Source of the DNA: Escherichia phage vB_Eco_F25
Strand: one strand, 5' to 3'
Length of the DNA stretch: 64,000 nt
Sequence record: OP870144.1
Shown: in pieces, positions 1 through 64,000 of the stretch
Layout of the letters: every line of letters begins with the position of its first letter
How positions within the stretch are numbered: position 1 is the first letter of the stretch
Position numbers and translations under genes: made by a program
Notes under the pieces: generated by a model
What the model was told of the DNA's origin: nothing
Database searches by the model: none
Seen by the model: the letters and a program-made list of their open reading frames with translations, nothing else

Positions 1-720
<720 letters not shown>

Positions 721-748
721 TATTAAAGCATATTAAAGAGGATTAAAA

Positions 749-2728
749 ATGACTTTATTATCTCCGGGCATTGAGCTCAAAGAAACTACGGTTCAAAGCA
801 CCGTTGTTAATAACTCTACTGGTACAGCAGCTTTGGCCGGTAAATTCCAGTGGGGTCCTGCTTTTCAGATTAAACAGGTTACAAATGAAGTAGATTTAGT
901 TAATACTTTTGGTCAACCTACAGCTGAAACTGCTGATTATTTTATGTCTGCAATGAATTTCTTACAATATGGAAATGATTTGCGAGTTGTGCGTGCTGTC
1001 GATAGAGATACCGCTAAAAACTCATCTCCGATTGCTGGTAATATTGAATACACTATTTCAGCCCCAGGTAGTAACTACGCGGTTGGAGATAAAATCACGG
1101 TTAAGTATGTTTCAGAAAATGTTGAAACAGAGGGTAAAATTACCGAAGTAGATGCTGATGGAAAAATTAAGAAAATTAATATTCCTACCGCAAAAATTAT
1201 CGCTAAAGCGAAAGAAGTCGGTGAATATCCAGCATTAGGTTCTAACTGGACCGCGGAAATTTCTTCGTCTTCCTCTGGTTTAGCTGCAGTAATAACTCTT
1301 GGAAAAATTATTACTGATTCCGGTATTTTATTAGCTGAAATTGAAAATGCTGAAGCTGCTATGACAGCGGTTGACTTTCAGGCAAATCTCGAAAAATATG
1401 GAATTCCAGGAGTAGTAGCTCTTTATCCAGGCGAGTTGGGCGATAAAATCGAAATTGAAATCGTATCTAAAGCTGACTACGCAAAAGGTGCTTCTGCATT
1501 ACTCCCAATTTATCCAGGTGGTGGAACACGCGCATCTACTGCCAAGGCAGTGTTTGGATATGGACCACAAACTGATTCACAATACGCTATTATAGTTCGT
1601 CGTAATGATGCTATTGTTCAAAGCGTTGTTCTTTCAACAAAGCGTGGTGAAAAAGATATTTACGATAGTAACATCTATATTGATGACTTTTTCGCAAAAG
1701 GTGGTTCAGAATATATTTTTGCAACTGCACAAAACTGGCCAGAAGGCTTCTCTGGAATTTTAACTCTGTCTGGTGGATTATCATCAAATGCTGAAGTAAC
1801 AGCAGGAGATTTGATGGAAGCCTGGGACTTCTTTGCTGACCGTGAATCCGTTGACGTTCAGTTGTTTATTGCGGGTTCTTGTGCCGGTGAATCTTTAGAA
1901 ACAGCATCTACTGTCCAAAAACACGTCGTTTCAATTGGGGATGCTCGCCAAGATTGCTTAGTATTGTGCTCACCACCGCGTGAAACTGTAGTTGGAATTC
2001 CTGTAACTCGTGCTGTCGATAACTTAGTCAATTGGAGAACTGCAACGGGTTCATACACTGATAATAACTTTAATATCAGTTCAACCTATGCAGCAATTGA
2101 TGGTAACTACAAATATCAGTATGACAAATATAATGATGTAAATCGCTGGGTTCCATTAGCAGCTGATATTGCCGGTTTATGTGCAAGAACCGATAACGTT
2201 TCTCAGACTTGGATGTCTCCAGCTGGTTATAATCGCGGTCAGATTCTTAACGTTATTAAACTTGCTATTGAAACTCGCCAAGCTCAGCGCGACCGTTTAT
2301 ACCAAGAAGCTATCAACCCAGTAACTGGTACAGGTGGTGATGGTTACGTATTATATGGTGATAAAACAGCTACTTCTGTTCCTTCTCCATTTGATCGTAT
2401 TAACGTTCGTCGTCTGTTTAATATGTTGAAAACGAATATCGGACGTAGTTCAAAATATCGTTTGTTCGAATTAAACAACGCGTTTACTCGTTCATCATTC
2501 CGCACAGAAACTGCCCAATACTTACAGGGAATTAAAGCTCTCGGTGGAATTTATGAATATCGTGTAGTTTGCGATACAACAAATAATACTCCGTCAGTAA
2601 TTGATAGAAATGAGTTTGTTGCAACATTCTACATCCAACCGGCTAGAAGCATTAACTACATTACCTTGAACTTCGTAGCAACTGCTACTGGTGCAGATTT
2701 CGATGAGTTAACTGGTCTTGCAGGTTAA
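749..2728 (+). CDS. 18: contractile tail sheath protein gp18
   Basis: 659-aa ORF, same length as T4 gp18; position between 17 and 19; preceded by TATAAATA late promoter. Confidence 0.95.
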   Translation: MTLLSPGIELKETTVQSTVVNNSTGTAALAGKFQWGPAFQIKQVTNEVDLVNTFGQPTAETADYFMSAMNFLQYGNDLRVVRAVDRDTAKNSSPIAGNIEYTISAPGSNYAVGDKITVKYVSENVETEGKITEVDADGKIKKINIPTAKIIAKAKEVGEYPALGSNWTAEISSSSSGLAAVITLGKIITDSGILLAEIENAEAAMTAVDFQANLEKYGIPGVVALYPGELGDKIEIEIVSKADYAKGASALLPIYPGGGTRASTAKAVFGYGPQTDSQYAIIVRRNDAIVQSVVLSTKRGEKDIYDSNIYIDDFFAKGGSEYIFATAQNWPEGFSGILTLSGGLSSNAEVTAGDLMEAWDFFADRESVDVQLFIAGSCAGESLETASTVQKHVVSIGDARQDCLVLCSPPRETVVGIPVTRAVDNLVNWRTATGSYTDNNFNISSTYAAIDGNYKYQYDKYNDVNRWVPLAADIAGLCARTDNVSQTWMSPAGYNRGQILNVIKLAIETRQAQRDRLYQEAINPVTGTGGDGYVLYGDKTATSVPSPFDRINVRRLFNMLKTNIGRSSKYRLFELNNAFTRSSFRTETAQYLQGIKALGGIYEYRVVCDTTNNTPSVIDRNEFVATFYIQPARSINYITLNFVATATGADFDELTGLAG

Positions 2729-2744
2729 TACGGTGCATTCTAAA

Positions 2745-2762
2745 GGCCTGTTTCGGCAGGCC
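2745..2762 (+). other. RNA hairpin after gene 18 (6-bp GC stem)
   Basis: GGCCTG-TTTCGG-CAGGCC; no U-tract, so likely an RNA stability/processing element rather than a terminator. Confidence 0.45.
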
Positions 2763-2763
2763 A

Positions 2764-2771
2764 TATAAATA
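2764..2771 (+). promoter_or_regulatory. late promoter TATAAATA (gene 19, distal)
   Basis: Exact TATAAATA after hairpin following gene 18. Confidence 0.6.
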
Positions 2772-2822
2772 CACTATATCCTTAATTCTTTAATTCTATA
2801 TGCCCTAGGTTAAACATAGGGA

Positions 2823-2830
2823 TATAAATA
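2823..2830 (+). promoter_or_regulatory. late promoter TATAAATA (gene 19, proximal)
   Basis: Exact TATAAATA 15 nt upstream of gene 19 ATG. Confidence 0.55.
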
Positions 2831-2844
2831 CTACAGAGGCTAAT

Positions 2845-3336
2845 ATGTTTGTAGATGATGTAACACGAGCGTTTGAATCTGGTGATTTTGCTCGACCTAA
2901 CTTATTCCAAGTAGAAATTTCTTATCTTGGACAAAATTTTACGTTTCAATGCAAAGCCACTGCTTTACCAGCTGGTATTGTAGAAAAAATTCCAGTCGGA
3001 TTTATGAACCGTAAAATTAACGTAGCAGGCGATCGTACATTCGATGACTGGACTATTACAGTAATGAATGATGAGGCACATGATGCACGCCAGAAGTTTG
3101 TTGACTGGCAAAGCATTGCTGCTGGGCAAGGAAACGAAATTACTGGTGGAAAACCAGCAGAGTATAAAAAGAGTGCTATTGTACGCCAATATGCTCGTGA
3201 CGCTAAAACTGTAACAAAAGAAGTCGAAATTAAAGGCCTGTGGCCTACTAACGTGGGTGAACTTCAGTTAGATTGGGATTCAAACAATGAAATCCAAACC
3301 TTTGAAGTAACTCTTGCTCTCGATTATTGGGAATAA
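2845..3336 (+). CDS. 19: tail tube protein gp19
   Basis: 163-aa ORF, T4 gp19 length and position; two TATAAATA motifs upstream. Confidence 0.95.
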   Translation: MFVDDVTRAFESGDFARPNLFQVEISYLGQNFTFQCKATALPAGIVEKIPVGFMNRKINVAGDRTFDDWTITVMNDEAHDARQKFVDWQSIAAGQGNEITGGKPAEYKKSAIVRQYARDAKTVTKEVEIKGLWPTNVGELQLDWDSNNEIQTFEVTLALDYWE

Positions 3337-3341
3337 AATGA

Positions 3342-3359
3342 ATGGGGAGAAATCCCCAT
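3342..3359 (+). other. RNA hairpin with GAAA tetraloop between genes 19 and 20
   Basis: ATGGGGA-GAAA-TCCCCAT perfect 7-bp stem. Confidence 0.45.
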
Positions 3360-3368
3360 CCTGCTTAA

Positions 3369-4993
<1,625 letters not shown>

Positions 4994-4994
<1 letters not shown>

Positions 4995-5233
4995 TGGAAG
5001 GTTTAATTGAAGCTATTAAATCAAACGACCTCGTAGCCGCTCGTAAATTATTTGCTGAAGCCATGGCTGCAAGAACGACTGATTTAATCAAAGAAGAAAA
5101 AATCACTATCGCTCGTAATTTCTTAATCGAAGGTGAAGAACCTGAAGATGAAGATGAAGATGATGACGAAGATAGCGATGATAAAGACGACAAAAAAGAC
5201 AAAGACTCTGACGAAGACGAGGATGATGAATAA
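4994..5233 (+). CDS. 67: prohead core protein gp67 with acidic D/E-rich C-terminal tail
   Basis: 79-aa ORF overlapping gene 20 stop (ATGA-type coupling); poly-Asp/Glu tail; T4 gene order. Confidence 0.85.
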
Positions 5234-5658
5234 TGATTCTAATCCCTGAAACTCATGAATTAGTTCTCGAGAATGTCGAAGCACTTATTCCTGAAGCACA
5301 GGGTCGCTTTGACGAGTTGTCTTCTGCTTTAAATAAAGACGATATAAATAAAATTATCGAGAATATGCTTGATGATGAAACTGATTTAGCGGTTGCATTA
5401 GCTTCTATTAATGAAAATATGCCGTTAAATGAATTCATCGTTAAACATGTTTCTGCCCGTGGTGAAATTACTCGCACTAAAGATCGCAAAACCCGCGAAC
5501 GTAATGCATTTCAAACTACCGGGTTGTCTAAAGCAAAACGTAGACAAATTGCTCGTAAAGCTACCAAAACGAAGATTGCCAATCCAGCAGGTCAATCTCG
5601 TGCTCAGCGTAAGCGTAAAAAAGCTCTTAAACGCCGTAAAGCATTAGGATTAAGCTAA
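5233..5658 (+). CDS. 68: prohead core protein gp68
   Basis: 141-aa ORF, start overlaps gene 67 stop; basic C-terminus; T4 gene order. Confidence 0.85.
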
Positions 5659-6296
5659 TGAATGAACCCCAATTACTAATTGAAACTTGGGGTCAACCTG
5701 GCGAAATTATTGATGGCGTACCAATGCTTGAATCTCATGATGGAAAAGACTTAGGTTTAAAACCTGGTTTATACATCGAAGGAATATTTATGCAAGCGGA
5801 AGTCGTCAATAGAAATAAACGTCTTTATCCAAAACGCATATTAGAAAAAGCGGTAAAAGACTATATTAATGAGCAAGTTTTAACTAAACAAGCTCTCGGA
5901 GAATTAAATCATCCTCCACGCGCTAATGTTGACCCGATGCAAGCCGCTATCATTATAGAAGATATGTGGTGGAAAGGAAATGACGTATACGGACGAGCTC
6001 GTGTTATTGAAGGTGACCATGGTCCTGGAGATAAATTAGCAGCTAATATTCGTGCCGGATGGATTCCAGGAGTTTCTTCTCGTGGATTAGGTTCATTGAC
6101 TGACACAAATAAAGGTTATCGTATCGTAAACGAAGGATTCAAATTAACTGTAGGTGTTGATGCAGTATGGGGTCCAAGTGCTCCAGATGCATGGGTAACT
6201 CCTAAGGAAATTACAGAATCACAGACGGCGGAAGCCGATACAAGTGCCGATGACGCCTATATGGCTCTCGCAGAGGCCATGAAAAAAGCGTTATAA
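5658..6296 (+). CDS. 21: prohead core scaffold protein and protease gp21
   Basis: 212-aa ORF, length and position as T4 gp21. Confidence 0.9.
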   Translation: MNEPQLLIETWGQPGEIIDGVPMLESHDGKDLGLKPGLYIEGIFMQAEVVNRNKRLYPKRILEKAVKDYINEQVLTKQALGELNHPPRANVDPMQAAIIIEDMWWKGNDVYGRARVIEGDHGPGDKLAANIRAGWIPGVSSRGLGSLTDTNKGYRIVNEGFKLTVGVDAVWGPSAPDAWVTPKEITESQTAEADTSADDAYMALAEAMKKAL

Positions 6297-6299
6297 ATA
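6292..6299 (+). promoter_or_regulatory. late promoter TATAAATA for gene 22
   Basis: Exact motif overlapping gene 21 stop, 28 nt upstream of gene 22 ATG. Confidence 0.7.
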
Positions 6300-6326
6300 T
6301 TATTATCTAAACAACAGGACTACAAA

Positions 6327-7136
6327 ATGCTTAAAGAACAACTGATTGCCGAAGCGCAGAAAATTGATGCTTCCGTTGCTCTTGATAGTATTTTCGAATC
6401 AGTTAATATTTCTCCGGAAGCAAAAGAAACTTTCGGCACTGTATTCGAAGCTACCGTCAAGCAGCACGCCGTTAAATTAGCTGAATCTCATATCGCTAAA
6501 ATTGCTGAAAAAGCAGAAGAAGAAGTAGAAAAAAATAAAGAAGAAGCAGAAGAAAAAGCTGAGAAGAAAATCGCTGAGCAAGCTTCTAAATTCCTTGACC
6601 ATCTTGCAAAAGAATGGCTCACTGAAAATAAATTAGCAGTAGATAAAGGTATCAAAGCCGAACTGTTTGAATCCATGCTTGGTGGATTGAAAGAGCTCTT
6701 CGTTGAACACAACGTTGTTGTTCCAGAAGAATCAGTTGATGTTGTAGCTGAAATGGAAGAAGAACTGCAAGAACATAAAGAAGAATCAGCTCGTCTGTTC
6801 GAAGAACTCAATAAGCGTGACGCATATATCAATTATGTGCAGCGTGAAGTGGCATTGAGCGAAAGTACTAAAGATCTGACTGAGTCTCAAAAAGAAAAAG
6901 TCTCTGCTCTGGTCGAAGGTATTGATTATTCAGATGCATTCTCAAGCAAATTGAGTGCCATCGTAGAAATGGTGAAGAAATCTAATAAAGATGAAAGCGC
7001 TATTACTGAGAGTATAAATACTCCTGATACTGAAGCAGCCGGACTGAATTTCGTCACTGAAGCTGTAGAAGATAAATCTGCGCAAGGTGCAGAAGATATT
7101 GTAAGTGTATATGCGAAAGTCGCATCTCGTTTCTAA
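6327..7136 (+). CDS. 22: major prohead scaffolding core protein gp22
   Basis: 269-aa highly charged coiled-coil-like ORF; T4 gp22 length; contains gene 23 late promoter near its 3' end. Confidence 0.9.
   Translation: MLKEQLIAEAQKIDASVALDSIFESVNISPEAKETFGTVFEATVKQHAVKLAESHIAKIAEKAEEEVEKNKEEAEEKAEKKIAEQASKFLDHLAKEWLTENKLAVDKGIKAELFESMLGGLKELFVEHNVVVPEESVDVVAEMEEELQEHKEESARLFEELNKRDAYINYVQREVALSESTKDLTESQKEKVSALVEGIDYSDAFSSKLSAIVEMVKKSNKDESAITESINTPDTEAAGLNFVTEAVEDKSAQGAEDIVSVYAKVASRF
7013..7020 (+). promoter_or_regulatory. late promoter TATAAATA for gene 23 (inside gene 22)
   Basis: Exact motif about 135 nt upstream of gene 23 ATG, within gene 22 coding sequence. Confidence 0.65.
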
Positions 7137-7154
7137 TTTTAAAGGTTAACACAA

Positions 7155-8720
7155 ATGACTATCAAAACTAAAGCTGAACTTTTGAACAAATGGAAGCCAT
7201 TACTGGAAGGTGAAGGTTTACCGGAAATTGCTAATAGCAAACAAGCGATTATCGCTAAAATCTTTGAAAACCAGGAAAAAGATTTCCAGACAGCTCCGGA
7301 ATATAAAGACGAAAAAATTGCTCAGGCATTCGGTTCTTTCTTAACAGAAGCTGAAATCGGTGGTGACCACGGTTACAATGCCACCAACATCGCTGCAGGT
7401 CAGACTTCTGGCGCAGTAACTCAGATTGGCCCAGCTGTTATGGGTATGGTACGTCGTGCTATTCCTAACCTGATTGCTTTCGATATTTGCGGTGTTCAGC
7501 CGATGAACAGCCCGACTGGCCAGGTATTCGCGCTGCGCGCAGTATATGGTAAAGATCCAATCGCTTCCGGCGCTAAAGAAGCATTCCACCCAATGTATGG
7601 TCCAGATGCAATGTTCTCTGGTCAGGGTGCTGCTAAGAAATTCGCTGCTTTGAAAGCAAGTGATACTCTTGAAGTTGGAACTATTTACACCCACTTCTTC
7701 CAGGACACTGGTACTGTGTATCTGCAAGCTACAGAAGCTAAACAAATTGATTCAGGCGCATCTGACGCAGCTAAATTAGATGCTGAAATTAAGAAACAAA
7801 TGGAAGCAGGTGTACTGGTAGAAATCGCTGAAGGTATGGCTACTTCTATCGCTGAACTCCAGGAAGGTTTTAACGGTTCTACCGATAACCCATGGAATGA
7901 AATGGGCTTCCGTATCGATAAGCAAGTTATCGAAGCTAAATCTCGTCAGCTGAAAGCTGCTTACTCTATTGAATTAGCACAAGACCTCCGCGCTGTTCAT
8001 GGTATGGATGCTGATGCTGAACTGTCTGGTATTCTGGCTACCGAAATTATGCTGGAAATCAACCGCGAAGTTGTTGATTGGATTAACTACTCCGCTCAGG
8101 TTGGTAAATCTGGTATGACCCTGACTCCGGGTTCTAAAGCTGGTGTATTCGACTTCCAGGACCCAATCGATATTCGTGGTGCTCGCTGGGCGGGTGAATC
8201 CTTTAAAGCTCTGTTGTTCCAGATTGACAAAGAAGCAGTTGAAATTGCTCGTCAAACCGGTCGTGGTGAAGGTAACTTCATTATCGCTTCCCGTAACGTA
8301 GTTAACGTTCTGGCTTCAGTTGATACCGGCATTTCTTATGCTGCACAAGGTCTGGCTACCGGCTTTAACACTGATACTACCAAGTCAGTATTTGCTGGTG
8401 TTCTGGGTGGTAAATACCGTGTATATATCGACCAGTATGCTAAACAGGATTATTTCACTGTAGGTTATAAAGGTCCGAACGAAATGGATGCTGGTATTTA
8501 CTACGCTCCATATGTAGCTCTGACTCCACTGCGTGGTTCTGATCCGAAGAACTTCCAACCGGTAATGGGGTTCAAAACTCGTTACGGTATCGGTATCAAC
8601 CCATTTGCAGAATCCGCTGCTCAGGCTCCGGCTTCTCGCATTCAGAGTGGTATGCCTTCTATCCTGAACAGCCTTGGTAAGAACGCTTACTTCCGCCGTG
8701 TATATGTTAAAGGTATCTAA
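7155..8720 (+). CDS. 23: major capsid protein gp23
   Basis: 521-aa ORF, T4 gp23 length; strongly biased codon usage typical of highly expressed late gene; terminator hairpin downstream. Confidence 0.97.
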   Translation: MTIKTKAELLNKWKPLLEGEGLPEIANSKQAIIAKIFENQEKDFQTAPEYKDEKIAQAFGSFLTEAEIGGDHGYNATNIAAGQTSGAVTQIGPAVMGMVRRAIPNLIAFDICGVQPMNSPTGQVFALRAVYGKDPIASGAKEAFHPMYGPDAMFSGQGAAKKFAALKASDTLEVGTIYTHFFQDTGTVYLQATEAKQIDSGASDAAKLDAEIKKQMEAGVLVEIAEGMATSIAELQEGFNGSTDNPWNEMGFRIDKQVIEAKSRQLKAAYSIELAQDLRAVHGMDADAELSGILATEIMLEINREVVDWINYSAQVGKSGMTLTPGSKAGVFDFQDPIDIRGARWAGESFKALLFQIDKEAVEIARQTGRGEGNFIIASRNVVNVLASVDTGISYAAQGLATGFNTDTTKSVFAGVLGGKYRVYIDQYAKQDYFTVGYKGPNEMDAGIYYAPYVALTPLRGSDPKNFQPVMGFKTRYGIGINPFAESAAQAPASRIQSGMPSILNSLGKNAYFRRVYVKGI

Positions 8721-8733
8721 TCTTTGACGATTT

Positions 8734-8753
8734 AAGGGACCTTCGGGTCCCTT
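8734..8753 (+). terminator. hairpin terminator after gene 23
   Basis: AAGGGACC-TTCG-GGTCCCTT followed by T-rich tract. Confidence 0.7.
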
Positions 8754-8768
8754 TAGTTGTTTTTATGG

Positions 8769-8776
8769 TATAAATA
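8769..8776 (+). promoter_or_regulatory. late promoter TATAAATA for gene 24
   Basis: Exact motif 28 nt upstream of gene 24 ATG, after gene 23 terminator. Confidence 0.7.
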
Positions 8777-8803
8777 AATCATATAAACTGAAAGGAAAGC
8801 GCA

Positions 8804-10087
8804 ATGGCTAAAATCAACGAACTTCTGCGCGAATCAACCACAACGAATAGCAACTCAATCGGTCGCCCAAATCTCGTTGCTTTGACTCGCGCTACCACTA
8901 AATTAATATATTCTGACATTGTAGCAACGCAAAGAACTAATCAACCTGTTGCTGCTTTTTATGGTATCAAATACCTTAACCCAGACAACGAATTTACATT
9001 TAAAACTGGTGCTACTTATGCTGGCGAAGCTGGATATGTAGACCGAGAAAAAATCACAGAATTAACAGAAGAGTCTAAATTAACTCTCAATAAAGGCGAT
9101 TTATTCAAATATAATAATATCGTTTATAAAGTATTAGAAGATACACCATTTGCTGATATTGAAGAAAGTGATTTAGAATTAGCTCTTCAGATTGCAATTG
9201 TTCTTTTAAAGGTTCGTCTATTTTCTGACGCAGCGTCAACAAGCAAATTTGAAAGCTCTGATAGTGAAATTGCGGATGCTAGATTCCAGATTAATAAATG
9301 GCAAACCGCAGTTAAATCTCGTAAACTTAAAACTGGTATCACGGTTGAATTAGCACAAGATTTAGAAGCAAATGGATTCGATGCTCCTAATTTCTTAGAA
9401 GATTTGCTTGCAACTGAAATGGCAGATGAAATCAATAAAGATATTCTGCAGTCTTTGATTACAGTATCAAAACGTTATAAAGTTACAGGAATTACTGATA
9501 CTGGATTCATTGATTTGAGTTATGCATCTGCACCTGAAGCTGGTCGTTCATTATACCGAATGGTATGTGAAATGGTTTCGCATATCCAAAAAGAATCAAC
9601 TTATACAGCAACGTTCTGTGTTGCTTCAGCTCGTGCCGCTGCGATTCTTGCTGCATCTGGTTGGTTAAAACATAAACCAGAAGATGATAAATATCTTTCA
9701 CAAAATGCCTACGGGTTCTTAGCTAATGGTTTACCGCTTTATTGCGATACTAATAGCCCATTAGATTATGTAATCGTTGGCGTAGTAGAAAATATCGGTG
9801 AAAAAGAAATTGTTGGATCAATTTTCTATGCTCCGTATACAGAAGGTCTCGACTTAGATGACCCTGAACATGTAGGTGCATTTAAAGTTGTGGTTGATCC
9901 AGAAAGCTTACAACCGTCTATCGGTTTATTAGTTAGATATGCTTTATCTGCAAATCCTTACACCGTAGCAAAAGATGAAAAAGAAGCAAGAGTAATTGAT
10001 GGTGGAGACATGGATAAAATGGCGGGTCGTTCAGATTTGTCTGTTTTATTAGGTGTTAAGCTACCGAAAATTATCATTGATGAATAA
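8804..10087 (+). CDS. 24: capsid vertex protein gp24
   Basis: 427-aa ORF, gp23 paralogue-like, T4 gp24 length and position. Confidence 0.93.
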   Translation: MAKINELLRESTTTNSNSIGRPNLVALTRATTKLIYSDIVATQRTNQPVAAFYGIKYLNPDNEFTFKTGATYAGEAGYVDREKITELTEESKLTLNKGDLFKYNNIVYKVLEDTPFADIEESDLELALQIAIVLLKVRLFSDAASTSKFESSDSEIADARFQINKWQTAVKSRKLKTGITVELAQDLEANGFDAPNFLEDLLATEMADEINKDILQSLITVSKRYKVTGITDTGFIDLSYASAPEAGRSLYRMVCEMVSHIQKESTYTATFCVASARAAAILAASGWLKHKPEDDKYLSQNAYGFLANGLPLYCDTNSPLDYVIVGVVENIGEKEIVGSIFYAPYTEGLDLDDPEHVGAFKVVVDPESLQPSIGLLVRYALSANPYTVAKDEKEARVIDGGDMDKMAGRSDLSVLLGVKLPKIIIDE

Positions 10088-10090
10088 AAC

Positions 10091-10112
10091 AAAGGGACCG
10101 AAAGGTCCCTTT
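10091..10112. terminator. bidirectional hairpin terminator between convergent genes 24 and rnlB
   Basis: AAAGGGACC-GAAA-GGTCCCTTT flanked by A-run and T-run. Confidence 0.75.
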
Positions 10113-10116
10113 TTAT

Positions 10117-11121
10117 TTAGCTCACCAACTCAATCCAAGCCGGACGAAGTACATCTTGTACCATTTTAACTAATTCCTTTTTAACCAAAGAAGGATTATC
10201 CGCTTGAGTTAGAGTAATACCTTCACGAGAAGTTTCTTCCAAAATATCTTGAACAGTTAATCCCATCACCTTTCCAAAATCTTTTGGACCAATTTCGCCA
10301 ATTTTGGAAATAACGTTATTTACTCGGTTCAATGTAACATAACAAGCTAAAATTCCAACCAATTTATTATCAGCTTCTGACAATTCAACTTTAGCTTTAA
10401 TAGGCTTATCAGACTTTTTCTTTTCACTAAATTTAGAGTTCTTGCATTTAATCGCTACGCGATTGCCATTAGGCATCCAAGAAGGATAGCAAGGTTTCAA
10501 TACATATCCTTCAGCAGTAAATACTTCGCCTTTTGCTTCGGCATTCCAGACGCATTTATTTGCATCAACTAATCCAGCATGGTCTACTGTAAAATTATAA
10601 TCTTGGACGACAGAATCTAAATCATTTGGCAATTTAATAAGCTCTTCAAATTTACCGCGACCTAAAAGTGGAGCCATTTTAAATTTAAATGTATTACAGA
10701 ATGATTCCATCATATAATCATCGACATAAGTCACATCACCGCTTTCGGTAGTAACAATAATGTCAAATACATAAAAATCTTTATCGCCATAATCGACATT
10801 CTTCTGAATGCCAGGTCCAGCGAATTCGCCAAAAACTTGATAAGATACAACTGCTGAAGTTTCCATAATATCTTGTACTGCTTTAATGGAATCAGTGTAA
10901 TTCTTTAGAATAATTTCATACCCAAAGAAATCTTCAGCAGGAAGAATAGGACCAGTACGTTTAGCACAAGTTGCTTTATCGCGCTCAATAATCAACGAGA
11001 AATTTGTACCATGAATCTTTTCACGAGCTACCCATTCGCCGCCAGTCAATCCTAAACTGTAAAGTTTTTCAATGAATTTAGAATTGTAATGATTTTCAAG
11101 ACTGCTATACTTTTTAAACAT
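10117..11121 (-). CDS. rnlB: RNA ligase 2 (Rnl2)
   Basis: 334-aa ORF with nucleotidyltransferase lysine motif KIHGTN near N-terminus; T4 Rnl2 length and position after gene 24. Confidence 0.92.
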
Positions 11122-11130
11122 AATTAATCC

Positions 11131-11409
11131 TCAGAATGTAATTTCTAACCAATCACCATCACGCTGGTCACTATTGACTTTAAAGCTAAATCCTTCTTTT
11201 CTCAGCCAATCACCAATTTCTTCAGTAATCAATTTATCACGAGCAGTACAATAATAACTAAAATATGTTTTACCTTGTTCAGCTGCTTTATTAGCAAGTT
11301 CCGAAAAATCTTTAATAAAACACTCTAGCTTAAACTGTTTGCTTTTAAGTGCTTTTTCGCGTAATTGATTAGCAAAAGATTCATTTTCATAAAGATCATA
11401 CTGTTCCAT
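11131..11409 (-). CDS. 24.2: hypothetical protein (T4 24.2 position)
   Basis: 92-aa ORF co-oriented with rnlB; synteny only. Confidence 0.6.
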   Translation of the reverse strand: MEQYDLYENESFANQLREKALKSKQFKLECFIKDFSELANKAAEQGKTYFSYYCTARDKLITEEIGDWLRKEGFSFKVNSDQRDGDWLEITF

Positions 11410-11611
11410 TTTTCACCTTTTTATTAATATGTCTTTTTCTATAGACAACTTTTTCTCGAGTCTCAAATTTATTCTTAGCAGTCATAGCTCGAGCCCATAA
11501 TACAGCTACTTCCTTTGCCTGTAAGTTCAATTCACGAGCAATTTCAATGAATGACTTTCCAGACTCATGGAGTGTAAACACCACAACCTCAGTTCTCATA
11601 ATCAATCTCAT
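11396..11611 (-). CDS. 24.3: hypothetical small protein with helix-turn-helix-like segment (T4 24.3 position)
   Basis: 71-aa ORF overlapping 24.2 start; segment KSFIEIARELNLQAKEVAVLWARA resembles sigma region-4/LuxR-type HTH. Confidence 0.55.
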   Translation of the reverse strand: MRLIMRTEVVVFTLHESGKSFIEIARELNLQAKEVAVLWARAMTAKNKFETREKVVYRKRHINKKVKNGTV

Positions 11612-11679
11612 GTTATCGAGTTGGTGCCATTATATACATCGTTTTCTGATTGCGTTTTGTGTGCTTTCAAAATGAAGAA

Positions 11680-11695
11680 AGGGGCCGAAGCCCCT
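11680..11695 (-). terminator. hairpin terminator after hoc
   Basis: AGGGGC-CGAA-GCCCCT; on minus strand followed by TTTCTTCATTTT. Confidence 0.6.
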
Positions 11696-11699
11696 GAGA

Positions 11700-12830
11700 T
11701 TATGGATAGGTATAGATGATACCAGTTTCTAAAGCAGTTTTATGAATGATGTATCCATTACGCGATTCTTGAACATCAACTTCTGGATAGTCTTTCATCA
11801 TCTTCTGAAGAGTGTAACGATGCAGATAGTATTTACTGTCTGGATCTTCAGTTTTCCAATCTTTACCTTCTTCAGTCATTTTTTGGATTTCATCCATAAC
11901 CCACCAACCGCACCAGATATAAGCTGAGCTACGATGTGGAAGAGGATGAACATAAGGTAATTCACCTTCTGGTTCCGGAGCAACTTTATCAGTTACCTGA
12001 ACTTGACCTTCTGCTGTAATAGTTTTGCTATCATAATCAGTGGCAGTAACAGTTGCAGTAACTTCAATAGTTTGACTTCCAATAGATGATGTATCAACGG
12101 TGTATACATTAGTTGACCCTTCTACAGGAGAAGAATCTTTCTTCCATGAATACGTAATTTGCGCTTCTTCCGGAGCATCAGTAACATTAGCAGTAAATGT
12201 AGCCGAAGCATCTTGCTGAACATTAATAGAAGGAGGAGTCAATGTAACCTGTGGATTCATTGTCTTCTTATTAACTGTCAATGATACTTCATTAGAAGTA
12301 ACTTCTTTTGCATCATAATCTGCCGCGGTTACTTGAGCTACGCATTTAATTCTTTTTACTCCACTTGTAGTTGGAGTGTAATTGAATGTAGCACTAGTTG
12401 CTTCGCCCACAGGAGAACCGTCAACGTACCATTGATATGTAGCAGTTGCGCCCGATGGCTGCGAAGCTAAAGCAGCAGTAAATTCAACAGCTGTTCCAAT
12501 TACTCCTTCTGGAGGACTATTAGGAGTTACAGCTAAAGTAGTTGTCTGTGTCTTATTTTGAACTGTGATAGTTGTAGTAGCTTCTGCTGTTTCAGCATCA
12601 GTATCTGGAACTGGGTTTGTTGCAACTACTTTAATAGTTTTTTGACCGGCAGGTCCTTTTAATACATAACTAAAAGTTGCAGATGTTTCTTCCTGTGGAA
12701 CATCATCTACAGTCCAAGCATATGTAATAGGTCCATCTCCAGTTTGACCACTGGGTGTAGCAGTAAACTGCTGAGTCTGATCTATAACTCCAGTAGGTGT
12801 TTTAGGAGTTATATCAACTGTAAAAGCCAT
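11700..12830 (-). CDS. hoc: highly immunogenic outer capsid protein Hoc (Ig-like domains)
   Basis: 376-aa ORF, Thr/Val-rich repeated Ig-like modules; T4 Hoc length; hairpin terminator downstream. Confidence 0.9.
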   Translation of the reverse strand: MAFTVDITPKTPTGVIDQTQQFTATPSGQTGDGPITYAWTVDDVPQEETSATFSYVLKGPAGQKTIKVVATNPVPDTDAETAEATTTITVQNKTQTTTLAVTPNSPPEGVIGTAVEFTAALASQPSGATATYQWYVDGSPVGEATSATFNYTPTTSGVKRIKCVAQVTAADYDAKEVTSNEVSLTVNKKTMNPQVTLTPPSINVQQDASATFTANVTDAPEEAQITYSWKKDSSPVEGSTNVYTVDTSSIGSQTIEVTATVTATDYDSKTITAEGQVQVTDKVAPEPEGELPYVHPLPHRSSAYIWCGWWVMDEIQKMTEEGKDWKTEDPDSKYYLHRYTLQKMMKDYPEVDVQESRNGYIIHKTALETGIIYTYP

Positions 12831-12839
12831 AAGTTATCC

Positions 12840-13520
12840 TTATTTTAATGTTACGAAAGAAGAGTTGCGTGTTTCACGAATTAAAACTGATCCGTCACGG
12901 TTAATGTAGTAAATTAAGCTAAATAAAGTTTGGTGTGCCGACGCATGCTCAAAACTTGTTGGGTGAGATTTCCAATCAGGAGTTTCAGCAATCCATTGAT
13001 AAATCCACCAAGGAACAGTGCAGAATCCTGGATTTTTTCCAATCAGCTGAAGATTCGGACTAAAGTTTTCCGGAAGAGTAAATACAGACGGCTTTTCAGA
13101 TTCAATAATCTCAGCTACAGCTTGTTCAAATTTTTCTTCAACAAAAGGAGTATCTTCAATCAAAACATCGGTATTTTCGGGAATTTTATCCGTTTCTACT
13201 ACTTCAATTTTAATATCAGATTTAACCGGAGAATCAATCAGAAGTGCTGCTTCTGGATTGACTTCTTCATCGTCATATTTTAATCCCTCTGCAGCATCAG
13301 CAGCATCAATTAAGTCTTTAATAGATAACCCATCAGTTTCTGGCATAGGTTCACTAGCGAGCTTCTGGAGGGCTTCTTCAATATCAGCAACGATATTATC
13401 AAAAGATTTATTCTTTTTGACCTTTATACCAAACTGTTCAGCGTATTCAGCTAATTTAGCTTTAGCTTCTTTATTATCATCAAGAGCCTTCAGCTCTGCA
13501 ATATAATCTTTATCTATCAT
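12840..13520 (-). CDS. inh: inhibitor of prohead protease (Inh / hoc.1)
   Basis: 226-aa acidic ORF immediately upstream of hoc; synteny with T4 inh. Confidence 0.8.
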   Translation of the reverse strand: MIDKDYIAELKALDDNKEAKAKLAEYAEQFGIKVKKNKSFDNIVADIEEALQKLASEPMPETDGLSIKDLIDAADAAEGLKYDDEEVNPEAALLIDSPVKSDIKIEVVETDKIPENTDVLIEDTPFVEEKFEQAVAEIIESEKPSVFTLPENFSPNLQLIGKNPGFCTVPWWIYQWIAETPDWKSHPTSFEHASAHQTLFSLIYYINRDGSVLIRETRNSSFVTLK

Positions 13521-13533
13521 AATATTTCCTCAG

Positions 13534-13541
13534 TATAAATA
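13534..13541 (+). promoter_or_regulatory. late promoter-like TATAAATA upstream of segE
   Basis: Exact motif 29 nt upstream of segE ATG. Confidence 0.5.
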
Positions 13542-13569
13542 TAGATATATTTATTACTCGGAAAATAGT

Positions 13570-14187
13570 ATGTACCACTTTGTATATGAAACAACAAATC
13601 TAATAAATGGTAAAAAGTATATAGGAAAACACTCTACTGATGACTTGAATGATGGTTACCTTGGTTCCGGTAAGGCAATTCAGCAGGCTATAAAGAAATA
13701 TGGTGAAAACAATTTCTCTAGAACAATACTAAAAGAGTTTAAAACTTCCGAAGAAGCGTACATGTATGAAGAAGAAATTATAACTCCTGAAATAATAAAA
13801 AGCAAAAATTATTATAATATGAAACCTGGTGGAATTGGTGGAATTGTTATGACTACAGAGGTTATAGCAAAGATGAAAGAATCTTCCGCTAAGAGATTTG
13901 AAAACTCACCGGGCACGGTATTAGGTACAACTTGTTACACTAATGGAACTAAAAATATTTTTATTAAACCTGGAGAACTTGTTCCAGAAGGATTTGTAAA
14001 AGGGATGGTTCATCCTAATAGAAAGTCCAGAAAAGGATGTAAAGTCAAACCGACTACCACAGGAACTTTTTGGGTCAATAATGGCGTAATAAATAAATTA
14101 ATACAACCAGACGGTATTATTCCCGACGGATTTATTAAAGGTCGTCTCATGAAAAGAGATTCTAAAGGCAAATTTAGTAAGGCATAA
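13570..14187 (+). CDS. segE: free-standing GIY-YIG homing endonuclease (SegE-like)
   Basis: 205-aa ORF with N-terminal GIY-YIG motif (VYETTN...KKYIGK) between inh and uvsW, the T4 segE position. Confidence 0.85.
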   Translation: MYHFVYETTNLINGKKYIGKHSTDDLNDGYLGSGKAIQQAIKKYGENNFSRTILKEFKTSEEAYMYEEEIITPEIIKSKNYYNMKPGGIGGIVMTTEVIAKMKESSAKRFENSPGTVLGTTCYTNGTKNIFIKPGELVPEGFVKGMVHPNRKSRKGCKVKPTTTGTFWVNNGVINKLIQPDGIIPDGFIKGRLMKRDSKGKFSKA

Positions 14188-14189
14188 TT

Positions 14190-15698
14190 ATGGATATTAA
14201 AGTACATTTTCACGACTTCAGTCATGTACGCATCGATTGTGAAGAGAGCACGTTCCACGAATTAAGAGATTTCTTTTCGTTTGAGGCCGATGGATATAGA
14301 TTTAACCCTCGCTTCAGATATGGCAACTGGGATGGAAGAATCCGTCTTTTAGATTATAATCGTCTTCTTCCATTCGGCTTAGTCGGGCAAATTAAAAAGT
14401 TCTGTGATAACTTTGGCTATAAAGCCTGGATTGACCCACAAATTAACGAAAAAGAAGAATTATCAAGAAAAGATTTTGATGAATGGCTTTCTAAATTAGA
14501 AATCTATTCAGGAAATAAAAGAATTGAACCACACTGGTATCAAAAAGATGCAGTGTTCGAAGGATTAGTTAATCGTCGTAGAATTCTTAATCTTCCAACA
14601 TCCGCCGGTAAATCATTAATTCAAGCTTTGCTTGCGCGATATTATTTGGAAAATTATGAAGGTAAAATTCTTATCATTGTTCCAACAACTGCCTTAACAA
14701 CTCAGATGGCTGATGACTTTGTTGACTATCGTTTATTCAGTCATGCAATGATAAAGAAAATTGGTGGCGGAGCATCAAAAGATGATAAATATAAAAATGA
14801 TGCACCAGTCGTTGTTGGTACATGGCAAACTGTAGTAAAACAACCAAAAGAATGGTTCTCACAGTTTGGAATGATGATGAATGATGAATGCCATCTTGCT
14901 ACAGGAAAAAGTATTTCATCTATCATATCAGGTTTAAATAACTGTATGTTTAAATTTGGTTTGTCTGGTTCATTACGTGACGGCAAAGCCAATATCATGC
15001 AGTATGTTGGAATGTTTGGTGAAATATTTAAGCCAGTAACGACCTCTAAATTAATGGAAGATGGACAAGTAACTGAGTTAAAAATTAATAGTATTTTTCT
15101 TCGCTATCCCGATGAGTTCACTACTAAATTAAAGGGAAAAACTTACCAAGAAGAAATAAAAATTATTACTGGGCTCAGTAAAAGAAATAAATGGATCGCT
15201 AAATTAGCTATTAAGCTTGCACAAAAAGATGAAAACGCTTTTGTCATGTTTAAACATGTATCGCATGGTAAAGCTATTTTCGATTTAATTAAAAATGAAT
15301 ACGATAAAGTTTATTACGTATCAGGGGAAGTTGATACCGAAACCCGCAATATAATGAAAACCTTAGCTGAAAATGGTAAAGGAATAATTATAGTAGCTAG
15401 TTATGGTGTATTTTCTACTGGTATTTCAGTTAAAAATCTACATCACGTTGTTTTAGCGCACGGTGTTAAATCAAAAATCATTGTATTACAAACAATCGGT
15501 CGTGTATTACGTAAGCATGGTTCTAAGACAATAGCAACAGTCTGGGATCTTATAGATGACGCGGGCGTTAAGCCAAAATCTGCTAATACGAAAAAGAAAT
15601 ATGTTCATTTGAACTATCTTTTAAAACACGGCATTGATCGTATTCAGCGCTACGCAGATGAAAAATTTAATTACGTAATGAAAACAGTTAATTTATAA
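14190..15698 (+). CDS. uvsW: UvsW DNA/RNA helicase (SF2, DECH box)
   Basis: 502-aa ORF with Walker A-like TSAGKS and DECH motifs; T4 UvsW. Confidence 0.92.
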   Translation: MDIKVHFHDFSHVRIDCEESTFHELRDFFSFEADGYRFNPRFRYGNWDGRIRLLDYNRLLPFGLVGQIKKFCDNFGYKAWIDPQINEKEELSRKDFDEWLSKLEIYSGNKRIEPHWYQKDAVFEGLVNRRRILNLPTSAGKSLIQALLARYYLENYEGKILIIVPTTALTTQMADDFVDYRLFSHAMIKKIGGGASKDDKYKNDAPVVVGTWQTVVKQPKEWFSQFGMMMNDECHLATGKSISSIISGLNNCMFKFGLSGSLRDGKANIMQYVGMFGEIFKPVTTSKLMEDGQVTELKINSIFLRYPDEFTTKLKGKTYQEEIKIITGLSKRNKWIAKLAIKLAQKDENAFVMFKHVSHGKAIFDLIKNEYDKVYYVSGEVDTETRNIMKTLAENGKGIIIVASYGVFSTGISVKNLHHVVLAHGVKSKIIVLQTIGRVLRKHGSKTIATVWDLIDDAGVKPKSANTKKKYVHLNYLLKHGIDRIQRYADEKFNYVMKTVNL

Positions 15699-15710
15699 GG
15701 GCTTCGGCCC
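15699..15710 (+). other. short GC hairpin between uvsW and uvsW.1
   Basis: GGGC-TTCG-GCCC immediately after uvsW stop, followed by TTT and uvsW.1 SD. Confidence 0.5.
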
Positions 15711-15723
15711 TTTGGAGAAAAAG

Positions 15724-15954
15724 ATGTTACTAGGATTTAAACAATTTCTTTATGAAGCTTCTATTGATGAATTTATGGGTAAAATTGCCTCTTGTCAAAC
15801 ATTAGAAGGTTTAGAAGAACTTGAAGCTTATTATAAGAAAAGAGTCAAAGAAACTGAATTAAAAGATACTGATGACATCTCTGTAAGAGATGCTTTGGCA
15901 GGAAAAAGAGCTGAATTAGAAGATTCAGACGATGAAGTAGAAGAAAGCTTTTAA
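15724..15954 (+). CDS. uvsW.1: UvsW.1 small protein
   Basis: 76 aa from ATG 15724 preceded by GGAG (track ORF starts at TTG 15712); separated from uvsW by GC hairpin. Confidence 0.8.
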   Translation: MLLGFKQFLYEASIDEFMGKIASCQTLEGLEELEAYYKKRVKETELKDTDDISVRDALAGKRAELEDSDDEVEESF

Positions 15955-16009
15955 ATTAAAAAAGGCCCAACCAAAAAGGAAGGGCCAAAACTATAGACTA
16001 AAGGTCACA

Positions 16010-16177
16010 CTATAGCAAAAGTTGTGTTTCATTTAATTGTTCTTCCGAACTTTCTGAAACTGGTAGTTCTTTAATGTAATTATAGCAAGGCCCAGGATGT
16101 ACAGGACCTTTGTCTGTTTCAACAACCAATGCAGAATCGATTGGAGTTTTACAGACAACACAAATCTTATCTGACAT
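16010..16177 (-). CDS. uvsY.-2: hypothetical small Cys-rich protein (T4 uvsY.-2 position)
   Basis: 55-aa ORF found manually (below track threshold), ATG 16175-16177 with GAGGAG SD; CxxC...C pattern. Confidence 0.6.
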   Translation of the reverse strand: MSDKICVVCKTPIDSALVVETDKGPVHPGPCYNYIKELPVSESSEEQLNETQLLL

Positions 16178-16205
16178 GATTGTCTCCTCTGAATTATATA
16201 TCTAT

Positions 16206-16430
16206 TTATACAACTCTCATATGCATATCAATGCCCATATCTTTAGAATAAAAATATTCATCAAGATATCCGGCAAATTTTCCTTTAATATAAAGGACAT
16301 CTTCACCACACGGGTGGTCGGCCAGGATACGAATATCCTGACGCTTAAGATTATGCTTTTTCATTAAGAATTGAATTTCCGTTTCAAATTCTTCTTCATA
16401 ATTAAAAGCATCATCAATGCTATATCTCAT
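16206..16430 (-). CDS. uvsY.-1: hypothetical protein (T4 uvsY.-1 position)
   Basis: 74-aa ORF, start overlaps uvsY stop. Confidence 0.65.
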   Translation of the reverse strand: MRYSIDDAFNYEEEFETEIQFLMKKHNLKRQDIRILADHPCGEDVLYIKGKFAGYLDEYFYSKDMGIDMHMRVV

Positions 16431-16843
16431 TATTTTCCAGCCTCAAATGCTCGCATGTCTTGAATATGCTTAATAGCAAATCCACGTGATTTAATAGCAT
16501 CAAGAGCTCCGCTACAGAAATCCAATAAAATCCCCCAATATTGTAACGAGGTATCAACCTTTAAAACATCCTTATCAGCTGATAGAACTGTTTTCATTTC
16601 TGATTTCTCGTAACGATCCATACTAAATTCATCACCATCTCCTCGTCCCGAGTAGTAGTCTAATCTAGCTTTAAGAGCAACTTTTTTCTGTGCGTCAATT
16701 CTAAGCATTTCCTTTTTAATACTTGAATGCTTATTAAGCCATTTACTATATAACATCACATTATTAGCTGCTTCATACTGTAATTTAGTCGAATCTATAA
16801 ACACATCTTTCTTCAATTCTTCTTGAAGATCTTCTAATCTCAT
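16430..16843 (-). CDS. uvsY: recombination mediator protein UvsY
   Basis: 137-aa ORF, T4 UvsY length and recognisable sequence. Confidence 0.92.
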   Translation of the reverse strand: MRLEDLQEELKKDVFIDSTKLQYEAANNVMLYSKWLNKHSSIKKEMLRIDAQKKVALKARLDYYSGRGDGDEFSMDRYEKSEMKTVLSADKDVLKVDTSLQYWGILLDFCSGALDAIKSRGFAIKHIQDMRAFEAGK

Positions 16844-16909
16844 ATTGTTCTCTATTCAATTGTTATTGGATGGACTTAGATTCATTATACCACGTTTTAA
16901 CGTGAAGCA

Positions 16910-17308
16910 TTATACCCTATTACTGGAAGCCAGTTGCAGTTTTATCTGCTCAATATCATCAGGATTATCGATGACCGAAAAGCGTATTTCTACTATCAGA
17001 GTATAATCATCATAAACCGGTATTACATTAACTGCTAATTTATCAATACGTGGCTCATAGTTTCTTACTGCGCTTTCGATATTACGCTCAACCGTGTCAG
17101 CAGTAAGAGGAGTCATATTCTCAAAAAGCTGGTCAGATAAATCACATCCAAATTCCGGGTCAAACGGTCTCGACCCTTTTCTGGTTGTAATAATTCCCAA
17201 AAGGCTATTTTTAATTGACCTTAATCCAAGGGATCTGGAAACATCTTTGTTCCAATCCATTTTCATTTCCGGGTCAATATCAGAATAAAGCTTATTAATA
17301 TTTGCCAT
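16910..17308 (-). CDS. 25: baseplate wedge protein gp25
   Basis: 132-aa ORF; T4 gp25 length and position. Confidence 0.92.
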   Translation of the reverse strand: MANINKLYSDIDPEMKMDWNKDVSRSLGLRSIKNSLLGIITTRKGSRPFDPEFGCDLSDQLFENMTPLTADTVERNIESAVRNYEPRIDKLAVNVIPVYDDYTLIVEIRFSVIDNPDDIEQIKLQLASSNRV

Positions 17309-17934
17309 TATAGTAACTCAAAGAACTCTTTGAGGCCTCTTATTACGTGAGCATGGGTTTTTCCACACTCTGGACATTTAATTGGAACAGCCAAATAAAC
17401 GGTAGGCTTTAAAAGCATATCTTTTATAGCTACAATATCTGACTCTGTGATGATAGAATATAAATCTTCCAGTTCTTTTTCATTTAAGTCTTCAACTGGA
17501 ATGCTTTCCCCGTTAGCGTGAATCGTTTCTATGCATGATACTATCATATGGGCTATATTTTTATCATCAAAAATTTTAGGGTATCGGAATTTAATTTTAA
17601 TGTCACCCAGTGTATACCAGAGGTCTTCTGATGCATCTATTTGTGTATGTAATAGATTTATATGGGTTGGTATTTCAGTTCCACAGGTGCACTTCCAGGA
17701 GTTTTCGTGATTAACTTCGCCGAGAGAATGTGCCCATAAATGAATCAGCAGTAGTTCTGATTCTTGGCGGTTTAAATCTTTTGCATTTGTGCAGTCTTTG
17801 ATTAGCTTTTTAACAATTACTTCTACGGAACCATTATTTTTGGCAGTAATAAGTTCTAGATATTCTTTAAGCGTGAATGCGCGACAATTGATTATTTTAG
17901 AACCAACTCTCACATCAAATTTGTATTCATACAT
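17308..17934 (-). CDS. 26: baseplate hub protein gp26
   Basis: 208-aa ORF upstream of gene 25 with overlapping stop/start; T4 gp26 length. Confidence 0.88.
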
Positions 17935-17955
17935 ATTTAGCTCCTTTATTTATCA

Positions 17956-17963
17956 TATTTATA
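17956..17963 (-). promoter_or_regulatory. late promoter TATAAATA for gene 26 (overlaps gene 51 promoter on opposite strand)
   Basis: Plus-strand TATTTATA = minus-strand TATAAATA, 22 nt upstream of gene 26 ATG. Confidence 0.6.
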
Positions 17964-17967
17964 AATA
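17960..17967 (+). promoter_or_regulatory. late promoter TATAAATA for gene 51
   Basis: Exact motif 18 nt upstream of gene 51 ATG. Confidence 0.65.
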
Positions 17968-17984
17968 GAATAAAAGGAGCATCT

Positions 17985-18734
17985 ATGGCAAACATTATTC
18001 GTTGTAAATTACCAGATGGTGTTCATCGTTTTAAACCATTTACGGTAGAAGATTATCGAGATTTTTTGTTAGTTCGAAACGATATAGAACATCGGTCACC
18101 ACAAGAACAAAAAGAAGTAATTACTGATTTAATTGATGATTATTTTGGAGACTATCCGAAGACTTGGCAACCATTTATATTTTTACAGGTATTTGTAGGG
18201 TCAATAGGTAAAACTAAAGTACCGGTCACATTTGTATGTCCAAAATGTAAAAAAGAAAAGACAGTTCCATTTGAAATATATCAAAAAGAATTAAAGGAAC
18301 CTGTTTTTGATGTAGCTAATGTTAAAATTAAATTAAAGTTTCCTTCTGAGTTTTATGAAAATAAAGCAAAGATGATTACTGAAAATATTCATTCAGTCCA
18401 AGTAGATGAAATTTGGTATGATTGGAAGGAAATTAGTGAATCAAGTCAAATAGAACTTGTTGATGCCATCGAGATAGAAACATTAGAAAAAATTCTCGAT
18501 GCAATGAATCCTATTAATTTAACTCTACATATGTCATGCTGTAATAAGTATGTAAAAAAATACACTGATATAGTAGACGTATTTAAGCTATTAGTTAATC
18601 CAGATGAGATATTTACTTTTTATCAAATTAATCACACACTCGTAAAAAGTAATTATAGCTTAAATTCAATAATGAAAATGATTCCTGCTGAACGTGGATT
18701 CGTATTAAAACTGATTGAGAAGGATAAACAATAA
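17985..18734 (+). CDS. 51: baseplate hub assembly protein gp51
   Basis: 249-aa ORF divergent from gene 26; T4 gp51 length. Confidence 0.88.
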
Positions 18735-19906
18735 TGAGTATGTTGCAACGCCCCGGATATCCAAATCTCAGCGTTAAATTATTTGATAGCTACGACGCTT
18801 GGAGTAATAATAGATTTGTTGAATTAGCTGCTACTATTACTACATTAACTATGCGGGATTCTCTTTATGGCCGAAATGAAGGAATGCTACAGTTTTATGA
18901 TTCTAAAAACATCCATACAAAAATGGATGGAAATGAAATAATTCAGATTTCTGTAGCTAATGCAAATGATATTAATAATGTTAAAACACGAATTTATGGA
19001 TGTAAGCATTTTTCCGTGTCAGTAGATTCAAAAGGTGATAACATCATTGCTATTGAATTGGGAACTATTCATTCTATAGAAAATCTTAAATTTGGTAGAC
19101 CATTTTTCCCTGATGCAGGTGAATCTATAAAAGAAATGCTTGGCGTCATTTATCAGGATCGCACATTATTAACTCCAGCAATAAATGCTATAAATGCTTA
19201 TGTTCCTGATATTCCATGGACTAGCACATTTGAAAACTATTTGTCATATGTAAGAGAAGTTGCTCTAGCTGTAGGAAGCGACAAATTTGTATTTGTGTGG
19301 CAAGACATCATGGGAGTTAACATGATGGACTATGATATGATGATAAATCAAGAACCATATCCAATGATTGTCGGTGAGCCGTCTTTAATAGGTCAATTCA
19401 TCCAAGAATTAAAATATCCATTAGCATATGATTTCGTTTGGTTGACTAAATCGAATCCTCACAAACGCGACCCAATGAAAAATGCTACTATTTATGCTCA
19501 TTCATTTTTAGATTCTTCATTGCCAATGATTACTACAGGAAAGGGCGAAAACTCTATTGTAGTGTCAAGGTCAGGTGCTTATTCTGAAATGACTTATAGG
19601 AATGGCTATGAAGAAGCTATTCGTCTTCAAACTATGGCACAATATGACGGCTATGCTAAATGTTCTACTGTCGGTAATTTTAACTTGACTCCTGGCGTTA
19701 AAATTATTTTTAATGATAGTAAAAACCAATTTAAAACAGAATTTTACGTTGATGAAGTTATCCATGAATTATCCAATAATAATTCAGTAACTCATCTATA
19801 TATGTTCACTAATGCAACGAAACTGGAAACAATAGACCCAGTTAAGGTTAAAAATGAATTTAAATCTGATACTACCACTGAAGAAAGTAGTTCTTCCAAT
19901 AAGTAA
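18734..19906 (+). CDS. 27: baseplate hub protein gp27
   Basis: 390-aa ORF; T4 gp27 length and position. Confidence 0.9.
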
Positions 19907-20387
19907 TAAAGAAGTTTCTATTCCTAAAATGGGTCTTAAACATTATAACATTTTAAAAGATGTTAAAGGTCCTGATGAAAATTTAAAACTTCTTATTGAT
20001 TCTATTTGTCCGAATTTATCACCGGCAGAAGTTGATTTCGTTTCTATTCATTTATTGGAATTTAATGGAAAGATTAAATCTCGTAAAGAAATAGATGGTT
20101 ATACTTATGACATTAATGATGTTTATGTGTGCCAAAGATTAGAATTTCAATACCAAGGAAATACATTTTATTTTAGACCTCCTGGAAAATTTGAACAATT
20201 TTTAACGGTGAGCGATATGTTATCTAAATGCTTGCTTAAGGTCAATGATGAAGTTAAAGAAATTAATTTTCTTGAGATGCCAGCATTCGTTTTAAAATGG
20301 GCAAATGATATTTTTACAACTTTAGCAATTCCTGGCCCTAATGGTCCAATAACTGGAATTGGCAATATTATTGGATTATTTGAATGA
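19854..20387 (+). CDS. 28: baseplate hub distal subunit gp28
   Basis: 177-aa ORF overlapping gene 27 end by about 50 nt; T4 gp28 length. Confidence 0.85.
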
Positions 20388-22156
20388 AAAAGCCACAAGA
20401 AATGCAAACGATGCGTAGAAAAGTTATTTCAGATAATAAACCAACACAGGAAGCGGCTAAATCCGCTTCCAACACTTTATCTGGACTTAATGATATATCT
20501 ACGAAATTGGATGATGCTCAAGCTGCTTCTGAATTAATAGCTCAAACTGTCGAAGAAAAATCGAATGAAATAGTTGGAGCAATTGGTAACGTAGAAAGCG
20601 CAGTGAGTGATACTACTGCCGGTTCTGAGTTAATTGCTGAAACTGTTGAAATTGGCAACAATATTAATAAAGAAATCGGTGAATCACTCGGGAGCAAATT
20701 AGATAAATTAACAAGTTTACTAGAGCAAAAAATTCAGACAGCTGGAATTCAACAGACTGGGACTAGTTTAGCCACAGTTGAAAGCGCTATTCCTGTTAAA
20801 GTCGTTGAGGATGATACTGCTGAATCTGTGGGTCCTTTATTACCGGCTCCCGAAGCAGTTAATAATGATCCTGACGCTGATTTTTTCCCTACCCCTCAAC
20901 CAGTTGAGCCAAAGCAAGAATCACCAGAAGAAAAACAGAAAAAAGAAGCATTTAACTTAAAATTATCTCAAGCTTTAGATAAATTAACAAAGACTGTTGA
21001 TTTTGGATTTAAGAAATCCATTTCAATTAGTGATAAAATATCAAGCATGTTATTTAAGTATACTGTCAGTGCTGCTATTGAAGCCGCTAAAATGACTGCA
21101 ATGATATTGGCTGTTGTTGTTGGAATAGACCTGTTGATGGTTCATTTTAAATACTGGTCAGATAAATTTTCAAAAGCCTGGGATTTATATAGTACTGATT
21201 TTACTAAATTCTCTAGCGAAACCGGAACATGGGGTCCTTTATTACAGAGCATCTTTGATTCTATTGATAAAATTAAACAACTTTGGGAAGCGGGAGATTG
21301 GGGTGGTTTGACTGTAGCTATCATAGAAGGACTTGGAAGTGTTCTTTTTAATTTAGGAGAGCTTATTCAATTAGGTATGGCTAAATTATCTGCAGCAATT
21401 CTTCGAGTCATTCCTGGTATGAAGGATACTGCTGATGAAGTAGAAGGAAGAGCATTGGAAAATTTCCAAAATTCTACTGGAGCATCTCTCAATAAAGAAG
21501 ACCAAGAAAAAGTTGCAAATTATCAAGATAAACGAATGAACGGAGACCTTGGTCCAATAGCAAAAGGATTAGATAAAATTGCTAATTGGAAAACTCGTGC
21601 ATCTAATTGGATTCGTGGGGTTGATAATAAAGAAGCACTAACTACCGACGAAGAACGCGCAGCAGAAGAAGAAAAATTAAAGCAACTTTCACCTGAAGAA
21701 AGAAAAAATGCTTTAATGAAGGCTAATGAAGCCCGTGCCGCAATGATTCGCTTTGAAAAATATGCTGATTCAGCTGATATGAGTAAAGACTCAACGGTTA
21801 AATCTGTTGAATCTGCCTATGAAGACCTTAAAAAACGGATGGATGACCCGGATTTAAACAATTCACCGGCAGTTAAAAAAGAACTTGCTGCTAGATTTTC
21901 TAAAATTGATGCTACTTATCAAGAGCTCAAGAAAAATCAGCCTAATGCCAAACCTGAAACTTCTGCTAAATCGCCAGAAGCAAAACAAGTCCAGGTAATA
22001 GAAAAGAACAAAGCACAGCAAGCTCCTGTTCAACAAGCATCTCCTTCGATCAATAATACTAATAACGTTGTTAAGAAAAATACTGTCGTTCATAATATGA
22101 CACCCGTAACGAGCACGACTGCTCCTGGTGTATTTGATGCGACTGGAGTTAATTAA
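20384..22156 (+). CDS. 29: baseplate hub / tail length determining protein gp29
   Basis: 590-aa ORF, ATGA overlap with gene 28; T4 gp29 length. Confidence 0.9.
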   Translation: MKKPQEMQTMRRKVISDNKPTQEAAKSASNTLSGLNDISTKLDDAQAASELIAQTVEEKSNEIVGAIGNVESAVSDTTAGSELIAETVEIGNNINKEIGESLGSKLDKLTSLLEQKIQTAGIQQTGTSLATVESAIPVKVVEDDTAESVGPLLPAPEAVNNDPDADFFPTPQPVEPKQESPEEKQKKEAFNLKLSQALDKLTKTVDFGFKKSISISDKISSMLFKYTVSAAIEAAKMTAMILAVVVGIDLLMVHFKYWSDKFSKAWDLYSTDFTKFSSETGTWGPLLQSIFDSIDKIKQLWEAGDWGGLTVAIIEGLGSVLFNLGELIQLGMAKLSAAILRVIPGMKDTADEVEGRALENFQNSTGASLNKEDQEKVANYQDKRMNGDLGPIAKGLDKIANWKTRASNWIRGVDNKEALTTDEERAAEEEKLKQLSPEERKNALMKANEARAAMIRFEKYADSADMSKDSTVKSVESAYEDLKKRMDDPDLNNSPAVKKELAARFSKIDATYQELKKNQPNAKPETSAKSPEAKQVQVIEKNKAQQAPVQQASPSINNTNNVVKKNTVVHNMTPVTSTTAPGVFDATGVN

Positions 22157-22164
22157 GGAATAAT

Positions 22165-23259
22165 ATGGCAATTGTTAAAGAAATAACTACTGATTTAATT
22201 AAAAAGTCCGGTGAGAAAATTTCAGCCGGACAGAGCACTAAATCAGAAGTAGTAACTAAAACATACACTGCCCAGTTTCCAACTGGGCGTGCTAGTGGTA
22301 ATGACACTACAGGGGACTTCCAGGTAACAGATCTATATAAGAATGGATTATTATTTACTGCATACAATATGTCATCTAGGGATTCTGGAAGTCTTAGATC
22401 GATGAGATCTAACTACTCTTCTTCATCTTCGAGTATTTTAAGTACAGCTAGAAACACTATTAGTAGTACAGTATCAAAATTATCAAATGGATTAATATCA
22501 AATAATAATTCAGGAACAATAAGTAAAGCTCCTGTCGCAAACATTCTTTTACCGAGATCTAAATCTGATGTTGACACATCATCACATAGATTTAATGATG
22601 TTCAAGAAAGCCTTATCAGTAGAGGCGGAGGTACTGCTACTGGTGTGCTAAGTAATGTTGCTTCAACCGCAGTATTTGGGGCACTGGAAAGTATAACACA
22701 AGGTATAATGGCTGATAATAATGAACAGATTTATACGACAGCCAGAAGTATGTATGGTGGTGCTGAAAATAGAACTAAAGTGTTTACATGGGATTTGACT
22801 CCACGTTCAACAGAAGATTTAATGGCTATTATTAATATCTATCAATATTTTAACTATTTTTCTTATGGTGAAACAGGTAAATCTCAATATGCTGCTGAAA
22901 TAAAGGGGTATTTAGATGATTGGTATCGTTCTACGTTAATTGAACCTTTATCTCCGGAAGACGCAGCTAAAAATAAAACACTATTTGAGAAAATGACAGC
23001 AAGTTTAACGAACGTTCTAGTAGTTTCAAACCCGACAGTTTGGATGGTGAAAAACTTTGGCGCAACATCTAAGTTTGATGGAAAAACGGAAATATTTGGT
23101 CCATGCCAAATACAGAGCATTAGATTTGATAAAACACCTAATGGTAACTTTAACGGATTAGCTATTGCTCCAAACCTCCCTAGTACATTTACTCTCGAGA
23201 TTACTATGAGAGAAATTATCACGTTAAACCGTGCTTCTTTATATGCGGGGACTTTTTAA
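22165..23259 (+). CDS. 48: baseplate tail-tube junction protein gp48
   Basis: 364-aa ORF; T4 gp48 length and position. Confidence 0.9.
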   Translation: MAIVKEITTDLIKKSGEKISAGQSTKSEVVTKTYTAQFPTGRASGNDTTGDFQVTDLYKNGLLFTAYNMSSRDSGSLRSMRSNYSSSSSSILSTARNTISSTVSKLSNGLISNNNSGTISKAPVANILLPRSKSDVDTSSHRFNDVQESLISRGGGTATGVLSNVASTAVFGALESITQGIMADNNEQIYTTARSMYGGAENRTKVFTWDLTPRSTEDLMAIINIYQYFNYFSYGETGKSQYAAEIKGYLDDWYRSTLIEPLSPEDAAKNKTLFEKMTASLTNVLVVSNPTVWMVKNFGATSKFDGKTEIFGPCQIQSIRFDKTPNGNFNGLAIAPNLPSTFTLEITMREIITLNRASLYAGTF

Positions 23260-24224
23260 TGTATTCTTTAGAGGAATTTAATAATCAAGCAATAAACGCA
23301 GATTTCCAACGTAATAATATGTTTAGCTGCGTTTTTGCAACAACTCCATCAACTAAAAGCTCTTCGTTGATAAGTTCAATTAGCAACTTTTCTTATAATA
23401 ACTTGGGCCTAAATTCAAATTGGTTAGGATTAACTCAAGGTGATATTAATCAGGGAATTACCACGCTAATTACAGCTGGCACACAAAAACTAATAAGAAA
23501 ATCAGGAGTCAGTAAATATCTTATTGGTGCCATGAGTCAACGTACTGTCCAGAGTTTATTAGGCTCATTTACAGTTGGTACATATTTAATTGACTTCTTT
23601 AACATGGCATATAACTCATCTGGATTGATGATATACTCTGTAAAAATGCCAGAGAATAGATTATCCTATGAAACTGACTGGAACTATAATTCTCCTAATA
23701 TTCGTATAACTGGGAGAGAATTAGACCCTTTGGTTATTTCATTTAGAATGGATTCAGAAGCTTGTAACTATCGTGCAATGCAAGACTGGGTTAACTCCGT
23801 TCAAGACCCAGTAACTGGATTACGTGCTTTGCCACAAGATGTCGAGGCAGATATTCAGGTTAATCTTCATTCTCGTAATGGATTGCCTCATACTGCGGTG
23901 ATGTTCACCGGATGCATTCCAATATCAGTGAGCGCTCCTGAGTTATCATATGATGGAGATAACCAAATAACTACATTTGATGTTACTTTTGCGTATAGAG
24001 TGATGCAGGCTGGAGCAGTTGATAGACAAGCTGCGCTTGAATGGCTTGAATCTGCTACTATAAATGGTATTCAAAGCGTTCTCGGAAATAGTGGAGGTGT
24101 TACTGGACTATCTAATTCGCTTTCACGACTCAGTAGATTAGGTGGAACTGCAGGAAGCATTTCAAACATTAATACTATGACAGGAATTGTCAATTCGCAA
24201 AGTAAAATATTAGGAGCAATATAA
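23259..24224 (+). CDS. 54: baseplate tail-tube initiator gp54
   Basis: 321-aa ORF overlapping gene 48 stop; T4 gp54. Confidence 0.9.
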   Translation: MYSLEEFNNQAINADFQRNNMFSCVFATTPSTKSSSLISSISNFSYNNLGLNSNWLGLTQGDINQGITTLITAGTQKLIRKSGVSKYLIGAMSQRTVQSLLGSFTVGTYLIDFFNMAYNSSGLMIYSVKMPENRLSYETDWNYNSPNIRITGRELDPLVISFRMDSEACNYRAMQDWVNSVQDPVTGLRALPQDVEADIQVNLHSRNGLPHTAVMFTGCIPISVSAPELSYDGDNQITTFDVTFAYRVMQAGAVDRQAALEWLESATINGIQSVLGNSGGVTGLSNSLSRLSRLGGTAGSISNINTMTGIVNSQSKILGAI

Positions 24225-24226
24225 CA

Positions 24227-24248
24227 ATGGGGACCGAAAGGTCCCCAT
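24227..24248. terminator. bidirectional hairpin terminator between convergent genes 54 and alt.-3
   Basis: ATGGGGACC-GAAA-GGTCCCCAT followed by ATTTTTATTT. Confidence 0.75.
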
Positions 24249-24252
24249 ATTT

Positions 24253-24543
24253 TTATTTACGGAATGAAATGAAAGCAGCAACTGAAGCAACTAAACTGTC
24301 TTCAATATAAACTTCAATTTTTACCGGAGCTTCTGACTCAAATTTACCTGTTACTACACCCTGAAAAATACTTTCAGTCTGTTCTGGCTTTGAAAAATTT
24401 TCAGAAGGAAAAATTCCAAATTTTTTATCTGTTCCGAAAATTTTGATAAATTCATCATAAACTGCTTCATTAAAAGCGTTATCAGCAGGAATAACGCCTT
24501 CAACTACAAGTTCTTGACCTAAAAAGCGTAAAGAAGATTTCAT
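24253..24543 (-). CDS. alt.-3: hypothetical protein (T4 alt.-3 position)
   Basis: 96-aa ORF with AGGA SD, immediately downstream of an early promoter cassette. Confidence 0.6.
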   Translation of the reverse strand: MKSSLRFLGQELVVEGVIPADNAFNEAVYDEFIKIFGTDKKFGIFPSENFSKPEQTESIFQGVVTGKFESEAPVKIEVYIEDSLVASVAAFISFRK

Positions 24544-24551
24544 TTTGTGTT

Positions 24552-24604
24552 CCTCATGTTATGTTAGTAAGACTACTATAACACAACACGAGGGACTTGT
24601 AAAC
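24552..24604 (-). promoter_or_regulatory. early promoter/stem-loop cassette (PeSL-like), copy 1, upstream of alt.-3
   Basis: Minus strand: TTTACA-17 nt-TATAGT with 9-bp inverted repeat flanking the -10, then AGGA SD; 51/53 identical to copy at 38284-38336. Confidence 0.7.
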
Positions 24605-24778
24605 TACATTTTGAACTTTTAGTACGCGTAATAGGCATGCGTCGATTTTATACTGTTTCATTGTTTGAAGAGCAGTATCAAAAACAGCATTAATGACACC
24701 AATTGGATTTCCACCCAAGTTTTTAAGCTTAACTAATGATAGTTTCTCATTAACACCTATCATTACGATATGCATCAT
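24554..24778 (-). pseudogene. alt.-2: alt-like fragment, second half of a frameshifted partial duplicate of the alt 5' end
   Basis: 74-aa ORF; first ~50 aa align with Alt residues ~64-115 (MMHIV...QTM[RK]QYKIDAC[ML]LR[IV]LK), then runs into promoter cassette. Confidence 0.5.
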
Positions 24779-24960
24779 TTTGTCGCCTGGTTTAACGTTT
24801 TATCTGTATCACCGCCAGAGGTGTATGTACAAAATCTAAATCCAGGAAGCACGCTTTCTTCGCCGGCTTGAATAGCAAAAATTTGTGGTATTTTATGCTT
24901 AGGATTTAAGTTAACAACCGGCGCCGAAGCGCCGTCAAATAATTCTGTAATAAGTTCCAT
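24775..24960 (-). pseudogene. alt.-1: alt-like fragment, first half of a frameshifted partial duplicate of the alt 5' end
   Basis: 61-aa ORF aligning with Alt residues 2-62 (MELITELFD...CTYTSGGDT); ends at TGA overlapping alt.-2 ATG. Confidence 0.5.
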
Positions 24961-24963
24961 GAT

Positions 24964-27054
24964 TTATCCTTGAACGAACTTGTAAGGCATGTTTGCAATA
25001 TCTATGCAAGACGCAATAATTCCAAGAGATGATTCTACTTTCTGTTTAACATTTGATGAAACAAATGATGCAAAGTCAACTCTATCTTCTATATCACCTG
25101 TCATTGTAACCAATTCACCAGTTTCCATTAAATGGTCTCCGTCATAGATTACCGATTCGGTGAGTTCTTCTGTGGTCATAACTTCAGCTTGAATGAGTTT
25201 TGTATTATTAGATGTTGTTCCGTCATTATTAGAAGCATCAGTTATTTTATTAACTTTGACCATCAATCCGCGCGGTAGAATAACTTCAGCTTCTGTTGCT
25301 ATTCCGAGACTTCCTGGATATACAACATTAACTTTATGAGCTCCATCAATTGCCCATCCTATTTGAACTTTAACGTATTCAGGATTTTCTTTATACGCTC
25401 TTATTTCGCTTGGATTAATAGTTATTCCTTCTTCATTTTTATCAACTGTCAATTCATTACGAGCTTCTGGTTCTAAAAGACCAATACCAGCATGTGTAAT
25501 TCCAAAACGTCCAAAAATGATAGGAGTTAAAGAAGTAGATACAAAATTTCTGAAATAGAACACTTTATTTTTAACTAGTGCTTCGTATATAGGAGCAGTC
25601 ATGCTTTGAGCACGATAAACTGTAATGCCTTCTGGTATACGGTCACCATTTTCAAAAGCTGAATCTAAGTTATTTATAGCAGATTCAATTTCTTTTTCAC
25701 TCATTACATCATATCGTTCTGGATTGTAACGACCCAAAAGAAGATTATTGATGTCAGTATATCCTGAACCACAATACTCTCTAATGCCGCGCTTTTGTGA
25801 TGGAGTATATTTAGAACCATCACGGGCAATAGTAATATCAATCATTGGACCTGCACCAATTCCAGAAAAACTGTAAATCATTCGTTTGAGGAATTTAGTT
25901 TTTGCTGCGTTCCAGGAATTTTTAGTTATTTCTTCCCAGACTTCATCTGGTTGTCCTTTACGATTTTTATTATGATTAGCAAGCCATTTATCTTTATAAT
26001 CTTCAAAGAATTGATTTACAGCTGCTGCGTATTTCTCTAAACATTTTATTGAAGTAGTTGGTTCATTTTTAATTGCATTAAAAATTACTTCTTTAATTTT
26101 TTCTGAAACTTCATTAACCTCACTTTTTGAAAAGAATTTATAGTCATAGTGAAGTTCATCTGCGGTTCCTTCGGCAATAATTTTTGCTGCCTTAGTTTTA
26201 GAAGCTAATGAATTAATTCCAAGCTTCATTTCTTCTGCTTCGGGAATTAAAGGAGCTGTAGCAGGTTTATTGAAATTAGCTGCGGTAGATTCATATTTCT
26301 GGAATAATTCGCTTTCAAATCTAGAAGATTCTAATGACTGACTTTGCGCAATTGCTCTACGGGAAATTTTAACTTTAACGATTACAGCTTGGTCAGAACG
26401 TTTATCATTTTCTTGTGCAATAGATGCTGCAATTGCCTCATTTTTAGTTACTTGGGCTCCAGTATCTTTATTGATATAAACATCACCGACTTTTGATTCA
26501 ACTTTAGTAAAGAGCTCGGTACTAATTTCCGGAACTCCTGGAATGTCTTCTAGTGATACATTTTTGCGATGTATAAGAATATATGCGTACTTTTTATCAT
26601 AATCCCAGAGTTCCTTAAGAAGGACGTATCTACCACCTGAACGACTACGGATAAGTCTATCAGCAATAACTTGAATTTGTCGAGCTTGGCCAGCAGTTTT
26701 AGACTTAAGAATACGAAGCATACAAGCATCAATTTTATATTGACGCATTGTTTGCATTGCAACAGTAAAAACTGAATTGATATAATTAATTGGGCTTGGA
26801 CCAAGACCTTTTAATTTAGCAATTGAACCTTTAGCAGTTAATGTAAAAGGAACAATATGCATCATTTTATCGCCCATCTTTAAATCGCGATTAGTATCAC
26901 CTCCAGATGTATAGGTACATAAACGAAAGCCTGGTTGTTCAATTGCATCATCAACATGAACTGAAAAAATTTGTGGTATTTTCTTCTTTGGATTTAAGTT
27001 TGTAATCGGAAGAGTAGTATCTTCGTCAAATAATTCTGTAATGAGTTCCATCAT
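24964..27054 (-). CDS. alt: Alt ADP-ribosyltransferase (packaged, modifies host RNA polymerase)
   Basis: 696-aa ORF (two adjacent ATGs at start); C-terminal half carries R/S-T-S/E-x-E ART-like motifs; TATAAATA late promoter upstream. Confidence 0.9.
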   Translation of the reverse strand: MMELITELFDEDTTLPITNLNPKKKIPQIFSVHVDDAIEQPGFRLCTYTSGGDTNRDLKMGDKMMHIVPFTLTAKGSIAKLKGLGPSPINYINSVFTVAMQTMRQYKIDACMLRILKSKTAGQARQIQVIADRLIRSRSGGRYVLLKELWDYDKKYAYILIHRKNVSLEDIPGVPEISTELFTKVESKVGDVYINKDTGAQVTKNEAIAASIAQENDKRSDQAVIVKVKISRRAIAQSQSLESSRFESELFQKYESTAANFNKPATAPLIPEAEEMKLGINSLASKTKAAKIIAEGTADELHYDYKFFSKSEVNEVSEKIKEVIFNAIKNEPTTSIKCLEKYAAAVNQFFEDYKDKWLANHNKNRKGQPDEVWEEITKNSWNAAKTKFLKRMIYSFSGIGAGPMIDITIARDGSKYTPSQKRGIREYCGSGYTDINNLLLGRYNPERYDVMSEKEIESAINNLDSAFENGDRIPEGITVYRAQSMTAPIYEALVKNKVFYFRNFVSTSLTPIIFGRFGITHAGIGLLEPEARNELTVDKNEEGITINPSEIRAYKENPEYVKVQIGWAIDGAHKVNVVYPGSLGIATEAEVILPRGLMVKVNKITDASNNDGTTSNNTKLIQAEVMTTEELTESVIYDGDHLMETGELVTMTGDIEDRVDFASFVSSNVKQKVESSLGIIASCIDIANMPYKFVQG

Positions 27055-27074
27055 ATCCTCTCTAGTGTTTATTC

Positions 27075-27082
27075 TATTTATA
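27075..27082 (-). promoter_or_regulatory. late promoter TATAAATA for alt
   Basis: Minus-strand TATAAATA 21 nt upstream of alt ATG, just after hairpin terminator. Confidence 0.65.
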
Positions 27083-27087
27083 AAATT

Positions 27088-27105
27088 AAAGGCCCGAAGG
27101 CCTTT
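27088..27105 (-). terminator. hairpin terminator upstream of alt late promoter
   Basis: AAAGGCC-CGAA-GGCCTTT; on minus strand followed by AATTTTATAAATAG. Confidence 0.6.
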
Positions 27106-27292
27106 AGTAATCTAGTGGTAAGAGAGTACGATATATTTCAAACTTTGGTCCTTTTTCATAGGCATCAAATGTTTCTGTAAATTTATTATAAGCGTATGCA
27201 TCTACAAATTCGAGAATGACTTGTGATACAGAAGTAGAAACATCTCCACCTTCTTTTTGAGCAATGACAATTGTTTCTAAGTAAGCTTTCAT
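27104..27292 (-). CDS. hypothetical small protein between gene 30 and alt
   Basis: 62-aa ORF, start overlaps ligase stop; no recognised motif. Confidence 0.5.
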   Translation of the reverse strand: MKAYLETIVIAQKEGGDVSTSVSQVILEFVDAYAYNKFTETFDAYEKGPKFEIYRTLLPLDY

Positions 27293-28752
27293 AGACCAGT
27301 TACCTCATGAAAATCACCAAATACATCCTCGAATGTATTAGCTTTAGTTTTATCTTCACGTAAACGAATCGCAATCGGAAGAAATAATTTAACGTAATCA
27401 GTACGTCCATCTAATTTTACCCAGCCGTTGCATTCGCACTCTAGAATTTTTCCAATATAATAATTTTGGTTTTCCATAATGCGAGTACGGTCAAGTTCAT
27501 GCGATTTTACGCCGGCTTTATCTTTTAAGCCTGAACCAGCATTTACTTTAATTTTTCCACACTCTGACTCAAGAATAAATCCACCTGCTTTAGTAGGGTC
27601 TTTACGGTGAGGATAAATTCCTACAATTTTTAAATCAACATCAATTACTTCTTTAAATTTATAAAGATTTTTTGAACGAGCATTTTCCCATAATCCATCG
27701 ATATTTTTGAGAATAATACCTTCAAGACCTTGGTCAATATACTTTTTGTAAATTACCTTAGCTTCATCTAGGTTATTTACTACTTGGTTTTCAATTAAAA
27801 TTACTTTATCATAGCCTGATGTCATTTGTTCTAGTTTAGAAAAACGTACATCATATTTTAAACGAAACGCCGGAAGACCGTATATTTCTACCAACGGAAC
27901 ATAATCCCAGACCTGAAACTTCATGCATTGAGCTTCTTTTTCTGAAATAGTTCCCTTTAAAGATTTATTAGCGATTCCATTAGAAGTAGTACGTGATTCA
28001 GCTACTTCGGCGAATTCTTTAGCTTTACTAATTTCAGGATAAGCATCAAAAAGAAAATCTAGGCCTTCTGGCTCCTTTTCAACTTGCTCATGGTATACCA
28101 ATTCGCCATCAATTAACACACCTTCTGGATGAATCTGGCGAGCTTCTGCAGTCATTTTGATTAACTCTTCTTTGAGAAGATCTAATCCTAGATATTCATT
28201 ACCAGCTCGTGATAAAAGACGAACATCATCTAATTCATCACCTCTGACTTCAGCAAAGCACCGAGCTCCATCAGCTTTTAATTGGGCAAAGGCTGGAAAT
28301 TTGATATTCTTATTAATGCCTTTTTCATCATAAGAACTTGCCAGCATTTGAGGTTGTTCAGGAATTAAACCTGGCCAAACTTTGTTTGCAATAGATACTG
28401 ATGCACCACATTCAAGGTCTCGCATCATCACCCGACGCAAAACTTCAACATCATCTTTTTTACCGTCAGCAATATATCCAGTTAATTCCTCAATTGCCGC
28501 ATTTCCGGTCAATTTCCGAGTAGCTAACGTGAATTCAATGAAGTCAAGCATATCGGTAAGAGTCAACATTCCAAAACTCTGGGTAGCAATACCAGGTTTA
28601 GGCCATTTCTTGATATAATACTGTAACCCACGAGAATAAGTCAGACGATATACTCGTTTAAGCAATTCATTATCTTTATTCTTTTCAAGAATTGCTTGCT
28701 TCTGCTTAGTTGAACCAATAGATGCTATTTCGTTCAGAATTTTAAGAATCAT
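27289..28752 (-). CDS. 30: ATP-dependent DNA ligase gp30
   Basis: 487-aa ORF with adenylation motif KADGAR; T4 DNA ligase length and sequence. Confidence 0.95.
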   Translation of the reverse strand: MILKILNEIASIGSTKQKQAILEKNKDNELLKRVYRLTYSRGLQYYIKKWPKPGIATQSFGMLTLTDMLDFIEFTLATRKLTGNAAIEELTGYIADGKKDDVEVLRRVMMRDLECGASVSIANKVWPGLIPEQPQMLASSYDEKGINKNIKFPAFAQLKADGARCFAEVRGDELDDVRLLSRAGNEYLGLDLLKEELIKMTAEARQIHPEGVLIDGELVYHEQVEKEPEGLDFLFDAYPEISKAKEFAEVAESRTTSNGIANKSLKGTISEKEAQCMKFQVWDYVPLVEIYGLPAFRLKYDVRFSKLEQMTSGYDKVILIENQVVNNLDEAKVIYKKYIDQGLEGIILKNIDGLWENARSKNLYKFKEVIDVDLKIVGIYPHRKDPTKAGGFILESECGKIKVNAGSGLKDKAGVKSHELDRTRIMENQNYYIGKILECECNGWVKLDGRTDYVKLFLPIAIRLREDKTKANTFEDVFGDFHEVTGL

Positions 28753-29018
28753 TGTTCATCCTTTAGAGTTTGGTTTACAGCTCTATTATAAATCAATTCA
28801 TCATTAAGCTCAGTCAAAGACCTATGGTACGTGGTTCTAACTTTATTTCCTTGCATCCAGTGCTTGACGTAAATAAAACCTTGCTCTACACATTTTTTAA
28901 AAATTCGTTCGTCTTTTTGAGCTCGGAATTCTGGATTGCATCTAAAAAATTGATTTACGTGACCGTAATCACGTGTAGTATTACCTTCATTTTCATAAAT
29001 AGTGTGAACGACAAACAT
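28749..29018 (-). CDS. 30.1: hypothetical protein (T4 30.1 position)
   Basis: 89-aa ORF co-oriented, overlapping stops/starts. Confidence 0.6.
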   Translation of the reverse strand: MFVVHTIYENEGNTTRDYGHVNQFFRCNPEFRAQKDERIFKKCVEQGFIYVKHWMQGNKVRTTYHRSLTELNDELIYNRAVNQTLKDEQ

Positions 29019-29860
29019 TAGAATGCTCCTTGGAAAATATTATCACCACTAGTAGGTCTATTATACAAATACTCTATGCCACCAGGTTTAATATAGTTCC
29101 ATGTATGAAATGGATGCACATGATATGGATGTGTATAATATGGATGGTATGGATTTAATCCAGGAGTTCTCCAGGTAGTATTCCAACGAAAAGAATCGTT
29201 TTTAATCATCTTTTCAATTACATCTTTTATAGCTTTTTCACTATCAAAACTTTCTTTATTTTCCTTCGATGGAAAAAGCTTATTCTCTACATCATTCCAT
29301 GTATAAACTCGCTGAGCGGTTTTTGGAATACTGTCACGCTCCCCTCGAGCCATCCAATAAACAGGAACATTTAATATTTCACTCGCATGATCGCAGTGGT
29401 GAGCGAGATCGTCAATATAACAAATTACGTTATATTTCTCTTTTGCCTTTTTGAACAACTCTTCTTTTGAAGAATCATGACCACACATCAATACTTCTGA
29501 GAAGGCACCAGGAAAAAGAGCATTCAAATTAAATTGACGATTCAGCAGAGCGTCAATAGAATCACCCAATGCTGTAACAGCTACAAAATTATAATCTTCT
29601 TTTAATTTGTTAATTACGCACAGGGCATCTTTATATGGAGACAAATAGCGAATAAAATCTGAACGATTATACTTTTCGATTAATTTAACACCGAGTTCTT
29701 CATCGCAATTAAAGAGCTTACCAGGAGAAATAAATTTTTCGTCCTGAATCATTTTTAAAATATGTTCCAACGGAAGATTATATTTTTGGGCAAAATAAGG
29801 AAGGCCCGATTGCCAGCTTAAACACACCCCGTCAATATCAGTCAAAATAGTAGGCTTCAT
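29018..29860 (-). CDS. 30.2: HAD-superfamily-like hydrolase with His/Tyr/Pro-rich C-terminal tail (T4 30.2 position)
   Basis: 280-aa ORF; N-terminal DIDGV motif typical of HAD phosphatases; C-terminal PYHPYYTHPYHVHPFH. Confidence 0.65.
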   Translation of the reverse strand: MKPTILTDIDGVCLSWQSGLPYFAQKYNLPLEHILKMIQDEKFISPGKLFNCDEELGVKLIEKYNRSDFIRYLSPYKDALCVINKLKEDYNFVAVTALGDSIDALLNRQFNLNALFPGAFSEVLMCGHDSSKEELFKKAKEKYNVICYIDDLAHHCDHASEILNVPVYWMARGERDSIPKTAQRVYTWNDVENKLFPSKENKESFDSEKAIKDVIEKMIKNDSFRWNTTWRTPGLNPYHPYYTHPYHVHPFHTWNYIKPGGIEYLYNRPTSGDNIFQGAF

Positions 29861-30321
29861 AGAGAGTCTCTTAATAGGTTTAACACATCAATAAATTCAG
29901 CTTCGGTTAGTATTGTATCATCTTTTGTTAGACCACTAGCCATGCTGTGCTTCAAAACTTTTCCTTTCGAGGCTTGTAATGCATCACGAAAACCCCTGTT
30001 TTGGATCGCTGCTTCAAAATATGCATTTGTGTATAATTCTTTCCATGCTGGAGAGTATCTTGAAAATGGAACTCCAAGCCAGAACAACGTGCCACGGTCC
30101 TGAGCTCTAGCATAAGACCTTCCAGCTTGTTGGGCGGCAAGCCCGGATAACCCAAATATACGTCTTTGCTGTTCAACATTTTTCACCTTACATCCTTGGA
30201 GGAATCCTTCGAGACCTCCAAATTGGATACCATCCATAACAAAAGGCCATTGGGCGAAATTACTTAATGCACATGATGGCCATCTAAAATTGCTTCTAAT
30301 CTCTAGCTCAGACATTTTCAA
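29857..30321 (-). CDS. 30.3: NADAR/YbiA-like (DUF1768-like) protein (T4 30.3 position)
   Basis: 154-aa ORF; motif LSNFAQWP...DG..F...E.FLQGCK resembles NADAR family signature (recalled, not searched). Confidence 0.6.
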   Translation of the reverse strand: MKMSELEIRSNFRWPSCALSNFAQWPFVMDGIQFGGLEGFLQGCKVKNVEQQRRIFGLSGLAAQQAGRSYARAQDRGTLFWLGVPFSRYSPAWKELYTNAYFEAAIQNRGFRDALQASKGKVLKHSMASGLTKDDTILTEAEFIDVLNLLRDSL

Positions 30322-30514
30322 TACTTATAATTTCAACATCAGCCCAATGACCATAGCAAGGAAGACGAAATTCAATTGGCCAGTTAGGGTCCTTTTCTAA
30401 TATAATAGACTTAACTTGCGGTTCTTCATGTTCATCGGTATACGGACCTTTATATGTTACTTTATATGTGACCTTAATGTACTGAATTCCAAAAATCTTA
30501 TTAATTATATTCAT
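30308..30514 (-). CDS. 30.3': hypothetical small protein (T4 30.3' position)
   Basis: 68-aa ORF overlapping 30.3 end. Confidence 0.5.
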   Translation of the reverse strand: MNIINKIFGIQYIKVTYKVTYKGPYTDEHEEPQVKSIILEKDPNWPIEFRLPCYGHWADVEIISIENV

Positions 30515-30707
30515 ACTAATTCCTTTAATCCATAGATAGGAGATAATTCATCGCCCATACGAAGGTCTTCATTTCCATCTACCCAGGAAACAATATAAGC
30601 CTCTTTTATTTAAATACCACTCCATTTAAATGGAGGTAGAACCTTAGAAATTAATCCAGGTATACCAACTCCCTTTAATTCAACAGTTTGACCTAAAAAG
30701 AATTTCA

Positions 30708-30995
30708 TTAGAACCTCATCTGAAAGCCATGTGATTTAACATTACCGCCGCCAATATCAGAAATATTAATTTCACGCGCAATTGAAGGGTCAATGTCAAT
30801 TTCACGATTGAGTTTAGTGATAGCTAAAGTATCGCGGCCATTTACAGTACGGAACTCTAAAGGGCAGACTATATTAACATAGTTTTTAATCGATTCACTA
30901 GTAGGTTGCAAATGAGCAGGAAGGTCTTTAGGCGCCTTTGAGAAAACCACTTCACAGAAATTTTTACGGGTATCAAAATAAGTAGTCATAAACAT
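30708..30995 (-). CDS. 30.6: hypothetical protein (T4 30.6 position)
   Basis: 95-aa ORF with GAGGAAAA SD. Confidence 0.55.
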   Translation of the reverse strand: MFMTTYFDTRKNFCEVVFSKAPKDLPAHLQPTSESIKNYVNIVCPLEFRTVNGRDTLAITKLNREIDIDPSIAREINISDIGGGNVKSHGFQMRF

Positions 30996-31011
30996 AGTAT
31001 TTTCCTCAGTA

Positions 31012-31027
31012 AGGGGCCGAAGCCCCT
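31012..31027 (-). other. GC hairpin between 30.7 and 30.6
   Basis: AGGGGC-CGAA-GCCCCT without strong U-tract. Confidence 0.45.
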
Positions 31028-31036
31028 CATTTTATT

Positions 31037-31402
31037 TTAAATATCAAATTCGTTAAGAACTACATCAAAGATTGCTTCAAGATGCTCAGGTTTAGCTCTG
31101 TTACTCAAAATATGACGAATCCAAGTTTTAACCAGAAGCTTACGATTAACGCCATTCCAGCAAGGATGAGTCCCTAAATCGCGTTGACGGAAATCATCAT
31201 CTAATGCGATTTTAAAAGAAGAACCTTCTTTCGTGATTGAAACCGTGATGCCATTTTCAAATCGCATATAAACGTAGTTAGGAGTCATATACTGTTCAAT
31301 TTCGCATACTGATCCATTTTGATGTTTCCAAAGGCAGATAGTATCAATAGAACCTGCAATACCATTAGAAACATATTTACGTTCAAAGTTGATGTAGTTC
31401 AT
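31037..31402 (-). CDS. 30.7: hypothetical protein (T4 30.7 position)
   Basis: 121-aa ORF. Confidence 0.55.
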   Translation of the reverse strand: MNYINFERKYVSNGIAGSIDTICLWKHQNGSVCEIEQYMTPNYVYMRFENGITVSITKEGSSFKIALDDDFRQRDLGTHPCWNGVNRKLLVKTWIRHILSNRAKPEHLEAIFDVVLNEFDI

Positions 31403-31470
31403 TTTTATTCTCCGAGATGTTTAATTGCGGTACAGGTATATAATATCATATCCTGTACCAAAGTAAACAA

Positions 31471-31803
31471 TTATTTTACTACTTTCCAATGTTGCATGTC
31501 AAGTTTACCAACTTTTTTCATCTTCTCAATTAAGCGTTCGGCACGTTGGCGGGCTGTAACATAATACCATTCACCTAATTCATTTTGTTCAATTTTTCCA
31601 ACGATTACTGTATTCAATTCATAAATCCAGCCAGTAAAGAAATTATGAACTTGGATTGTAAAGGTGAAATCTGTTCCCATACCTTCTGTTGTTTCTACTT
31701 CAATAATATCACCTTCAACTGCCATTAAGAACCACATAGTTTCATCATATTTACCATTGAAGCATTTAGTTTTAACCGCAGCGTTCAGATTAATCGTTTT
31801 CAT
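31471..31803 (-). CDS. 30.8: hypothetical protein (T4 30.8 position)
   Basis: 110-aa ORF downstream of an early promoter-like element. Confidence 0.55.
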   Translation of the reverse strand: MKTINLNAAVKTKCFNGKYDETMWFLMAVEGDIIEVETTEGMGTDFTFTIQVHNFFTGWIYELNTVIVGKIEQNELGEWYYVTARQRAERLIEKMKKVGKLDMQHWKVVK

Positions 31804-31810
31804 TTTATTC

Positions 31811-31860
31811 TCCTTTGTTTGTGTAAGATAATACTATCACAAAGGAACTATACTGTAAAC
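31811..31860 (-). promoter_or_regulatory. early promoter-like element with stem-loop, upstream of 30.8
   Basis: Minus strand GTTTACA-17-TAGTAT; 8-bp inverted repeat TCCTTTGT/ACAAAGGA spanning the -10. Confidence 0.5.
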
Positions 31861-31913
31861 AACTTTGTGCAATCTTTGGAAAATAAAAAAGGACTCCCGA
31901 AGGAGTCCTCAAC

Positions 31914-32090
31914 TTATGCTTTCTGCTTACCAAAACGAGAAGCATCATCTCGAAGAACCGCACGTGCTCGGCGCATGATCTTCTCAACAGTTTGATTGAT
32001 ACGAGAGTTCGACCCACGCTTGTAACCAGCGCGTTTAGAATCACCAACTTTCTTTTCAACTGCTTTCTTTGCTTTAGCTTGTTTTGCCAT
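31914..32090 (-). CDS. 30.9: hypothetical small basic protein (T4 30.9 position)
   Basis: 58 aa from ATG 32088-32090 (MAKQAKAKK...); lysine/arginine rich. Confidence 0.55.
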   Translation of the reverse strand: MAKQAKAKKAVEKKVGDSKRAGYKRGSNSRINQTVEKIMRRARAVLRDDASRFGKQKA

Positions 32091-32489
32091 TATAAATTCT
32101 CTTTTAAATGAAAATGCAGGACTTATTGGCATTGCCTGCGCAAGCCCTCAAGGGGAACATAGGTTTTTGAATATTTAACGACCAGGATAACCATAAACCT
32201 CGTCATCATACCTTATAGCTCTTATCTGTTGCACACCGTTAGCTTAAAGGTTCCGGGTTCGATTTCTCGAGGATAAGATATATACTGATGGATATATAGG
32301 CCTTGAGGCGTACTCCCGATTGGCCATCACCTCGGGGTAGCATGCACTTGCCGCTATAAGAATAACATTCAAGAGGTACACCGTAAAACTGCCGGGGTCT
32401 TAAAACTATAATGATTCGCAAATCATTAATCAGACAGTTCGACGGCTCCTCGATTTTAGCTCACACTAAGGCAGTGAATCTCCAATAAA

Positions 32490-32738
32490 TTACTTCAGTG
32501 TTACCACAAAGTGACGAACTGCTTTTCGTGCAGCAGAAGCCAGAGGCTTAGCATATTTAAGTTCATCTTTTTCCTGAAGCTCAGCAGCTAATGCAGTTTG
32601 AGCAGGATTCAGATGTTTGAAATAACGCAGGATTTCAAGAGCTTCGGCTTCAACATCAATAGATGCGCCATAGTTTTCGTGACCATTATTCCATGCGTTT
32701 CGTTGCAGTTCAAGAGCGTGTTGTAATTGTTTAATCAT
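32490..32738 (-). CDS. rIII: rIII lysis inhibition accessory protein
   Basis: 82-aa ORF, T4 RIII length and recognisable sequence; adjacent to gene 31. Confidence 0.85.
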   Translation of the reverse strand: MIKQLQHALELQRNAWNNGHENYGASIDVEAEALEILRYFKHLNPAQTALAAELQEKDELKYAKPLASAARKAVRHFVVTLK

Positions 32739-32864
32739 TTAAAAATTCTCGTTAGAGATTAAAACTCGGTAGTCACGTTCTTCTGAATTTCATCTTCTTT
32801 CGACAGATCTCTCAGTTGTAGACTACCACATAGAATTGAAACTCAATTCATATTATTATTTATA

Positions 32865-33200
32865 TCACTTATAAAGACACGGAATAGCTTTATAGTGACA
32901 GGTAACGAATTTTTGTTTAATTTCTTTTGGCTGCTTAAGACCCAGAGCTACAAAAGGATGCGGAACGTTTCGAATTTGACCAACTGGCAGAGAAGTCAAA
33001 TCACCAACTTCGCAGAAACCTTCAGGAACATCAGGACCAACAGAGTGAATTACACACAGTTCAGGAACTTCACCTTGAACACGTTTACCAATAATAAGTC
33101 CTGATTCTGTGACTTCTTCATCACCGGCTTGCGCAGGTTCAGAAACTAAAATAACATATTCACCGACAGCACGAATTGGTAGCTGTTGTACTTCAGACAT
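32865..33200 (-). CDS. 31: co-chaperonin gp31 (GroES-like, for capsid folding)
   Basis: 111-aa ORF, T4 gp31 length and sequence. Confidence 0.9.
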
Positions 33201-33256
33201 CGTTTTTCCTTTTTGTTAACAGATGAATTAATAATAACAAATAATTCTTAAAGCAT

Positions 33257-33565
33257 TTATTTACCAATAAATTGGAGTAAATGCTCAACTTTCATACCAT
33301 TAACAGAAATCAATTTGTCAATAGAAAAACCTCGCCATGCACCGAGTTCAACATCAAATATCGGAATCATATCAGTAGATTCTTTCCGAGTAGATTCAGT
33401 CAATTTACCGGTTTGCATAGTTGGCATAAAGTCAGCATCACGAGTGCCTTTCATAGTACGAATAGTACCATCAGACTTTTCAAAAACCACGTTTGAAATA
33501 CCCATGGACAATTTAGTTTTCAAAATTTCACGAATTGCTACTTTCTGTTCAGTTGTCAATTTCAT
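33257..33565 (-). CDS. 31.1: hypothetical protein (T4 31.1 position)
   Basis: 102-aa ORF. Confidence 0.55.
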   Translation of the reverse strand: MKLTTEQKVAIREILKTKLSMGISNVVFEKSDGTIRTMKGTRDADFMPTMQTGKLTESTRKESTDMIPIFDVELGAWRGFSIDKLISVNGMKVEHLLQFIGK

Positions 33566-33802
33566 TTATTTACCTATTACAGTTTTAATATGGGTTGTTC
33601 CACGTTCTTTAAGAGTGGAAAGCAATTTTTGGCATTTTTCTAAATCAGATTTCCAACTATACGGCCTATCAATACAAACCCATTCTGACTTATAATACTG
33701 TTTCCATTTAGAGAAAAAATATTTCTTATACTCTACAGCAAATGAAATGTTCTCATTAGAATAAGAACTAATTGCTGTGAGTTGTACCAAACGAAATTTC
33801 AT
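33566..33802 (-). CDS. 31.2: hypothetical protein (T4 31.2 position)
   Basis: 78-aa ORF. Confidence 0.5.
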   Translation of the reverse strand: MKFRLVQLTAISSYSNENISFAVEYKKYFFSKWKQYYKSEWVCIDRPYSWKSDLEKCQKLLSTLKERGTTHIKTVIGK

Positions 33803-34383
33803 TATTCACCACAGAATTCGTTGATATTTTCCCAGTTTAACTTATTCAAGTTTTTCTTAGGAACATTGAACACTTCAATACCTGCATTTCGCAGAATATC
33901 ATCCCAGCCAGGTTTATTTTTATCGTATGTTTCGCAATAAACCAGCTTTTTAATACCAGATTGAGCTATCGCTTTTGCACAATCTGGGCAAGGAGAAAGT
34001 GTTACATACATAGTAGCACCTTCAATTGAAGAACCGTTTCGTGCAGCAAACAAAATCGCATTTAGTTCAGCATGAATTTCATTTTTAGACGACCATTCAG
34101 AGTGAGCACTGCGGTGTTCTTTCGCCAAGACAAAACGATCAGTTGAACCAAACGATACGCATTCGGGCTTATGACCTTGAATGATAGTATGTTTAGGTTT
34201 ATTCAGCAACCAACCTTGCTCAGCAGCATAATCACAACAGTTCACACCCCCGGCAGGTGAACCATTATATCCGGTAGAAATAATACGTCCATTCTTTTCA
34301 ATTACTGCTCCTACCTTCCAGGAGCAACATTTTGATTCTTGTGATACTAAATATGCAATTTGAAGTACTGTACTCGCTTTCAT
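33802..34383 (-). CDS. cd: dCMP deaminase
   Basis: 193-aa ORF with zinc-binding deaminase motifs HAE...PCxxC; T4 Cd length. Confidence 0.92.
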   Translation of the reverse strand: MKASTVLQIAYLVSQESKCCSWKVGAVIEKNGRIISTGYNGSPAGGVNCCDYAAEQGWLLNKPKHTIIQGHKPECVSFGSTDRFVLAKEHRSAHSEWSSKNEIHAELNAILFAARNGSSIEGATMYVTLSPCPDCAKAIAQSGIKKLVYCETYDKNKPGWDDILRNAGIEVFNVPKKNLNKLNWENINEFCGE

Positions 34384-34718
34384 TTCATAATCACCAGATA
34401 AGCAGATTTAGCAGTTTCAACACGATAAATTTCGTGACGAAGTTTAGTTATACTTTTAATAACAGAACTAATTATATTCTGCCCGTCTTTAAAGCGGTTT
34501 TTCTTATCAATAAAAATTGCACCAGCCATCTTTTTGTGAAGCTCAACTGGATACTTCGTCACAATAATAGCGTCATATACAGAAGGATGAATACTATTCA
34601 CTAGAGTATCATTCATTAAAGTTATTCTAATGAACTGTGCTGTTTCAGAATCAAGCGCTCTATGATCGCCAGTATCATTTTCAAGACAATTATCAATTAT
34701 ATCAGTTAAATTCATCAT
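34380..34718 (-). CDS. cd.1: hypothetical protein (cd.1 position)
   Basis: 112-aa ORF. Confidence 0.55.
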   Translation of the reverse strand: MMNLTDIIDNCLENDTGDHRALDSETAQFIRITLMNDTLVNSIHPSVYDAIIVTKYPVELHKKMAGAIFIDKKNRFKDGQNIISSVIKSITKLRHEIYRVETAKSAYLVIMK

Positions 34719-34951
34719 AGTACGCCATACACCCTTTGTGCTTCAACTAATCCATCAAAATCCAGTTTAAGATGCGATATTTGATCGCCATCACCTGGAT
34801 TCACAATTACTAATACTGAACGAGGAGTTTCGGTAATAACACGAACCGATGTTTCGGGAAATCGTTCAGAAACCTTATTTACCAATTCCTGAGCAAATAG
34901 TTTAACTTTTTCTTGGAATTCTTTAACAGTAATTGGTTTTTCACTTAGCAT
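34715..34951 (-). CDS. cd.2: hypothetical protein (cd.2 position)
   Basis: 78-aa ORF with GAGGAAA SD and upstream early promoter-like element. Confidence 0.55.
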   Translation of the reverse strand: MLSEKPITVKEFQEKVKLFAQELVNKVSERFPETSVRVITETPRSVLVIVNPGDGDQISHLKLDFDGLVEAQRVYGVL

Positions 34952-34972
34952 TTCAATTTCCTCATTTATTTT

Positions 34973-35011
34973 GGTAGAGCTATAATATCACAACTCTACC
35001 GTAAAGTAAAC
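34973..35011 (-). promoter_or_regulatory. early promoter-like element with stem-loop, upstream of cd.2
   Basis: Minus strand GTTTAC-18-TATTAT; 7-bp inverted repeat GGTAGAG/CTCTACC. Confidence 0.5.
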
Positions 35012-35013
35012 TA

Positions 35014-35289
35014 TTAAATTGCTTTGAATTCTGATGTCTGTGATTCAAAGCGAATATCGCCTTTGATGACTAGCTCAGCATCAAGACCGAATACGACAAT
35101 AATATGAGCAGAACCTGGATACAGCGTAATAGCAACAGAATCCACCTGGTCTGGAAGCAAAGTGTTCAATACATGAGTCACTTGAGCGTGGATTCGAAGC
35201 TCAGCTGCATTATCAAGTTTTTCAAACATATTATTAGCTATAATTTGGCTAAACACTACTTCTACGATTTTAGAGTAAGTCGGAAACAT
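35014..35289 (-). CDS. cd.3: hypothetical protein (cd.3 position)
   Basis: 91-aa ORF. Confidence 0.55.
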   Translation of the reverse strand: MFPTYSKIVEVVFSQIIANNMFEKLDNAAELRIHAQVTHVLNTLLPDQVDSVAITLYPGSAHIIVVFGLDAELVIKGDIRFESQTSEFKAI

Positions 35290-35291
35290 AT

Positions 35292-35492
35292 TTACCTCGC
35301 ATAATTTTCTTCAAGCCAATTAATAACATCCAACGCATTATCAAAAGTTGAACCATCTATTATTTCTTCTGTTTCATAATCAAGAATATCTAAGTCTACT
35401 CTTCCATCAACAATAGGCCATAAACAAAATAGATATTTCTTTTCTTTTTCAATTTTATCACAAAGTCGATAAATCTTTTCTATGTTATTCAT
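35292..35492 (-). CDS. cd.4: hypothetical protein (cd.4 position)
   Basis: 66-aa ORF. Confidence 0.55.
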   Translation of the reverse strand: MNNIEKIYRLCDKIEKEKKYLFCLWPIVDGRVDLDILDYETEEIIDGSTFDNALDVINWLEENYAR

Positions 35493-35681
35493 AAGTTTTC
35501 CATGGTAAAGGCAGTTTAGTTTTCTTTACTGTTAGTTCAACATCAGGATTCTTTTCTCTTAATTTAAGGCATTCCTCCCAAGCTCTTATTTCACTAGTGA
35601 ATACACAAAATTGCCCATTACTAGTACCAACTAAACCACTATTTACAATAACAATAGACCAAGTTTCATGATGCCACGCCA

Positions 35682-35682
<1 letters not shown>
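35485..35682 (-). CDS. cd.5: hypothetical protein (cd.5 position)
   Basis: 65 aa from ATG 35680-35682 overlapping pseT stop (TAATG); longer 75-aa version from 35712 also possible. Confidence 0.5.
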
Positions 35683-36907
<1,225 letters not shown>

Positions 36908-36910
36908 TTA

Positions 36911-37141
36911 TTATTTCTCAACCAATGATTGAATATAATCATGCAGGTCTTTAGATGCTTTACCCCACTTATTTTGGTATTCATTTTTAAGATTAGCCCG
37001 AGATTGAGCTAATAAAACATCATTAGTTGGAGGTAAAGATTCTAACCGTTGAATCTGGCGTCCATAAATCATTGCAGCCATCTCGGATTCATAAATCAAT
37101 CCTTTGAGATGTTCAAATTGATGCCATGAAATCATTTGCAT
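36911..37141 (-). CDS. hypothetical protein (pseT.1 region)
   Basis: 76-aa ORF between o-spanin and 106-aa ORF. Confidence 0.5.
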   Translation of the reverse strand: MQMISWHQFEHLKGLIYESEMAAMIYGRQIQRLESLPPTNDVLLAQSRANLKNEYQNKWGKASKDLHDYIQSLVEK

Positions 37142-37431
37142 TTATCCTCTTTTAGCTCTTGACGATAATAACATATCATAGTTTTTTGGTCATGTACATA
37201 TCGTTTTACATCATTAAGCCAAATACGAAATTCCTGGGAATCTTCAAATGGCATACCGACCCAAGCTTTACCATCAATAACTTTAACTTGCCAAGATAGT
37301 TTAGCTTCATCATATGACTTTATTTGTACAGGCCAATTAGGATGAACTGTTTCTTTCTTTACTTCTAGAGGCTTTGTCGAACAACCAACTAGAAGACCAA
37401 TAGATAATATTACTGCTGATAGTTTAATCAT
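37132..37431 (-). CDS. pseT.2: outer-membrane spanin lipoprotein (o-spanin; T4 PseT.2-like)
   Basis: 99-aa ORF with signal peptide and lipobox LLVGC; start overlaps i-spanin stop. Confidence 0.75.
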   Translation of the reverse strand: MIKLSAVILSIGLLVGCSTKPLEVKKETVHPNWPVQIKSYDEAKLSWQVKVIDGKAWVGMPFEDSQEFRIWLNDVKRYVHDQKTMICYYRQELKEDKCK

Positions 37432-37781
37432 TTAGAAAGGTCCTGGATGTCTTCTGCGAACTTGTTGAAGGAGTTGTTGATTTGTTTTTCAACCAATCCT
37501 GGCTTATGGGCCACCACATCCGCCTTCTTTGCGTCTTTGCGCAGTTTTTCATTTTCACGCTCAATAGCAGCAATTGCCTCACGATTTTTATTATTCATCG
37601 CATCAATATAATTATACTGAATTCGCAAATTGTTTAATGCTAAGGCGTTTTCATTGGCCGTTTTTGTAATTTCTACAACAGACGTTTCTAATCTTTCAAT
37701 TTTATTTTTTAAAATTAAAGAAGTTCCGCCTAATGCAATTACAATTAATAGCAAACCTGCTGTCGTATTACTTAATTGCAT
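37428..37781 (-). CDS. pseT.3: inner-membrane spanin (i-spanin; T4 PseT.3-like)
   Basis: 117-aa ORF with N-terminal TMD (AGLLLIVIALGGTSLIL) and coiled-coil-like remainder. Confidence 0.75.
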   Translation of the reverse strand: MQLSNTTAGLLLIVIALGGTSLILKNKIERLETSVVEITKTANENALALNNLRIQYNYIDAMNNKNREAIAAIERENEKLRKDAKKADVVAHKPGLVEKQINNSFNKFAEDIQDLSK

Positions 37782-38278
37782 AAAGTTTTAATAACCTCTA
37801 TAATATCGTCTTGAGAAAGACCGTTAATTAAAATATGATGTTCCGCCGGAGATTTAGAAATTTTAAAGCATGCCGCAACATCTTCTGCCATATCCGATGC
37901 ACTACGATTTGGATTACTAATTCCAAGACGATGCTTTCCAGTCAAAGGATTAACGATGATATAGCATTTACAACTATTGATATGAACATTAGGTTGAGTC
38001 TGATTAATGAACACTTCACAATCATACTTAGCGAGTTGATTTTCTAAAAAGACTTTCATCTCCTCAACCGCATCAGGAAGCATATCACGGGCTTGCTCAA
38101 GACGACGATTTCGATATTCTTTAGTGGTCGTTTTCCGCTTGACTTGCTTCGCTAAATCTTTCTTAAGATCGGTGATATATCCAACTCGACGATTTCCTTT
38201 GAATACAGAAATCCCATCTGTAGTATCACCGTATGCTTCAACGACCATTTCAGTAGTAATAAGCTGCAAATCCATCAT
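37772..38278 (-). CDS. alc: Alc, inhibitor of host transcription elongation on cytosine DNA
   Basis: 168-aa ORF (MM start) at T4 alc position between spanins and rnlA; downstream of early promoter cassette. Confidence 0.8.
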   Translation of the reverse strand: MMDLQLITTEMVVEAYGDTTDGISVFKGNRRVGYITDLKKDLAKQVKRKTTTKEYRNRRLEQARDMLPDAVEEMKVFLENQLAKYDCEVFINQTQPNVHINSCKCYIIVNPLTGKHRLGISNPNRSASDMAEDVAACFKISKSPAEHHILINGLSQDDIIEVIKTLCN

Positions 38279-38283
38279 AAAGT

Positions 38284-38336
38284 CCTCATGTTATGTCAGT
38301 AAGACTACTATAACACAACATGAGGGACTTGTAAAC
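38284..38336 (-). promoter_or_regulatory. early promoter/stem-loop cassette (PeSL-like), copy 2, upstream of alc
   Basis: Same 53-bp sequence as 24552-24604 with 2 substitutions; perfect 9-bp inverted repeat CCTCATGTT/AACATGAGG. Confidence 0.7.
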
Positions 38337-38339
38337 AGC

Positions 38340-39927
<1,588 letters not shown>

Positions 39928-39934
39928 AATAAAA

Positions 39935-39950
39935 TGGGCCTTGCGGCCCA
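39935..39950 (-). other. GC hairpin between nrdB and denA
   Basis: TGGGCC-TTGC-GGCCCA followed on minus strand by TTTTATT. Confidence 0.5.
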
Positions 39951-39954
39951 CTCC

Positions 39955-41133
39955 TTAAAAGTATTTTTTAAAACTCATCATAACTTTATCATCAACATCA
40001 TTATCAATCTGTGCAACAAGATAAGATGACAGTTCTACTTCTTGCGGCGCTGATTGAACATTATCAGAATTAAGGTATTCACGAATCCAAGGATATGGAT
40101 GTTTAACCGGAGCATCGGTAATCGGGCATGGAAGACCGCACTGTTTCATACGAGATACAGTTAAGTAATCAATAAAGCTCCACATGCTATTTGTATTTAA
40201 TCCAGGAACATCGCCATCTTTAAATAAATGAACTGCCCAATCTTTTTCTTGGCGGTTAACTTCCATGAAAATATCAACTGCTTCTTGTTCACACTCTTTG
40301 GCAATTTTAACCCATTCATCACCATCAGTGCCAAGTTGAAGTTGACGAATAATATATTGTGTACCTTTAAGATGAAGCTGCTCATCACGTGCAATAAATT
40401 TCATAATCTTCGCATTACCTTCCATGATTTCCATGTTCTTATGGAAGTTGAAAGTACATGCAAAGGATACATAAAAACGAATAGCTTCCAGAGCATTGAT
40501 AACATGAAGACACAGATAGAGAGACTTCATTAGGTCATGTTTACATTCTTCCATGTGCATAAGACTATTTGAATATGCATCTAAATCATATTCATTTTCG
40601 GAAAAACGTTTAAAAATTTCTTTGGCATTTTCCCATTCACGAGTCTTGACTAGAACATCGTCATAATAGCGGCCAATAGACTCAGCACGTTTCATAATAG
40701 CTTCATCTAATACAATTTCATCAAATACCTTCGATGGATCAGTATAAAGATTTCGCATGATATGAGTATACGAACGAGAGTGAATAGTTTCACTGAATGT
40801 CCATGTAGCAACCCATGTATCAAGACTTGGGTCTGAAATTAACGACATAAGTACAGCAGATGGTGCACGACCCTGAATGCTATCTAGAAGTGATTGATAC
40901 TTCAGGTTATTAGTAAAAATATCTTGCTGATATTGAGGAAGCTTGTTAAATTGCGCAGCATCCATCATTAAGTTTACTTCTTCAGGACGCCAGAAAAATG
41001 ACAACTGCTTTTCGGTTAAATCTTCAAAAACTTTATGACGTTGAATATCATAACGCGCAATACCAAGACCTGAACCAAAAAACATAGGTTCTTTTAAAAC
41101 ATCAACTGGATTTGTATTAAAAACTGTGCTCAT
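39955..41133 (-). CDS. nrdB: aerobic ribonucleotide reductase small subunit NrdB (uninterrupted, no intron)
   Basis: Contiguous 392-aa ORF with ferritin-like R2 features; no intervening sequence. Confidence 0.93.
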   Translation of the reverse strand: MSTVFNTNPVDVLKEPMFFGSGLGIARYDIQRHKVFEDLTEKQLSFFWRPEEVNLMMDAAQFNKLPQYQQDIFTNNLKYQSLLDSIQGRAPSAVLMSLISDPSLDTWVATWTFSETIHSRSYTHIMRNLYTDPSKVFDEIVLDEAIMKRAESIGRYYDDVLVKTREWENAKEIFKRFSENEYDLDAYSNSLMHMEECKHDLMKSLYLCLHVINALEAIRFYVSFACTFNFHKNMEIMEGNAKIMKFIARDEQLHLKGTQYIIRQLQLGTDGDEWVKIAKECEQEAVDIFMEVNRQEKDWAVHLFKDGDVPGLNTNSMWSFIDYLTVSRMKQCGLPCPITDAPVKHPYPWIREYLNSDNVQSAPQEVELSSYLVAQIDNDVDDKVMMSFKKYF

Positions 41134-41184
41134 AAATTTTCCACTTAGTTAATAGATAGTGACTCGTCCATGAGTCAAATTATA

Positions 41185-43449
41185 TCATAATTTACAGGAT
41201 GAACAATCTTCAGCTTTTGGAGTTTCTATTTCATAATCATCAGTACCAGAACCATCACGGGTATTATGATAATAGAAATTTTTTCCGCCAAAATACCAAA
41301 AATACAAAAGGTCATCAATCATTATTGACATTGGAACCTTTCCTTTTGGAAAAATCTGTGGGTCATAATATGTATTCGCCGAAGCTGATTGACAAACCCA
41401 TTTCAGCATAATAGCTACCTGCGTAAGATAAGGTTTATTACCTTTCTTAGCTAATTTCCATGTATAATCATAGAGGTCTATGTTATGCTCAATATTGGGC
41501 ACGACTTGATTAAAGGAGCCCTCTTTTGATTCTTTAACAGAGACTGGTCCACGTGGAGGCTCGATACCGTTTGTACTGTTAGAAACTTGGGAAGATGACT
41601 CACATGGCATAAGTGCTGATAATGTGCTATTACGGATGCCAAAGAGCTTAAGGTCTTCCCGCAGCGACGACCAGTCACAAACGTATTTTGGAGCTGCGAT
41701 TTGGTCAATCTTTTTATTGTACCAGTCGATAGGTAATTCGCCTCGAGACCAACGAGTGTCTGAATAATATTCACAAGGTCCTTTTTCTTTGGCGAGTTTA
41801 ATGGATGCTTTAATGAGTCCATACTGTAATCTCTCAAATAATTCATGTGTTAAATCGTTAGCATCTTCATAAGAAGCAAAGTTACTTGCCAGCCAAGCTG
41901 CATAGTTAGTAACACCTACACCGAGGTTACGACGCTTTTTAGCTTTTTCTGCTTCAGGAACTGGATATCCTTGGTAATCCAAAAGATTATCGAGAGCACG
42001 AACTTGGACTTCTGCCAATTCATTAATTTTATCTTGGTCTTGCCAGTCAAAATTATCCAGTACGAATGCAGAGAGAGTACACAATCCAATTTCAGCATCT
42101 GGACTATTCACATCATTTGTTGGAATAGCAATTTCACAACACAAGTTACTCTGACGAATAGGTGCCTTTTCACGAATAAACGGAGTATAGTTATTCGTAT
42201 TATCAATGAACTGCACATAAATCCTTGCTGTTCCTGAGCGTTCAGTCATGAGCAATTCAAATAGTTCACGGGCTTTAATACGCTTTTTACGAATATTAGG
42301 GTCTTTTTCTGCTGCTTCGTATAATTCACGGAAACGGTCTTGGTCTTTAAAATAAGAATAATAAAGCTCGCCACCCATTTCATGCGGACTGAACAAAGTA
42401 ATGTAATCGTTCTTTCCGAATCGTTCCATCATCAAATCATTCAGTTGAACACCATAATCCATATGACGAATGCGGTTTTCTTCTACGCCTTTGTTATTTT
42501 TCAAAACAAGAAGATTTTCAACTTCCAAATGCCAAATAGGATAATAAGCAGTAGCAGCGCCGCCACGAATTCCACCCTGTGAGCATGATTTAACAGCAGT
42601 CTGAAAATGTTTCCAAAAAGGAATAACACCGGTATGGCGTACTTCACCCATGCCAATCTTAGAACCTTCGGCACGAATCATACCAACATTAATACCAATT
42701 CCAGCGCGTTTGGAGATATATTCAACAATTGAAGCGGAAGCCTTATTGATAGACTTTAATGAATCACCTGCCTCAATAACAACGCATGAACTAAACTGTC
42801 GAGTCGGAGTACGACAGCCAGCCATAATAGGAGTTGGCAATGAAATCTGTCGAGTAGATACTGCTTCATAAAAACGAATAACATGTTTTAATCTATCAAC
42901 AGGTTCATCTTGATGCAATGCCATTCCAATAGTCATAAATGCAAACTGTGGAGTTTCATAAATTTGACCAGTGGTTTTATCTTTAACTAGATATTTTTCT
43001 TTTAATTGCATCGCCCCGGAATAAGTAAATTCCATATCCCGCTCGTGCTTAATTTTTGATTCTAAAAATGTAATTTCTTCTGCTGAATATTTTGACAATA
43101 ATTCAGGGTCATATTTACCTTCATTTACACAGTAAGAAATATGGTCAATAAATGAACGTGGTTCATATTGTCCGTAAACATGCTTACGAAGAGCAAACAT
43201 TAAACAGCGCGCAGCTACATATTGATAATCAGGCTCTTCAACCGAAATAGAATTCGCAGCAGCCTTAATTACAATGGTTTGAATGTCATCAGTGGTCATT
43301 CCATCACGGAGATATGATTTAATATTTTCATATAATTCATAAGGATCTACAGATGTTCCTTCAGCTGCCCAAGATAAAACTTTAATAATTTTTTGTGGAT
43401 CAAAGCTCTGAGAAACACCACTACTTTTGATAACATTAATTAATTGCAT
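41185..43449 (-). CDS. nrdA: aerobic ribonucleotide reductase large subunit NrdA
   Basis: 754-aa ORF; ATP-cone N-terminus, class I RNR motifs; T4 NrdA length. Confidence 0.95.
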   Translation of the reverse strand: MQLINVIKSSGVSQSFDPQKIIKVLSWAAEGTSVDPYELYENIKSYLRDGMTTDDIQTIVIKAAANSISVEEPDYQYVAARCLMFALRKHVYGQYEPRSFIDHISYCVNEGKYDPELLSKYSAEEITFLESKIKHERDMEFTYSGAMQLKEKYLVKDKTTGQIYETPQFAFMTIGMALHQDEPVDRLKHVIRFYEAVSTRQISLPTPIMAGCRTPTRQFSSCVVIEAGDSLKSINKASASIVEYISKRAGIGINVGMIRAEGSKIGMGEVRHTGVIPFWKHFQTAVKSCSQGGIRGGAATAYYPIWHLEVENLLVLKNNKGVEENRIRHMDYGVQLNDLMMERFGKNDYITLFSPHEMGGELYYSYFKDQDRFRELYEAAEKDPNIRKKRIKARELFELLMTERSGTARIYVQFIDNTNNYTPFIREKAPIRQSNLCCEIAIPTNDVNSPDAEIGLCTLSAFVLDNFDWQDQDKINELAEVQVRALDNLLDYQGYPVPEAEKAKKRRNLGVGVTNYAAWLASNFASYEDANDLTHELFERLQYGLIKASIKLAKEKGPCEYYSDTRWSRGELPIDWYNKKIDQIAAPKYVCDWSSLREDLKLFGIRNSTLSALMPCESSSQVSNSTNGIEPPRGPVSVKESKEGSFNQVVPNIEHNIDLYDYTWKLAKKGNKPYLTQVAIMLKWVCQSASANTYYDPQIFPKGKVPMSIMIDDLLYFWYFGGKNFYYHNTRDGSGTDDYEIETPKAEDCSSCKL

Positions 43450-43766
43450 AAGTCCTCAACTTGAAAATCGTCTTTAAACAATCGGTTAACTATATGAGCT
43501 ATTATATCACCATGACACGGCTTTGGTTTACATGTGCATCCTAGCCTCATTCCACGTAAAGGCTCTAAATGTGCTTTAGTTATTTCTCCGGATTTAATTC
43601 GACGTATAAAATCTTTTTTGAATAATTCAATGGCAGCCTCCCGGCTGCCAGCATCTTTACCGACGTAATTTCCCCAAAATGTACCACGGTGAATATTAAC
43701 ATCAAAGTCGGATTTATATTTATTCACTACTTGGCATAGACGGCCCGCGCGGTGATAATTCGTCAT
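43440..43766 (-). CDS. nrdA.1: hypothetical protein (nrdA.1 position)
   Basis: 108-aa ORF overlapping nrdA start. Confidence 0.55.
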
Positions 43767-43995
43767 ATTGTTTTTCCGTTAAAACAGTAATATCATAATA
43801 ACAATCTGAAGAAGTTTTAACTGTAGAAATTTTATTATCAAAATACTCACGAGTCATTTTATGAGTATAATATTTTTTGCCATAAATGATAATAGGCTGA
43901 TTTGGTCCTGGAACTTCTAACTCGCTTGGGTTAGGAAGTGTAAAAAGAACTACACCAGAAGTATCTTTAAATCGTAAAATCATATATCCTCTCAA
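43720..43995 (-). CDS. nrdA.2: hypothetical protein (nrdA.2 position)
   Basis: 91-aa ORF. Confidence 0.5.
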
Positions 43996-44006
43996 TTAAA
44001 TTAAAA

Positions 44007-44318
44007 TTATACCGCCATCTTTCCTTTAATTGACGGATGAGATACATAGTTGTTAAGAACAAAATTATGAGGCTTTGCAAATTGACTCAACCAAAATACC
44101 TGCGATTCTGTGTCCCATTCATCAAATTCATCTGGAAATTTTAATTGTAATTCGCATAAATCCATAGGTTCACGGCGTAAAATTTCTTTACATTGTTCTA
44201 CGTGATTCATATAGATATGAGTATTACCACCAGAAAATATCAAATCTCCAGGAATAAGATTACACATTTTAGCTACAATATGAACTAACGTAGCATATGA
44301 TGCAATATTAAATGGAAG
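44007..44318 (-). CDS. td: thymidylate synthase, exon 2
   Basis: Exon begins CTTCCATTTAAT (LPFNIASYA...) right after intron-terminal G at 44319; joined to exon 1 gives 286-aa ThyA-like protein. Confidence 0.93.
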   Translation of the reverse strand, partial: LPFNIASYATLVHIVAKMCNLIPGDLIFSGGNTHIYMNHVEQCKEILRREPMDLCELQLKFPDEFDEWDTESQVFWLSQFAKPHNFVLNNYVSHPSIKGKMAV

Positions 44319-45334
44319 CATTATGTTCAGATAAGGTCGTTAATCTTACCCCGGAATTATATCCAGCTGCATGTCACCATGCAGATCAGACTATATCTCC
44401 AACTTGTTAAAGCAAGTTGTCTATCGTTTCGAGTCACTTGACCCTACTCCCCAAAGGGATAGTCGTTAGGCATTTATGTAGAACCAATTCCATTTATCAG
44501 ATTTTACACGATAAGTAACTAATCCAGACGAAATTTTAAAATGTCTAGCTGCATCTGCTGCACAATCAAAAATAACCCCATCACATGAAATCTTTTTAAT
44601 ATTACTAGGCTTTTTACCTTTCATCTTTTCTGATATTTTAGATTTAGTTATGTCTGAATGCTTATGATTAAAGAATGAATTATTTTCACCTGAACGATTT
44701 CTGCATTTACTACAAGTATAAGCAGAAGTTTGTATGCGAACACCGCACTTACAAAACTTATGGGTTTCTGGATTCCAACGCCCGTTTTTACTTCCGGGTT
44801 TACTGTAAAGAGCTTTCCGACCATCAGGTCCAAGTTTAAGCATCTTAGCTTTAACAGTTTCAGAACGTTTCTTAATAATTTCTTCTTTTAATGGATGCGT
44901 AGAACATGTATCACCAAACGTTGCATCAGCAATATTGTATCCATTAATTTTAGAATTAAGCTCTTTAATCCAAAAATTTTCTCGTTCAATAATCAAATCT
45001 TTCTCATATGGAATTTCTTCCAAAATAGAACATTCAAACACATTACCATGTTTGTTAAAAGACCTCTGAAGCTTTATAGAAGAATGGCATCCTTTTTCTA
45101 AATCTTTAAAATGCCTCTTCCATCTCTTTTCAAAATCTTTAGCACTTCCTACATATACTTTATTGTTTAAAGTATTTTTAATCTGATAAATTCCGCTTTT
45201 CATAAATACCTCTTTAAATATAGAAGTATTTATTAAAGGGCAGTCCTACAATTTAGCACGGGATTGTCTACTAGAGAGGTTCCCCGTTTAGATAGATTAC
45301 AAGTATAAGTCACCTTATACTCAGGCCTCAATTA
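44319..45334 (-). mobile_element. group I self-splicing intron in td (1016 nt)
   Basis: Intron 5' end TAATTGAGGCCTGAGTATAAGGTGACTTATAC... and 3' end ...CTGAACATAATG match the T4 td intron as I recall it; interrupts the conserved ThyA motif DVFLG|LPFN. Confidence 0.93.
44466..45203 (-). CDS. I-TevI: intron-encoded GIY-YIG homing endonuclease I-TevI
   Basis: 245-aa ORF inside td intron; N-terminal GIYQIKN...VYVGSA motif; T4 I-TevI length. Confidence 0.93.
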   Translation of the reverse strand: MKSGIYQIKNTLNNKVYVGSAKDFEKRWKRHFKDLEKGCHSSIKLQRSFNKHGNVFECSILEEIPYEKDLIIERENFWIKELNSKINGYNIADATFGDTCSTHPLKEEIIKKRSETVKAKMLKLGPDGRKALYSKPGSKNGRWNPETHKFCKCGVRIQTSAYTCSKCRNRSGENNSFFNHKHSDITKSKISEKMKGKKPSNIKKISCDGVIFDCAADAARHFKISSGLVTYRVKSDKWNWFYINA

Positions 45335-45883
45335 ACCCAAGAAAACATCTACTGATCGTTGATACCACTGCAAATCCAAATAACCATTACGCACATTAAA
45401 CTGATAGAACATGTGACAAGGCGGTAATGCCATTTGCTTGAGTTCAGCTGGATTCCATGCTGAAACAACTTGACGTCTATCATTTGGCAGTTTTTTAATA
45501 CGATCAATAACTTCTACAATTTGGTCTACACCGCCAAAATCACGCCATTGTTTTCCATAAATTGGACCAAGTTCACCACTATGATATCCTAAATCTTTTG
45601 CCTGATTTTCGTAATTTTCATCCCAGACTGTTTTGCCTTGAATTAATGAATCATGCTGAATTAATCGTAAATCATTTACATTAGTACTTCCTGATAAAAA
45701 CCATATTAGCTCAGCAATACAAGCTTTCCAAGCGAGCTTCTTAGTTGTTACTGCAGGAAAACCTTTAGTTAAATCCCAGCGCAATTTAGTACCGAACAAA
45801 GCAATTGTTCCTGTGCCTGTTCGGTCATCAGTTTCATAGCCATTTTCAAAAATGTCTTTAATTAAATCTTGGTATTGTTTCAT
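45335..45883 (-). CDS. td: thymidylate synthase, exon 1
   Basis: Starts MKQYQDLIKDIFENGYE..., ends ...SVDVFLG at GGT 45335-45337 followed by intron TAA. Confidence 0.93.
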
Positions 45884-45927
45884 TTAGTACCTTATATAAA
45901 TTATAATACATTTTATGAAGCTAATAA

Positions 45928-46275
45928 TCAATACGGTTTAGCATCAAATTTTCTTTCAATTTCAGGCGTGAAATATAATTCTTTACCGCGTTTGGAAAAG
46001 CGACCAATAATATGATAATTATTCTCATCAAACGTAATATTGCCAATATCCATAGCTTTCAACCAAATATCGATATTTCTGTCAAGCTTTATATCAAAAT
46101 TCCAATACGGAGAACTATTACCGAAAATACTGCAAGCGGATTCAGTGAAACAACTGCTATAAATCTTGTCTTTAGGAACTACTAATTGATAGACGCCTTT
46201 AATAAACTGAGGACCCTGCCATTTAGGTTGTTTCGCGTCTTTTTCTAATAGAATAGGGTAATAATTAAAGCTCAT
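45928..46275 (-). CDS. hypothetical protein encoded in an insertion between frd and td
   Basis: 115 aa from ATG 46273-46275 (track ORF starts at GTG 46287, 119 aa); no motif recognised; T4 has frd/td overlapping here as far as I recall. Confidence 0.55.
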   Translation of the reverse strand: MSFNYYPILLEKDAKQPKWQGPQFIKGVYQLVVPKDKIYSSCFTESACSIFGNSSPYWNFDIKLDRNIDIWLKAMDIGNITFDENNYHIIGRFSKRGKELYFTPEIERKFDAKPY

Positions 46276-46295
46276 ATTTTCCGCCACGCGTTATT

Positions 46296-47122
<827 letters not shown>

Positions 47123-47132
47123 ATTATTTTCC

Positions 47133-47375
47133 TTAAACAGACTTTTTCACAATTTTCCAATCAGCTTTAAACTGTTCAACGTCAGAATAGTAAATCCAAA
47201 ATCCCGCGCTTTCTCCATCTTCATAAAGAGGACATCCATCACATTCATCTTCCCACCCCATATCGCGTAAAAGGCGTTCAGCTTTTTCAACAAGCTCAGA
47301 ATCTTTACCGATGATATTAAAATACCATTTACCTCTAACTTCTGAATCTTTGATGCTCTGGCGTTGTAATCTCAT
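47133..47375 (-). CDS. frd.2: hypothetical protein (frd.2 position)
   Basis: 80-aa ORF with GGAG SD. Confidence 0.55.
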   Translation of the reverse strand: MRLQRQSIKDSEVRGKWYFNIIGKDSELVEKAERLLRDMGWEDECDGCPLYEDGESAGFWIYYSDVEQFKADWKIVKKSV

Positions 47376-47385
47376 TTTATTCTCC

Positions 47386-47454
47386 TTAGCAAGCTTTAAT
47401 CAAAAGATATAAACAGACCAACATAACTGCTGCCATAATATAAGGTGCGAACAT
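47386..47454 (-). CDS. possible 22-aa hydrophobic micro-protein
   Basis: ATG 47452-47454 preceded by GGAGAAAAG, encodes MFAPYIMAAVMLVCLYLLIKAC; stop abuts frd.2 SD; early promoter-like element upstream. Confidence 0.3.
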   Translation of the reverse strand: MFAPYIMAAVMLVCLYLLIKAC

Positions 47455-47479
47455 TTTCTTTTCTCCATTAGTTTTGATA

Positions 47480-47514
47480 GGGTAATAGTATCACACTACT
47501 ACCCTTCTGTAAAC
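47480..47514 (-). promoter_or_regulatory. early promoter-like element with stem-loop, upstream of micro-ORF/frd.2
   Basis: Minus strand TTTACA-17-TACTAT; imperfect inverted repeat GGGTAATAGT/ACTACTACCC. Confidence 0.5.
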
Positions 47515-47915
47515 TACTTTTTGAAAGTTTTTCGCAAAAGTTCAATGATTTCATCTACATTGTTTTCGTCAACAATGCAGTGAATTTTTGTTACGCCAGA
47601 AACCTTGTCTTTGACTTCATCTTCTTCAGAAGTTGGTTCTTTATATTCGCGGAAACAATAAAACTCTTCTTCACTAAGTTCAAAATAATCATCACCCATA
47701 CCATCATCATTATAGATTTCACCATTAGCACAAATGATTTCGGTTACATAATCAAAGCCATCTAAACTTGATATTGATTTAACTTCAAACCAACCACCAT
47801 TTTCTTGAATGATGCCGACCATATTAGCATTTGATGAACTAATATCAATGAAAGATTTAATACGGTGTGGATTTAACTCGTATTTTTTGCCGATTTCCAT
47901 TTTGATTTTCCTCAT
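47514..47915 (-). CDS. frd.3: hypothetical protein (frd.3 position)
   Basis: 133-aa ORF; alternative ATG at 47900 has stronger SD (GAGGAAAA). Confidence 0.55.
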   Translation of the reverse strand: MRKIKMEIGKKYELNPHRIKSFIDISSSNANMVGIIQENGGWFEVKSISSLDGFDYVTEIICANGEIYNDDGMGDDYFELSEEEFYCFREYKEPTSEEDEVKDKVSGVTKIHCIVDENNVDEIIELLRKTFKK

Positions 47916-47921
47916 TTTAAT

Positions 47922-47939
47922 AGGGGCTTAATAGCCCCT
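47922..47939 (-). other. GC hairpin between 75-aa ORF and frd.3
   Basis: AGGGGC-TTAATA-GCCCCT. Confidence 0.45.
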
Positions 47940-47945
47940 TGATAA

Positions 47946-48173
47946 TTATTGTTCAATCATTCCCATGTAAAATTCTGTGTCTTCAGCATCCATACCATCA
48001 CAATATTCATTAGCCATAAAGCGGGTGAGGTCTTCAAGAGGACCTTCAATAACGATTTGAATACTCCAAAACTTAGAATCTTGCACGCTTGTGATACTAA
48101 GTTCAGGATAACGATTACGAATAATCTCTTCAATATATTCAAAATCAACGATGTCAATATCAACTTTAGCCAT
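47946..48173 (-). CDS. hypothetical acidic protein
   Basis: 75 aa from ATG 48171-48173 (MAKVDIDIV...) with AGAGGAAAA SD, downstream of early promoter-like element; track ORF extends to 48236. Confidence 0.5.
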
Positions 48174-48216
48174 ATTGTTTTCCTCTTTAATCATCAGCAG
48201 TATTGCCGATAGTTGT

Positions 48217-48246
48217 ATAGTACCATGGAAGAACAAGGATGTAAAC
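48217..48246 (-). promoter_or_regulatory. early promoter-like element upstream of 75-aa ORF
   Basis: Minus strand TTTACA-17-TACTAT located between gene 32 terminator and ORF start. Confidence 0.5.
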
Positions 48247-48276
48247 AGTTTTGTGAAAAATTTTTAAAATAAAAAA

Positions 48277-48295
48277 GGGGACCTCTAGGGTCCCC
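48277..48295 (-). terminator. hairpin terminator after gene 32
   Basis: GGGGACC-TCTAG-GGTCCCC; on minus strand followed by TTTTTTATTTT. Confidence 0.75.
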
Positions 48296-48317
48296 AATTA
48301 ATTAGTAATATAATCTA

Positions 48318-49223
48318 TTAAAGGTCATTCAAAAGGTCATCCAGGTCCGTGTCATCAGCACTAGATGAACTGCCAGAGCTTGAGCTCATAAAATCATCTT
48401 CAGTTTTTGTTTTGAAGTCATCAACATTGAATGCATCCAAATCATCAGCAACTTTATCAGCTTTCTTAGCGGCAGTTGCTGCGGCACCACCCATAGCAGC
48501 AGTTCCCATAACTTGACTGAACTTAGTGCTCAGTTCTTCAAACGATTTGAATTTATCTTTAGAAGTCATTTCAGAAAGGTCAACCATTTGTTCGAACAGT
48601 TCTTTCTGGAAAGATTCATCATCAATGTTTGGAATCGCAGATTGATTCAGGAATTTAGATTCATCGTAGTTACTAAAACCAGAAACTTGTTTAACTTTCA
48701 GTACAAAGTTAGCACCTTCCCACGGACAAGTTACATCAACCGGAGTTTCACCCATTTCAACATCAACCGCAATCATCGCGTTGATTTTATCCCAGATTTT
48801 CTTACCGAAACGATATTTAAATACTTTACCTTCATTTTCTGGAGCAGCTGGGTCTTTTACAACAAGAATATTAGCCCAGTAAGAAGTTTTACGTTTAACA
48901 AGACTGTACTCTTTATTGTCAGTGTTGTACAGATCATTTTTACTGATGTACTGACATACTGGACAAGAATCGTAATCACCATGGGTAGATGAACATGTTT
49001 CAATATACCATTTACCATTTTTCTTGAAACCGTGATTTACAAGAATTGCGAATGGTGCTTGTTCATCATTTTTAGACGGAAGAAAACGAATTACTGCTTG
49101 ACCGTTACCCGCATTATCGAGTTTCAGTTTCCACTCGCCTTTATCTTCAGAAGAAAAACCTTTATTGCCATTCAGTTTAGCCATTTGTGCAGCAAGTTCA
49201 GCAGTAGATTTACGTTTAAACAT
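48318..49223 (-). CDS. 32: single-stranded DNA-binding protein gp32
   Basis: 301-aa ORF, T4 gp32 sequence with acidic Ser/Asp-rich C-terminus; translational operator upstream. Confidence 0.96.
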
Positions 49224-49290
49224 TTTATTTCCTTTTTAATTTAATTTAATTAACAGTTGGTGCTATGACACTTTACCTCATAGCTGGCAT
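49224..49290 (-). promoter_or_regulatory. gene 32 translational operator (pseudoknot plus AU-rich unstructured gp32-binding tract)
   Basis: Minus-strand sequence ...GCCAGCTATGAGGTAAAGTGTCATAGCACCAACTGTTAATTAAATTAAATTAAAAAGGAAATAAAATG matches the classic T4 gene 32 autoregulatory leader. Confidence 0.85.
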
Positions 49291-49910
49291 AATTCGCAAT
49301 ACTCTGGGTCTTCGAGAGGTATCCAACCTGAGTTGAAATACTTTACCATCGATTTAGCAGTTGTATCAGTTATATTTATATTACCTTTAACTCTTCGCCA
49401 TCCGGGAGTTTTACCGTACAGATTAGAGGATAATAATAACACATAATTCTCGTAAGCAATATGAGATAATTTCCAAGACTCTATATTAGCTCGTGATGTT
49501 TTCCAAGGTCTAAAATCGTCACGGTTCATATAATTAGCCAATCTCATATGCTCTCTAACTTCCGGGTCTTTTGCTGGATGAGTTTCACCACTCACACCAA
49601 ATCCACCACCAGCATATACCAGATTAAAATAGTCTGGATTATCTCTGGCATTTACTTCAAGTTGGTATTTTCGTTCTGCTTCAATAACATCCAAGTCATC
49701 ATCAATTTGAATTATTTTAACGCTCGGTTTTTGAAGCATTAGCGCATTCAAAAATCTTTTTTGTTTACATGAGCTCCAGTATTCCTTTCCGGAAGAGTCA
49801 TATATTATTCCGTTCTCAAATGAGCAATTTAATTTACTACCGATATAGTAGTATGGCGGAGTCTTATTTTTGACACGGTCTTCAAATGTAAACCAATATA
49901 CTATATTCAT
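49278..49910 (-). CDS. segG: free-standing GIY-YIG homing endonuclease (SegG-like)
   Basis: 210-aa ORF between genes 32 and 59; N-terminal IVYWFTF...YYYIGSK GIY-YIG motif. Confidence 0.8.
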   Translation of the reverse strand: MNIVYWFTFEDRVKNKTPPYYYIGSKLNCSFENGIIYDSSGKEYWSSCKQKRFLNALMLQKPSVKIIQIDDDLDVIEAERKYQLEVNARDNPDYFNLVYAGGGFGVSGETHPAKDPEVREHMRLANYMNRDDFRPWKTSRANIESWKLSHIAYENYVLLLSSNLYGKTPGWRRVKGNINITDTTAKSMVKYFNSGWIPLEDPEYCELCQL

Positions 49911-49911
49911 A

Positions 49912-50565
49912 TCAATACTTACAAGATTTCACAGTTTCAATGAAAACATTTTTAGCTTTCTGTGAATCAATATTTAAAATTTTTCTATAAGCCTTTAACT
50001 TTATAGAATAATTATTCCAGACTAAATTATCAGTCTGTTCATCGTGTTTATCAATTATATTTAAAAACGAATCAAGCAAGATAAACGTTTCAAACGAAAT
50101 TATATTCGATTGAAGTAGTTTAAAAATATAACTTGATTGAACTTTTGGATTATACTCAAAGATTTCTTTAAAAGCAGAAACTTCAACTTTCTTACTAAAA
50201 TAATAAATGTTGCGAATATCTTCTTCAAACTTAAATTTAATTTGCTTTAAGCGTCCGATATATTCACGATAAAACACAAGTGCATCAGCGTCAGAGATGT
50301 CGCCAATCCAAGCATCCTGGTTAGCAACAAGATTGCTTATAAAGATTAAAGCAAGTTCCTTTAATTTATATTTTTCTGATAACTTCTGGAAAAAATACTT
50401 ATCCCTTCGCTTTTGATAAGCGGCATCAGACACCCGCATGCACCAATTATACTTAATAACATCATACTTTCCATTCATATGTTGTTTTATCATTAAGTAT
50501 AATTTATAAACTGATTTACCATCAATGTATCTTTCACCACCAGCAGGCATGCGGAGTTTAATCAT
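49912..50565 (-). CDS. 59: helicase loader gp59
   Basis: 217-aa ORF, T4 gp59 length and sequence. Confidence 0.92.
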   Translation of the reverse strand: MIKLRMPAGGERYIDGKSVYKLYLMIKQHMNGKYDVIKYNWCMRVSDAAYQKRRDKYFFQKLSEKYKLKELALIFISNLVANQDAWIGDISDADALVFYREYIGRLKQIKFKFEEDIRNIYYFSKKVEVSAFKEIFEYNPKVQSSYIFKLLQSNIISFETFILLDSFLNIIDKHDEQTDNLVWNNYSIKLKAYRKILNIDSQKAKNVFIETVKSCKY

Positions 50566-50900
50566 AGTAGAAAATCTAATGTATTAGTTTTTTCACAACG
50601 AACAACAGAAGGACGTAAAAGATTTTCGTCAATAGCTTCTGACTGAATTTTTTCAATTATACCCGAAGGAATAAATTTAGCAAATTGAGTTTCAGGAATA
50701 GAATTTTCTTCCAAGAATGCTGTCGTAGCTTCAAGATAACTCATTCCAAACTCTTCTACCATTTTTTCAATAATAAATCCATTTTCTTGACGATCAAGAA
50801 GCTTTGCTATTTCATCCTTTTCTTTCTTAATTGAAAGTTCTTTTTCTGAAAGACCGGTCTCATCGACCGGACGAATGTCATTTAGAGAAAACTGTGTCAT
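50562..50900 (-). CDS. 33: late transcription co-activator gp33
   Basis: 112 aa from ATG 50898-50900 (MTQFSLNDIR...); track ORF extends 3 codons upstream. Confidence 0.88.
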   Translation of the reverse strand: MTQFSLNDIRPVDETGLSEKELSIKKEKDEIAKLLDRQENGFIIEKMVEEFGMSYLEATTAFLEENSIPETQFAKFIPSGIIEKIQSEAIDENLLRPSVVRCEKTNTLDFLL

Positions 50901-51147
50901 AAAGTTCAACTACCTCTTCAGTTTCAGCTTCAAACACATCACGGTTATCTTTATGATACAAAGCTAATAGACGATTAAACATCTTACCATCAACGCCAAG
51001 TTCATCTTTGGCACGAATTCGAATATCTTTAATCAGTTCATTATAACCGGAAATTTTCAGTTTATGATCAGATGCTTCTTTAATAAATTTAGCCAAGTCT
51101 TCGCCATGGATAGCTTCATCAAATTCAACCATTTCTTTTTTAGCCAT
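50878..51147 (-). CDS. dsbA: double-stranded DNA-binding protein DsbA
   Basis: 89-aa ORF at T4 dsbA position overlapping gene 33 start. Confidence 0.85.
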   Translation of the reverse strand: MAKKEMVEFDEAIHGEDLAKFIKEASDHKLKISGYNELIKDIRIRAKDELGVDGKMFNRLLALYHKDNRDVFEAETEEVVELYDTVFSK

Positions 51148-51155
51148 TATTCACC

Positions 51156-52073
51156 TCAAAATTCATTAATGCTATTAGTTAATTTAGAAAGACCCGCTTT
51201 TACAAAATATGAATAAATTTTGCCACGCGGTGGTAATTTATATGAATTATAGTAATTCACAATGTTTGAAGCAATATTATCAGGAATATAATCAAAATCA
51301 ATTAGAACTAAATTTTCTTTGTATCGATTATATTCAGATTCGGTGAGAAGCACCTTAGCTTGCTCACGGTCATTAGCAATAGCTTCAACGATTGAAGTTT
51401 TCATTGAAGGAGTTCGTTCACCTTCAACTCTGGTAAACCAAAAGTCAGATCGTACTTTAACTGAAGCGACGTTATCCTTTTTGTCGCCTTTAAGGATTTT
51501 AGTCATACAGTCAATTTCAGCAGAACCGCTTTTAATTTTAACCCATTTCTTGTGCATCGGTGACCATTGCTTAACATTTGGGTATTTGTGAAGTTGAGTA
51601 AAGTCACCATCCGATGAAATGATTAAAATCTTATGTCCTTCTAAAGAGAACTTTTTAACAAGAACAGCAATATGGTCATCTGCTTCATACTTATCAATAT
51701 CCATAACAATGTATGGCATATAAGCTTTCAATTCATCTATAACTTTATGGCTGGATTCAAAATAACCTTCCCAGTCCCAAGTAGATTCTTCTCGTGCTTT
51801 TCCACGGTTTTTCTTATAGTAATAAGCAAAATCACGACGCCAGTATCCAGATTTCGCGTTATCGATACACAGTACAATTTTAGTGTATCCAAGAGTTTTT
51901 GCTTTTTTGACATTAAACTTAATTGAGTTCAATATCAAATGACGAACCATTGATAAATTAATTTTTTCTTTATCTGGAAAGTTTACTAAAGCAGTCGAAA
52001 GTGCAATTTGACTAAAGTCAATTAAGCAAATTCCTTCTTTGTAATCTTCATCCAGCATCATTTCTAAATCCAT
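51156..52073 (-). CDS. rnh: RNase H / 5'-3' exonuclease (FEN-1 family)
   Basis: 305 aa from ATG 52071-52073 (MDLEMMLDEDYKEG...); track ORF begins at upstream TTG. Confidence 0.92.
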   Translation of the reverse strand: MDLEMMLDEDYKEGICLIDFSQIALSTALVNFPDKEKINLSMVRHLILNSIKFNVKKAKTLGYTKIVLCIDNAKSGYWRRDFAYYYKKNRGKAREESTWDWEGYFESSHKVIDELKAYMPYIVMDIDKYEADDHIAVLVKKFSLEGHKILIISSDGDFTQLHKYPNVKQWSPMHKKWVKIKSGSAEIDCMTKILKGDKKDNVASVKVRSDFWFTRVEGERTPSMKTSIVEAIANDREQAKVLLTESEYNRYKENLVLIDFDYIPDNIASNIVNYYNSYKLPPRGKIYSYFVKAGLSKLTNSINEF

Positions 52074-52102
52074 ATGAACCTCGTTCAATTAGTGAGATTT
52101 CT

Positions 52103-52132
52103 ATTATATACCATCCAAATCTTAAAGTAAAC
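52103..52132 (-). promoter_or_regulatory. sigma70-type early promoter for rnh
   Basis: Minus strand GTTTACT-17-TATAAT about 30 nt upstream of rnh ATG; shares intergenic region with gene 34 late promoter. Confidence 0.6.
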
Positions 52133-52135
52133 AAG

Positions 52136-52143
52136 TATAAATA
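52136..52143 (+). promoter_or_regulatory. late promoter TATAAATA for gene 34
   Basis: Exact motif 35 nt upstream of gene 34 ATG. Confidence 0.7.
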
Positions 52144-52177
52144 CTTATTATTGAAAACACAATAGGAGCCCGGGAGA

Positions 52178-55100
52178 ATGGCCGAGATTAAAAGAAAGTT
52201 CAGAGCAGAAGACGGTCTGGACGCAGGTGGTGATAAAATAATCAACGTAGCTTTAGCTGATCGTACCGTAGGAACTGACGGTGTAAACGTTGATTACTTA
52301 ATTCAAGAAAACACAGTTCAACAATATGATCCAACTCGTGGATATTTAAAAGATTTTGTAATCATTTATGATAACCGCTTTTGGGCTGCAATAAATGATA
52401 TTCCAAAACCAGCAGGAGCTTTTAATAGCGTACGATGGAGAGCGTTACGCACTGATGCAAACTGGACAACTGTTTCGTCAGGACCTTATCAATTAAAATC
52501 AGGCGAATCGATTTCAGTTAACACCGCAGCGGGTAATGACATTACATTTACTTTGCCATCTTCTCCAATTGATGGTGATACTATCGTTCTCCAAGATATT
52601 GGAGGAAAACCTGGAGTTAACCAGGTTTTAATTACAGCTCCGGTACAAAGCATTGTAAACTTTAGAGGTCAACAAGTACGCTCAGTACTAATGACTCATC
52701 CAAAATCACAGATAGTTTTAATTTTTAGTAATCGTCTGTGGCAAATGTATGTTGCTGATTATAGCAGAGAAGCGGCAGTTGTAACGCCAGCGAGTCTTTA
52801 TCAAGCGCAATCAAACGATTTTATCGTGCGTAGATTTACTTCTGCTTCAGCAATTAATATTAAACTTCCTAGATTTGCTAATCATGGGGATATTATTAAT
52901 TTTGTTGATTTAGATAAATTAAATCCGTTATATCATACTATCGTTACTACATACGATGAAACGACTTCAGTACAAGAAGTTGGAACTCATTCCATTGAAG
53001 GCCGTACATCTATTGATGGTTTCTTAATGTTTGATGATAATGAGAAATTGTGGAGATTATTTGACGGGGATAGTAAAGCACGTTTACGCATTATAACAAC
53101 TAATTCAAACATCCGTCCAAATGAAGAAGTCATGGTATTTGGCGCGAATAATGGAACAACTCAAACGATTGAACTTCAGCTTCCAACTGATATTTCTATC
53201 GGTGATACTGTTAAGATTTCCATGAATTACATGAGAAAAGGACAAACAGTTAAAATCAAAGCTGCCGGTGAAGATAAAATTGCTTCTTCAGTTCAATTGT
53301 TGCAATTTCCAAAACGTTCAGAATACCCACCTGAAACTAAATGGGTGACTGTTCAAGAATTAGTTTTTAATGGCGAAACCAATTATGTTCCAGTTTTACA
53401 GCTTGCTTATATCGAAGATTCCGATGGAAAATATTGGGTTGTACAGCAAAACGTTCCAACTGTAGAAAGAGTAGACTCTTTAAATAATTCTACTAGAGCA
53501 AGATTAGGTGTAATTGCATTAGCTACACAGGCTCAAGCTAATGCAGATTTAGAAAATTCTCCACAAAAAGAATTGGCAATTACTCCAGAAACGTTAGCTA
53601 ATCGTACTGCTACAGAAACTCGTAGAGGTATTGCAAGAATAGCAACAACTGCGCAAGTAAACCAGGATACCACATTCTCTTTTGCAGATGACCTTATCAT
53701 CACTCCTAAAAAGTTGAATGAAAGAACTGCTACAGAAACTCGCAGAGGTGTCGCAGAAATTGCTACGCAACAGGAAACTAATACAGGTACTGATGATACT
53801 ACAATCATTACTCCTAAAAAGCTTCAAGCTCGCCAAGGTTCTGAATCATTATCTGGTATTGTAACTTTTGTATCTACTGCAGGTGCTACTCCGGCTTCTA
53901 GCCGTGAATTAAATGGTACGAATGTTTATAATAAAAACACTAATAACTTAGTTGTTTCACCTAAAGCCTTGGATCAGTATAAAGCTACTCCAACACAGCA
54001 AGGTGCGGTAATTTTAGCAGTTGAAAGTGAAGTAATTGCTGGACAAAGTCAAGAAGGATGGGCAAATGCGGTTGTAACGCCAGAAACGTTACATAAAAAG
54101 ACATCAACTGATGGAAGAATTGGTTTAATTGAAATTGCTACTCAAAGTGAAGTTAATACAGGAACTGATTATACTCGTGCAGTCACTCCTAAAACTTTAA
54201 ATGACCGTAGAGCAACTGAAAGTTTAAGTGGTATAGCTGAAATTGCTACACAAGTTGAATTCGACGCAGGCGTCGACGATACTCGTATCTCTACACCATT
54301 AAAAATTAAAACTAGATTTAATAGTACTGATCGTACTTCTGTTGTTGCTCTATCTGGATTAGTTGAATCAGGAACTCTCTGGGACCATTATACCCTTAAT
54401 ATTCTTGAAGCAAATGAGACACAACGTGGTACACTTCGTGTGGCTACACAAGTTGAAGCTGCTGCTGGAAAATTAGATAATGTTTTAATAACTCCTAAAA
54501 AGCTTTTAGGTACTAAATCTACCGAATCACAAGAAGGTGTTATTAAAGTTGCAACTCAGTCTGAAACTGTGGCTGGAACGTCAGCGAACACTGCTGTATC
54601 TCCAAAAAATTTAAAATGGATTGTACAGAGTGAACCTACCTGGGCAGCTACTACTGCGATAAGAGGTTTTGTTAAAACTTCATCTGGTTCAATTACATTT
54701 GTCGGTAATGATACAGTCGGTTCTACCCAAGATTTAGAACTGTATGAGAAAAATAGCTATGCAGTATCACCATACGAATTAAACCGTGTATTAGCAAATT
54801 ATTTGCCATTAAAAGCAAAAGCTGCAGATAGTAATTTATTGGATGGTCTAGATTCATCTCAGTTCATTCGTAGGGATATTGCGCAGACGGTTAATGGTTC
54901 ACTAACCTTAACTCAACAAACGAATCTGAGTGCCCCTCTTGTATCATCTAGTACTGCTACGTTCGGTGGATCAGTTTCAGCAAATAGTACATTAACTATT
55001 TCTAATACTGGAACAGCAACTCGATTGATTTTTGAGAAAGGACCTCAAACTGGAACAAACCCAGCCCAAACGATGACTGTTAGAGTGTGGGGAAATCAAT

Positions 55101-56047
55101 TTAGTGGGGAATTAGATACAACGCGTTCTACCGTATTTGAAGTTAGTGATGAAACATCTAGTCATTTTTATTCTCAGCGCAATAAAGCCGGAAATATAAC
55201 ATTTAATATCAACGGTACAGTAACACCGATAAATGTTAATGCTTCAGGAACATTGAATGCAAATGGAGTAGCAACATTTGGTAATTCAGTCACTGCAACT
55301 GGTGAAATTATTTCTCGAAGCGCAAATGCTTTCCGTGCTATTAACGGAAATTATGGTTTCATTGTTCGCAATGATGGATCAGTAACGAATTTTATGCTTA
55401 CTGCATCGGGTGATCAGACTGGTGGATTTAATGGATTACGTCCTTTGGCTATTAATAATGCATCTGGTCAAGTAACGATTGGTGAAAGCTTAATCATCGC
55501 CAAAGGTGCTACTATAAATTCTGGTGGTTTAACTGTTAATTCGAGAATTCGTTCTCAAGGTACTAAAACTTCTGATTTATATACCCGTGCGCCAACATCT
55601 GATACTGTAGGATTCTGGTCAATTGATATTAATGATTCAGCTACTTATAACCAGTTCCCAGGTTATTTTAAAATGGTTGAAAAAACTAATGAAGTGACTG
55701 GTCTTCCATATTTAGAACGTGGCGAAGAAGTTAAATCTCCTGGTACATTGACTCAGTTTGGTAACACACTTGATTCGCTTTACCAAGATTGGATTACTTA
55801 TCCAACAACTCCAGAAGCGCGTACCACTCGTTGGACCCGCACATGGCAGAAAACCAAAAATTCTTGGTCAAGTTTTGTTCAGGTATTTGATGGAGGTAAC
55901 CCTCCTCAACCGTCTGATATCGGTGCTTTACCATCTGATAATGCTACAATGGGTAATCTTACTATTCGTGATTTCTTACGAATTGGTAATGTTCGCATTA
56001 TTCCTGACCCAGTGAATAAAACTGTTAAATTTGAATGGGTTGAATAA
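52178..56047 (+). CDS. 34: long tail fibre proximal subunit gp34
   Basis: 1289-aa ORF, T4 gp34 length; internal repeated motifs; late promoter upstream. Confidence 0.95.
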   Translation: MAEIKRKFRAEDGLDAGGDKIINVALADRTVGTDGVNVDYLIQENTVQQYDPTRGYLKDFVIIYDNRFWAAINDIPKPAGAFNSVRWRALRTDANWTTVSSGPYQLKSGESISVNTAAGNDITFTLPSSPIDGDTIVLQDIGGKPGVNQVLITAPVQSIVNFRGQQVRSVLMTHPKSQIVLIFSNRLWQMYVADYSREAAVVTPASLYQAQSNDFIVRRFTSASAINIKLPRFANHGDIINFVDLDKLNPLYHTIVTTYDETTSVQEVGTHSIEGRTSIDGFLMFDDNEKLWRLFDGDSKARLRIITTNSNIRPNEEVMVFGANNGTTQTIELQLPTDISIGDTVKISMNYMRKGQTVKIKAAGEDKIASSVQLLQFPKRSEYPPETKWVTVQELVFNGETNYVPVLQLAYIEDSDGKYWVVQQNVPTVERVDSLNNSTRARLGVIALATQAQANADLENSPQKELAITPETLANRTATETRRGIARIATTAQVNQDTTFSFADDLIITPKKLNERTATETRRGVAEIATQQETNTGTDDTTIITPKKLQARQGSESLSGIVTFVSTAGATPASSRELNGTNVYNKNTNNLVVSPKALDQYKATPTQQGAVILAVESEVIAGQSQEGWANAVVTPETLHKKTSTDGRIGLIEIATQSEVNTGTDYTRAVTPKTLNDRRATESLSGIAEIATQVEFDAGVDDTRISTPLKIKTRFNSTDRTSVVALSGLVESGTLWDHYTLNILEANETQRGTLRVATQVEAAAGKLDNVLITPKKLLGTKSTESQEGVIKVATQSETVAGTSANTAVSPKNLKWIVQSEPTWAATTAIRGFVKTSSGSITFVGNDTVGSTQDLELYEKNSYAVSPYELNRVLANYLPLKAKAADSNLLDGLDSSQFIRRDIAQTVNGSLTLTQQTNLSAPLVSSSTATFGGSVSANSTLTISNTGTATRLIFEKGPQTGTNPAQTMTVRVWGNQFSGELDTTRSTVFEVSDETSSHFYSQRNKAGNITFNINGTVTPINVNASGTLNANGVATFGNSVTATGEIISRSANAFRAINGNYGFIVRNDGSVTNFMLTASGDQTGGFNGLRPLAINNASGQVTIGESLIIAKGATINSGGLTVNSRIRSQGTKTSDLYTRAPTSDTVGFWSIDINDSATYNQFPGYFKMVEKTNEVTGLPYLERGEEVKSPGTLTQFGNTLDSLYQDWITYPTTPEARTTRWTRTWQKTKNSWSSFVQVFDGGNPPQPSDIGALPSDNATMGNLTIRDFLRIGNVRIIPDPVNKTVKFEWVE
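53606..53749 (+). repeat. in-frame direct repeats inside gene 34 encoding recurring fibre motif (RTATETRRG-[IV]A-[RE]IAT)
   Basis: 24-nt ACTGCTACAGAAACTCG[TC]AGAGGT occurs at 53606 and 53726 (120 nt apart); related peptide motifs recur through about 54620. Confidence 0.7.
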
Positions 56048-56055
56048 GAGGTATT

Positions 56056-57171
56056 ATGGAAAAATTTATGGCAGAGTTTGGACAAGGATATGTCCAAACG
56101 CCATTTTTATCGGAAAGTAATTCAGTAAGATATAAAATAAGTATAGCGGGTTCTTGCCCGCTTTCTACCGCAGGGCCTTATGTTAAATTTCAAGATAATC
56201 CTGTAGGAAGTCAAACATTTAGTGCAGGTCTTCATTTAAGAGTTTTTGACCCTTCCACGGGAGCATTGGTTGATAGTAAGTCATATGTTTTTTCTACTTC
56301 AAATGATACAACATCTGCTGCTTTTGTTAGTTTCATGAATTCTTTTTCAAGCAATAGACTTGTTGCCATATTAACTAGCGGAAAGGTTAATTTTCCTCCT
56401 GAAGTAGTATCTTGGTTAAGAACGGCAGGAACATCTGCTTTTCCATCTGATTCTTTATTGTCAAGATTTGACGTATCATATGCTGCCTTTTACACTTCTT
56501 CTAAAAGAGCTATCGCACTAGAGCATGTTAAACTGAGTAACAGAAAAAGCACAGATGACTATCAAACTATATTAGACGTAGTATTTGATAGTTTAGAAGA
56601 TGTTGGAGCGACAGGATTTCCTAAAAGAACATATGAAAGCGTTGAGCAATTTATGTCAGCTGTTGGTGGAACTAATAACGAAATTGCACGTCTACCTACA
56701 GCATCTGCAATAAGTAAACTTTCTGACTATAATTTAATTCCTGGAGATGTTCTTTATCTTAAAGCACAACTATATGCTGATGCTGATTTATTAGCGTTGG
56801 GAACTACTAATATTTCAATTCGTTTTTATAATGCGTCGAATGGATATATTTCCTCTACCCAAGCTGAGTTTACTGGGCAAGCTGGGTCTTGGGAGTTAAA
56901 GGAAGATTATGTAGTTGTTCCTGAAAATGCAGTAGGATTTACGATATACGCACAGAGAACTGCACAAGCGGGTCAAGGTGGTATGAGAAATTTAAGCTTT
57001 TCTGAAGTGTCAAGAAATGGTGGCATTTCAAAACCTGCTGAATTTGGCGTTAATGGCATTCGAGTTAATTATATCTGCGAATCTGCTTCACCTCCGGATA
57101 TAATGGTACTTCCTACACAAGCATCGTCTAAAACTGGTAAAGTGTTTGGGCAAGAATTTAGAGAAGTTTAA
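56056..57171 (+). CDS. 35: long tail fibre hinge (knee) protein gp35
   Basis: 371-aa ORF, T4 gp35-like sequence. Confidence 0.92.
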   Translation: MEKFMAEFGQGYVQTPFLSESNSVRYKISIAGSCPLSTAGPYVKFQDNPVGSQTFSAGLHLRVFDPSTGALVDSKSYVFSTSNDTTSAAFVSFMNSFSSNRLVAILTSGKVNFPPEVVSWLRTAGTSAFPSDSLLSRFDVSYAAFYTSSKRAIALEHVKLSNRKSTDDYQTILDVVFDSLEDVGATGFPKRTYESVEQFMSAVGGTNNEIARLPTASAISKLSDYNLIPGDVLYLKAQLYADADLLALGTTNISIRFYNASNGYISSTQAEFTGQAGSWELKEDYVVVPENAVGFTIYAQRTAQAGQGGMRNLSFSEVSRNGGISKPAEFGVNGIRVNYICESASPPDIMVLPTQASSKTGKVFGQEFREV

Positions 57172-57176
57172 ATTGA

Positions 57177-57200
57177 GGGAGCCTTCGGGCTCCCTTTTTC
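57177..57200 (+). terminator. hairpin terminator after gene 35
   Basis: GGGAGCC-TTCG-GGCTCCC followed by TTTTTC. Confidence 0.75.
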
Positions 57201-57202
57201 TT

Positions 57203-57210
57203 TATAAATA
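57203..57210 (+). promoter_or_regulatory. late promoter TATAAATA for gene 36
   Basis: Exact motif following gene 35 terminator hairpin, 24 nt upstream of gene 36 ATG. Confidence 0.7.
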
Positions 57211-57233
57211 CTATTAAAATAAAGGGGCATACA

Positions 57234-57890
57234 ATGGCTGATTTAAAAGTAGGTTCAACAACTGGAGGCTCTGTCATTTGGCATCAAGGAAATTTTCCAT
57301 TGAATCCAGCCGGTGACGATGTACTCTATAAATCATTTAAAATATATTCAGAATATAATAAACCACAAGCTGCTGATAACGATTTCGTTTCTAAAGCTAA
57401 TGGTGGTACATATTTAAATAAAGTAATTTTTAATAAAGGAATGACTGTTCCTGGTGCTGGGTCAGGTGACAACGGTATTTTTGCCGGTCCTGGTGATAAT
57501 GCTACATATGATACTACAAATATGGATATTGTTTCATGGTATGGTATCGGCTTTAAATCATCACAAGGGGCAGCAGGTAGAACTGTAGTAATTAACACAC
57601 GAAACGGAGATATTAGCTCAAAGGGTGTAATTGAAGCATCACAAATACGCGCAACTTCGTTATCACCAGTAAATAATTATGACCTTACGAGAAAAGATTA
57701 TGTTGATGGAGCAATAAATATTGTTACAACAAATGCAAACTCTAGAGTATTACGCTCTGGAGACACTATGATAGGAAATTTAACTGCGCCAAACCTTTTT
57801 TCACAGAATCCTGCATCTCAACCCTCGCATGTTCCGCGATTTGACCAAATCGTAATTAAGGATTCTGTTCAAGATTTCGGCTATTATTAA
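57234..57890 (+). CDS. 36: long tail fibre distal connector gp36
   Basis: 218-aa ORF following terminator hairpin and TATAAATA. Confidence 0.9.
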   Translation: MADLKVGSTTGGSVIWHQGNFPLNPAGDDVLYKSFKIYSEYNKPQAADNDFVSKANGGTYLNKVIFNKGMTVPGAGSGDNGIFAGPGDNATYDTTNMDIVSWYGIGFKSSQGAAGRTVVINTRNGDISSKGVIEASQIRATSLSPVNNYDLTRKDYVDGAINIVTTNANSRVLRSGDTMIGNLTAPNLFSQNPASQPSHVPRFDQIVIKDSVQDFGYY

Positions 57891-57898
57891 GAGGACTT

Positions 57899-60800
57899 AT
57901 GGCTACTTTAAAACAAATACAATTTAAAAGAAGCAAAACGGCAGGTCAACGTCCAGCTGCTTCAGTATTAGCCGAAGGTGAATTGGCTATAAACTTAAAA
58001 GACCGTGTACTTTTTACTAAAGATGACCAGGGAAATATTATTGATTTAGGTTTTGCTAAAGGCGGTAGTATTGACGGGAATGTTATTCATAAAGGCAATT
58101 ATAACCAAACTGGAGATTATACTTTAAACGGTACATTCACCCAGACTGGTAATTTTAATTTAACCGGTATTGCTCGAGTAACTCGTGATATTATTGCTGC
58201 TGGGCAGATTATGACTGAAGGCGGAGAACTTATTACAAAAAGTTCAGGTACATCACATGTTCGTTTTCATGATTCAGCTGACCGTGAACGTGGAATCATT
58301 TTTTCTCCTGCTAATGATGGATTAACTACACAAGTAATTAACATCAGAGTTCAAGATTACAAAGCTGGTTCAGAAAACACTTTCGCTTTTAATGGAAATG
58401 GTTTGTTTTCTTCACCAGAAGTTTTTGGGTGGAAATCTGTATCAACTCCGGTAATTTATACCAATAAAGTTATCACCAATAAAAAGGTTAAAGATGATTA
58501 TGACATCTATTCGATGGCAGACAATGTTCCATTATCTGAAAGCACTACTGCTATTAATCATCTTCGTGTTATGCGTAATGCAGTTGGTTCTGGTATTTTC
58601 CATGAAGTTAAAGATAATGATGGAATAACATGGTATAGTGGAGATGGATTAGATGCTTATCTGTGGTCATTTACCTGGAGCGGCGGAATTAAATCAAGCC
58701 ACTCAATTTCTATCGGTTTAACACCCGGACCTAAGGATTACTCAATATTAGGACCGTCTAGTATCGCTTTAGGAGATAATGATACTGGATTTAAATGGCA
58801 TCAAGACGGATATTATTTCAGTGTTAATAATGGCACAAAAACGTTTTTATTTAGCCCTAGCGAAACAACTAGCCTAAGAAAATTTGTAGCTGGGTATTCT
58901 ACTAATGGAACCGATTTAACTACTCCTCCGACTGAAAACTATGCTCTTGCTACTGTCGTGACATATCACGACAATAACGCGTTTGGAGATGGTCAGACTC
59001 TTTTAGGATATTATCAAGGCGGTAACTATCATCATTATTTCCGCGGCAAGGGCACTACAAACATTAATACTCACGGAGGGTTATTAGTTACTCCTGGTAA
59101 TATTGATGTTATTGGCGGTTCTGTTAATATCGATGGTAGAAATAATAATTCAACTTTAATGTTTAAAGGCTATACCATAGGTCAAAGTTCCGTTGATAAT
59201 ATGTATATAGCTGTTTGGGGAAATACTTTTACTAATCCAAGCGAAGGCACCCGTAAAAATGTCATGGAAATTTCTGATGATATTGGATGGATGCATTATA
59301 TTCAACGTAATAAAGATAATACGGTTGAAGCCGTATTAAATGGTCAACAAACAATTAATGAAAATATTATTGCGAAAAAGGATATTTGGGTTGACCGAGC
59401 AGTTCATACCATTGGCGAAATCACTACAAATGCTGTTAATGGTCTTCGTATTTGGAACAATGATTACGGAGTTATTTTTAGACGCTCAGAAGAAAGTCTT
59501 CATATTATTCCTACAGCATTTGGCGAAGGAGAAACCGGTGATATTGGGCCTTTACGTCCTCTCAGCGTAGCTTTAAATTCCGGTAAAGTTACTATTCCAG
59601 ATTTACAGTCAAGTTATAATACGTTCGCTGCAAATGGTTATATTAAATTTGCTGGTCATGGGGCTGGTGCCGGTGGTTATGATATTCAGTATTCACAAGC
59701 TGCTCCTATTTTCCAAGAAATCGATGATGCTGCTGTAAGCAAATATTATCCTATTGTTAAACAGAAGTTTTTAAACGGTAAAGCTGTCTGGTCTTTAGGT
59801 ACTGAAATTAATTCAGGTACATTTGTTTTACATCATCTAAAAGAAGATGGTTCACAAGGCCATACATCAAGATTTAATGCTGATGGTACAGTTAATTTCC
59901 CCGATAACGTTCAAGTCGGCGGCGGTGAAGCTACTATTGCTCGTAATGGTAATATTTTCTCAGATATTTGGAAATCGTTTACTTCTGCGGGAGAAACCAC
60001 AAATATTCGCGATGCAATAGCTACTCGTGTTTCTAAAGAAGGCGACACGATGACTGGTAAATTGACTTTATCAGCAGGCAATGATGCTCTCGTTTTAACT
60101 GCGGGCGAAGGTGCTTCGTCACATATCCGTAGTGATGTAGGTGGTACAAATAACTGGTATATAGGCAAAGGTGGCGGCGACAACGGTCTAGGTTTTTACA
60201 GTTACATTACACAGGGTGGTGTATACATAACAAATAACGGCGAAATATCGCTTTCTCCTCAAGGTCAAGGAACATTTAATTTTAATAGAGACCGCCTTCA
60301 TATAAACGGTACACAATGGGTTGCGCACCAAGCTGGTGATTGGGGAAACCAATGGCGACAAGAAGCGCCGATATTTGTAGATTTTGGCAATGTCGGTAAT
60401 GATAGTTATTACCCGATTATCAAAGGAAAATCTGGTATTACTAATGAAGGATACATATCGGGTGTTGATTTTGGTATGCGACGCACTACTAACCAATGGG
60501 CTCAGGCTATTATCCGTGTTGGTAACCAGGAAAATGGTTCTGACCCACAAGCTATCTATGAATTTCACCACAATGGAGTTCTGTATGCTCCTAATATGGT
60601 TCAAGCTGGAGCAAGATTATCAGCTGGCGGTGGTGATCCGGTATGGCAAGGCGCATGCGTTGTTATTGGTGATAATGATACTGGATTAGTTCATGGCGGT
60701 GATGGACGAATTAACATGGTTGCAAATGGAGTGCATATTGCTTCATGGTCTTCATCCCATCATGAACACACTGGGCTTTGGGCCACCGACGGCGCGTTTT

Positions 60801-61228
60801 GGACTGAAACCGGAAGAGCTATTATTTCATTTGGACATTTAATTCAACAAAATGACAGCTATTCAACATATGTCCGCGATGTTTATGTCCGCTCTGATAT
60901 TCGTGTTAAAAAGGACCTAGTTAAATTTGAAAATGCTTCACAAACACTTTCAAAAATTAACGGTTACACTTATATGCAGAAGCGAGGCCTAGATGAAGAA
61001 GGCAATCAGAAATGGGAACCTAACGCCGGTTTGATAGCTCAAGAAGTTCAAGCTATTTTGCCTGAATTAGTTGAAGGTGACCCTGATGGCGAAGCTTTAC
61101 TTCGTTTAAACTATAACGGTGTAATTGGTTTAAATACAGCTGCAATCAATGAGCATACTGCAGAAATTGCGGAACTTAAATCAGAAATTGAAGAACTTAA
61201 AGCATTAGTTAAATCATTGTTAAAATAA
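57899..61228 (+). CDS. 37: long tail fibre distal subunit gp37 (T2/T6-type with C-terminal intramolecular chaperone-like domain)
   Basis: 1109-aa ORF; conserved N-terminus [13 protein letters not shown]; C-terminal SDIRVKKDL...[15 protein letters not shown] segment resembles S74-type auto-cleaving chaperone domain. Confidence 0.92.
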
Positions 61229-61233
61229 TAAGA

Positions 61234-61247
61234 GGGGCTTCGGCCCC
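61234..61247 (+). other. GC hairpin between genes 37 and 38
   Basis: GGGGC-TTCG-GCCCC followed by TT and gene 38 SD. Confidence 0.5.
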
Positions 61248-61259
61248 TTGGAGGTTTAT

Positions 61260-62033
61260 ATGGCAGTAGCAGGACCGTGGGTAGGATCGTCTGCAGTAGT
61301 TAATACAGGACAAAATTGGATGGGTGGTGCCGCGCAGAGATTGAGAATGGGAATTCCGTTTTGGATGAGTAATATGATAGGTCGATCTGTTGAAGTAATT
61401 CACACACTTGGAGCGGACCATAACTTCAATGGTCAATGGTTCCGAGATAGATGTTTTGAGGCAGGTAGTACACCTATAGTGTTTAATATCACTGGAGATT
61501 TAGTATCATATTCTAGAGACGTTCCTTTATTCTTCATGTACGGAGATACACCGAATGAATATGTTCAACTGAATATACATGGTGTAACGATGTATGGACG
61601 TGGCGGTAATGGCGGTAGCAATAGTCCTGGCTCAGCTGGAGGTCATTGTATTCAAAACGATATTGGTGGGAGACTAAGAATCAATAATGGCGGAGCTATT
61701 GCAGGCGGTGGCGGCGGCGGTGGCGGCGGTAACTACGGTAGACTATCATTTGGTGGTGGTGGTGGTCGCCCATTCGGTGCTGGCGGGTCTTCCTCTCATA
61801 TGAGTTCTGGTGCAACTGCTGGCTCCATTTCCGCTCCGGGTGCAGGATCTGCTGGTGAGGGGTCTCTTTGGGTATATACAGGCGGGAATGGCGGTGAAGT
61901 TGGCTCAGCAGGAGGTAGATGTAATATTCATGGGAACGGTACAGAATATAACGGTGGTGCTGCTGGTTATGCCGTCATAGGGTCTACACCGACATGGCAA
62001 AACGTTGGAGCAATATATGGTCCAAGAGTATAA
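61260..62033 (+). CDS. 38: receptor-recognising adhesin gp38 (T2/T6-type, glycine-rich motifs)
   Basis: 257 aa from ATG 61260 with GGAGG SD (track ORF starts at TTG 61248); several poly-Gly stretches separating variable segments. Confidence 0.88.
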
Positions 62034-62063
62034 TTTGAATAAATATCCTTAAAAGGAGGGTCT

Positions 62064-62720
62064 ATGGCAGCACCTAGAATATCATTTTCGCCCTCTGATA
62101 TTCTGTTGGGTGTTCTAGATCGCTTGTTCAAAGATAACGCTACCGGGAAGGTTCTTGCTTCCCGAGTAGCTGTCGTAATTCTTTTGTTTATAATGGCGAT
62201 TGTTTGGTATAGGGGAGATAGTTTCTTTGAGTACTATAAGCAATCAAAGTATGAAACATACAGTGAAATTATTGAAAAGGAAAGAAATGCACGCTTTGAA
62301 TCTGTCGCCCTGGAACAACTCCAGATAGTTCATATATCATCTGAGGCAGACTTTAGTGCGGTGTATTCTTTCCGCCCTAAAAACTTAAACTATTTTGTTG
62401 ATATTATAGCATATGAAGGAAAATTACCTTCAACAATAAGCGAAAAATCACTTGGAGGATATCCTGTTGATAAAACTATGGATGAATATACAGTTCATTT
62501 AAATGGACGTCATTATTATTCCAACTCAAAATTTGCTTTTTTACCAACTAAAAAGCCTACTCCCGAAATAAACTACATGTACAGTTGTCCATATTTTAAT
62601 TTGGATAATATCTATGCTGGAACGATAACCATGTACTGGTATAGAAATGATCATATAAGTAATGACCGCCTTGAATCAATATGTTCTCAGGCGGCCAGAA
62701 TATTAGGAAGGGCTAAATAA
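62064..62720 (+). CDS. t: holin T
   Basis: 218-aa ORF, single N-terminal TMD (VAVVILLFIMAIVWY) and large periplasmic domain; T4 T length. Confidence 0.92.
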   Translation: MAAPRISFSPSDILLGVLDRLFKDNATGKVLASRVAVVILLFIMAIVWYRGDSFFEYYKQSKYETYSEIIEKERNARFESVALEQLQIVHISSEADFSAVYSFRPKNLNYFVDIIAYEGKLPSTISEKSLGGYPVDKTMDEYTVHLNGRHYYSNSKFAFLPTKKPTPEINYMYSCPYFNLDNIYAGTITMYWYRNDHISNDRLESICSQAARILGRAK

Positions 62721-62993
62721 TTATTTGTTTGTATACATCTCTAGATATCGATATACACCCTCAAAACCCTCGTTGAATTCGTCGATGAGGGTTTTCTTAT
62801 CTTCTTGAGTTAATTCAGAAACAATTTTACGGAATGAATTCTGATTTAACTTTCTACCTTCATGCGTTACTCCAATCTCATTCAGAAATGCAATAAAATT
62901 AGCACGATTCTCAACAATATCTTCTCTGGAAAATTTAATCAAAATAGATGCAACAGTAATAATTTCACGAACTGTATCAATGTTTTTATTCAT
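62721..62993 (-). CDS. asiA: anti-sigma-70 factor AsiA
   Basis: 90-aa ORF, T4 AsiA sequence (MNKNIDTVREIITVASILIKF...). Confidence 0.92.
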   Translation of the reverse strand: MNKNIDTVREIITVASILIKFSREDIVENRANFIAFLNEIGVTHEGRKLNQNSFRKIVSELTQEDKKTLIDEFNEGFEGVYRYLEMYTNK

Positions 62994-63005
62994 TAACTAC
63001 ACCAC

Positions 63006-63158
63006 TCAATTAGTTGACTTTATTATAATATCATCAGACGCTTGATTTGTAAACTGGTCTGTGTTATTTTCTTCAAAAATTTTTTCTACGAATTCCTTGA
63101 ACGACTCACGTTCCTGAGCTACATTATGCTCGATTACCTTTTCAAGATTATGACTCAT
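63006..63158 (-). CDS. hypothetical small acidic protein
   Basis: 50-aa ORF found manually; ATG overlaps stop of upstream ORF (ATGA coupling). Confidence 0.4.
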   Translation of the reverse strand: MSHNLEKVIEHNVAQERESFKEFVEKIFEENNTDQFTNQASDDIIIKSTN

Positions 63159-63433
63159 TCAAAATAATCTTCAATTTCGTAATCATGGATATAAATCATT
63201 ATAGTTTTTAATACATCATCAATACTTTTTCCTGGAGCTGGAATTACGTAAAAATATCCCGCCTTTGAGTTATCTTTATAAGTTCCAACCAAGAAATCAT
63301 TATTTTCAAGATGTAGTTCTTCAACTAATTCATCGACAATTGAGTGGTATAAATTTGGTAGAAACTTATATAGCTTTTCTAGAATGTCAATTTTGATTGT
63401 ATATTGAACCACAGATTGAGAATCAATAATCAT
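63155..63433 (-). CDS. arn: probable Arn-like small acidic protein (anti-restriction DNA mimic)
   Basis: 92-aa acidic ORF next to asiA, the T4 arn position; identity by synteny and size only. Confidence 0.65.
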   Translation of the reverse strand: MIIDSQSVVQYTIKIDILEKLYKFLPNLYHSIVDELVEELHLENNDFLVGTYKDNSKAGYFYVIPAPGKSIDDVLKTIMIYIHDYEIEDYFE

Positions 63434-63516
63434 AGACCTTCCCCTTATGTTTCTGTTTGCGATTAGATTCTTTAAACGCTTTCTTCTTATCTTTATGAAC
63501 AGAAGCTTTATTAAAA

Positions 63517-63735
63517 TTATGTTTTGCGACTAAATTGTTCATAGTGCTGAATTACCTCTCTTAAACATTTGCATGTGAATGAAAACTTTTTAGCTACACC
63601 ACATTCAAATATATGTTCTCTTAAATCACGTGTGTCAGTATATCCCATCTTAACAATAAAATACCGTATTAAATTTTTATCTTTATCATTGAGAGAATTA
63701 AAATAGTCAGATTTTGAATTAATTTCCCTGGCCAA
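63517..63735 (-). CDS. hypothetical protein
   Basis: 72-aa ORF with Cys pairs; overlaps next ORF. Confidence 0.4.
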   Translation of the reverse strand: MAREINSKSDYFNSLNDKDKNLIRYFIVKMGYTDTRDLREHIFECGVAKKFSFTCKCLREVIQHYEQFSRKT

Positions 63736-63982
63736 ATTGAATCACCTTCAGTTGGCGTTTTAGCTCTTTTATCATCTCTTCATTCATCGCAATATAAAGA
63801 TCGCGTAAAGCAGGTTTTAGCATTCCATTTACTGGAGAACTAAATGGACATACATAATCTTTTCCTACAAGCTTTTTAGTGAATTCCATATCACAGAACT
63901 TAAATCCCGGCTCATTGGTATAAATTCCCCAATTAGTTGACATCATTTTATTAGCATATTCCAGTGCCTGAATTTGATTCAT
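63719..63982 (-). CDS. hypothetical protein
   Basis: 87-aa ORF co-oriented with asiA block. Confidence 0.45.
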   Translation of the reverse strand: MNQIQALEYANKMMSTNWGIYTNEPGFKFCDMEFTKKLVGKDYVCPFSSPVNGMLKPALRDLYIAMNEEMIKELKRQLKVIQFGQGN

Positions 63983-64000
63983 AATTCCATCAATTTGAAA

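Follow-up and report, generated by a model that had tools for sequence, protein, structure and literature searches.

Promoter-early stem-loop (PeSL) elements are a published class with five subclasses, one of which has its stem-loop overlapping the -10 hexamer (PMC2839356; PMC4122927); in phages PST and T4, their promoter consensus is TTTACW-N17-TAYWAT (PMC4122927). A second described arrangement is that of the T4 genes e, soc, 49, and I-TevI, in which a helix sequesters the Shine-Dalgarno (SD) sequence and has its 5' strand located ahead of an internal promoter (PMC3014915). The two cassettes considered here, one upstream of alt.-3 (copy 1) and the other upstream of alc (copy 2), fit the structural definition of a PeSL (promoter, stem-loop, SD, and start codon) in the subclass overlapping the -10, as the first-pass annotation had recognized. 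Their hexamers depart from the PST/T4 consensus by one mismatch.

The window, that is, the whole 64-kb stretch of DNA analyzed, comes from a Tequatrovirus. A pattern search found exactly two matches to the 53-nt cassette sequence, both on the + strand, at 24552-24604 and 38284-38336, separated by 13.7 kb and differing by two substitutions (T/C and C/T). The same pattern gave zero matches across 100 dinucleotide shuffles, which rules out a chance repeat and confirms the near-identical pair reported initially. When the window was compared with itself, the pair was the dispersed repeat of highest identity (54 nt at 96%, one base beyond the 53), and the identities first given to the downstream genes, alt.-3 and alc, are borne out by the T4 annotation. 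Many T4-like coliphages match the region around copy 1 at 98-99% identity, and 68 nt around this copy are 100% identical to T4 123034-123101. The cassette sequence occurs in 999 places in 501 phage records, nearly all of which have two, and both copies occupy the same two sites in T4 and some 500 relatives. The two sites have consensus sequences that, within Tequatrovirus, agree at 53/53 positions. Inside single genomes (seven were compared), the copies differ at 0-5 positions, mostly independently, so that an ongoing strict homogenization of the copies is ruled out. Coordinates of the features are collected in Table 1.

Table 1. Features of the two cassette loci and of related elements, with positions in the window unless another stretch is named
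Feature	Position	Strand	Basis or remark
alt.-3, 96 aa, served by copy 1	24253..24543	-	T4 annotation
Copy 1 cassette, upstream of alt.-3	24552..24604	-	Pattern, promoter and folding analysis; T4 identity
Copy 1 -35 TTTACA	24603-24598	-	
Copy 1 5' arm	24593-24581	-	
Copy 1 TG	24583-24582	-	
Copy 1 -10 TATAGT	24580-24575	-	
Copy 1 predicted +1 A	24568	-	
Copy 1 3' arm, including the SD	24564-24552	-	
Copy 1 SD GAGG	24555-24552	-	
Microhomology block CTAAAAGT (CTAAAAAGT in T4 and T2), holding the 1.7-kb deletion junction	24615..24622	-	
alt.-1 + alt.-2, remnant of a second, formerly full-length alt paralogue	24621..24963	-	
Late-promoter motif TATAAATA, 28 nt upstream of the alt ATG	27075..27082	-	Motif match only
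Early promoter with hairpin bracketing -10, short of SD	31400-31468	-	z -4.8
Third early promoter of the same design, unrelated sequence, before 30.8	31803..31861	-	z -3.3
Early promoter with hairpin bracketing -10, short of SD	34945-35011	-	z -3.4
alc, 167/168 aa, served by copy 2	37772..38278	-	T4 annotation
Copy 2 cassette, between rnlA stop and alc start	38279..38336	-	T4 context; 494/498 relatives
Copy 2 SD GAGG	38287-38284	-	
Copy 2 predicted +1 A	38300	-	
Copy 2 -10	38312-38307	-	
Copy 2 -35	38335-38330	-	
rnlA (gene 63)	38340..39500	-	5' end is that of the mechanical ORF
Early promoter with hairpin bracketing -10, short of SD	47448-47514	-	z -3.1
Partial cassette of phage LF82-41, ndd-denB variable region	~2990-3056 of examined stretch L019	-	

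Read on the minus strand, both copies have the form GTTTACA-N17-TG-n-TATAGT; GAGG and an ATG come next, and an A/T-rich stretch lies upstream of GTTTACA. The promoter and SD proposed for this strand at the outset hold up: both copies match the hexamers at 10/12 positions, carry the TG of an extended -10, and are the best promoter-like sites in their respective 1-kb neighborhoods. Both sites also carry a predicted-promoter annotation in some deposited genomes. The GAGG is located 8 nt from the alt.-3 ATG (24543) and 5 or 8 nt from the alc ATG (38278 or 38275). The first-pass annotation had also described a 9-bp inverted repeat bracketing the -10. The -10 is indeed in the loop, and the 9 bp are perfect in copy 2, whereas in copy 1 the repeat consists of 4+4+5 bp separated by G.T. 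The repeat is, moreover, longer than 9 bp. As minus-strand RNA, it forms a hairpin of 13-22 bp, consisting in both copies of a 13-bp outer stem and an inner helix (20-22 pairs in total), with the 5' (anti-SD) arm in the promoter spacer and the SD in the 3' arm. In copy 2 the helix extends to the cassette's end at 38279, where AAGUCC pairs with GGACUU. The predicted energies are -23 kcal/mol for copy 1 and -26.6 kcal/mol for copy 2 (z -4.2 and -5.4).

Of the two substitutions between the copies, one turns G-U into A-U and the other U-A into U-G; pairing is thus retained on the minus strand alone, and the complementary strand folds 4.6-9 kcal/mol worse. Across about 27 instances, pairing in the outer stem is retained at 5/6 variant positions. 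Within Tequatrovirus the covariation signal is weak (5/5 transitions compatible versus about 58% expected), because a scan of IMG/VR and metagenomes added no more than about 20 Tequatrovirus instances, which vary little. Unrelated phage promoters on IMG/VR contigs have a common initial transcribed motif, TATAnTAnTCTTACT, after the -10. No Rfam family covers either cassette.

The hairpin before alc is also found outside this genus. The same layout with different stems is present in Gelderland-, Karam-, Jiaoda-, Dhaka-, Roskilde-, and Winklervirus and in phage HMGUkp2; with Tequatrovirus, a hairpin containing the SD thus precedes alc in eight Tevenvirinae genera, and its stems covary. In the other genera, GTTTACA is followed directly by an arm with TCTCC or TCCTC, the -10 lies in the loop, and GGAGA or GAGGA is found in the second arm, a few nt upstream of the ATG. 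The folding z-scores of these alc cassettes range from -2.9 to -7.1. A compensatory change is illustrated by STP4-a, with CCG...CGG, and UFV01, with CCA...TGG. MAFFT followed by RNAalifold on the cassettes of the eight genera returned no consensus structure, since the register of the stem shifts by up to 3 nt between genera. Pairing was quantified by an alignment-independent swap test, in which the longest helix was compared between cognate and non-cognate combinations of spacer and leader. A spacer with its own leader forms a helix of 11.25 bp on average (minimum 9), against a mean of 6.55 bp with the leaders of other genera, and the observed sum was reached by 4 of 100,000 permutations. Outside Tequatrovirus, the stems are nearly perfect Watson-Crick helices on both strands; therefore, RNA and DNA structure are indistinguishable there.

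There are exceptions to this pattern. The alc hairpin is without the SD in Mosigvirus (RB69 and phiEC1) and in an Acinetobacter phage, and since these phages express alc without SD pairing, occlusion of the SD is dispensable. No recognizable promoter was found upstream of alc in Gaprivervirus TH54. In Aeromonas phage 25, rnlA and alc are separated by a small ORF, and again no promoter was found. The synteny of rnlA and alc, with a spacer of about 60 nt, is kept in most other genera sampled, and the order rnlA, cassette, alc is intact in 494/498 Tequatrovirus records. In all, ~1100 genomes have alc and ~840 have alt.-3.

We propose that the hairpin acts on translation. Together with an ancestral cassette at alc and a replaced promoter core at alt.-3, this is the best explanation of the data, and one that we judge rather probable. 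RNA arriving from the upstream gene (rnlA for copy 2; alt or its remnant for copy 1) would carry the anti-SD arm, which would pair with the leader to form the 13-22 bp hairpin, leaving the -10 in the loop and burying GAGG in the 3' arm. The downstream gene would then be poorly translated, or translated by coupling only. RNA from the cassette's own promoter would start at about the A seven nt past the -10, would be without the 5' arm, and would leave the ribosome-binding site open. In this way, alc and alt.-3 would depend for their translation on early initiation at their own promoters. From the promoter and folding models, we infer both the transcription start and the effect on translation. 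The predicted starts correspond to T4 123057 and 136300 and fall in the loop or the 3' half of the hairpin. The predicted own-promoter transcripts fold with 0 to -1.8 kcal/mol, versus -13 to -25 kcal/mol for the read-through RNA, so the hairpin probably hides the ribosome-binding site on transcripts from upstream. A T4 dRNA-seq preprint gives a count of 150 TSSs (10.1101/2024.04.04.588121).

The rnlA stop codon (TAA, 38342-38340) is located 3 nt upstream of the G of GTTTACA, so that read-through RNA entering copy 2 comes from rnlA. For copy 1, the TATAAATA motif before alt is a likely source of late read-through, as late RNA starting there would run into alt.-3 and would form part of the RNA entering the cassette. 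The same motif is consistent with late synthesis of Alt for packaging. In T4, where the annotation places copy 1 between alt.-2 and alt.-3, both alt.-3 and alc are early as RNA and as protein; rnlA is early as RNA and late as protein, and alt.-1 and alt.-2 give middle RNA with no protein detected (PMC9697503 supplement). That alt.-3 and alc are early at both levels, unlike the genes just upstream, counts in favor of the occlusion model. T4 alt.-3 is non-essential (PMC11618068). Upstream stop codons lie 0-3 nt before the -35, and a terminating ribosome might open the base of the stem; the outcome might then be translational coupling, not silencing. If occlusion does occur, part of the timing of T4 early genes would be enforced at translation by a structure embedded in the promoter. 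This would explain why Alc and Alt.-3 are strictly early proteins despite later polymerase read-through from the genes upstream.

The second part of the explanation concerns descent. The alc copy appears to be the ancestral one, and the alt.-3 copy is a Tequatrovirus-specific replacement, in which the native promoter core was swapped for the alc cassette in the ancestor of the genus. In Karam-, Gapriver-, Dhaka-, Mosig-, and Marfavirus, alt.-3 is preceded by an early promoter that abuts the alt stop and is of a different type. It has a small 5-bp spacer hairpin, for example CACC-ACAAGGA-(T)GTGG, leaves the SD free, and shows no significant folding (z +0.7 to -1.6). Among the genera sampled, an alc-type cassette precedes alt.-3 in Tequatrovirus only. 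The flanks of copy 1 outside the repeat (...TTCAAAATGTAG upstream, ACATGAGGA...ATGAAATC downstream) are orthologous to the flanks of this other promoter type; therefore, the alt.-3 copy is best read as a transplant. GTTTACA(A) and ACATGAGGA, both of which are common to the two promoter types, delimit the replaced patch, and we infer conversion as the mechanism.

Mosigvirus suggests a second swap in the opposite direction. In RB69 and phiEC1, the alc promoter is of the alt.-3 type, with the small spacer hairpin, and is identical to the alt.-3 cassette of the same genome at 50/62 nt (81%). In the Mosigvirus LF82-41, the part of copy 1 from the -10 to the ATG, including its specific leader GAGGAACACAAAATG, stands before an unrelated 66-aa ORF. 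The initial description of the cassette as portable is thus sustained as regards movement between loci, both by the alc-type cassette at alt.-3 and by this partial copy. The alt.-3 replacement represents a clean, dated case of a promoter core transplanted between genes 13.7 kb apart, and it refines the PeSL idea in that a regulatory cassette can move without moving genes.

The first-pass annotation held that copy 1 directly truncates the duplicated alt fragment. However, homology to alt stops at 24621, 16 nt upstream of the G of GTTTACA, and the deletion junction (24621|24620) lies inside a 9-bp direct repeat, CTAAAAAGT, which is 12-19 nt upstream of the -35 and outside the 53-nt repeat. Copy 1 is thereby ruled out as the direct breakpoint. 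The two copies of CTAAAAAGT fall at codons ~120-125 and at the last codons of the second alt gene. As one copy is coding and the other is upstream of the -35, no second cassette took part, and the truncation is best described as a 1.7-kb microhomology deletion that spared the promoter, not as cassette-cassette recombination.

Phages T2 and phiD1 have two full-length tandem alt genes, the second of which has its stop codon adjacent to the -35; in T2, the TAG of alt2 overlaps the -35 region. Compared with these phages, the window and T4 have 1,700 bp missing and one 1-nt frameshift, which lies near 24801 in a remnant that keeps the N-terminal ~115 codons. The deleted segment is kept in about 402 records and the T4-type junction is found in about 90, while PST has one alt gene. 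The locus thus exists in three states (two alt genes, one alt gene with the remnant, and a single alt gene), and the cassette and alt.-3 are present in all of them. The T4 record calls alt.-1/alt.-2 a duplication of the first part of alt. For annotation, the T4 pair should be understood as what is left of a complete second alt gene, still present in about four-fifths of relatives, and not as an old partial duplication.

These observations bear on the alternative that the cassettes serve as PeSL recombination linkers, portable patches of homology for the insertion, deletion, and exchange of modules, with copy 1 marking a breakpoint. PeSL-associated indels and mini-circles are documented in RB49 and phi1 and have been proposed for PST and T4 (PMC2839356, PMC4122927). 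The presence of the cassette at two loci and of part of it at a third, in a variable region of Mosigvirus, speaks for such a role, as do the three alt-locus states adjoining copy 1 and the likeness of the two Mosigvirus cassettes. We nevertheless regard it as unlikely, since the neighbors of both copies are constant in about 500 genomes, with alt.-3 following copy 1 in every case, and the one deletion junction lies in microhomology outside the repeat, with its partner in coding sequence. In addition, a crossover between the direct copies would lose 13.7 kb including genes 30 and 31. Both genes are essential, so that only conversion without crossover would be viable. The earlier view that the cassettes bound shuffled modules therefore does not hold, and a module-shuffling role of PeSLs is not supported at the alt.-3 and alc loci. 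The comparison of flanking genes in relatives, which had been suggested as a check, came out divided: the same genes flank the cassettes in about 500 genomes, yet the core of the alc cassette did move to alt.-3.

A further alternative assigns the hairpin to the RNA of the upstream gene, as a terminator, attenuator, or 3' stabilizer that insulates transcription units, as has been proposed for PeSLs. For one PeSL stem-loop, the drop in downstream lacZ expression equaled that caused by rrnB T1 (PMC2839356). The hairpins start 5-10 nt from the upstream stop codon, and the timing class of the RNA shifts across copy 1 in T4, both of which agree with this function. Despite this, we consider it improbable. 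No T-run follows the hairpin at either copy or at the counterparts in other genera, which rules out a canonical intrinsic terminator. Moreover, a terminator scan flagged neither hairpin, although it picked up a real terminator at 24227-24248. Termination would also leave unexplained why the SD is a constant stem arm in eight genera. The hairpin at 24227-24248, situated where genes 54 and alt.-3 converge, has a terminator score on both strands. It is one of several G+C-rich hairpins with GAAA-type loops (GGGGACCGAAAGGTCCCC, GGGGCCGAAGCCCC) in the window, the others being at 10094-10119, 11676-11703, and 31008-31035.

The inverted repeat could instead act in DNA, as an operator for a dimeric shut-off protein or as a cruciform that tunes promoter opening. 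The repeat does bracket the -10 and is perfect on both strands outside Tequatrovirus, and the shut-off of T4 early promoters has been described as not fully understood (PMC3014915). However, the arm sequences are wholly different between genera while pairing is kept, which points to base-pairing rather than to a conserved protein site. The Tequatrovirus wobbles, furthermore, pair on the sense strand only, with the energy advantage over the antisense strand given above. We therefore consider action in DNA very unlikely. Finally, we give almost no credence to the idea that the copies are alike through convergent selection on strong promoters and not through common descent: extended consensus elements are common to T4 early promoters (PMC2988021), but the 53/53 identity covers spacer, loop, and initial transcribed bases for which no consensus is known, and other early promoters in the window have only the hexamers in common with the cassettes.

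Other early promoters in the window are also structured. The promoter before 30.8 has an anti-SD arm, TCCTTTGTG, in its spacer and the SD (AAGGAG) in the 3' arm, with TAGTAT as the -10 in the loop. In three further early promoters, the hairpin around the -10 ends before the SD, so that a general role of such hairpins may lie elsewhere than in SD occlusion. Hairpins bracketing the -10 are thus a recurrent feature of early promoters in this phage genome. A 62-nt direct repeat with 73% identity (31831-31892 and 48217-48278) covers two early promoter regions, each with the A-rich upstream stretch and GTTTACA. The minus strand at 31875-31958 weakly matches the Rfam family Atu_C8 (31.4 bits against a gathering score of 50, E 0.0055), most likely by chance. 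Three diverged 68-nt repeats (65-74% identity) and 28-nt repeats are located within a coding region at 53579-54249, where they probably encode a repeated peptide motif in a fiber-type gene.

In the literature searched, a body that did not extend to the classical T4 promoter papers, we found no description of the near-identity of the two promoters, of an anti-SD arm before alc, or of the replacement of the alt.-3 core. The T-even internal-protein loci (Repoila et al. 1994, as presented in PMC2839356) resemble the present case in having T4-type early promoters with AT-rich stem-loops and shuffling of small genes; in that presentation, the loci are different ones. The T4 early promoters reviewed by Hinton (2010, PMC2988021) share with the cassettes GTTTACA, the 17-nt spacer, TG-n, the -10, and the A-rich upstream stretch. 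The elements described in the available portion of that review do not include an anti-SD arm encoded in the spacer.

The likeness to PeSLs (Arbiol et al. 2010, PMC2839356; Comeau et al. 2014, PMC4122927) is extensive. In both cases, an intergenic space of about 60 nt accommodates an early promoter (-35 and -10 separated by 17 nt), a stem-loop, an SD, and a start codon, with the upstream stop at the AT-rich 5' end and the SD and start codon at the 3' end. A stable stem-loop overlapping the -10 and evidence of cassette copying between loci are likewise common to both. In contrast to described PeSLs, the present cassettes lie outside hyperplastic regions and have no variable ORFan neighbors, as only the copy number of the upstream alt varies. 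The stem here has no G-run/C-run, always includes the SD, and is without a terminator tail, and the published stem-loops of PST and T4 sit just upstream of the promoter. To this known class, the present analysis adds a promoter hairpin that includes the SD, covaries, and precedes alc in eight genera, as well as the transplant from alc to alt.-3.

The closest functional parallel is offered by the leaders of e, soc, 49, and I-TevI. There, as predicted here and in seven other genera, the SD is paired in long transcripts, and transcripts from the internal promoter are without the 5' strand, as the predicted start would also have it here. At alc and alt.-3, such occlusion is a prediction. More tentatively, we suggest that Tevenvirinae may have a class of early promoters with an anti-SD arm in the -35/-10 spacer, in which the promoter that produces an RNA decides whether it is translated, and whose cores may pass between distant loci through short-patch conversion (from alc to alt.-3 in Tequatrovirus; in Mosigvirus, alc has the reverse type). 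Such a class would be the early mirror of the late switch of e, soc, 49, and I-TevI. The internal promoter in those genes is a late one, TATAAATA, whereas here it is early and of the sigma-70 type; the same logic would thus favor early rather than late translation.

Follow-up and report, generated by a model that had tools for sequence, protein, structure and literature searches.

The Alt protein of bacteriophage T4, about 40 copies of which are packaged per head, ADP-ribosylates the RNA polymerase of the host. T4-type phages are also said to carry repeated early-promoter cassettes, known as PeSL elements and reportedly described by Arbiol et al. in 2010. Downstream of alt, the T4 genome contains two small open reading frames (ORFs), alt.-1 and alt.-2, the origin of which has already been recognized. 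According to a note in the T4T GenBank record, they [quoted passage not shown]. The two T4 genes were also described as paralogous duplications of alt by Nolan et al. (2006), who reported full and partial alt duplicates in phages 44RR and RB49 as well (PMC1524935). More recently, two Alt-like paralogues sharing 43% identity have been recorded in relatives (PMC13600099; 2026). Thus, the remnant described below is real but ordinary, and what the present analysis adds are the exact breakpoints with the associated 9-bp repeat, the frequencies of the alternative states in about 500 genomes, a catalogue of secondary lesions, a test for relaxed constraint and a frameshift specific to the genome studied here.

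We analysed a 64,000-nucleotide stretch of the genome of Escherichia phage vB_Eco_F25 (OP870144.1), referred to as the window. The phage is T4-like and belongs to the genus Tequatrovirus, with window positions 24200-25100 sharing 98.4% nucleotide identity with T4 and up to 99.0% with other isolates; for positions 20000-32000, the best match to a phage record is 97.5% over 12 kb. According to the ORF map, the genes alt, alt.-1, alt.-2 and alt.-3 follow each other in this order on the minus strand. The intact ADP-ribosyltransferase gene alt (24964..27054, minus strand) was assigned based on its 696-codon ORF and synteny with T4 alt; in the ORF list, the start equivalent to that of T4 (MELITE) is the second ATG, at 27051 on the minus strand. 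Its product matches the Pfam family PF03496 (ADPrib_exo_Tox) over residues 379-628 (E = 1.8e-37). On the 5' side of alt, direct reading revealed TATAAATA, a match to the T4 late-promoter consensus (27075..27082, minus strand), and the terminator scan placed a hairpin terminator just ahead of it (27087-27106). In T4, alt gives rise to a late transcript and a late protein (PMC9697503).

The ORFs alt.-1 (24775..24960, 61 codons) and alt.-2 (24554..24778, 74 codons here and 67 in T4) lie on the same minus strand and were delineated from the ORF list, BLASTP and PHROGs searches and alignment (with Shigella phage Sf21 in the case of alt.-1). Outside the remnant, their intact downstream neighbour alt.-3 (24253..24543, minus strand) encodes a 96-aa DUF5498 protein (Pfam PF17602, E = 1.4e-64), and the T4 Alt.-3 protein has been detected as an early product (PMC9697503, Table S2). 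The window and T4 (T4T GenBank HM137666; UniProt P39495 and P39494) share the position of the two ORFs between alt and alt.-3, the junction left by a 1,699-bp deletion and a frameshift in a run of adenines. T4 differs from the window in the absence of a 1-nt loss at the junction and in the tail of alt.-2, which ends with ...LKSSKCSLQVPRVVL followed by the stop codon (67 aa), as opposed to ...LKVQNVVYKSLVLCYSSLTNIT followed by the stop codon (74 aa) in the window, whereas the alt.-1 products of the two phages are distinguished by two amino-acid differences, N53D and I60T. The adjacent alt is represented by a 696-aa allele in the window and by a 682-aa allele in T4.

An earlier note on this DNA had aligned alt.-1 with Alt residues 2-62 and alt.-2 with residues of about 64-115 and proposed that the two pieces are separated by a -1 frameshift at overlapping TGA and ATG codons, and both propositions were borne out. 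BLASTP aligned alt.-1 with Alt residues 2-63 (58% identity, E = 3e-23) and alt.-2 with residues 64-117 (61% identity, E = 7e-21). Similarly, in the PHROGs search the N-terminal Alt-type region was recovered in two pieces, with alt.-1 matching positions 2-61 (E = 3.6e-18) and alt.-2 matching positions 64-118 (E = 5.8e-19) of phrog_802, a 674-position Alt-like profile; both ORFs were also searched against Pfam, with zero family matches. The stop codon of alt.-1 and the start codon of alt.-2 overlap as ATGA (ACA AAA TGA / ATG ATG), with alt.-2 lying in the -1 frame. The first 9 residues of alt.-1, MELITELFD, are exactly those of Alt, and the ancestral Shine-Dalgarno sequence, AAGGA, is retained inside the last codons of alt, 6 nt upstream of the alt.-1 start. 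The ancestral-frame homology of alt.-1 stops at approximately residue 53, at an A-run (24798-24801), leaving the last 8 codons out of frame, whereas alt.-2 comprises ancestral codons 62-116 followed by read-through into the junction and promoter DNA. The similarity is also significant at the nucleotide level, with 71.5% identity between the remnant and the 5' end of the alt gene in the window (200 nt aligned, E = 1.6e-24). In view of this low nucleotide identity, recent gene conversion between the two was rejected.

In contrast, the suggestion that the two ORFs descend from a partial duplicate of the 5' end of alt has to be revised in light of the intact copies in relatives. Phage Sf21 carries, between alt and alt.-3, a 685-codon gene annotated as "Alt-like RNA polymerase ADP-ribosyltransferase", with the annotators' remark that the "N-terminus is similar to phage T4 Alt.-1". 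At least 80% of this second gene is present in 402 of the 502 matching phage records, including those of T2, RB14, RB51 and AR1, and the T4-type remnant is present in 90 of 503 records. All 10 sampled intact copies maintain an uninterrupted 685-codon frame, with zero indels in the first 355 nt. The intact paralogue contains the PF03496 domain (E = 5.6e-20), and its Arg, Ser-Thr-Ser and Glu-x-Glu motifs (YR, STS and EAE) align with those of Alt; its identity to the window Alt is about 41% overall and about 60-65% over the first ~235 residues. The intact genes (Sf21 gp189, YP_009619003; T2_202; RB14ORF194) and the remnant occupy the same genomic slot and have the same Shine-Dalgarno sequence, start and downstream promoter cassette, and the first 348 nt of the intact gene are about 97% identical to the remnant, as counted from the nucleotide alignment with Sf21. 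The full 685-codon ORF, the PF03496 domain and the YR, STS and EAE motifs are, however, all missing from the remnant. T4 Alt, by comparison, is homologous to the remnant over its N-terminal ~117 residues (58-61% identity), with the catalytic domain lacking a counterpart in the remnant, and relates to the second gene as a paralogue rather than a copy (about 41% identity overall). Given that most relatives harbor an intact 685-codon paralogue, the ancestor of the remnant was a full, diverged tandem paralogue and not a partial duplicate. The comparison with relatives thereby supports the broader claim of the note, namely, that a tandem duplicate of alt was later truncated and frameshifted: about 80% of the relatives carry the full-length paralogue for which the note had proposed to look, and purifying selection does not maintain the small ORFs as conserved genes.

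The nucleotide alignment with Sf21 resolves the truncation to the base pair. Window positions 24965-24617 correspond to the first 349 nt of the Sf21 second gene, and positions 24620-24216 to its last 17 nt followed by the intergenic region and alt.-3. The 9-mer CTAAAAAGT occurs twice in the intact gene, at nt 340-348 and 2039-2047, and once in the remnant, indicating that the loss is a 1,699-bp internal deletion between 9-bp direct repeats. Codons ~117-680 were lost, and since the ADP-ribosyltransferase catalytic domain occupies residues 416-620 of the intact paralogue, the remnant retains nothing of it. The last 12-20 nt of the second gene were left behind, and the length of the deletion is not divisible by 3. 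A loss bounded by short direct repeats in this way is a classic footprint of slipped-strand or illegitimate recombination. Judging from the repeat positions, the junction CTAAAAGT (24615..24622, minus strand) is the sole surviving, and here 1-nt-shortened, copy of the repeat. It is followed by TTC AAA ATG TAG (24604..24615, minus strand), which alignment with the 3' end of the Sf21 gene (...MSKKFKM, then stop) identifies as the last four codons of the deleted paralogue, now out of frame. Similarity to Alt had been noted to stop where a promoter cassette begins; it does end near the cassette (at 24617), although the cause is the deletion junction, and 12 nt of the old gene (24615-24604) intervene before the cassette begins at 24604. 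The possibility that the T4 junction is in frame with the ancestral C-terminus was excluded by translation, consistent with the length of the deletion, and T4 Alt.-2 ends with ...SSKCSLQVPRVVL followed by the stop codon.

The junction, …CGCGTACTAAAA(A)GTTCAAAATGTAG…, is identical in T4T and 16 other remnants, from which the window differs only by an A-run that is 1 nt shorter. This window-specific reduction from A5 to A4 (24617-24620) moves the stop codon of alt.-2 from the TAG inside the -10 box of the downstream promoter to a TGA located 10 nt upstream of the alt.-3 ATG. The exact A4 variant was absent from the 17 other remnants and from IMG/VR, where a flexible junction pattern retrieved two T4-type junctions only; the variant is thus either confined to this phage or an artefact of sequencing through a homopolymer.

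A second single-nucleotide loss accounts for the two-ORF architecture. Alignment with Sf21 and 9 more intact copies shows that AATAAAAAC of the intact genes has its counterpart in GATAAAAC of the remnant, i.e., A5 has become A4 at 24798..24801 (minus strand), and this 1-nt loss splits the stump into alt.-1 and alt.-2. In one remnant, that of phage EC128, the run is still A5 and the first frameshift is absent, in agreement with the order implied by the T4 annotation, in which the deletion came first and the frameshift second. The same arrangement might alternatively be read as programmed -1 ribosomal frameshifting that fuses the ORFs into one Alt N-terminal protein of about 128 aa, given that alt.-2 overlaps alt.-1 in the -1 frame and that the pieces jointly rebuild a contiguous Alt-like N-terminus. 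Nevertheless, a slippery heptamer of the form X XXY YYZ was not seen on direct reading of the 30-nt overlap, GATAAAACGTTAAACCAGGCGACAAAATGA, comparison with 10 intact genes explains the shift by the loss of a single nucleotide, and the sole unshifted remnant (EC128) has a stop at codon 6. Furthermore, the two-ORF architecture is not conserved, since relatives have a single continuous ORF (all 10 intact copies) or extra lesions, which makes recoding at this site scarcely conceivable. A PRFect claim of frameshifting in ADP-ribosyltransferases was set aside, because it concerns unrelated VIP2/MuF fusions.

Immediately downstream of the remnant lies a 54-nt early-promoter cassette for alt.-3 (24551..24604, minus strand), recognized by the promoter scan, its conservation in Sf21 and its repetition within the window. 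It consists of a -35 element GTTTAC (24599-24604), a TG-extended -10 element TATAGT (24575-24580), a 5'UTR leader and a GAGGA Shine-Dalgarno sequence, and the promoter is a strong sigma-70-type match (10/12 with TG). In Sf21, the cassette is also conserved behind the intact paralogue. Within the window, it recurs at 38336-38283 (minus strand), with 2 mismatches relative to 24551-24604, between the RNA ligase 1 gene (38340-39500) and an alc-like ORF (37772-38278); the sequence GTTTACAAGTCCCTC[G/A]TGTTGTGTTATAGTAGTCTTACT[A/G]ACATAACATGAGGA is thus found twice where none is expected by chance. The occurrence of two near-identical 54-nt promoter-to-Shine-Dalgarno cassettes at gene boundaries resembles the PeSL elements, from which the cassettes differ by the absence of a stem-loop ahead of the promoter. 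The cassette took no part in the deletion that formed the remnant, which used the 9-bp repeat inside the gene.

The proximity of the cassette raises the question of whether the remnant DNA could be kept for a non-coding role, either as sequence flanking the early promoter of alt.-3 on its upstream side or as part of the late alt mRNA, which it would stabilise as a 3' UTR. Such a role would fit the junction common to all 18 sampled remnants, the preservation of the final 12-20 nt of the lost gene immediately ahead of the -35 element and the persistence of the remnant in about 90 records. On the other hand, persistence is equally explained by a recent common origin, and in phage sutha an independent deletion took the whole 5' 1,930 nt of the second gene while the same promoter was kept, with only the 3' end of the gene being left. 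The 5' stump is thus dispensable for the promoter, and retention for a non-coding function appears extremely unlikely.

What the 18 remnant loci and 10 intact loci sampled here point to instead is decay. Five further disabling lesions were found among the 18 remnant loci. The A-run frameshift affects 17 of them; codon 6 of alt.-1 has changed from GAA to the stop codon TAA in 9; a T-run within alt.-2 is 1 nt shorter in 3 (CE1, PD112 and IME537); a 7-bp tandem duplication disrupts alt.-2 in one (HY03); and the shortened junction A-run is confined to the window. For the 348 nt common to both types of locus, variants were classed according to the ancestral reading frame. The private variants of the intact copies comprised 0 nonsynonymous and 18 synonymous changes, compared to 9 nonsynonymous changes, a stop among them, and 5 synonymous changes in the remnants (Fisher p = 7e-5). 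This contrast, drawn from 32 private variants in a set of 28 sequences linked by descent and recombination, indicates that the shared 348 nt are under strong purifying selection in the full gene, with none detectable in the stump. The remnant thus does not present an uninterrupted reading frame under purifying selection, as attested by the frameshift, the lesions in relatives and the variant counts.

Decay of coding capacity does not preclude expression, and the earlier note had accordingly left a choice between a decaying pseudogene and expressed small proteins of the Alt N-terminal domain. The late promoter of alt, the lack of a terminator between alt and the remnant in the terminator scan and the retained Shine-Dalgarno sequence together predict that the remnant is transcribed. 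In a time-resolved transcriptomic and proteomic study of T4, transcripts of alt.-1 and alt.-2 were indeed detected, in the "middle" class, whereas neither protein was detected, in contrast to the late protein Alt (PMC9697503, Table S2). Functional mini-proteins, such as a fragment of Alt targeted to the prohead core or a packaging competitor, would be compatible with several features of the locus: alt.-1 remains open both here and in T4, an AAGGA Shine-Dalgarno sequence precedes it, the ATGA overlap permits translational coupling, and the late alt mRNA also covers the two ORFs. In addition, Alt loses N-terminal peptides to cleavage in the prohead (PMC9958956), and alt.-1 has the identical first 9 residues. 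Speaking against such proteins are the codon 6 stop in half of the remnant-bearing relatives, the independent frameshifting of alt.-2 in at least 3 further lineages (the window being counted among them), the mostly nonsynonymous private substitutions, unlike in the same segment of the intact genes, and the failure to detect the proteins in T4 (PMC9697503). On balance, functional mini-proteins are very unlikely. It is likewise highly improbable that, where alt.-1 is open (this phage and T4), the alt mRNA yields, late in infection, a 61-aa peptide that enters the prohead core, is processed there and modulates the loading of Alt as a packaged or competing peptide; were this the case, alt.-1 would be a domesticated gene fragment and not junk.

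We therefore strongly favor the decaying pseudogene over expressed mini-proteins, based on the independent lesions in relatives, the relaxed pattern of variants and the undetected T4 proteins: alt.-1 and alt.-2 very probably represent the non-functional, decaying remnant of a second tandem gene for an Alt-like ADP-ribosyltransferase. Lying on the alt late transcript and equipped with a Shine-Dalgarno sequence, the stump is transcribed and perhaps translated at a low level, with no selected coding function. Some translation is plausible considering that alt.-1 is open here and in T4, has a good Shine-Dalgarno sequence and starts with the same MELITELFD as Alt; small peptides are easily missed by shotgun proteomics, and non-detection is hence weak evidence. 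Moreover, about 90 isolates from around the world still share the remnant and its junction, indicating that its purging is not quick.

Next to the homology, the junction, the lesions and the relaxed constraint, which are observed directly, we infer the order of events and the mechanism of recombination as follows. An old tandem duplication of alt would have produced two paralogues that diverged and are both still present in most tequatroviruses, including T2 and RB14. In the lineage that gave this segment to T4 and to the present phage, slipped-strand or illegitimate recombination at the 9-bp repeats CTAAAAAGT presumably deleted 1,699 bp. The loss of 1 nt in the A5 run would then have split the 5' stump into two overlapping ORFs. 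Lineage-specific lesions have accumulated since; here, the 1-nt loss in the junction A-run has altered the tail of alt.-2 and extended it from 67 to 74 codons. The locus thus provides a clean example of gene loss in a lytic phage, in which a microhomology-mediated deletion was succeeded by frameshifts in homopolymers and by nonsense mutations, and in which relatives independently arrived at several other outcomes at this site.

These other outcomes are diverse. In sutha (locus 5906-6022), an independent deletion of the first ~1,930 nt has reduced the second gene to its last 38 codons. Yersinia phage PST (locus 1589-3649) has a single alt-like gene between alt.1 and alt.-3, which is paralogue-2-like throughout, and KAW1E185 (locus 3089-5146) has a single alt-like gene in the same position, the 5' end of which resembles paralogue 1 and the 3' end paralogue 2. 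The tandem alt pair appears to have been collapsed repeatedly by recombination. The alt gene itself is mosaic, with a hypervariable middle: window positions 25816-26244 have no blastn match to Sf21 alt, whereas the flanks match at 81-95%. In its length (696-aa ORF), the window alt resembles the 2,094-nt (697-codon) alleles annotated in slur14, UoN_LDJ77_1, T2 and RB14. The combination of a T4-type remnant with an alt near the length of the 697-codon allele (slur14, T2 and RB14) marks the phage as a mosaic tequatrovirus.

With respect to the second gene, laboratory T4 represents the minority state, with about 80% of its close relatives, including T2, encoding a second, apparently intact Alt-like ADP-ribosyltransferase. 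Because T4 lacks an intact copy, this second enzyme has never been studied in the T4 model, and no experimental study of it was found in the literature. The main value of the present analysis lies in annotation, i.e., in flagging alt.-1 and alt.-2 as pseudogene fragments and not as "hypothetical proteins" or "ADP-ribosyltransferases", as is the case in several public records. Public annotations at the alt locus are inconsistent or wrong. In the GEP001 record, both alt genes are mislabelled as "DNA ligase"; in that of HMD-9, alt.-3 is labelled as a "tail length tape-measure protein" and the remnants as ADP-ribosyltransferases; and in that of pSe_SNUABM_01, alt.-2 is labelled as a "putative ADP ribosyltransferase".

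Finally, a perfect 9-bp-stem hairpin, ATGGGGACC-GAAA-GGTCCCCAT (24227-24248), with T-runs following it on the plus strand, is located between the convergent gene 54 (plus strand, ending at 24224) and alt.-3 (minus strand, ending at 24253). It probably functions as a bidirectional terminator, and the records of G2540-3 and KAW1E185 carry an annotated terminator at the matching position.

Follow-up and report, generated by a model that had tools for sequence, protein, structure and literature searches.

Gene 30.3 of Escherichia phage vB_Eco_F25 is very probably adfN, a T4-type NADAR gene directed against DarTG1

Within the 64,000-nucleotide stretch of Escherichia phage vB_Eco_F25 DNA analysed here (OP870144.1; hereafter the window), a minus-strand gene was identified, with a probability of about 95%, as adfN (T4 gene 30.3) of a T4-like Tequatrovirus, encoding a NADAR enzyme that acts against DarTG1. 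The first-pass annotation, made from the sequence alone, had suggested that a phage NADAR protein at this place could counter DarT-type toxins or repair DNA. Given that the activity of T4 gp30.3 and its DarTG1 phenotype have been published (PMC11825919, PMC11125620), this proposal is correct, yet the finding was already known from work of 2024-2025. It was reported by Johannesman et al. (Nat Commun 2025) that the DarTG1 resistance of T-even phages maps to 30.3, and the gene was renamed adfN, for anti-DarT factor NADAR (PMC11825919). For the vB_Eco_F25 window, the adfN finding itself is thus a matter of annotation and brings no new biology.

The mechanical listing of open reading frames gave a minus-strand ORF at 29857..30321, with a TTG start and 154 aa, and this was the frame adopted in the first-pass annotation. 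The ORF and its end at 29857 stood, but the start did not; an ATG at 30315 is favoured, because the annotated start of T4 30.3 is the ATG two codons downstream of the TTG (window 30315) and the homologues in the family alignment (n = 49) start at the same Met. The two additional in-frame codons, TTG AAA (30316..30321, minus strand), are therefore probably not translated, as judged from these sequence comparisons. The resulting adfN coding sequence (29857..30315, minus strand) comprises 152 aa and a stop codon, and was assigned to a phage-type NADAR DNA ADP-ribosylglycohydrolase from the ORF listing, T4 identity, PF08010 and the NADAR fold. Its product has the same length and the same start as T4 gp30.3 and is identical to it at 150 of 152 aa, the only substitutions being R107 for the T4 K and M125 for the T4 I, at positions that are variable in the family. 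When the nucleotide sequences were compared, 20 of the 22 differences from T4 were synonymous in the adfN frame, indicating that this frame is under strong purifying selection and confirming the ORF. Moreover, the PF08010 (Phage_30_3) profile was matched across positions 1-138 of 138 with 234.1 bits and an E of 5.3e-70 (curated cut-off, 36 bits). The PF08010 match and the excess of synonymous differences show that ORF 29857..30315 is real and not a chance ORF. An identical protein was found in Shigella phage ESh17, and the 2-kb stretch around adfN matched 721 phage records at up to 96.5% identity, almost all of them Escherichia/Shigella Tequatrovirus-type phages.

As checks on a NADAR/YbiA-type (DUF1768-like) identity for the 30.3 product, the first-pass annotation had named an HHpred/Pfam profile search and a structure prediction. 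When the window protein alone was compared with Pfam at E <= 10, PF08010 was the sole match and PF08719 (NADAR) was absent; phmmer against PDB sequences returned no NADAR and a single chance match (E 0.57), and an NCBIfam search with the protein alone returned nothing. Because these single-sequence searches gave no NADAR match, profiles and structure were needed to establish the link. A homologue database search returned 94 proteins, all of them with PF08010; several carried the JGI name "YbiA (DUF1768 family)", and one had a precomputed PF08719 match. In an alignment of 49 homologues of the window protein, 20 matched PF08719 individually, with a best E of 1.5e-7. The profile of this alignment, searched against the PDB, matched E. 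coli YbiA (2b3w; E 0.0028) over the very stretch quoted in the first-pass annotation. By hhalign, the same alignment was paired with YbiA alone at 94.7% probability and with an alignment of 30 relatives of the E. coli K-12 ybiA product, representing the YbiA family, at 97.2% probability (E 4e-11, 125 columns); an HMM built from the latter scored all 49 phage-type homologues. The profile check thus failed for the lone protein against PF08719 and succeeded with the family profile, and on these sequence comparisons the NADAR homology of the phage 30_3 family is visible at the family level. The AlphaFold2 model computed from the 49 homologues was confident (pLDDT 93.3, pTM 0.88), and the fold predicted for the window protein is that of NADAR, with a helical core and small beta-hairpin sheets. 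The hhalign probability, the 20 individual PF08719 matches and the model together bear out the NADAR/YbiA-type assignment.

The peptide originally quoted as resembling a NADAR signature, WPSCALSNFAQWPFVMDGIQFGGLEGFLQGCK, corresponds to residues 12-43 of the ATG-started protein (...ALSNFA...DG...EGFLQ..K; 30187..30282, minus strand). The resemblance held up, as these residues aligned with YbiA residues 29-83 in both the profile search against the PDB and hhalign. Across the 49 homologues, L17, S18, N19, F20, E36, G37, F38 and Q40 were invariant. Glu36 (codon GAA, 30208..30210, minus strand), the catalytic residue that binds the distal ribose, was paired by hhalign with YbiA Glu48, and Lys43 (codon AAG, 30187..30189, minus strand), which coordinates the ADP-ribose phosphate and adenine, was conserved in at least 90% of the homologues and paired with YbiA Lys55. 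In T4 AdfN, both E36A and K43A impair the protein; K43A weakens it, and E36A both weakens it in vivo and eliminates its ability to remove ADP-ribose in vitro (PMC11825919). The two residues are spaced 7 apart in the motif E-x-(F/Y)-x-Q-x-x-K. Glu36 has been equated with E43 of PnNADAR and E88 of the E. coli C7 NADAR, which have the equal Glu-Lys spacing (E43/K50 and E88/K95, respectively); in both proteins with bound ADP-ribose, the Glu touches the distal ribose and the Lys touches the adenine and phosphate (PMC11543638).

The third catalytic position is reported to be Glu in YbiA-type, Asp in DarG1-type and His in gp30.3-type NADARs (PMC11125620, PMC12945103). In the window protein, His123 (codon CAC, 29947..29949, minus strand), a marker of phage NADARs, was invariant in the 49 homologues and lies in the last beta-strand, predicted at residues 120-123. 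The hhalign register places H123 opposite YbiA His126, one residue past Glu125, whereas published alignments place the His at the Glu position. This region separates the window protein from the YbiA-type NADARs (E. coli YbiA and Phytophthora NADAR; PF08719; PDB 2b3w and 8bau), with which it shares 16-21% identity and unlike which it falls below the Pfam PF08719 threshold. The YbiA family has an invariant E125 in an "EHT" strand and invariant W133, D135, G136 and G137 in a "YWGDGG" loop. In the phage family, by contrast, H123 comes after a variable residue (K122 here), with no acidic counterpart of YbiA Glu125 in the hhalign alignment, and in the window protein a shorter segment takes the place of the "WGDGG" loop. 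E. coli ybiA itself lies in a chromosomal operon, rhlE-ybiA-dinG-ybiB, described as LexA-controlled (PMC11125620). That the window protein is a YbiA-type metabolite N-glycosidase, serving damage control of riboflavin-pathway intermediates and having no role on DNA, is extremely unlikely: YbiA Glu125 is aligned with the variable Lys122, where published alignments put the invariant His; the clean-up of riboflavin intermediates would bring no obvious benefit to a lytic phage; and the T4 orthologue has a demonstrated DNA-ADP-ribose hydrolase activity and a DarTG1 phenotype (PMC11825919, PMC11125620).

The C-terminal helix (residues 138-152, EAEFIDVLNLLRDSL; 29860..29904, minus strand) is intact in the window protein, the helix predicted at 138-151 having block-mean pLDDT values of 94-98. 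In RB69, whose sequence was checked, a frameshift puts the peptide of this helix out of frame; T4 AdfN truncated at the RB69 frameshift point, in an RB69-like manner, is likewise impaired, with reduced activity (PMC11825919). Orthology, NADAR homology and fold, the catalytic residues and an intact C-terminus have therefore all been observed for the window protein, which resembles T4 AdfN in having E36, K43, H123, the C-terminal helix and the same neighbours on both sides. It differs from DarG1, the NADAR antitoxin of DarTG1 (BC4488 family; Geobacter lovleyi NADAR, PDB 8bat), in several respects. Whereas DarG1 has an N-terminal extension and uses Asp as the catalytic residue of its last strand, the window protein consists of the core only (152 aa, first strand at residues 3-6) and has His123 instead. 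The same difference between DarG1 and phage NADAR is given in the literature (PMC11825919, PMC12945103), where the phage NADAR is described as the core domain alone (PMC12945103). Moreover, the window gene has no adjacent DarT1 gene, and its product is accordingly an orphan. DarG1 cannot be replaced by T4 AdfN in uninfected cells (PMC11125620, PMC11825919).

The function of AdfN has been established with the T4 protein, which proved both necessary for overcoming DarTG1 and sufficient for it. Deletion of adfN from T4 or T2 abolished plaquing on DarTG1 hosts, ectopic expression of adfN rescued RB69, and purified AdfN stripped ADP-ribose from DarT1-modified DNA; AdfN did not counter DarTG2 (PMC11825919). 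Independently, T4 gp30.3 was shown to hydrolyse guanosine-ADPr in oligonucleotides, but not thymidine-ADPr (Toxins 2024; PMC11125620), and guanosine-ADPr was hydrolysed by all NADARs tested in a later study, including that of T4 (Toxins 2026; PMC12945103). Enzymatic activity, guanine specificity and DarTG1 counter-defence would carry over to the window protein by analogy with these experiments on a protein 99% identical to it. Before 2023, it had been predicted on comparative grounds that phage NADARs degrade soluble ADP-ribose derivatives, such as immune signals or toxic by-products, and not macromolecular adducts (PMC9503650), and in one member of the family the NADAR protein is joined to a YpsA-type SLOG domain, SLOG domains of this type being linked to NAD/ADPr derivatives. 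However, what the direct assays measured was the loss of ADP-ribose from DNA, the phenotype depends specifically on the DNA-modifying DarT1 (PMC11825919, PMC11125620), and AdfN is not known to counter any signalling-based defence, so that soluble derivatives are highly unlikely as its principal substrates. The methods of the Toxins 2024 study describe the cloned protein as "T4 phage NADAR (gp30.3; residues 1-208)" (PMC11125620), whereas the T4 30.3 CDS (NC_000866, 10308..10766) encodes 152 aa; the 1-208 construct may have included added sequence or have been derived from a longer homologue.

Applied to vB_Eco_F25, the DNA-repair function would operate as follows. On infection, host DarTG1 would release DarT1, which would ADP-ribosylate guanine (N2) in the phage DNA and block replication. 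AdfN, probably made early in infection to judge by the T4 gene neighbourhood, would bind the ADP-ribose, with Lys43 on the phosphate and adenine and with Glu36 and His123 flanking the distal ribose, and would cleave the ribose-guanine N-glycosidic bond, leaving a clean DNA template and free ADP-ribose. AdfN would in this way serve as an "orphan antitoxin" that mimics DarG1 but has no partner toxin. Consistent with this, Pfam scans of the ORFs flanking adfN (neighbours 30.4 and 30.2) detected no DarT domain. Because the window contains neither a DarT gene nor host information, we infer the selective pressure on the phage. The intact adfN allele predicts that vB_Eco_F25 is resistant to DarTG1 through adfN, by analogy with T4, which could matter when phages are selected for therapeutic use against E. 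coli or Shigella that carry DarTG1. In broader terms, adfN provides a lytic phage with a stand-alone enzyme of bacterial antitoxin type for the chemical repair of its own DNA during infection, and the work on AdfN has given a function to one of about 100 T4 genes that previously had none. Other phage orphan antitoxin-like hydrolases that, like AdfN, erase DarT marks from DNA are AdfN-Bas32 (T5-like), AdfN-Bas60 (Vequintavirinae) and AdfM/Tk.4 (PMC11825919, bioRxiv 10.1101/2025.11.20.689424); the first two belong to other NADAR clades and function without a T-even background, whereas AdfM/Tk.4, a T4 macrodomain of unrelated fold, counters the thymidine-modifying DarTG2.

The gene order around adfN, 30.4-30.3-30.2-30.1-ligase-alt.1-alt, is as in T4, with the 30.1 product belonging to DUF3045. 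The 30.4 stop and the adfN start overlap (ATGTCTGA; 30308..30315, minus strand), which suggests that the two are translationally coupled in a single early transcription unit, and the adfN stop overlaps the 30.2 start in an ATGA (29857..29860, minus strand), the same as in T4. When 27000-33000 was scanned for sigma-70 promoters, 20 sites were detected where 21.6 were expected, so that the scan was uninformative on the transcription unit. In the same interval, 5 terminator-like sites were found (3.3 expected), one of them just downstream of alt.1 at 27106-27087 on the minus strand. The proximity of an ADP-ribosyltransferase gene, also pointed out on first pass, was confirmed: Alt is encoded at 24964..27054 (minus strand; 696 aa; PF03496, E 1.8e-37), and alt lies about 2.8 kb downstream of adfN on the same strand.

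This proximity bears on whether the main job of AdfN might be to reverse or edit the marks set on protein or RNA by the phage's own ADP-ribosyltransferases (Alt, ModA and ModB) instead of countering DarT1. Acinetobacter phage Melin retains the 30.3-30.2-ligase-ART arrangement, a comparative survey has NADAR genes of T4-like phages expressed early along with ARTs (PMC9503650), and NADARs also remove ADP-ribose from RNA guanosine (PMC12945103). However, the gene neighbourhoods of many homologues are of quite another kind and contain no ART, and we found no literature report in which T4 AdfN was assayed on the arginine-linked protein marks of T4 ARTs. Furthermore, adfN is dispensable without DarTG1 and essential only in its presence (PMC11825919), and the HIDEN-SEQ transposon preprint reports that insertions in 30.3/adfN were lost on DarTG1 hosts only (bioRxiv 10.1101/2025.11.20.689424). 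Such a main role is very unlikely, and countering DarT1 is retained as the function of AdfN.

Several minor features of the neighbourhood were also recorded. Alt has 696 aa in the window versus 682 aa from the T4 coordinates, and the product of alt.1 (27104..27292, minus strand) matched PF24647 "Phage blade protein" (E 1.9e-29). Gene 30.5 (30511..30708, minus strand) has an in-frame TAA at 30610..30612 where T4 has CAA (Gln33), leaving a 32-aa ORF; the remainder hardly differs from T4 (3 of 211 bases), and the TAA has arisen either by recent nonsense mutation or through an error in sequencing. Inside adfN, a counterpart of the annotated T4 30.3' was found in the +1 frame (29952..30179, minus strand; 75-aa ORF). 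Its product is 81% identical to that of T4, as compared with 99% for AdfN; of the 15 nucleotide differences in the 30.3'/adfN overlap, every one alters the 30.3' protein but 14 leave AdfN unchanged, and in RB69 the 30.3' frame is interrupted by an internal stop. A second gene product was accordingly rejected, there being no sign of protein-level selection; 30.3' looks like a frame passively carried by adfN, with no protein under selection.

Why the T4-type enzyme works fully only in T-even infection is a question already raised in the literature. T4 AdfN did not rescue uninfected E. coli from DarT1, and its rescue of non-T-even phages was partial only (PMC11125620, PMC11825919); hydrolase activity alone therefore does not account for its performance in vivo. 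Hydroxymethylation and glucosylation of the DNA have been excluded as the cause of the T-even dependence (PMC11125620, PMC11825919), and a specialisation of AdfN for hydroxymethyl-cytosine DNA was rejected using T4-GT7 (PMC11825919). It appears improbable that full activity of T-even AdfN needs a second phage component, for which gp30.2 is a candidate, or that AdfN acts in vivo on an additional substrate, for example RNA guanosine-ADPr. The gene for gp30.2 (29018..29860, minus strand; 280 aa) starts in the ATGA overlap, and its product has HAD-phosphatase motif I (DIDGV, residues 8-12) and a His/Pro/Tyr-rich tail; some depositors label its homologues HAD-like, and a weak match to the 5'(3')-deoxyribonucleotidase 2jao was obtained (E 1.1). 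By tblastn, 30.2 adjoins adfN in T4, RB69, WG01, PEC04 and Acinetobacter phage Melin, and at 8 of the 12 loci inspected, the 4-6 kb around the NADAR gene yielded no 30.2 homologue. In the available passages of the T4 transposon-screen preprint, 30.2 is not mentioned (bioRxiv 10.1101/2025.11.20.689424). Taken together, gp30.2 is a possible partner of AdfN, with little support. At one of the loci, a neighbour resembling the T5 dNMPase was considered as a relative of gp30.2 and proved unrelated to it.

The distribution of the family was assessed by tblastn: 1,510 of 50,697 phage records gave a match to the gene, which was near full length in 1,503; about half of the positive records were at least 80% identical, and 780 were below 60%. 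Klebsiella, Aeromonas, Acinetobacter, Vibrio and Rhizobium are among the hosts of the phages with the gene. When 1.84 billion cluster representatives were searched with a profile, 1,668 relatives were obtained at E <= 1e-3. In the loci examined, the distant copies are surrounded by small phage genes and have no DarT close by, which fits the "orphan" description. In Klebsiella phage Mineola (Jiaodavirus), a gp30.3-like gene (4001..4450) lies inside a tRNA cluster, with tRNA genes on both sides and far from ligase and 30.2, indicating that it moves without being tied to its T4 neighbours. Longer predicted proteins (P0215-P0362) from outside the T4-like phages also contained the gp30.3-type NADAR domain. 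BspA-type leucine-rich repeats were present in 3 of 20 proteins checked, and other partner domains in predicted proteins were YpsA SLOG, GDSL hydrolase, cupin, LGT and an FtsW-like membrane domain; one predicted protein, P0215, carries two or three tandem NADAR copies.

Follow-up and report, generated by a model that had tools for sequence, protein, structure and literature searches.

We consider it very likely that gene 38 of Escherichia phage vB_Eco_F25 encodes a T2/T6-type tail-fibre adhesin, gp38, which caps the fibre tip and most probably represents an OmpA-binding "type 2" allele. The gene is located in the stretch of 64,000 nucleotides that we analyzed (sequence record OP870144.1), which is called the window below. 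In most T-even phages gp38 fixes the primary porin receptor, so that the receptor can be predicted from the sequence of the allele alone. A prediction of OmpA, probably limited to some of the OmpA loop variants, is useful for composing cocktails of phages with non-overlapping receptors, and knowledge of the allele is also useful for adhesin swaps that retarget a phage.

The protein has already been deposited and annotated. It is identical over 257 of 257 residues to WBF79806.1, which was deposited as "tail fiber adhesin" of Escherichia phage vB_Eco_F25, and the family has already been characterized by swap experiments, by deletion analysis and in two crystal structures. For vB_Eco_F25 itself, a literature search gave neither a publication nor receptor data. 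What the present analysis adds is the receptor prediction (OmpA, type 2 allele) for one phage and the history of module swapping in its gene; it adds no new principle.

Identification of the gene 38 product

The open reading frame of gene 38 occupies positions 61260-62033 of the + strand, starting at the ATG at 61260 and ending with the stop codon at 62031-62033, and encodes 257 amino acids. The ORF-finder listing gave a TTG start at 61248. We rejected this start and adopted the ATG at 61260, because a ribosome-binding site, GGAGG (61250-61254, + strand), can be read from the sequence five bases 5' of the ATG and because all homologues start with MAV or MAI.

Two Pfam models matched gp38 over their full lengths. 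The model GP38 (PF05268, "Phage tail fibre adhesin Gp38") matched aa 45-257 with profile positions 1-218 of 218 (1.4e-69; 234.7 bits against a cut-off of 25 bits), and the model Gp38_N (PF21721) matched aa 1-40 with profile positions 1-40 of 40 (2.8e-21; 75.7 bits). The gp38 sequences of T2 and T6, which we took from their genomes, matched the same two models. The sequence-only reading of this DNA had proposed the architecture of a T2/T6-type adhesin, and the matches bear this proposal out. In addition, gp38 matched phrog_2056 ("tail fiber protein; host specificity") at 2.5e-106, the receptor-binding domain of PP01 gp38 (PDB 9V85) at 1.6e-79 and, over aa 1-254, full-length gp38 of the Salmonella phage S16, which was crystallized together with the tip of gp37 (PDB 6F45_D), at 1.8e-55. 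A single-sequence AlphaFold2 model of gp38 was too low in confidence for use (mean pLDDT 30.1, pTM 0.18).

Thus each defining feature of the family that can be tested on a sequence was found, and at this level the gene 38 product is identified as a T2/T6-type gp38 adhesin. By homology, gp38 would be present in the virion, at the tip of the fibre.

Glycine-rich motifs and hypervariable segments

Glycine accounts for 24.9% of the whole gp38 protein and for 35.2% of aa 113-257, and 11 GG pairs are present. The longest run, GGGGGGGGG, consists of nine glycines at aa 149-157 (nt 61704-61730), which gives the exact position of the run that had been noticed at about 61700-61730 in a 257-residue product. 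A second run, GGGGG, occupies aa 165-169 (nt 61752-61766). When the protein was shuffled with its own composition, which is itself already extreme, a run of at least nine glycines appeared in 43 of 100,000 shuffles.

In a tblastn search against the phage collection, most matches of gene 38 were broken in two and reached 69% coverage, which is likely due to low-complexity masking of the glycine runs. Because the matches were split, we made our own MAFFT alignments of the fetched loci. These contained gp38 of the window and those of T2, T6, Ox2, M1, RB32, RB27, FL15, FL12, FL18, FL20, Ac3, Pu-Krd-SF6, PP01 and S16, and later also those of EV240, RB49 and IME340. The sequence-only reading had suggested an alignment with T2, T6, K3, Ox2 and similar phages; a record search for K3 gave only its gene 37 (X04747), and K3 gp38 is absent from the comparison. 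The glycine motifs of gp38 matched column for column across 14 other gp38 adhesins, and the segments between them varied. Therefore, the segmented architecture of gp38, in which glycine-rich and variable parts alternate, is real.

The motifs and segments were named after the scheme of Trojet 2011 (PMC3157838), and loops A to E follow the definitions given for PP01. In the C-terminal half, gp38 fits this scheme with five glycine-rich motifs (GRMs) that separate four hypervariable segments (HVSs), all on the + strand. GRM1 (aa 113-119, GRGGNGG; 61596-61616) was assigned from the alignment and the scheme. It is followed by HVS1 (aa 120-147; 61617-61700), whose variable tip, SNSPGS, is the counterpart of loop-A in PP01 and whose remainder is conserved in coliphages. 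GRM2 (aa 148-157, AGGGGGGGGG; 61701-61730) holds the nine-glycine run, which aligns with the S16 residues 151-GGGGGGGG-158, and this S16 run forms polyglycine-II helix 3 (PMC6851490). HVS2, or loop-B (aa 158-164, NYGRLSF; 61731-61751), is of the short kind that characterizes the OmpA type 2 allele, with Y159 standing for the R of EV240, FL12, FL18, FL20 and RB49. GRM3 (aa 165-176; 61752-61787) contains R170, the equivalent of R172 of type 2 adhesins. HVS3 (aa 177-207; 61788-61880) comprises loop-C, SSSHMSS, and loop-D, with the sub-allele residues A198, W204 and V205. GRM4 (aa 208-219; 61881-61916) was placed by the alignment. HVS4, or loop-E (aa 220-231; 61917-61952), has I223 where other OmpA-typed adhesins carry T. 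Finally, GRM5 and the conserved C-terminal end, again placed by the alignment, cover aa 232-257 (61953-62030); a conserved C-terminal motif of gp38 was reported in Trojet 2011 (PMC3157838).

Conservation differed between the two kinds of element. GRM1 and GRM3 of gp38 were 86-100% identical to those of coliphage adhesins, with the exceptions of RB32 and Ox2 (50-58% in GRM1), whereas the HVS loops showed 0-30% identity between receptor classes. Specificity is determined by the variable stretches that the glycine motifs separate (Trojet 2011, PMC3157838). When gp38 of EV240 from HVS2 onwards was put into phage CM8, the receptor changed from Tsx to OmpA (2026 preprint, bioRxiv 10.64898/2026.04.02.716166). 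The proposal that the variable segments choose the outer-membrane protein is supported.

Prediction of the receptor

The specificity region of the gene was used by itself for a nucleotide search (61600-61990). The top matches were Pu-Krd-SF1, 2, 5, 6 and 7, with 99% identity. These were followed by IME340 (97.2%), by JE01, LYE-01, SP1, UoN_LDJ77_1, OES_C-3 and HMD-9 (95-97%), and by ST2 (92.5%), FL12 (91.0%), T4_ev240, that is, EV240 (90.0%), and Ac3 (89%). FL18 (87%), FL20 (85%) and RB49/JSE/Phi1 (80-82%) were more distant, and the T6-like genes showed about 77% identity.

At the protein level we took aa 113-257 as the specificity domain and counted differences out of 145-150 positions. Pu-Krd-SF6, whose receptor is untyped, showed 0 differences in 145 and a loop identity of 100%. 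IME340, which uses OmpA, differed at 4 of 145. The other OmpA phages were EV240 with 11 differences, FL12 with 11 (loop identity 83%), FL20 with 19 (79%), FL18 with 22 (83%) and RB49 with 32. The Tsx phages RB27 and T6 differed at 29 and 32 positions, respectively, each with a loop identity of 53%, and T2, PP01, S16, Ox2, RB32 and M1, which use various receptors, had loop identities of 9-32%. All six experimentally typed phages in the specificity cluster of gp38 (IME340, FL12, FL18, FL20, EV240 and RB49) use OmpA.

The OmpA dependence of these phages comes from several kinds of experiment. In the case of IME340, resistant mutants map to ompA, deletion of ompA abolishes both infection and adsorption, and complementation restores both (PMC6499177). 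FL12, FL18 and FL20 were shown to depend on OmpA by deletion of ompA (Lutz 2025, PMC12032242), and EV240 and RB49 by genome-wide RB-TnSeq screens (bioRxiv 10.64898/2026.04.02.716166). The same preprint reports that a single HVS3 substitution, Q206L, toggles RB51/RB68 between OmpF and OmpW, which shows that small differences can matter and is the main caveat to the OmpA call for gp38.

From the near-identity of gp38 to the adhesins of OmpA-dependent phages, we predict that OmpA is the likely receptor of gp38. By the same comparisons, its allele is most probably one of the type 2 OmpA alleles, which have a narrow range. The type 2 adhesins of FL12, FL18 and FL20 have a narrow host range and accept only the OmpA variants 1, 3 and 4 (Lutz 2025, PMC12032242). 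Their contacts with OmpA, R172, A189 and A253, were obtained in silico only, with R172 modelled as touching OmpA loop 1 (Lutz 2025, PMC12032242). In gp38 these residues correspond to R170, A187 and A251, and all three are also present in IME340, FL12 and FL20.

The differences from the typed OmpA adhesins were then considered residue by residue. Compared with IME340, gp38 differs only by S182G, S183A, S189T and A198V, all of which lie within loop C, within loop D or in the stretch that joins the two. Y159, W204, V205 and I223 form a sub-allele common to gp38, Pu-Krd-SF6 and IME340, whereas R, S, A and T, respectively, occupy these positions in the remaining typed OmpA adhesins. A literature search for receptor data on other carriers of this sub-allele gave IME340 only.

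Such residues would be the cause if gp38 were an adhesin for a receptor other than OmpA, for which Tsx, another porin, or a protein together with LPS are candidates. Y159, A198, W204, V205, I223, S182, S183 and S189 all distinguish gp38 from typed OmpA adhesins, and the T6-like Tsx adhesins, which share I223, are the next-closest group, with specificity domains 75-81% identical. Moreover, single substitutions in HVS3 can change the porin, as seen with OmpF/OmpW in RB51/RB68 (bioRxiv 10.64898/2026.04.02.716166), and the range of T6-like adhesins widens to Yersinia or to OmpA with a small number of changes in HVS2 and HVS3 (Trojet 2011, PMC3157838). However, IME340 carries Y159, W204, V205 and I223 and nevertheless depends on OmpA by knockout and complementation, which leaves four residues, and both the Tsx-type HVS2 (YYSPFSQMRLT) and the Tsx-type deletion in loop-D are absent from gp38. 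We therefore think that a receptor other than OmpA is quite unlikely, and OmpA remains our preferred prediction.

The sequence-only reading had also regarded this locus as the main determinant of host range. This holds for the primary porin receptor and does not hold beyond it: host defences likewise restrict the host range. In addition, there is a second receptor, located in the LPS core, which is determined by the short tail fibre gp12 (bioRxiv 10.64898/2026.04.02.716166).

Mosaic structure of gene 38

The similarity of gene 38 to other genes changed along its length. Over nt 1-120, which encode the attachment domain, it was 88% identical to RB27/Ac3 and 57% identical to IME340. Over nt 469-774, that is, from HVS2 to the end, the identity to IME340 was 95.5-100%, and that to RB27 was 56-67%, with 95% over the last 84 nt. 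The type of the intergenic hairpin in front of the gene went together with the N-terminal module.

Judging from these identities, gene 38 is a recombinant of known modules. This corresponds to the modular exchange by way of conserved G-rich and beta-helix sequences that has been described before (Trojet 2011, PMC3157838). The overall identity of gp38 was 98.4% with Pu-Krd-SF6, 89.7% with RB27 and 88.3% with FL18; because the modules recombine, such overall values are a poor guide to the receptor.

We also considered that the allele-specific residues (S182, S183, S189 and A198 in comparison with IME340; Y159, W204, V205 and I223 in comparison with the other typed adhesins) shift the set of OmpA loop variants recognized or add a second receptor, and we regard this as unlikely. 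If it were true, the host range would be unlike that of the characterized type 2 OmpA phages, and the combination of an RB27/Ac3-type N-terminal module with an IME340-type specificity domain would represent a natural retargeting of another fibre shaft to OmpA.

Genomic context and transcription

Gene 38 lies in the long-tail-fibre cluster, which comprises gene 34 (52178-56047), gene 35 (56056-57171), gene 36 (57234-57890; PF03903) and gene 37 (57899-61228, + strand). The last of these encodes the distal subunit of the long tail fibre, a protein of 1109 aa that is the partner capped by gp38. Downstream of gene 38 is its conserved neighbour, the holin gene t (62064-62720, + strand; PF11031, 8.4e-118), so that the order 34-35-36-37-38-t is the canonical one of T-even long-tail-fibre clusters; asiA and arn are found further downstream on the opposite strand. 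In a comparison spanning 24 kb, many Tequatrovirus genomes showed 94-97% identity to the window; no identical genome was present in the phage collection.

Between the stop codon of gene 37 and the ribosome-binding site of gene 38 there is an intercistronic hairpin, GAGGGGC-UUCG-GCCCCUU, with a stem of 7 bp (61232-61249, + strand). Equivalent hairpins were present in 13 other T-even phages. A motif scan for the T4-type late-promoter motif TATAAATA gave 19 occurrences in the window against 8.6 expected. One of them precedes gene 34 (52136), and another lies upstream of gene 36 (57203-57210, + strand). No such motif was found on the + strand over 57211-61259, and none was found directly upstream of gene 38, so that an independent promoter for gene 38 is not supported. 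By analogy with the late promoters of T4, the motif at 57203 is likely to be the promoter for genes 36, 37 and 38. Since the motif is missing directly before gene 38, this gene probably shares a transcript with genes 36 and 37.

The gene name and the position after gene 37 are also those of the T4 assembly chaperone, and they are the only features that would favor a gp38 of the T4 type, which stays outside the virion and leaves receptor recognition to the C-terminus of gp37. The gp37 encoded in the window does not fit such an arrangement. Its last 192 residues (aa 918-1109) matched S16 gp37 from the gp37-gp38 crystal complex (6F45_A) at 7.6e-45, and it contains a Peptidase_S74 domain ("chaperone of endosialidase", PF13884) at aa 999-1058 (4.4e-12). 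That is, the gp37 tip is, as far as its sequence tells, of the type on which a gp38 adhesin sits as a cap. Furthermore, a BLASTP comparison of gp38 with T4 gp38 gave a best E value of 1.9 over 12 residues, T4 gp38 matched neither PF05268 nor PF21721, and T4's own sequence record describes the two "gp38" proteins as unrelated. We therefore excluded identity with the T4-type chaperone, an explanation that can hardly be true, in agreement with the sequence-only reading, which had set the protein apart from T4 and had named a full-length match to T4-type chaperones as evidence against its own proposal.

Domain arrangement and proposed mode of action

The N-terminal attachment domain (aa 1-40; 61260-61379, + strand), which is covered by the full-length Gp38_N match, contains W7, W20 and W35. 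These residues align with W7, W20 and W36 of S16 gp38, whose N-terminal helices dock on the gp37 trimer by means of three conserved tryptophans inserted in pockets (6F45; PMC6851490). The tryptophans are conserved in gp38, and docking on the gp37 trimer through W7, W20 and W35 would be expected by analogy.

The next segment (aa 41-112; 61380-61595, + strand) is conserved, and in the alignment with gp38 of PP01 and S16 its counterpart is their beta-helix domain. It was 89-99% identical in amino acids to gp38s of coliphages with differing receptors, with the exceptions of T6 (81%) and T2 (40%).

In S16 gp38, the GRMs form polyglycine-II helices in a three-layer sandwich, with five HVS loops at the distal end (PMC6851490). 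Homology to two crystal structures suggests the same polyglycine-II sandwich fold for gp38. The nine-glycine run is encoded by a (GGC/GGT)n repeat at 61704-61729, which could suggest a low-complexity or repeat artefact without a structural role, but the motif positions are conserved over 14 adhesins from three phage genera, the motifs form polyglycine-II helices in the crystal structures of S16 and PP01, and no viable T6 recombinants without GRM2, GRM3 or GRM4 could be obtained, from which the authors concluded that adsorption depends on the three motifs (Trojet 2011, PMC3157838), so that this explanation is practically negligible.

Taken together, we propose the following mode of action for the gp38 adhesin, based on homology with the crystal structures of S16 and PP01. 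Residues 1-40 would dock onto gp37 via W7, W20 and W35, and aa 41-112 together with the C-terminal end would form a beta-helix. The glycine-rich motifs would form polyglycine-II helices, and the "sandwich" into which these pack would display the five variable loops at its distal end. These loops may then bind an outer-membrane protein, most probably OmpA.

Comparison with known systems

Besides the identical deposited protein, a close known adhesin is gp38 of Pu-Krd-SF6, which is 98.4% identical to that of the window overall and 100% identical in the specificity domain. The gp38 of IME340 shares Y159, W204, V205 and I223 and has G182, A183, T189 and V198; unlike the gene in the window, it is connected to another type of N-terminal attachment module (57% nt identity over nt 1-120) and to another type of intergenic hairpin.

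The gp38 proteins of FL12, FL18, FL20, EV240 and RB49 have the same set of HVSs as gp38 of the window, including the short HVS2 (N-x-G-R/K-L) and the loop-D pattern GEGSL..YTGG. They differ from it by R159, S204, A205 and T223 in place of Y, W, V and I, and by 11-32 differences in the specificity domain as a whole. Owing to the residues at 159, 204, 205 and 223, the set of OmpA loop variants recognized by gp38 might differ from that of these five phages.

The Tsx-binding adhesins of T6, RB27 and FL15 belong to the same family and have the same architecture, with GRMs and HVS1 75-100% identical to those of gp38 and GRM4 the lowest. RB27 in addition agrees with it in the type of N-terminal module (88% nt identity) and in the intergenic hairpin. 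In contrast, T6, RB27 and FL15 have an HVS2 with five additional residues (YYSPFSQMRLT), and four residues are deleted from their loop-D; the loop identity is 53%, and the receptor is another one.

Family, domain order and the GRM scaffold are also shared with gp38 of T2 (FadL/OmpF), PP01 (OmpC; 9V85), S16 (Salmonella OmpC; 6F45), Ox2, M1 and RB32, whereas the loops of T2, PP01, S16, Ox2, M1 and RB32 are only 9-32% identical to those of gp38. Ox2, RB32 and M1 also use OmpA, although their HVS sets are unrelated to that of gp38. OmpA binding is therefore found in several unrelated alleles.

Finally, T4 gp38, an assembly chaperone of 183 aa, has in common with gp38 of the window its gene name, its site 3' of gene 37 and a similar preceding hairpin. 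Its sequence is unrelated and it is not present in the virion; in T4, the receptor is bound by the tip of gp37.

Mosaic composition of gene 38 and possible recombination in the fibre shaft

Gene 38 (61260-62033, plus strand), which encodes the T2/T6-type adhesin gp38, was compared with the gp38 loci of phages RB27, IME340 and Ac3. As judged by these alignments, the gene is a mosaic. Its first 120 nt belong to the RB27/Ac3 type, with 88% identity versus 57% to IME340, and the hairpin upstream of the gene is also of this type. From the second hypervariable segment (HVS2) onwards, the gene is of the IME340 type with 95.5-100% identity, and its identity to RB27 through HVS2-HVS3 is 56-67%. Because the gene is such a mosaic, identity calculated over its whole length is a misleading indicator of the receptor.

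We also compared 57234-64000 with the corresponding locus of Pu-Krd-SF6, the source of the closest gp38 relative. The identity was uneven along this region. It was 94.4% from about nt 60270, in the last third of gene 37 (57899-61228), through gene 38 and gene t (62064-62720) and beyond, but only 84-87%, with short non-aligning stretches, in gene 36 (57234-57890) and the 5' two-thirds of gene 37. This unevenness suggests that further recombination occurred inside the fibre shaft.

Annotation of the gp38 start in FL18

In the FL18 locus (PP400780.1; gene at locus positions 301-1074), the deposited adhesin CDS begins at locus position 361, which is 60 nt past the conserved ATG at which all other gp38 genes start. 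Judging from this position, the annotated FL18 adhesin is probably truncated, with 20 codons missing at its N-terminus. The cluster containing the gp38 of the window has a 237-aa ENA representative, which looks similarly truncated.

Domains of gp35 and gp37

Residues 58-127 of gp35 (gene 56056-57171) matched the Pfam family ILEI (PF15711, 'Interleukin-like EMT inducer') with an E-value of 3.5e-7 and 31.1 bits, the cut-off being 27. gp35 is the hinge connector of the long tail fibre; such a resemblance is unexpected in a phage fibre protein. The C-terminal part of gp37 carries a Peptidase_S74 'chaperone of endosialidase' domain (aa 999-1058; 60893-61072), a domain type that fits a self-cleaving intramolecular chaperone aiding fibre trimerisation. 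The last 192 residues of gp37 align with the gp37 of Salmonella phage S16 in the crystal structure 6F45.

Late-promoter motifs and the hairpin between genes 37 and 38

The window contains 19 copies of the late-promoter motif TATAAATA, where 8.6 were expected; none of 100 shuffles gave as many. Two copies lie on the plus strand just upstream of gene 34 (motif 52136-52143; gene 52178-56047) and gene 36 (motif 57203-57210), and the motif search of the window found none directly in front of gene 38.

The interval separating the gene 37 stop codon from the gene 38 ribosome-binding site contains a hairpin whose 7-bp stem is capped by a C(UUCG)G tetraloop (61232-61249; -17.8 kcal/mol, z = -2.2 in a fold of the 61-nt context). 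The hairpin is not a typical intrinsic terminator, because it is not followed by a T-run. Equivalent hairpins with other stems and loops occupy the same position in T2, T6, T4, Ox2, M1, RB32, FL12, EV240 and IME340; thus, the structure of this intercistronic element is conserved and its sequence is not. The hairpin resembles the intercistronic UUCG hairpins of T4 mRNAs, which are known for their stability.
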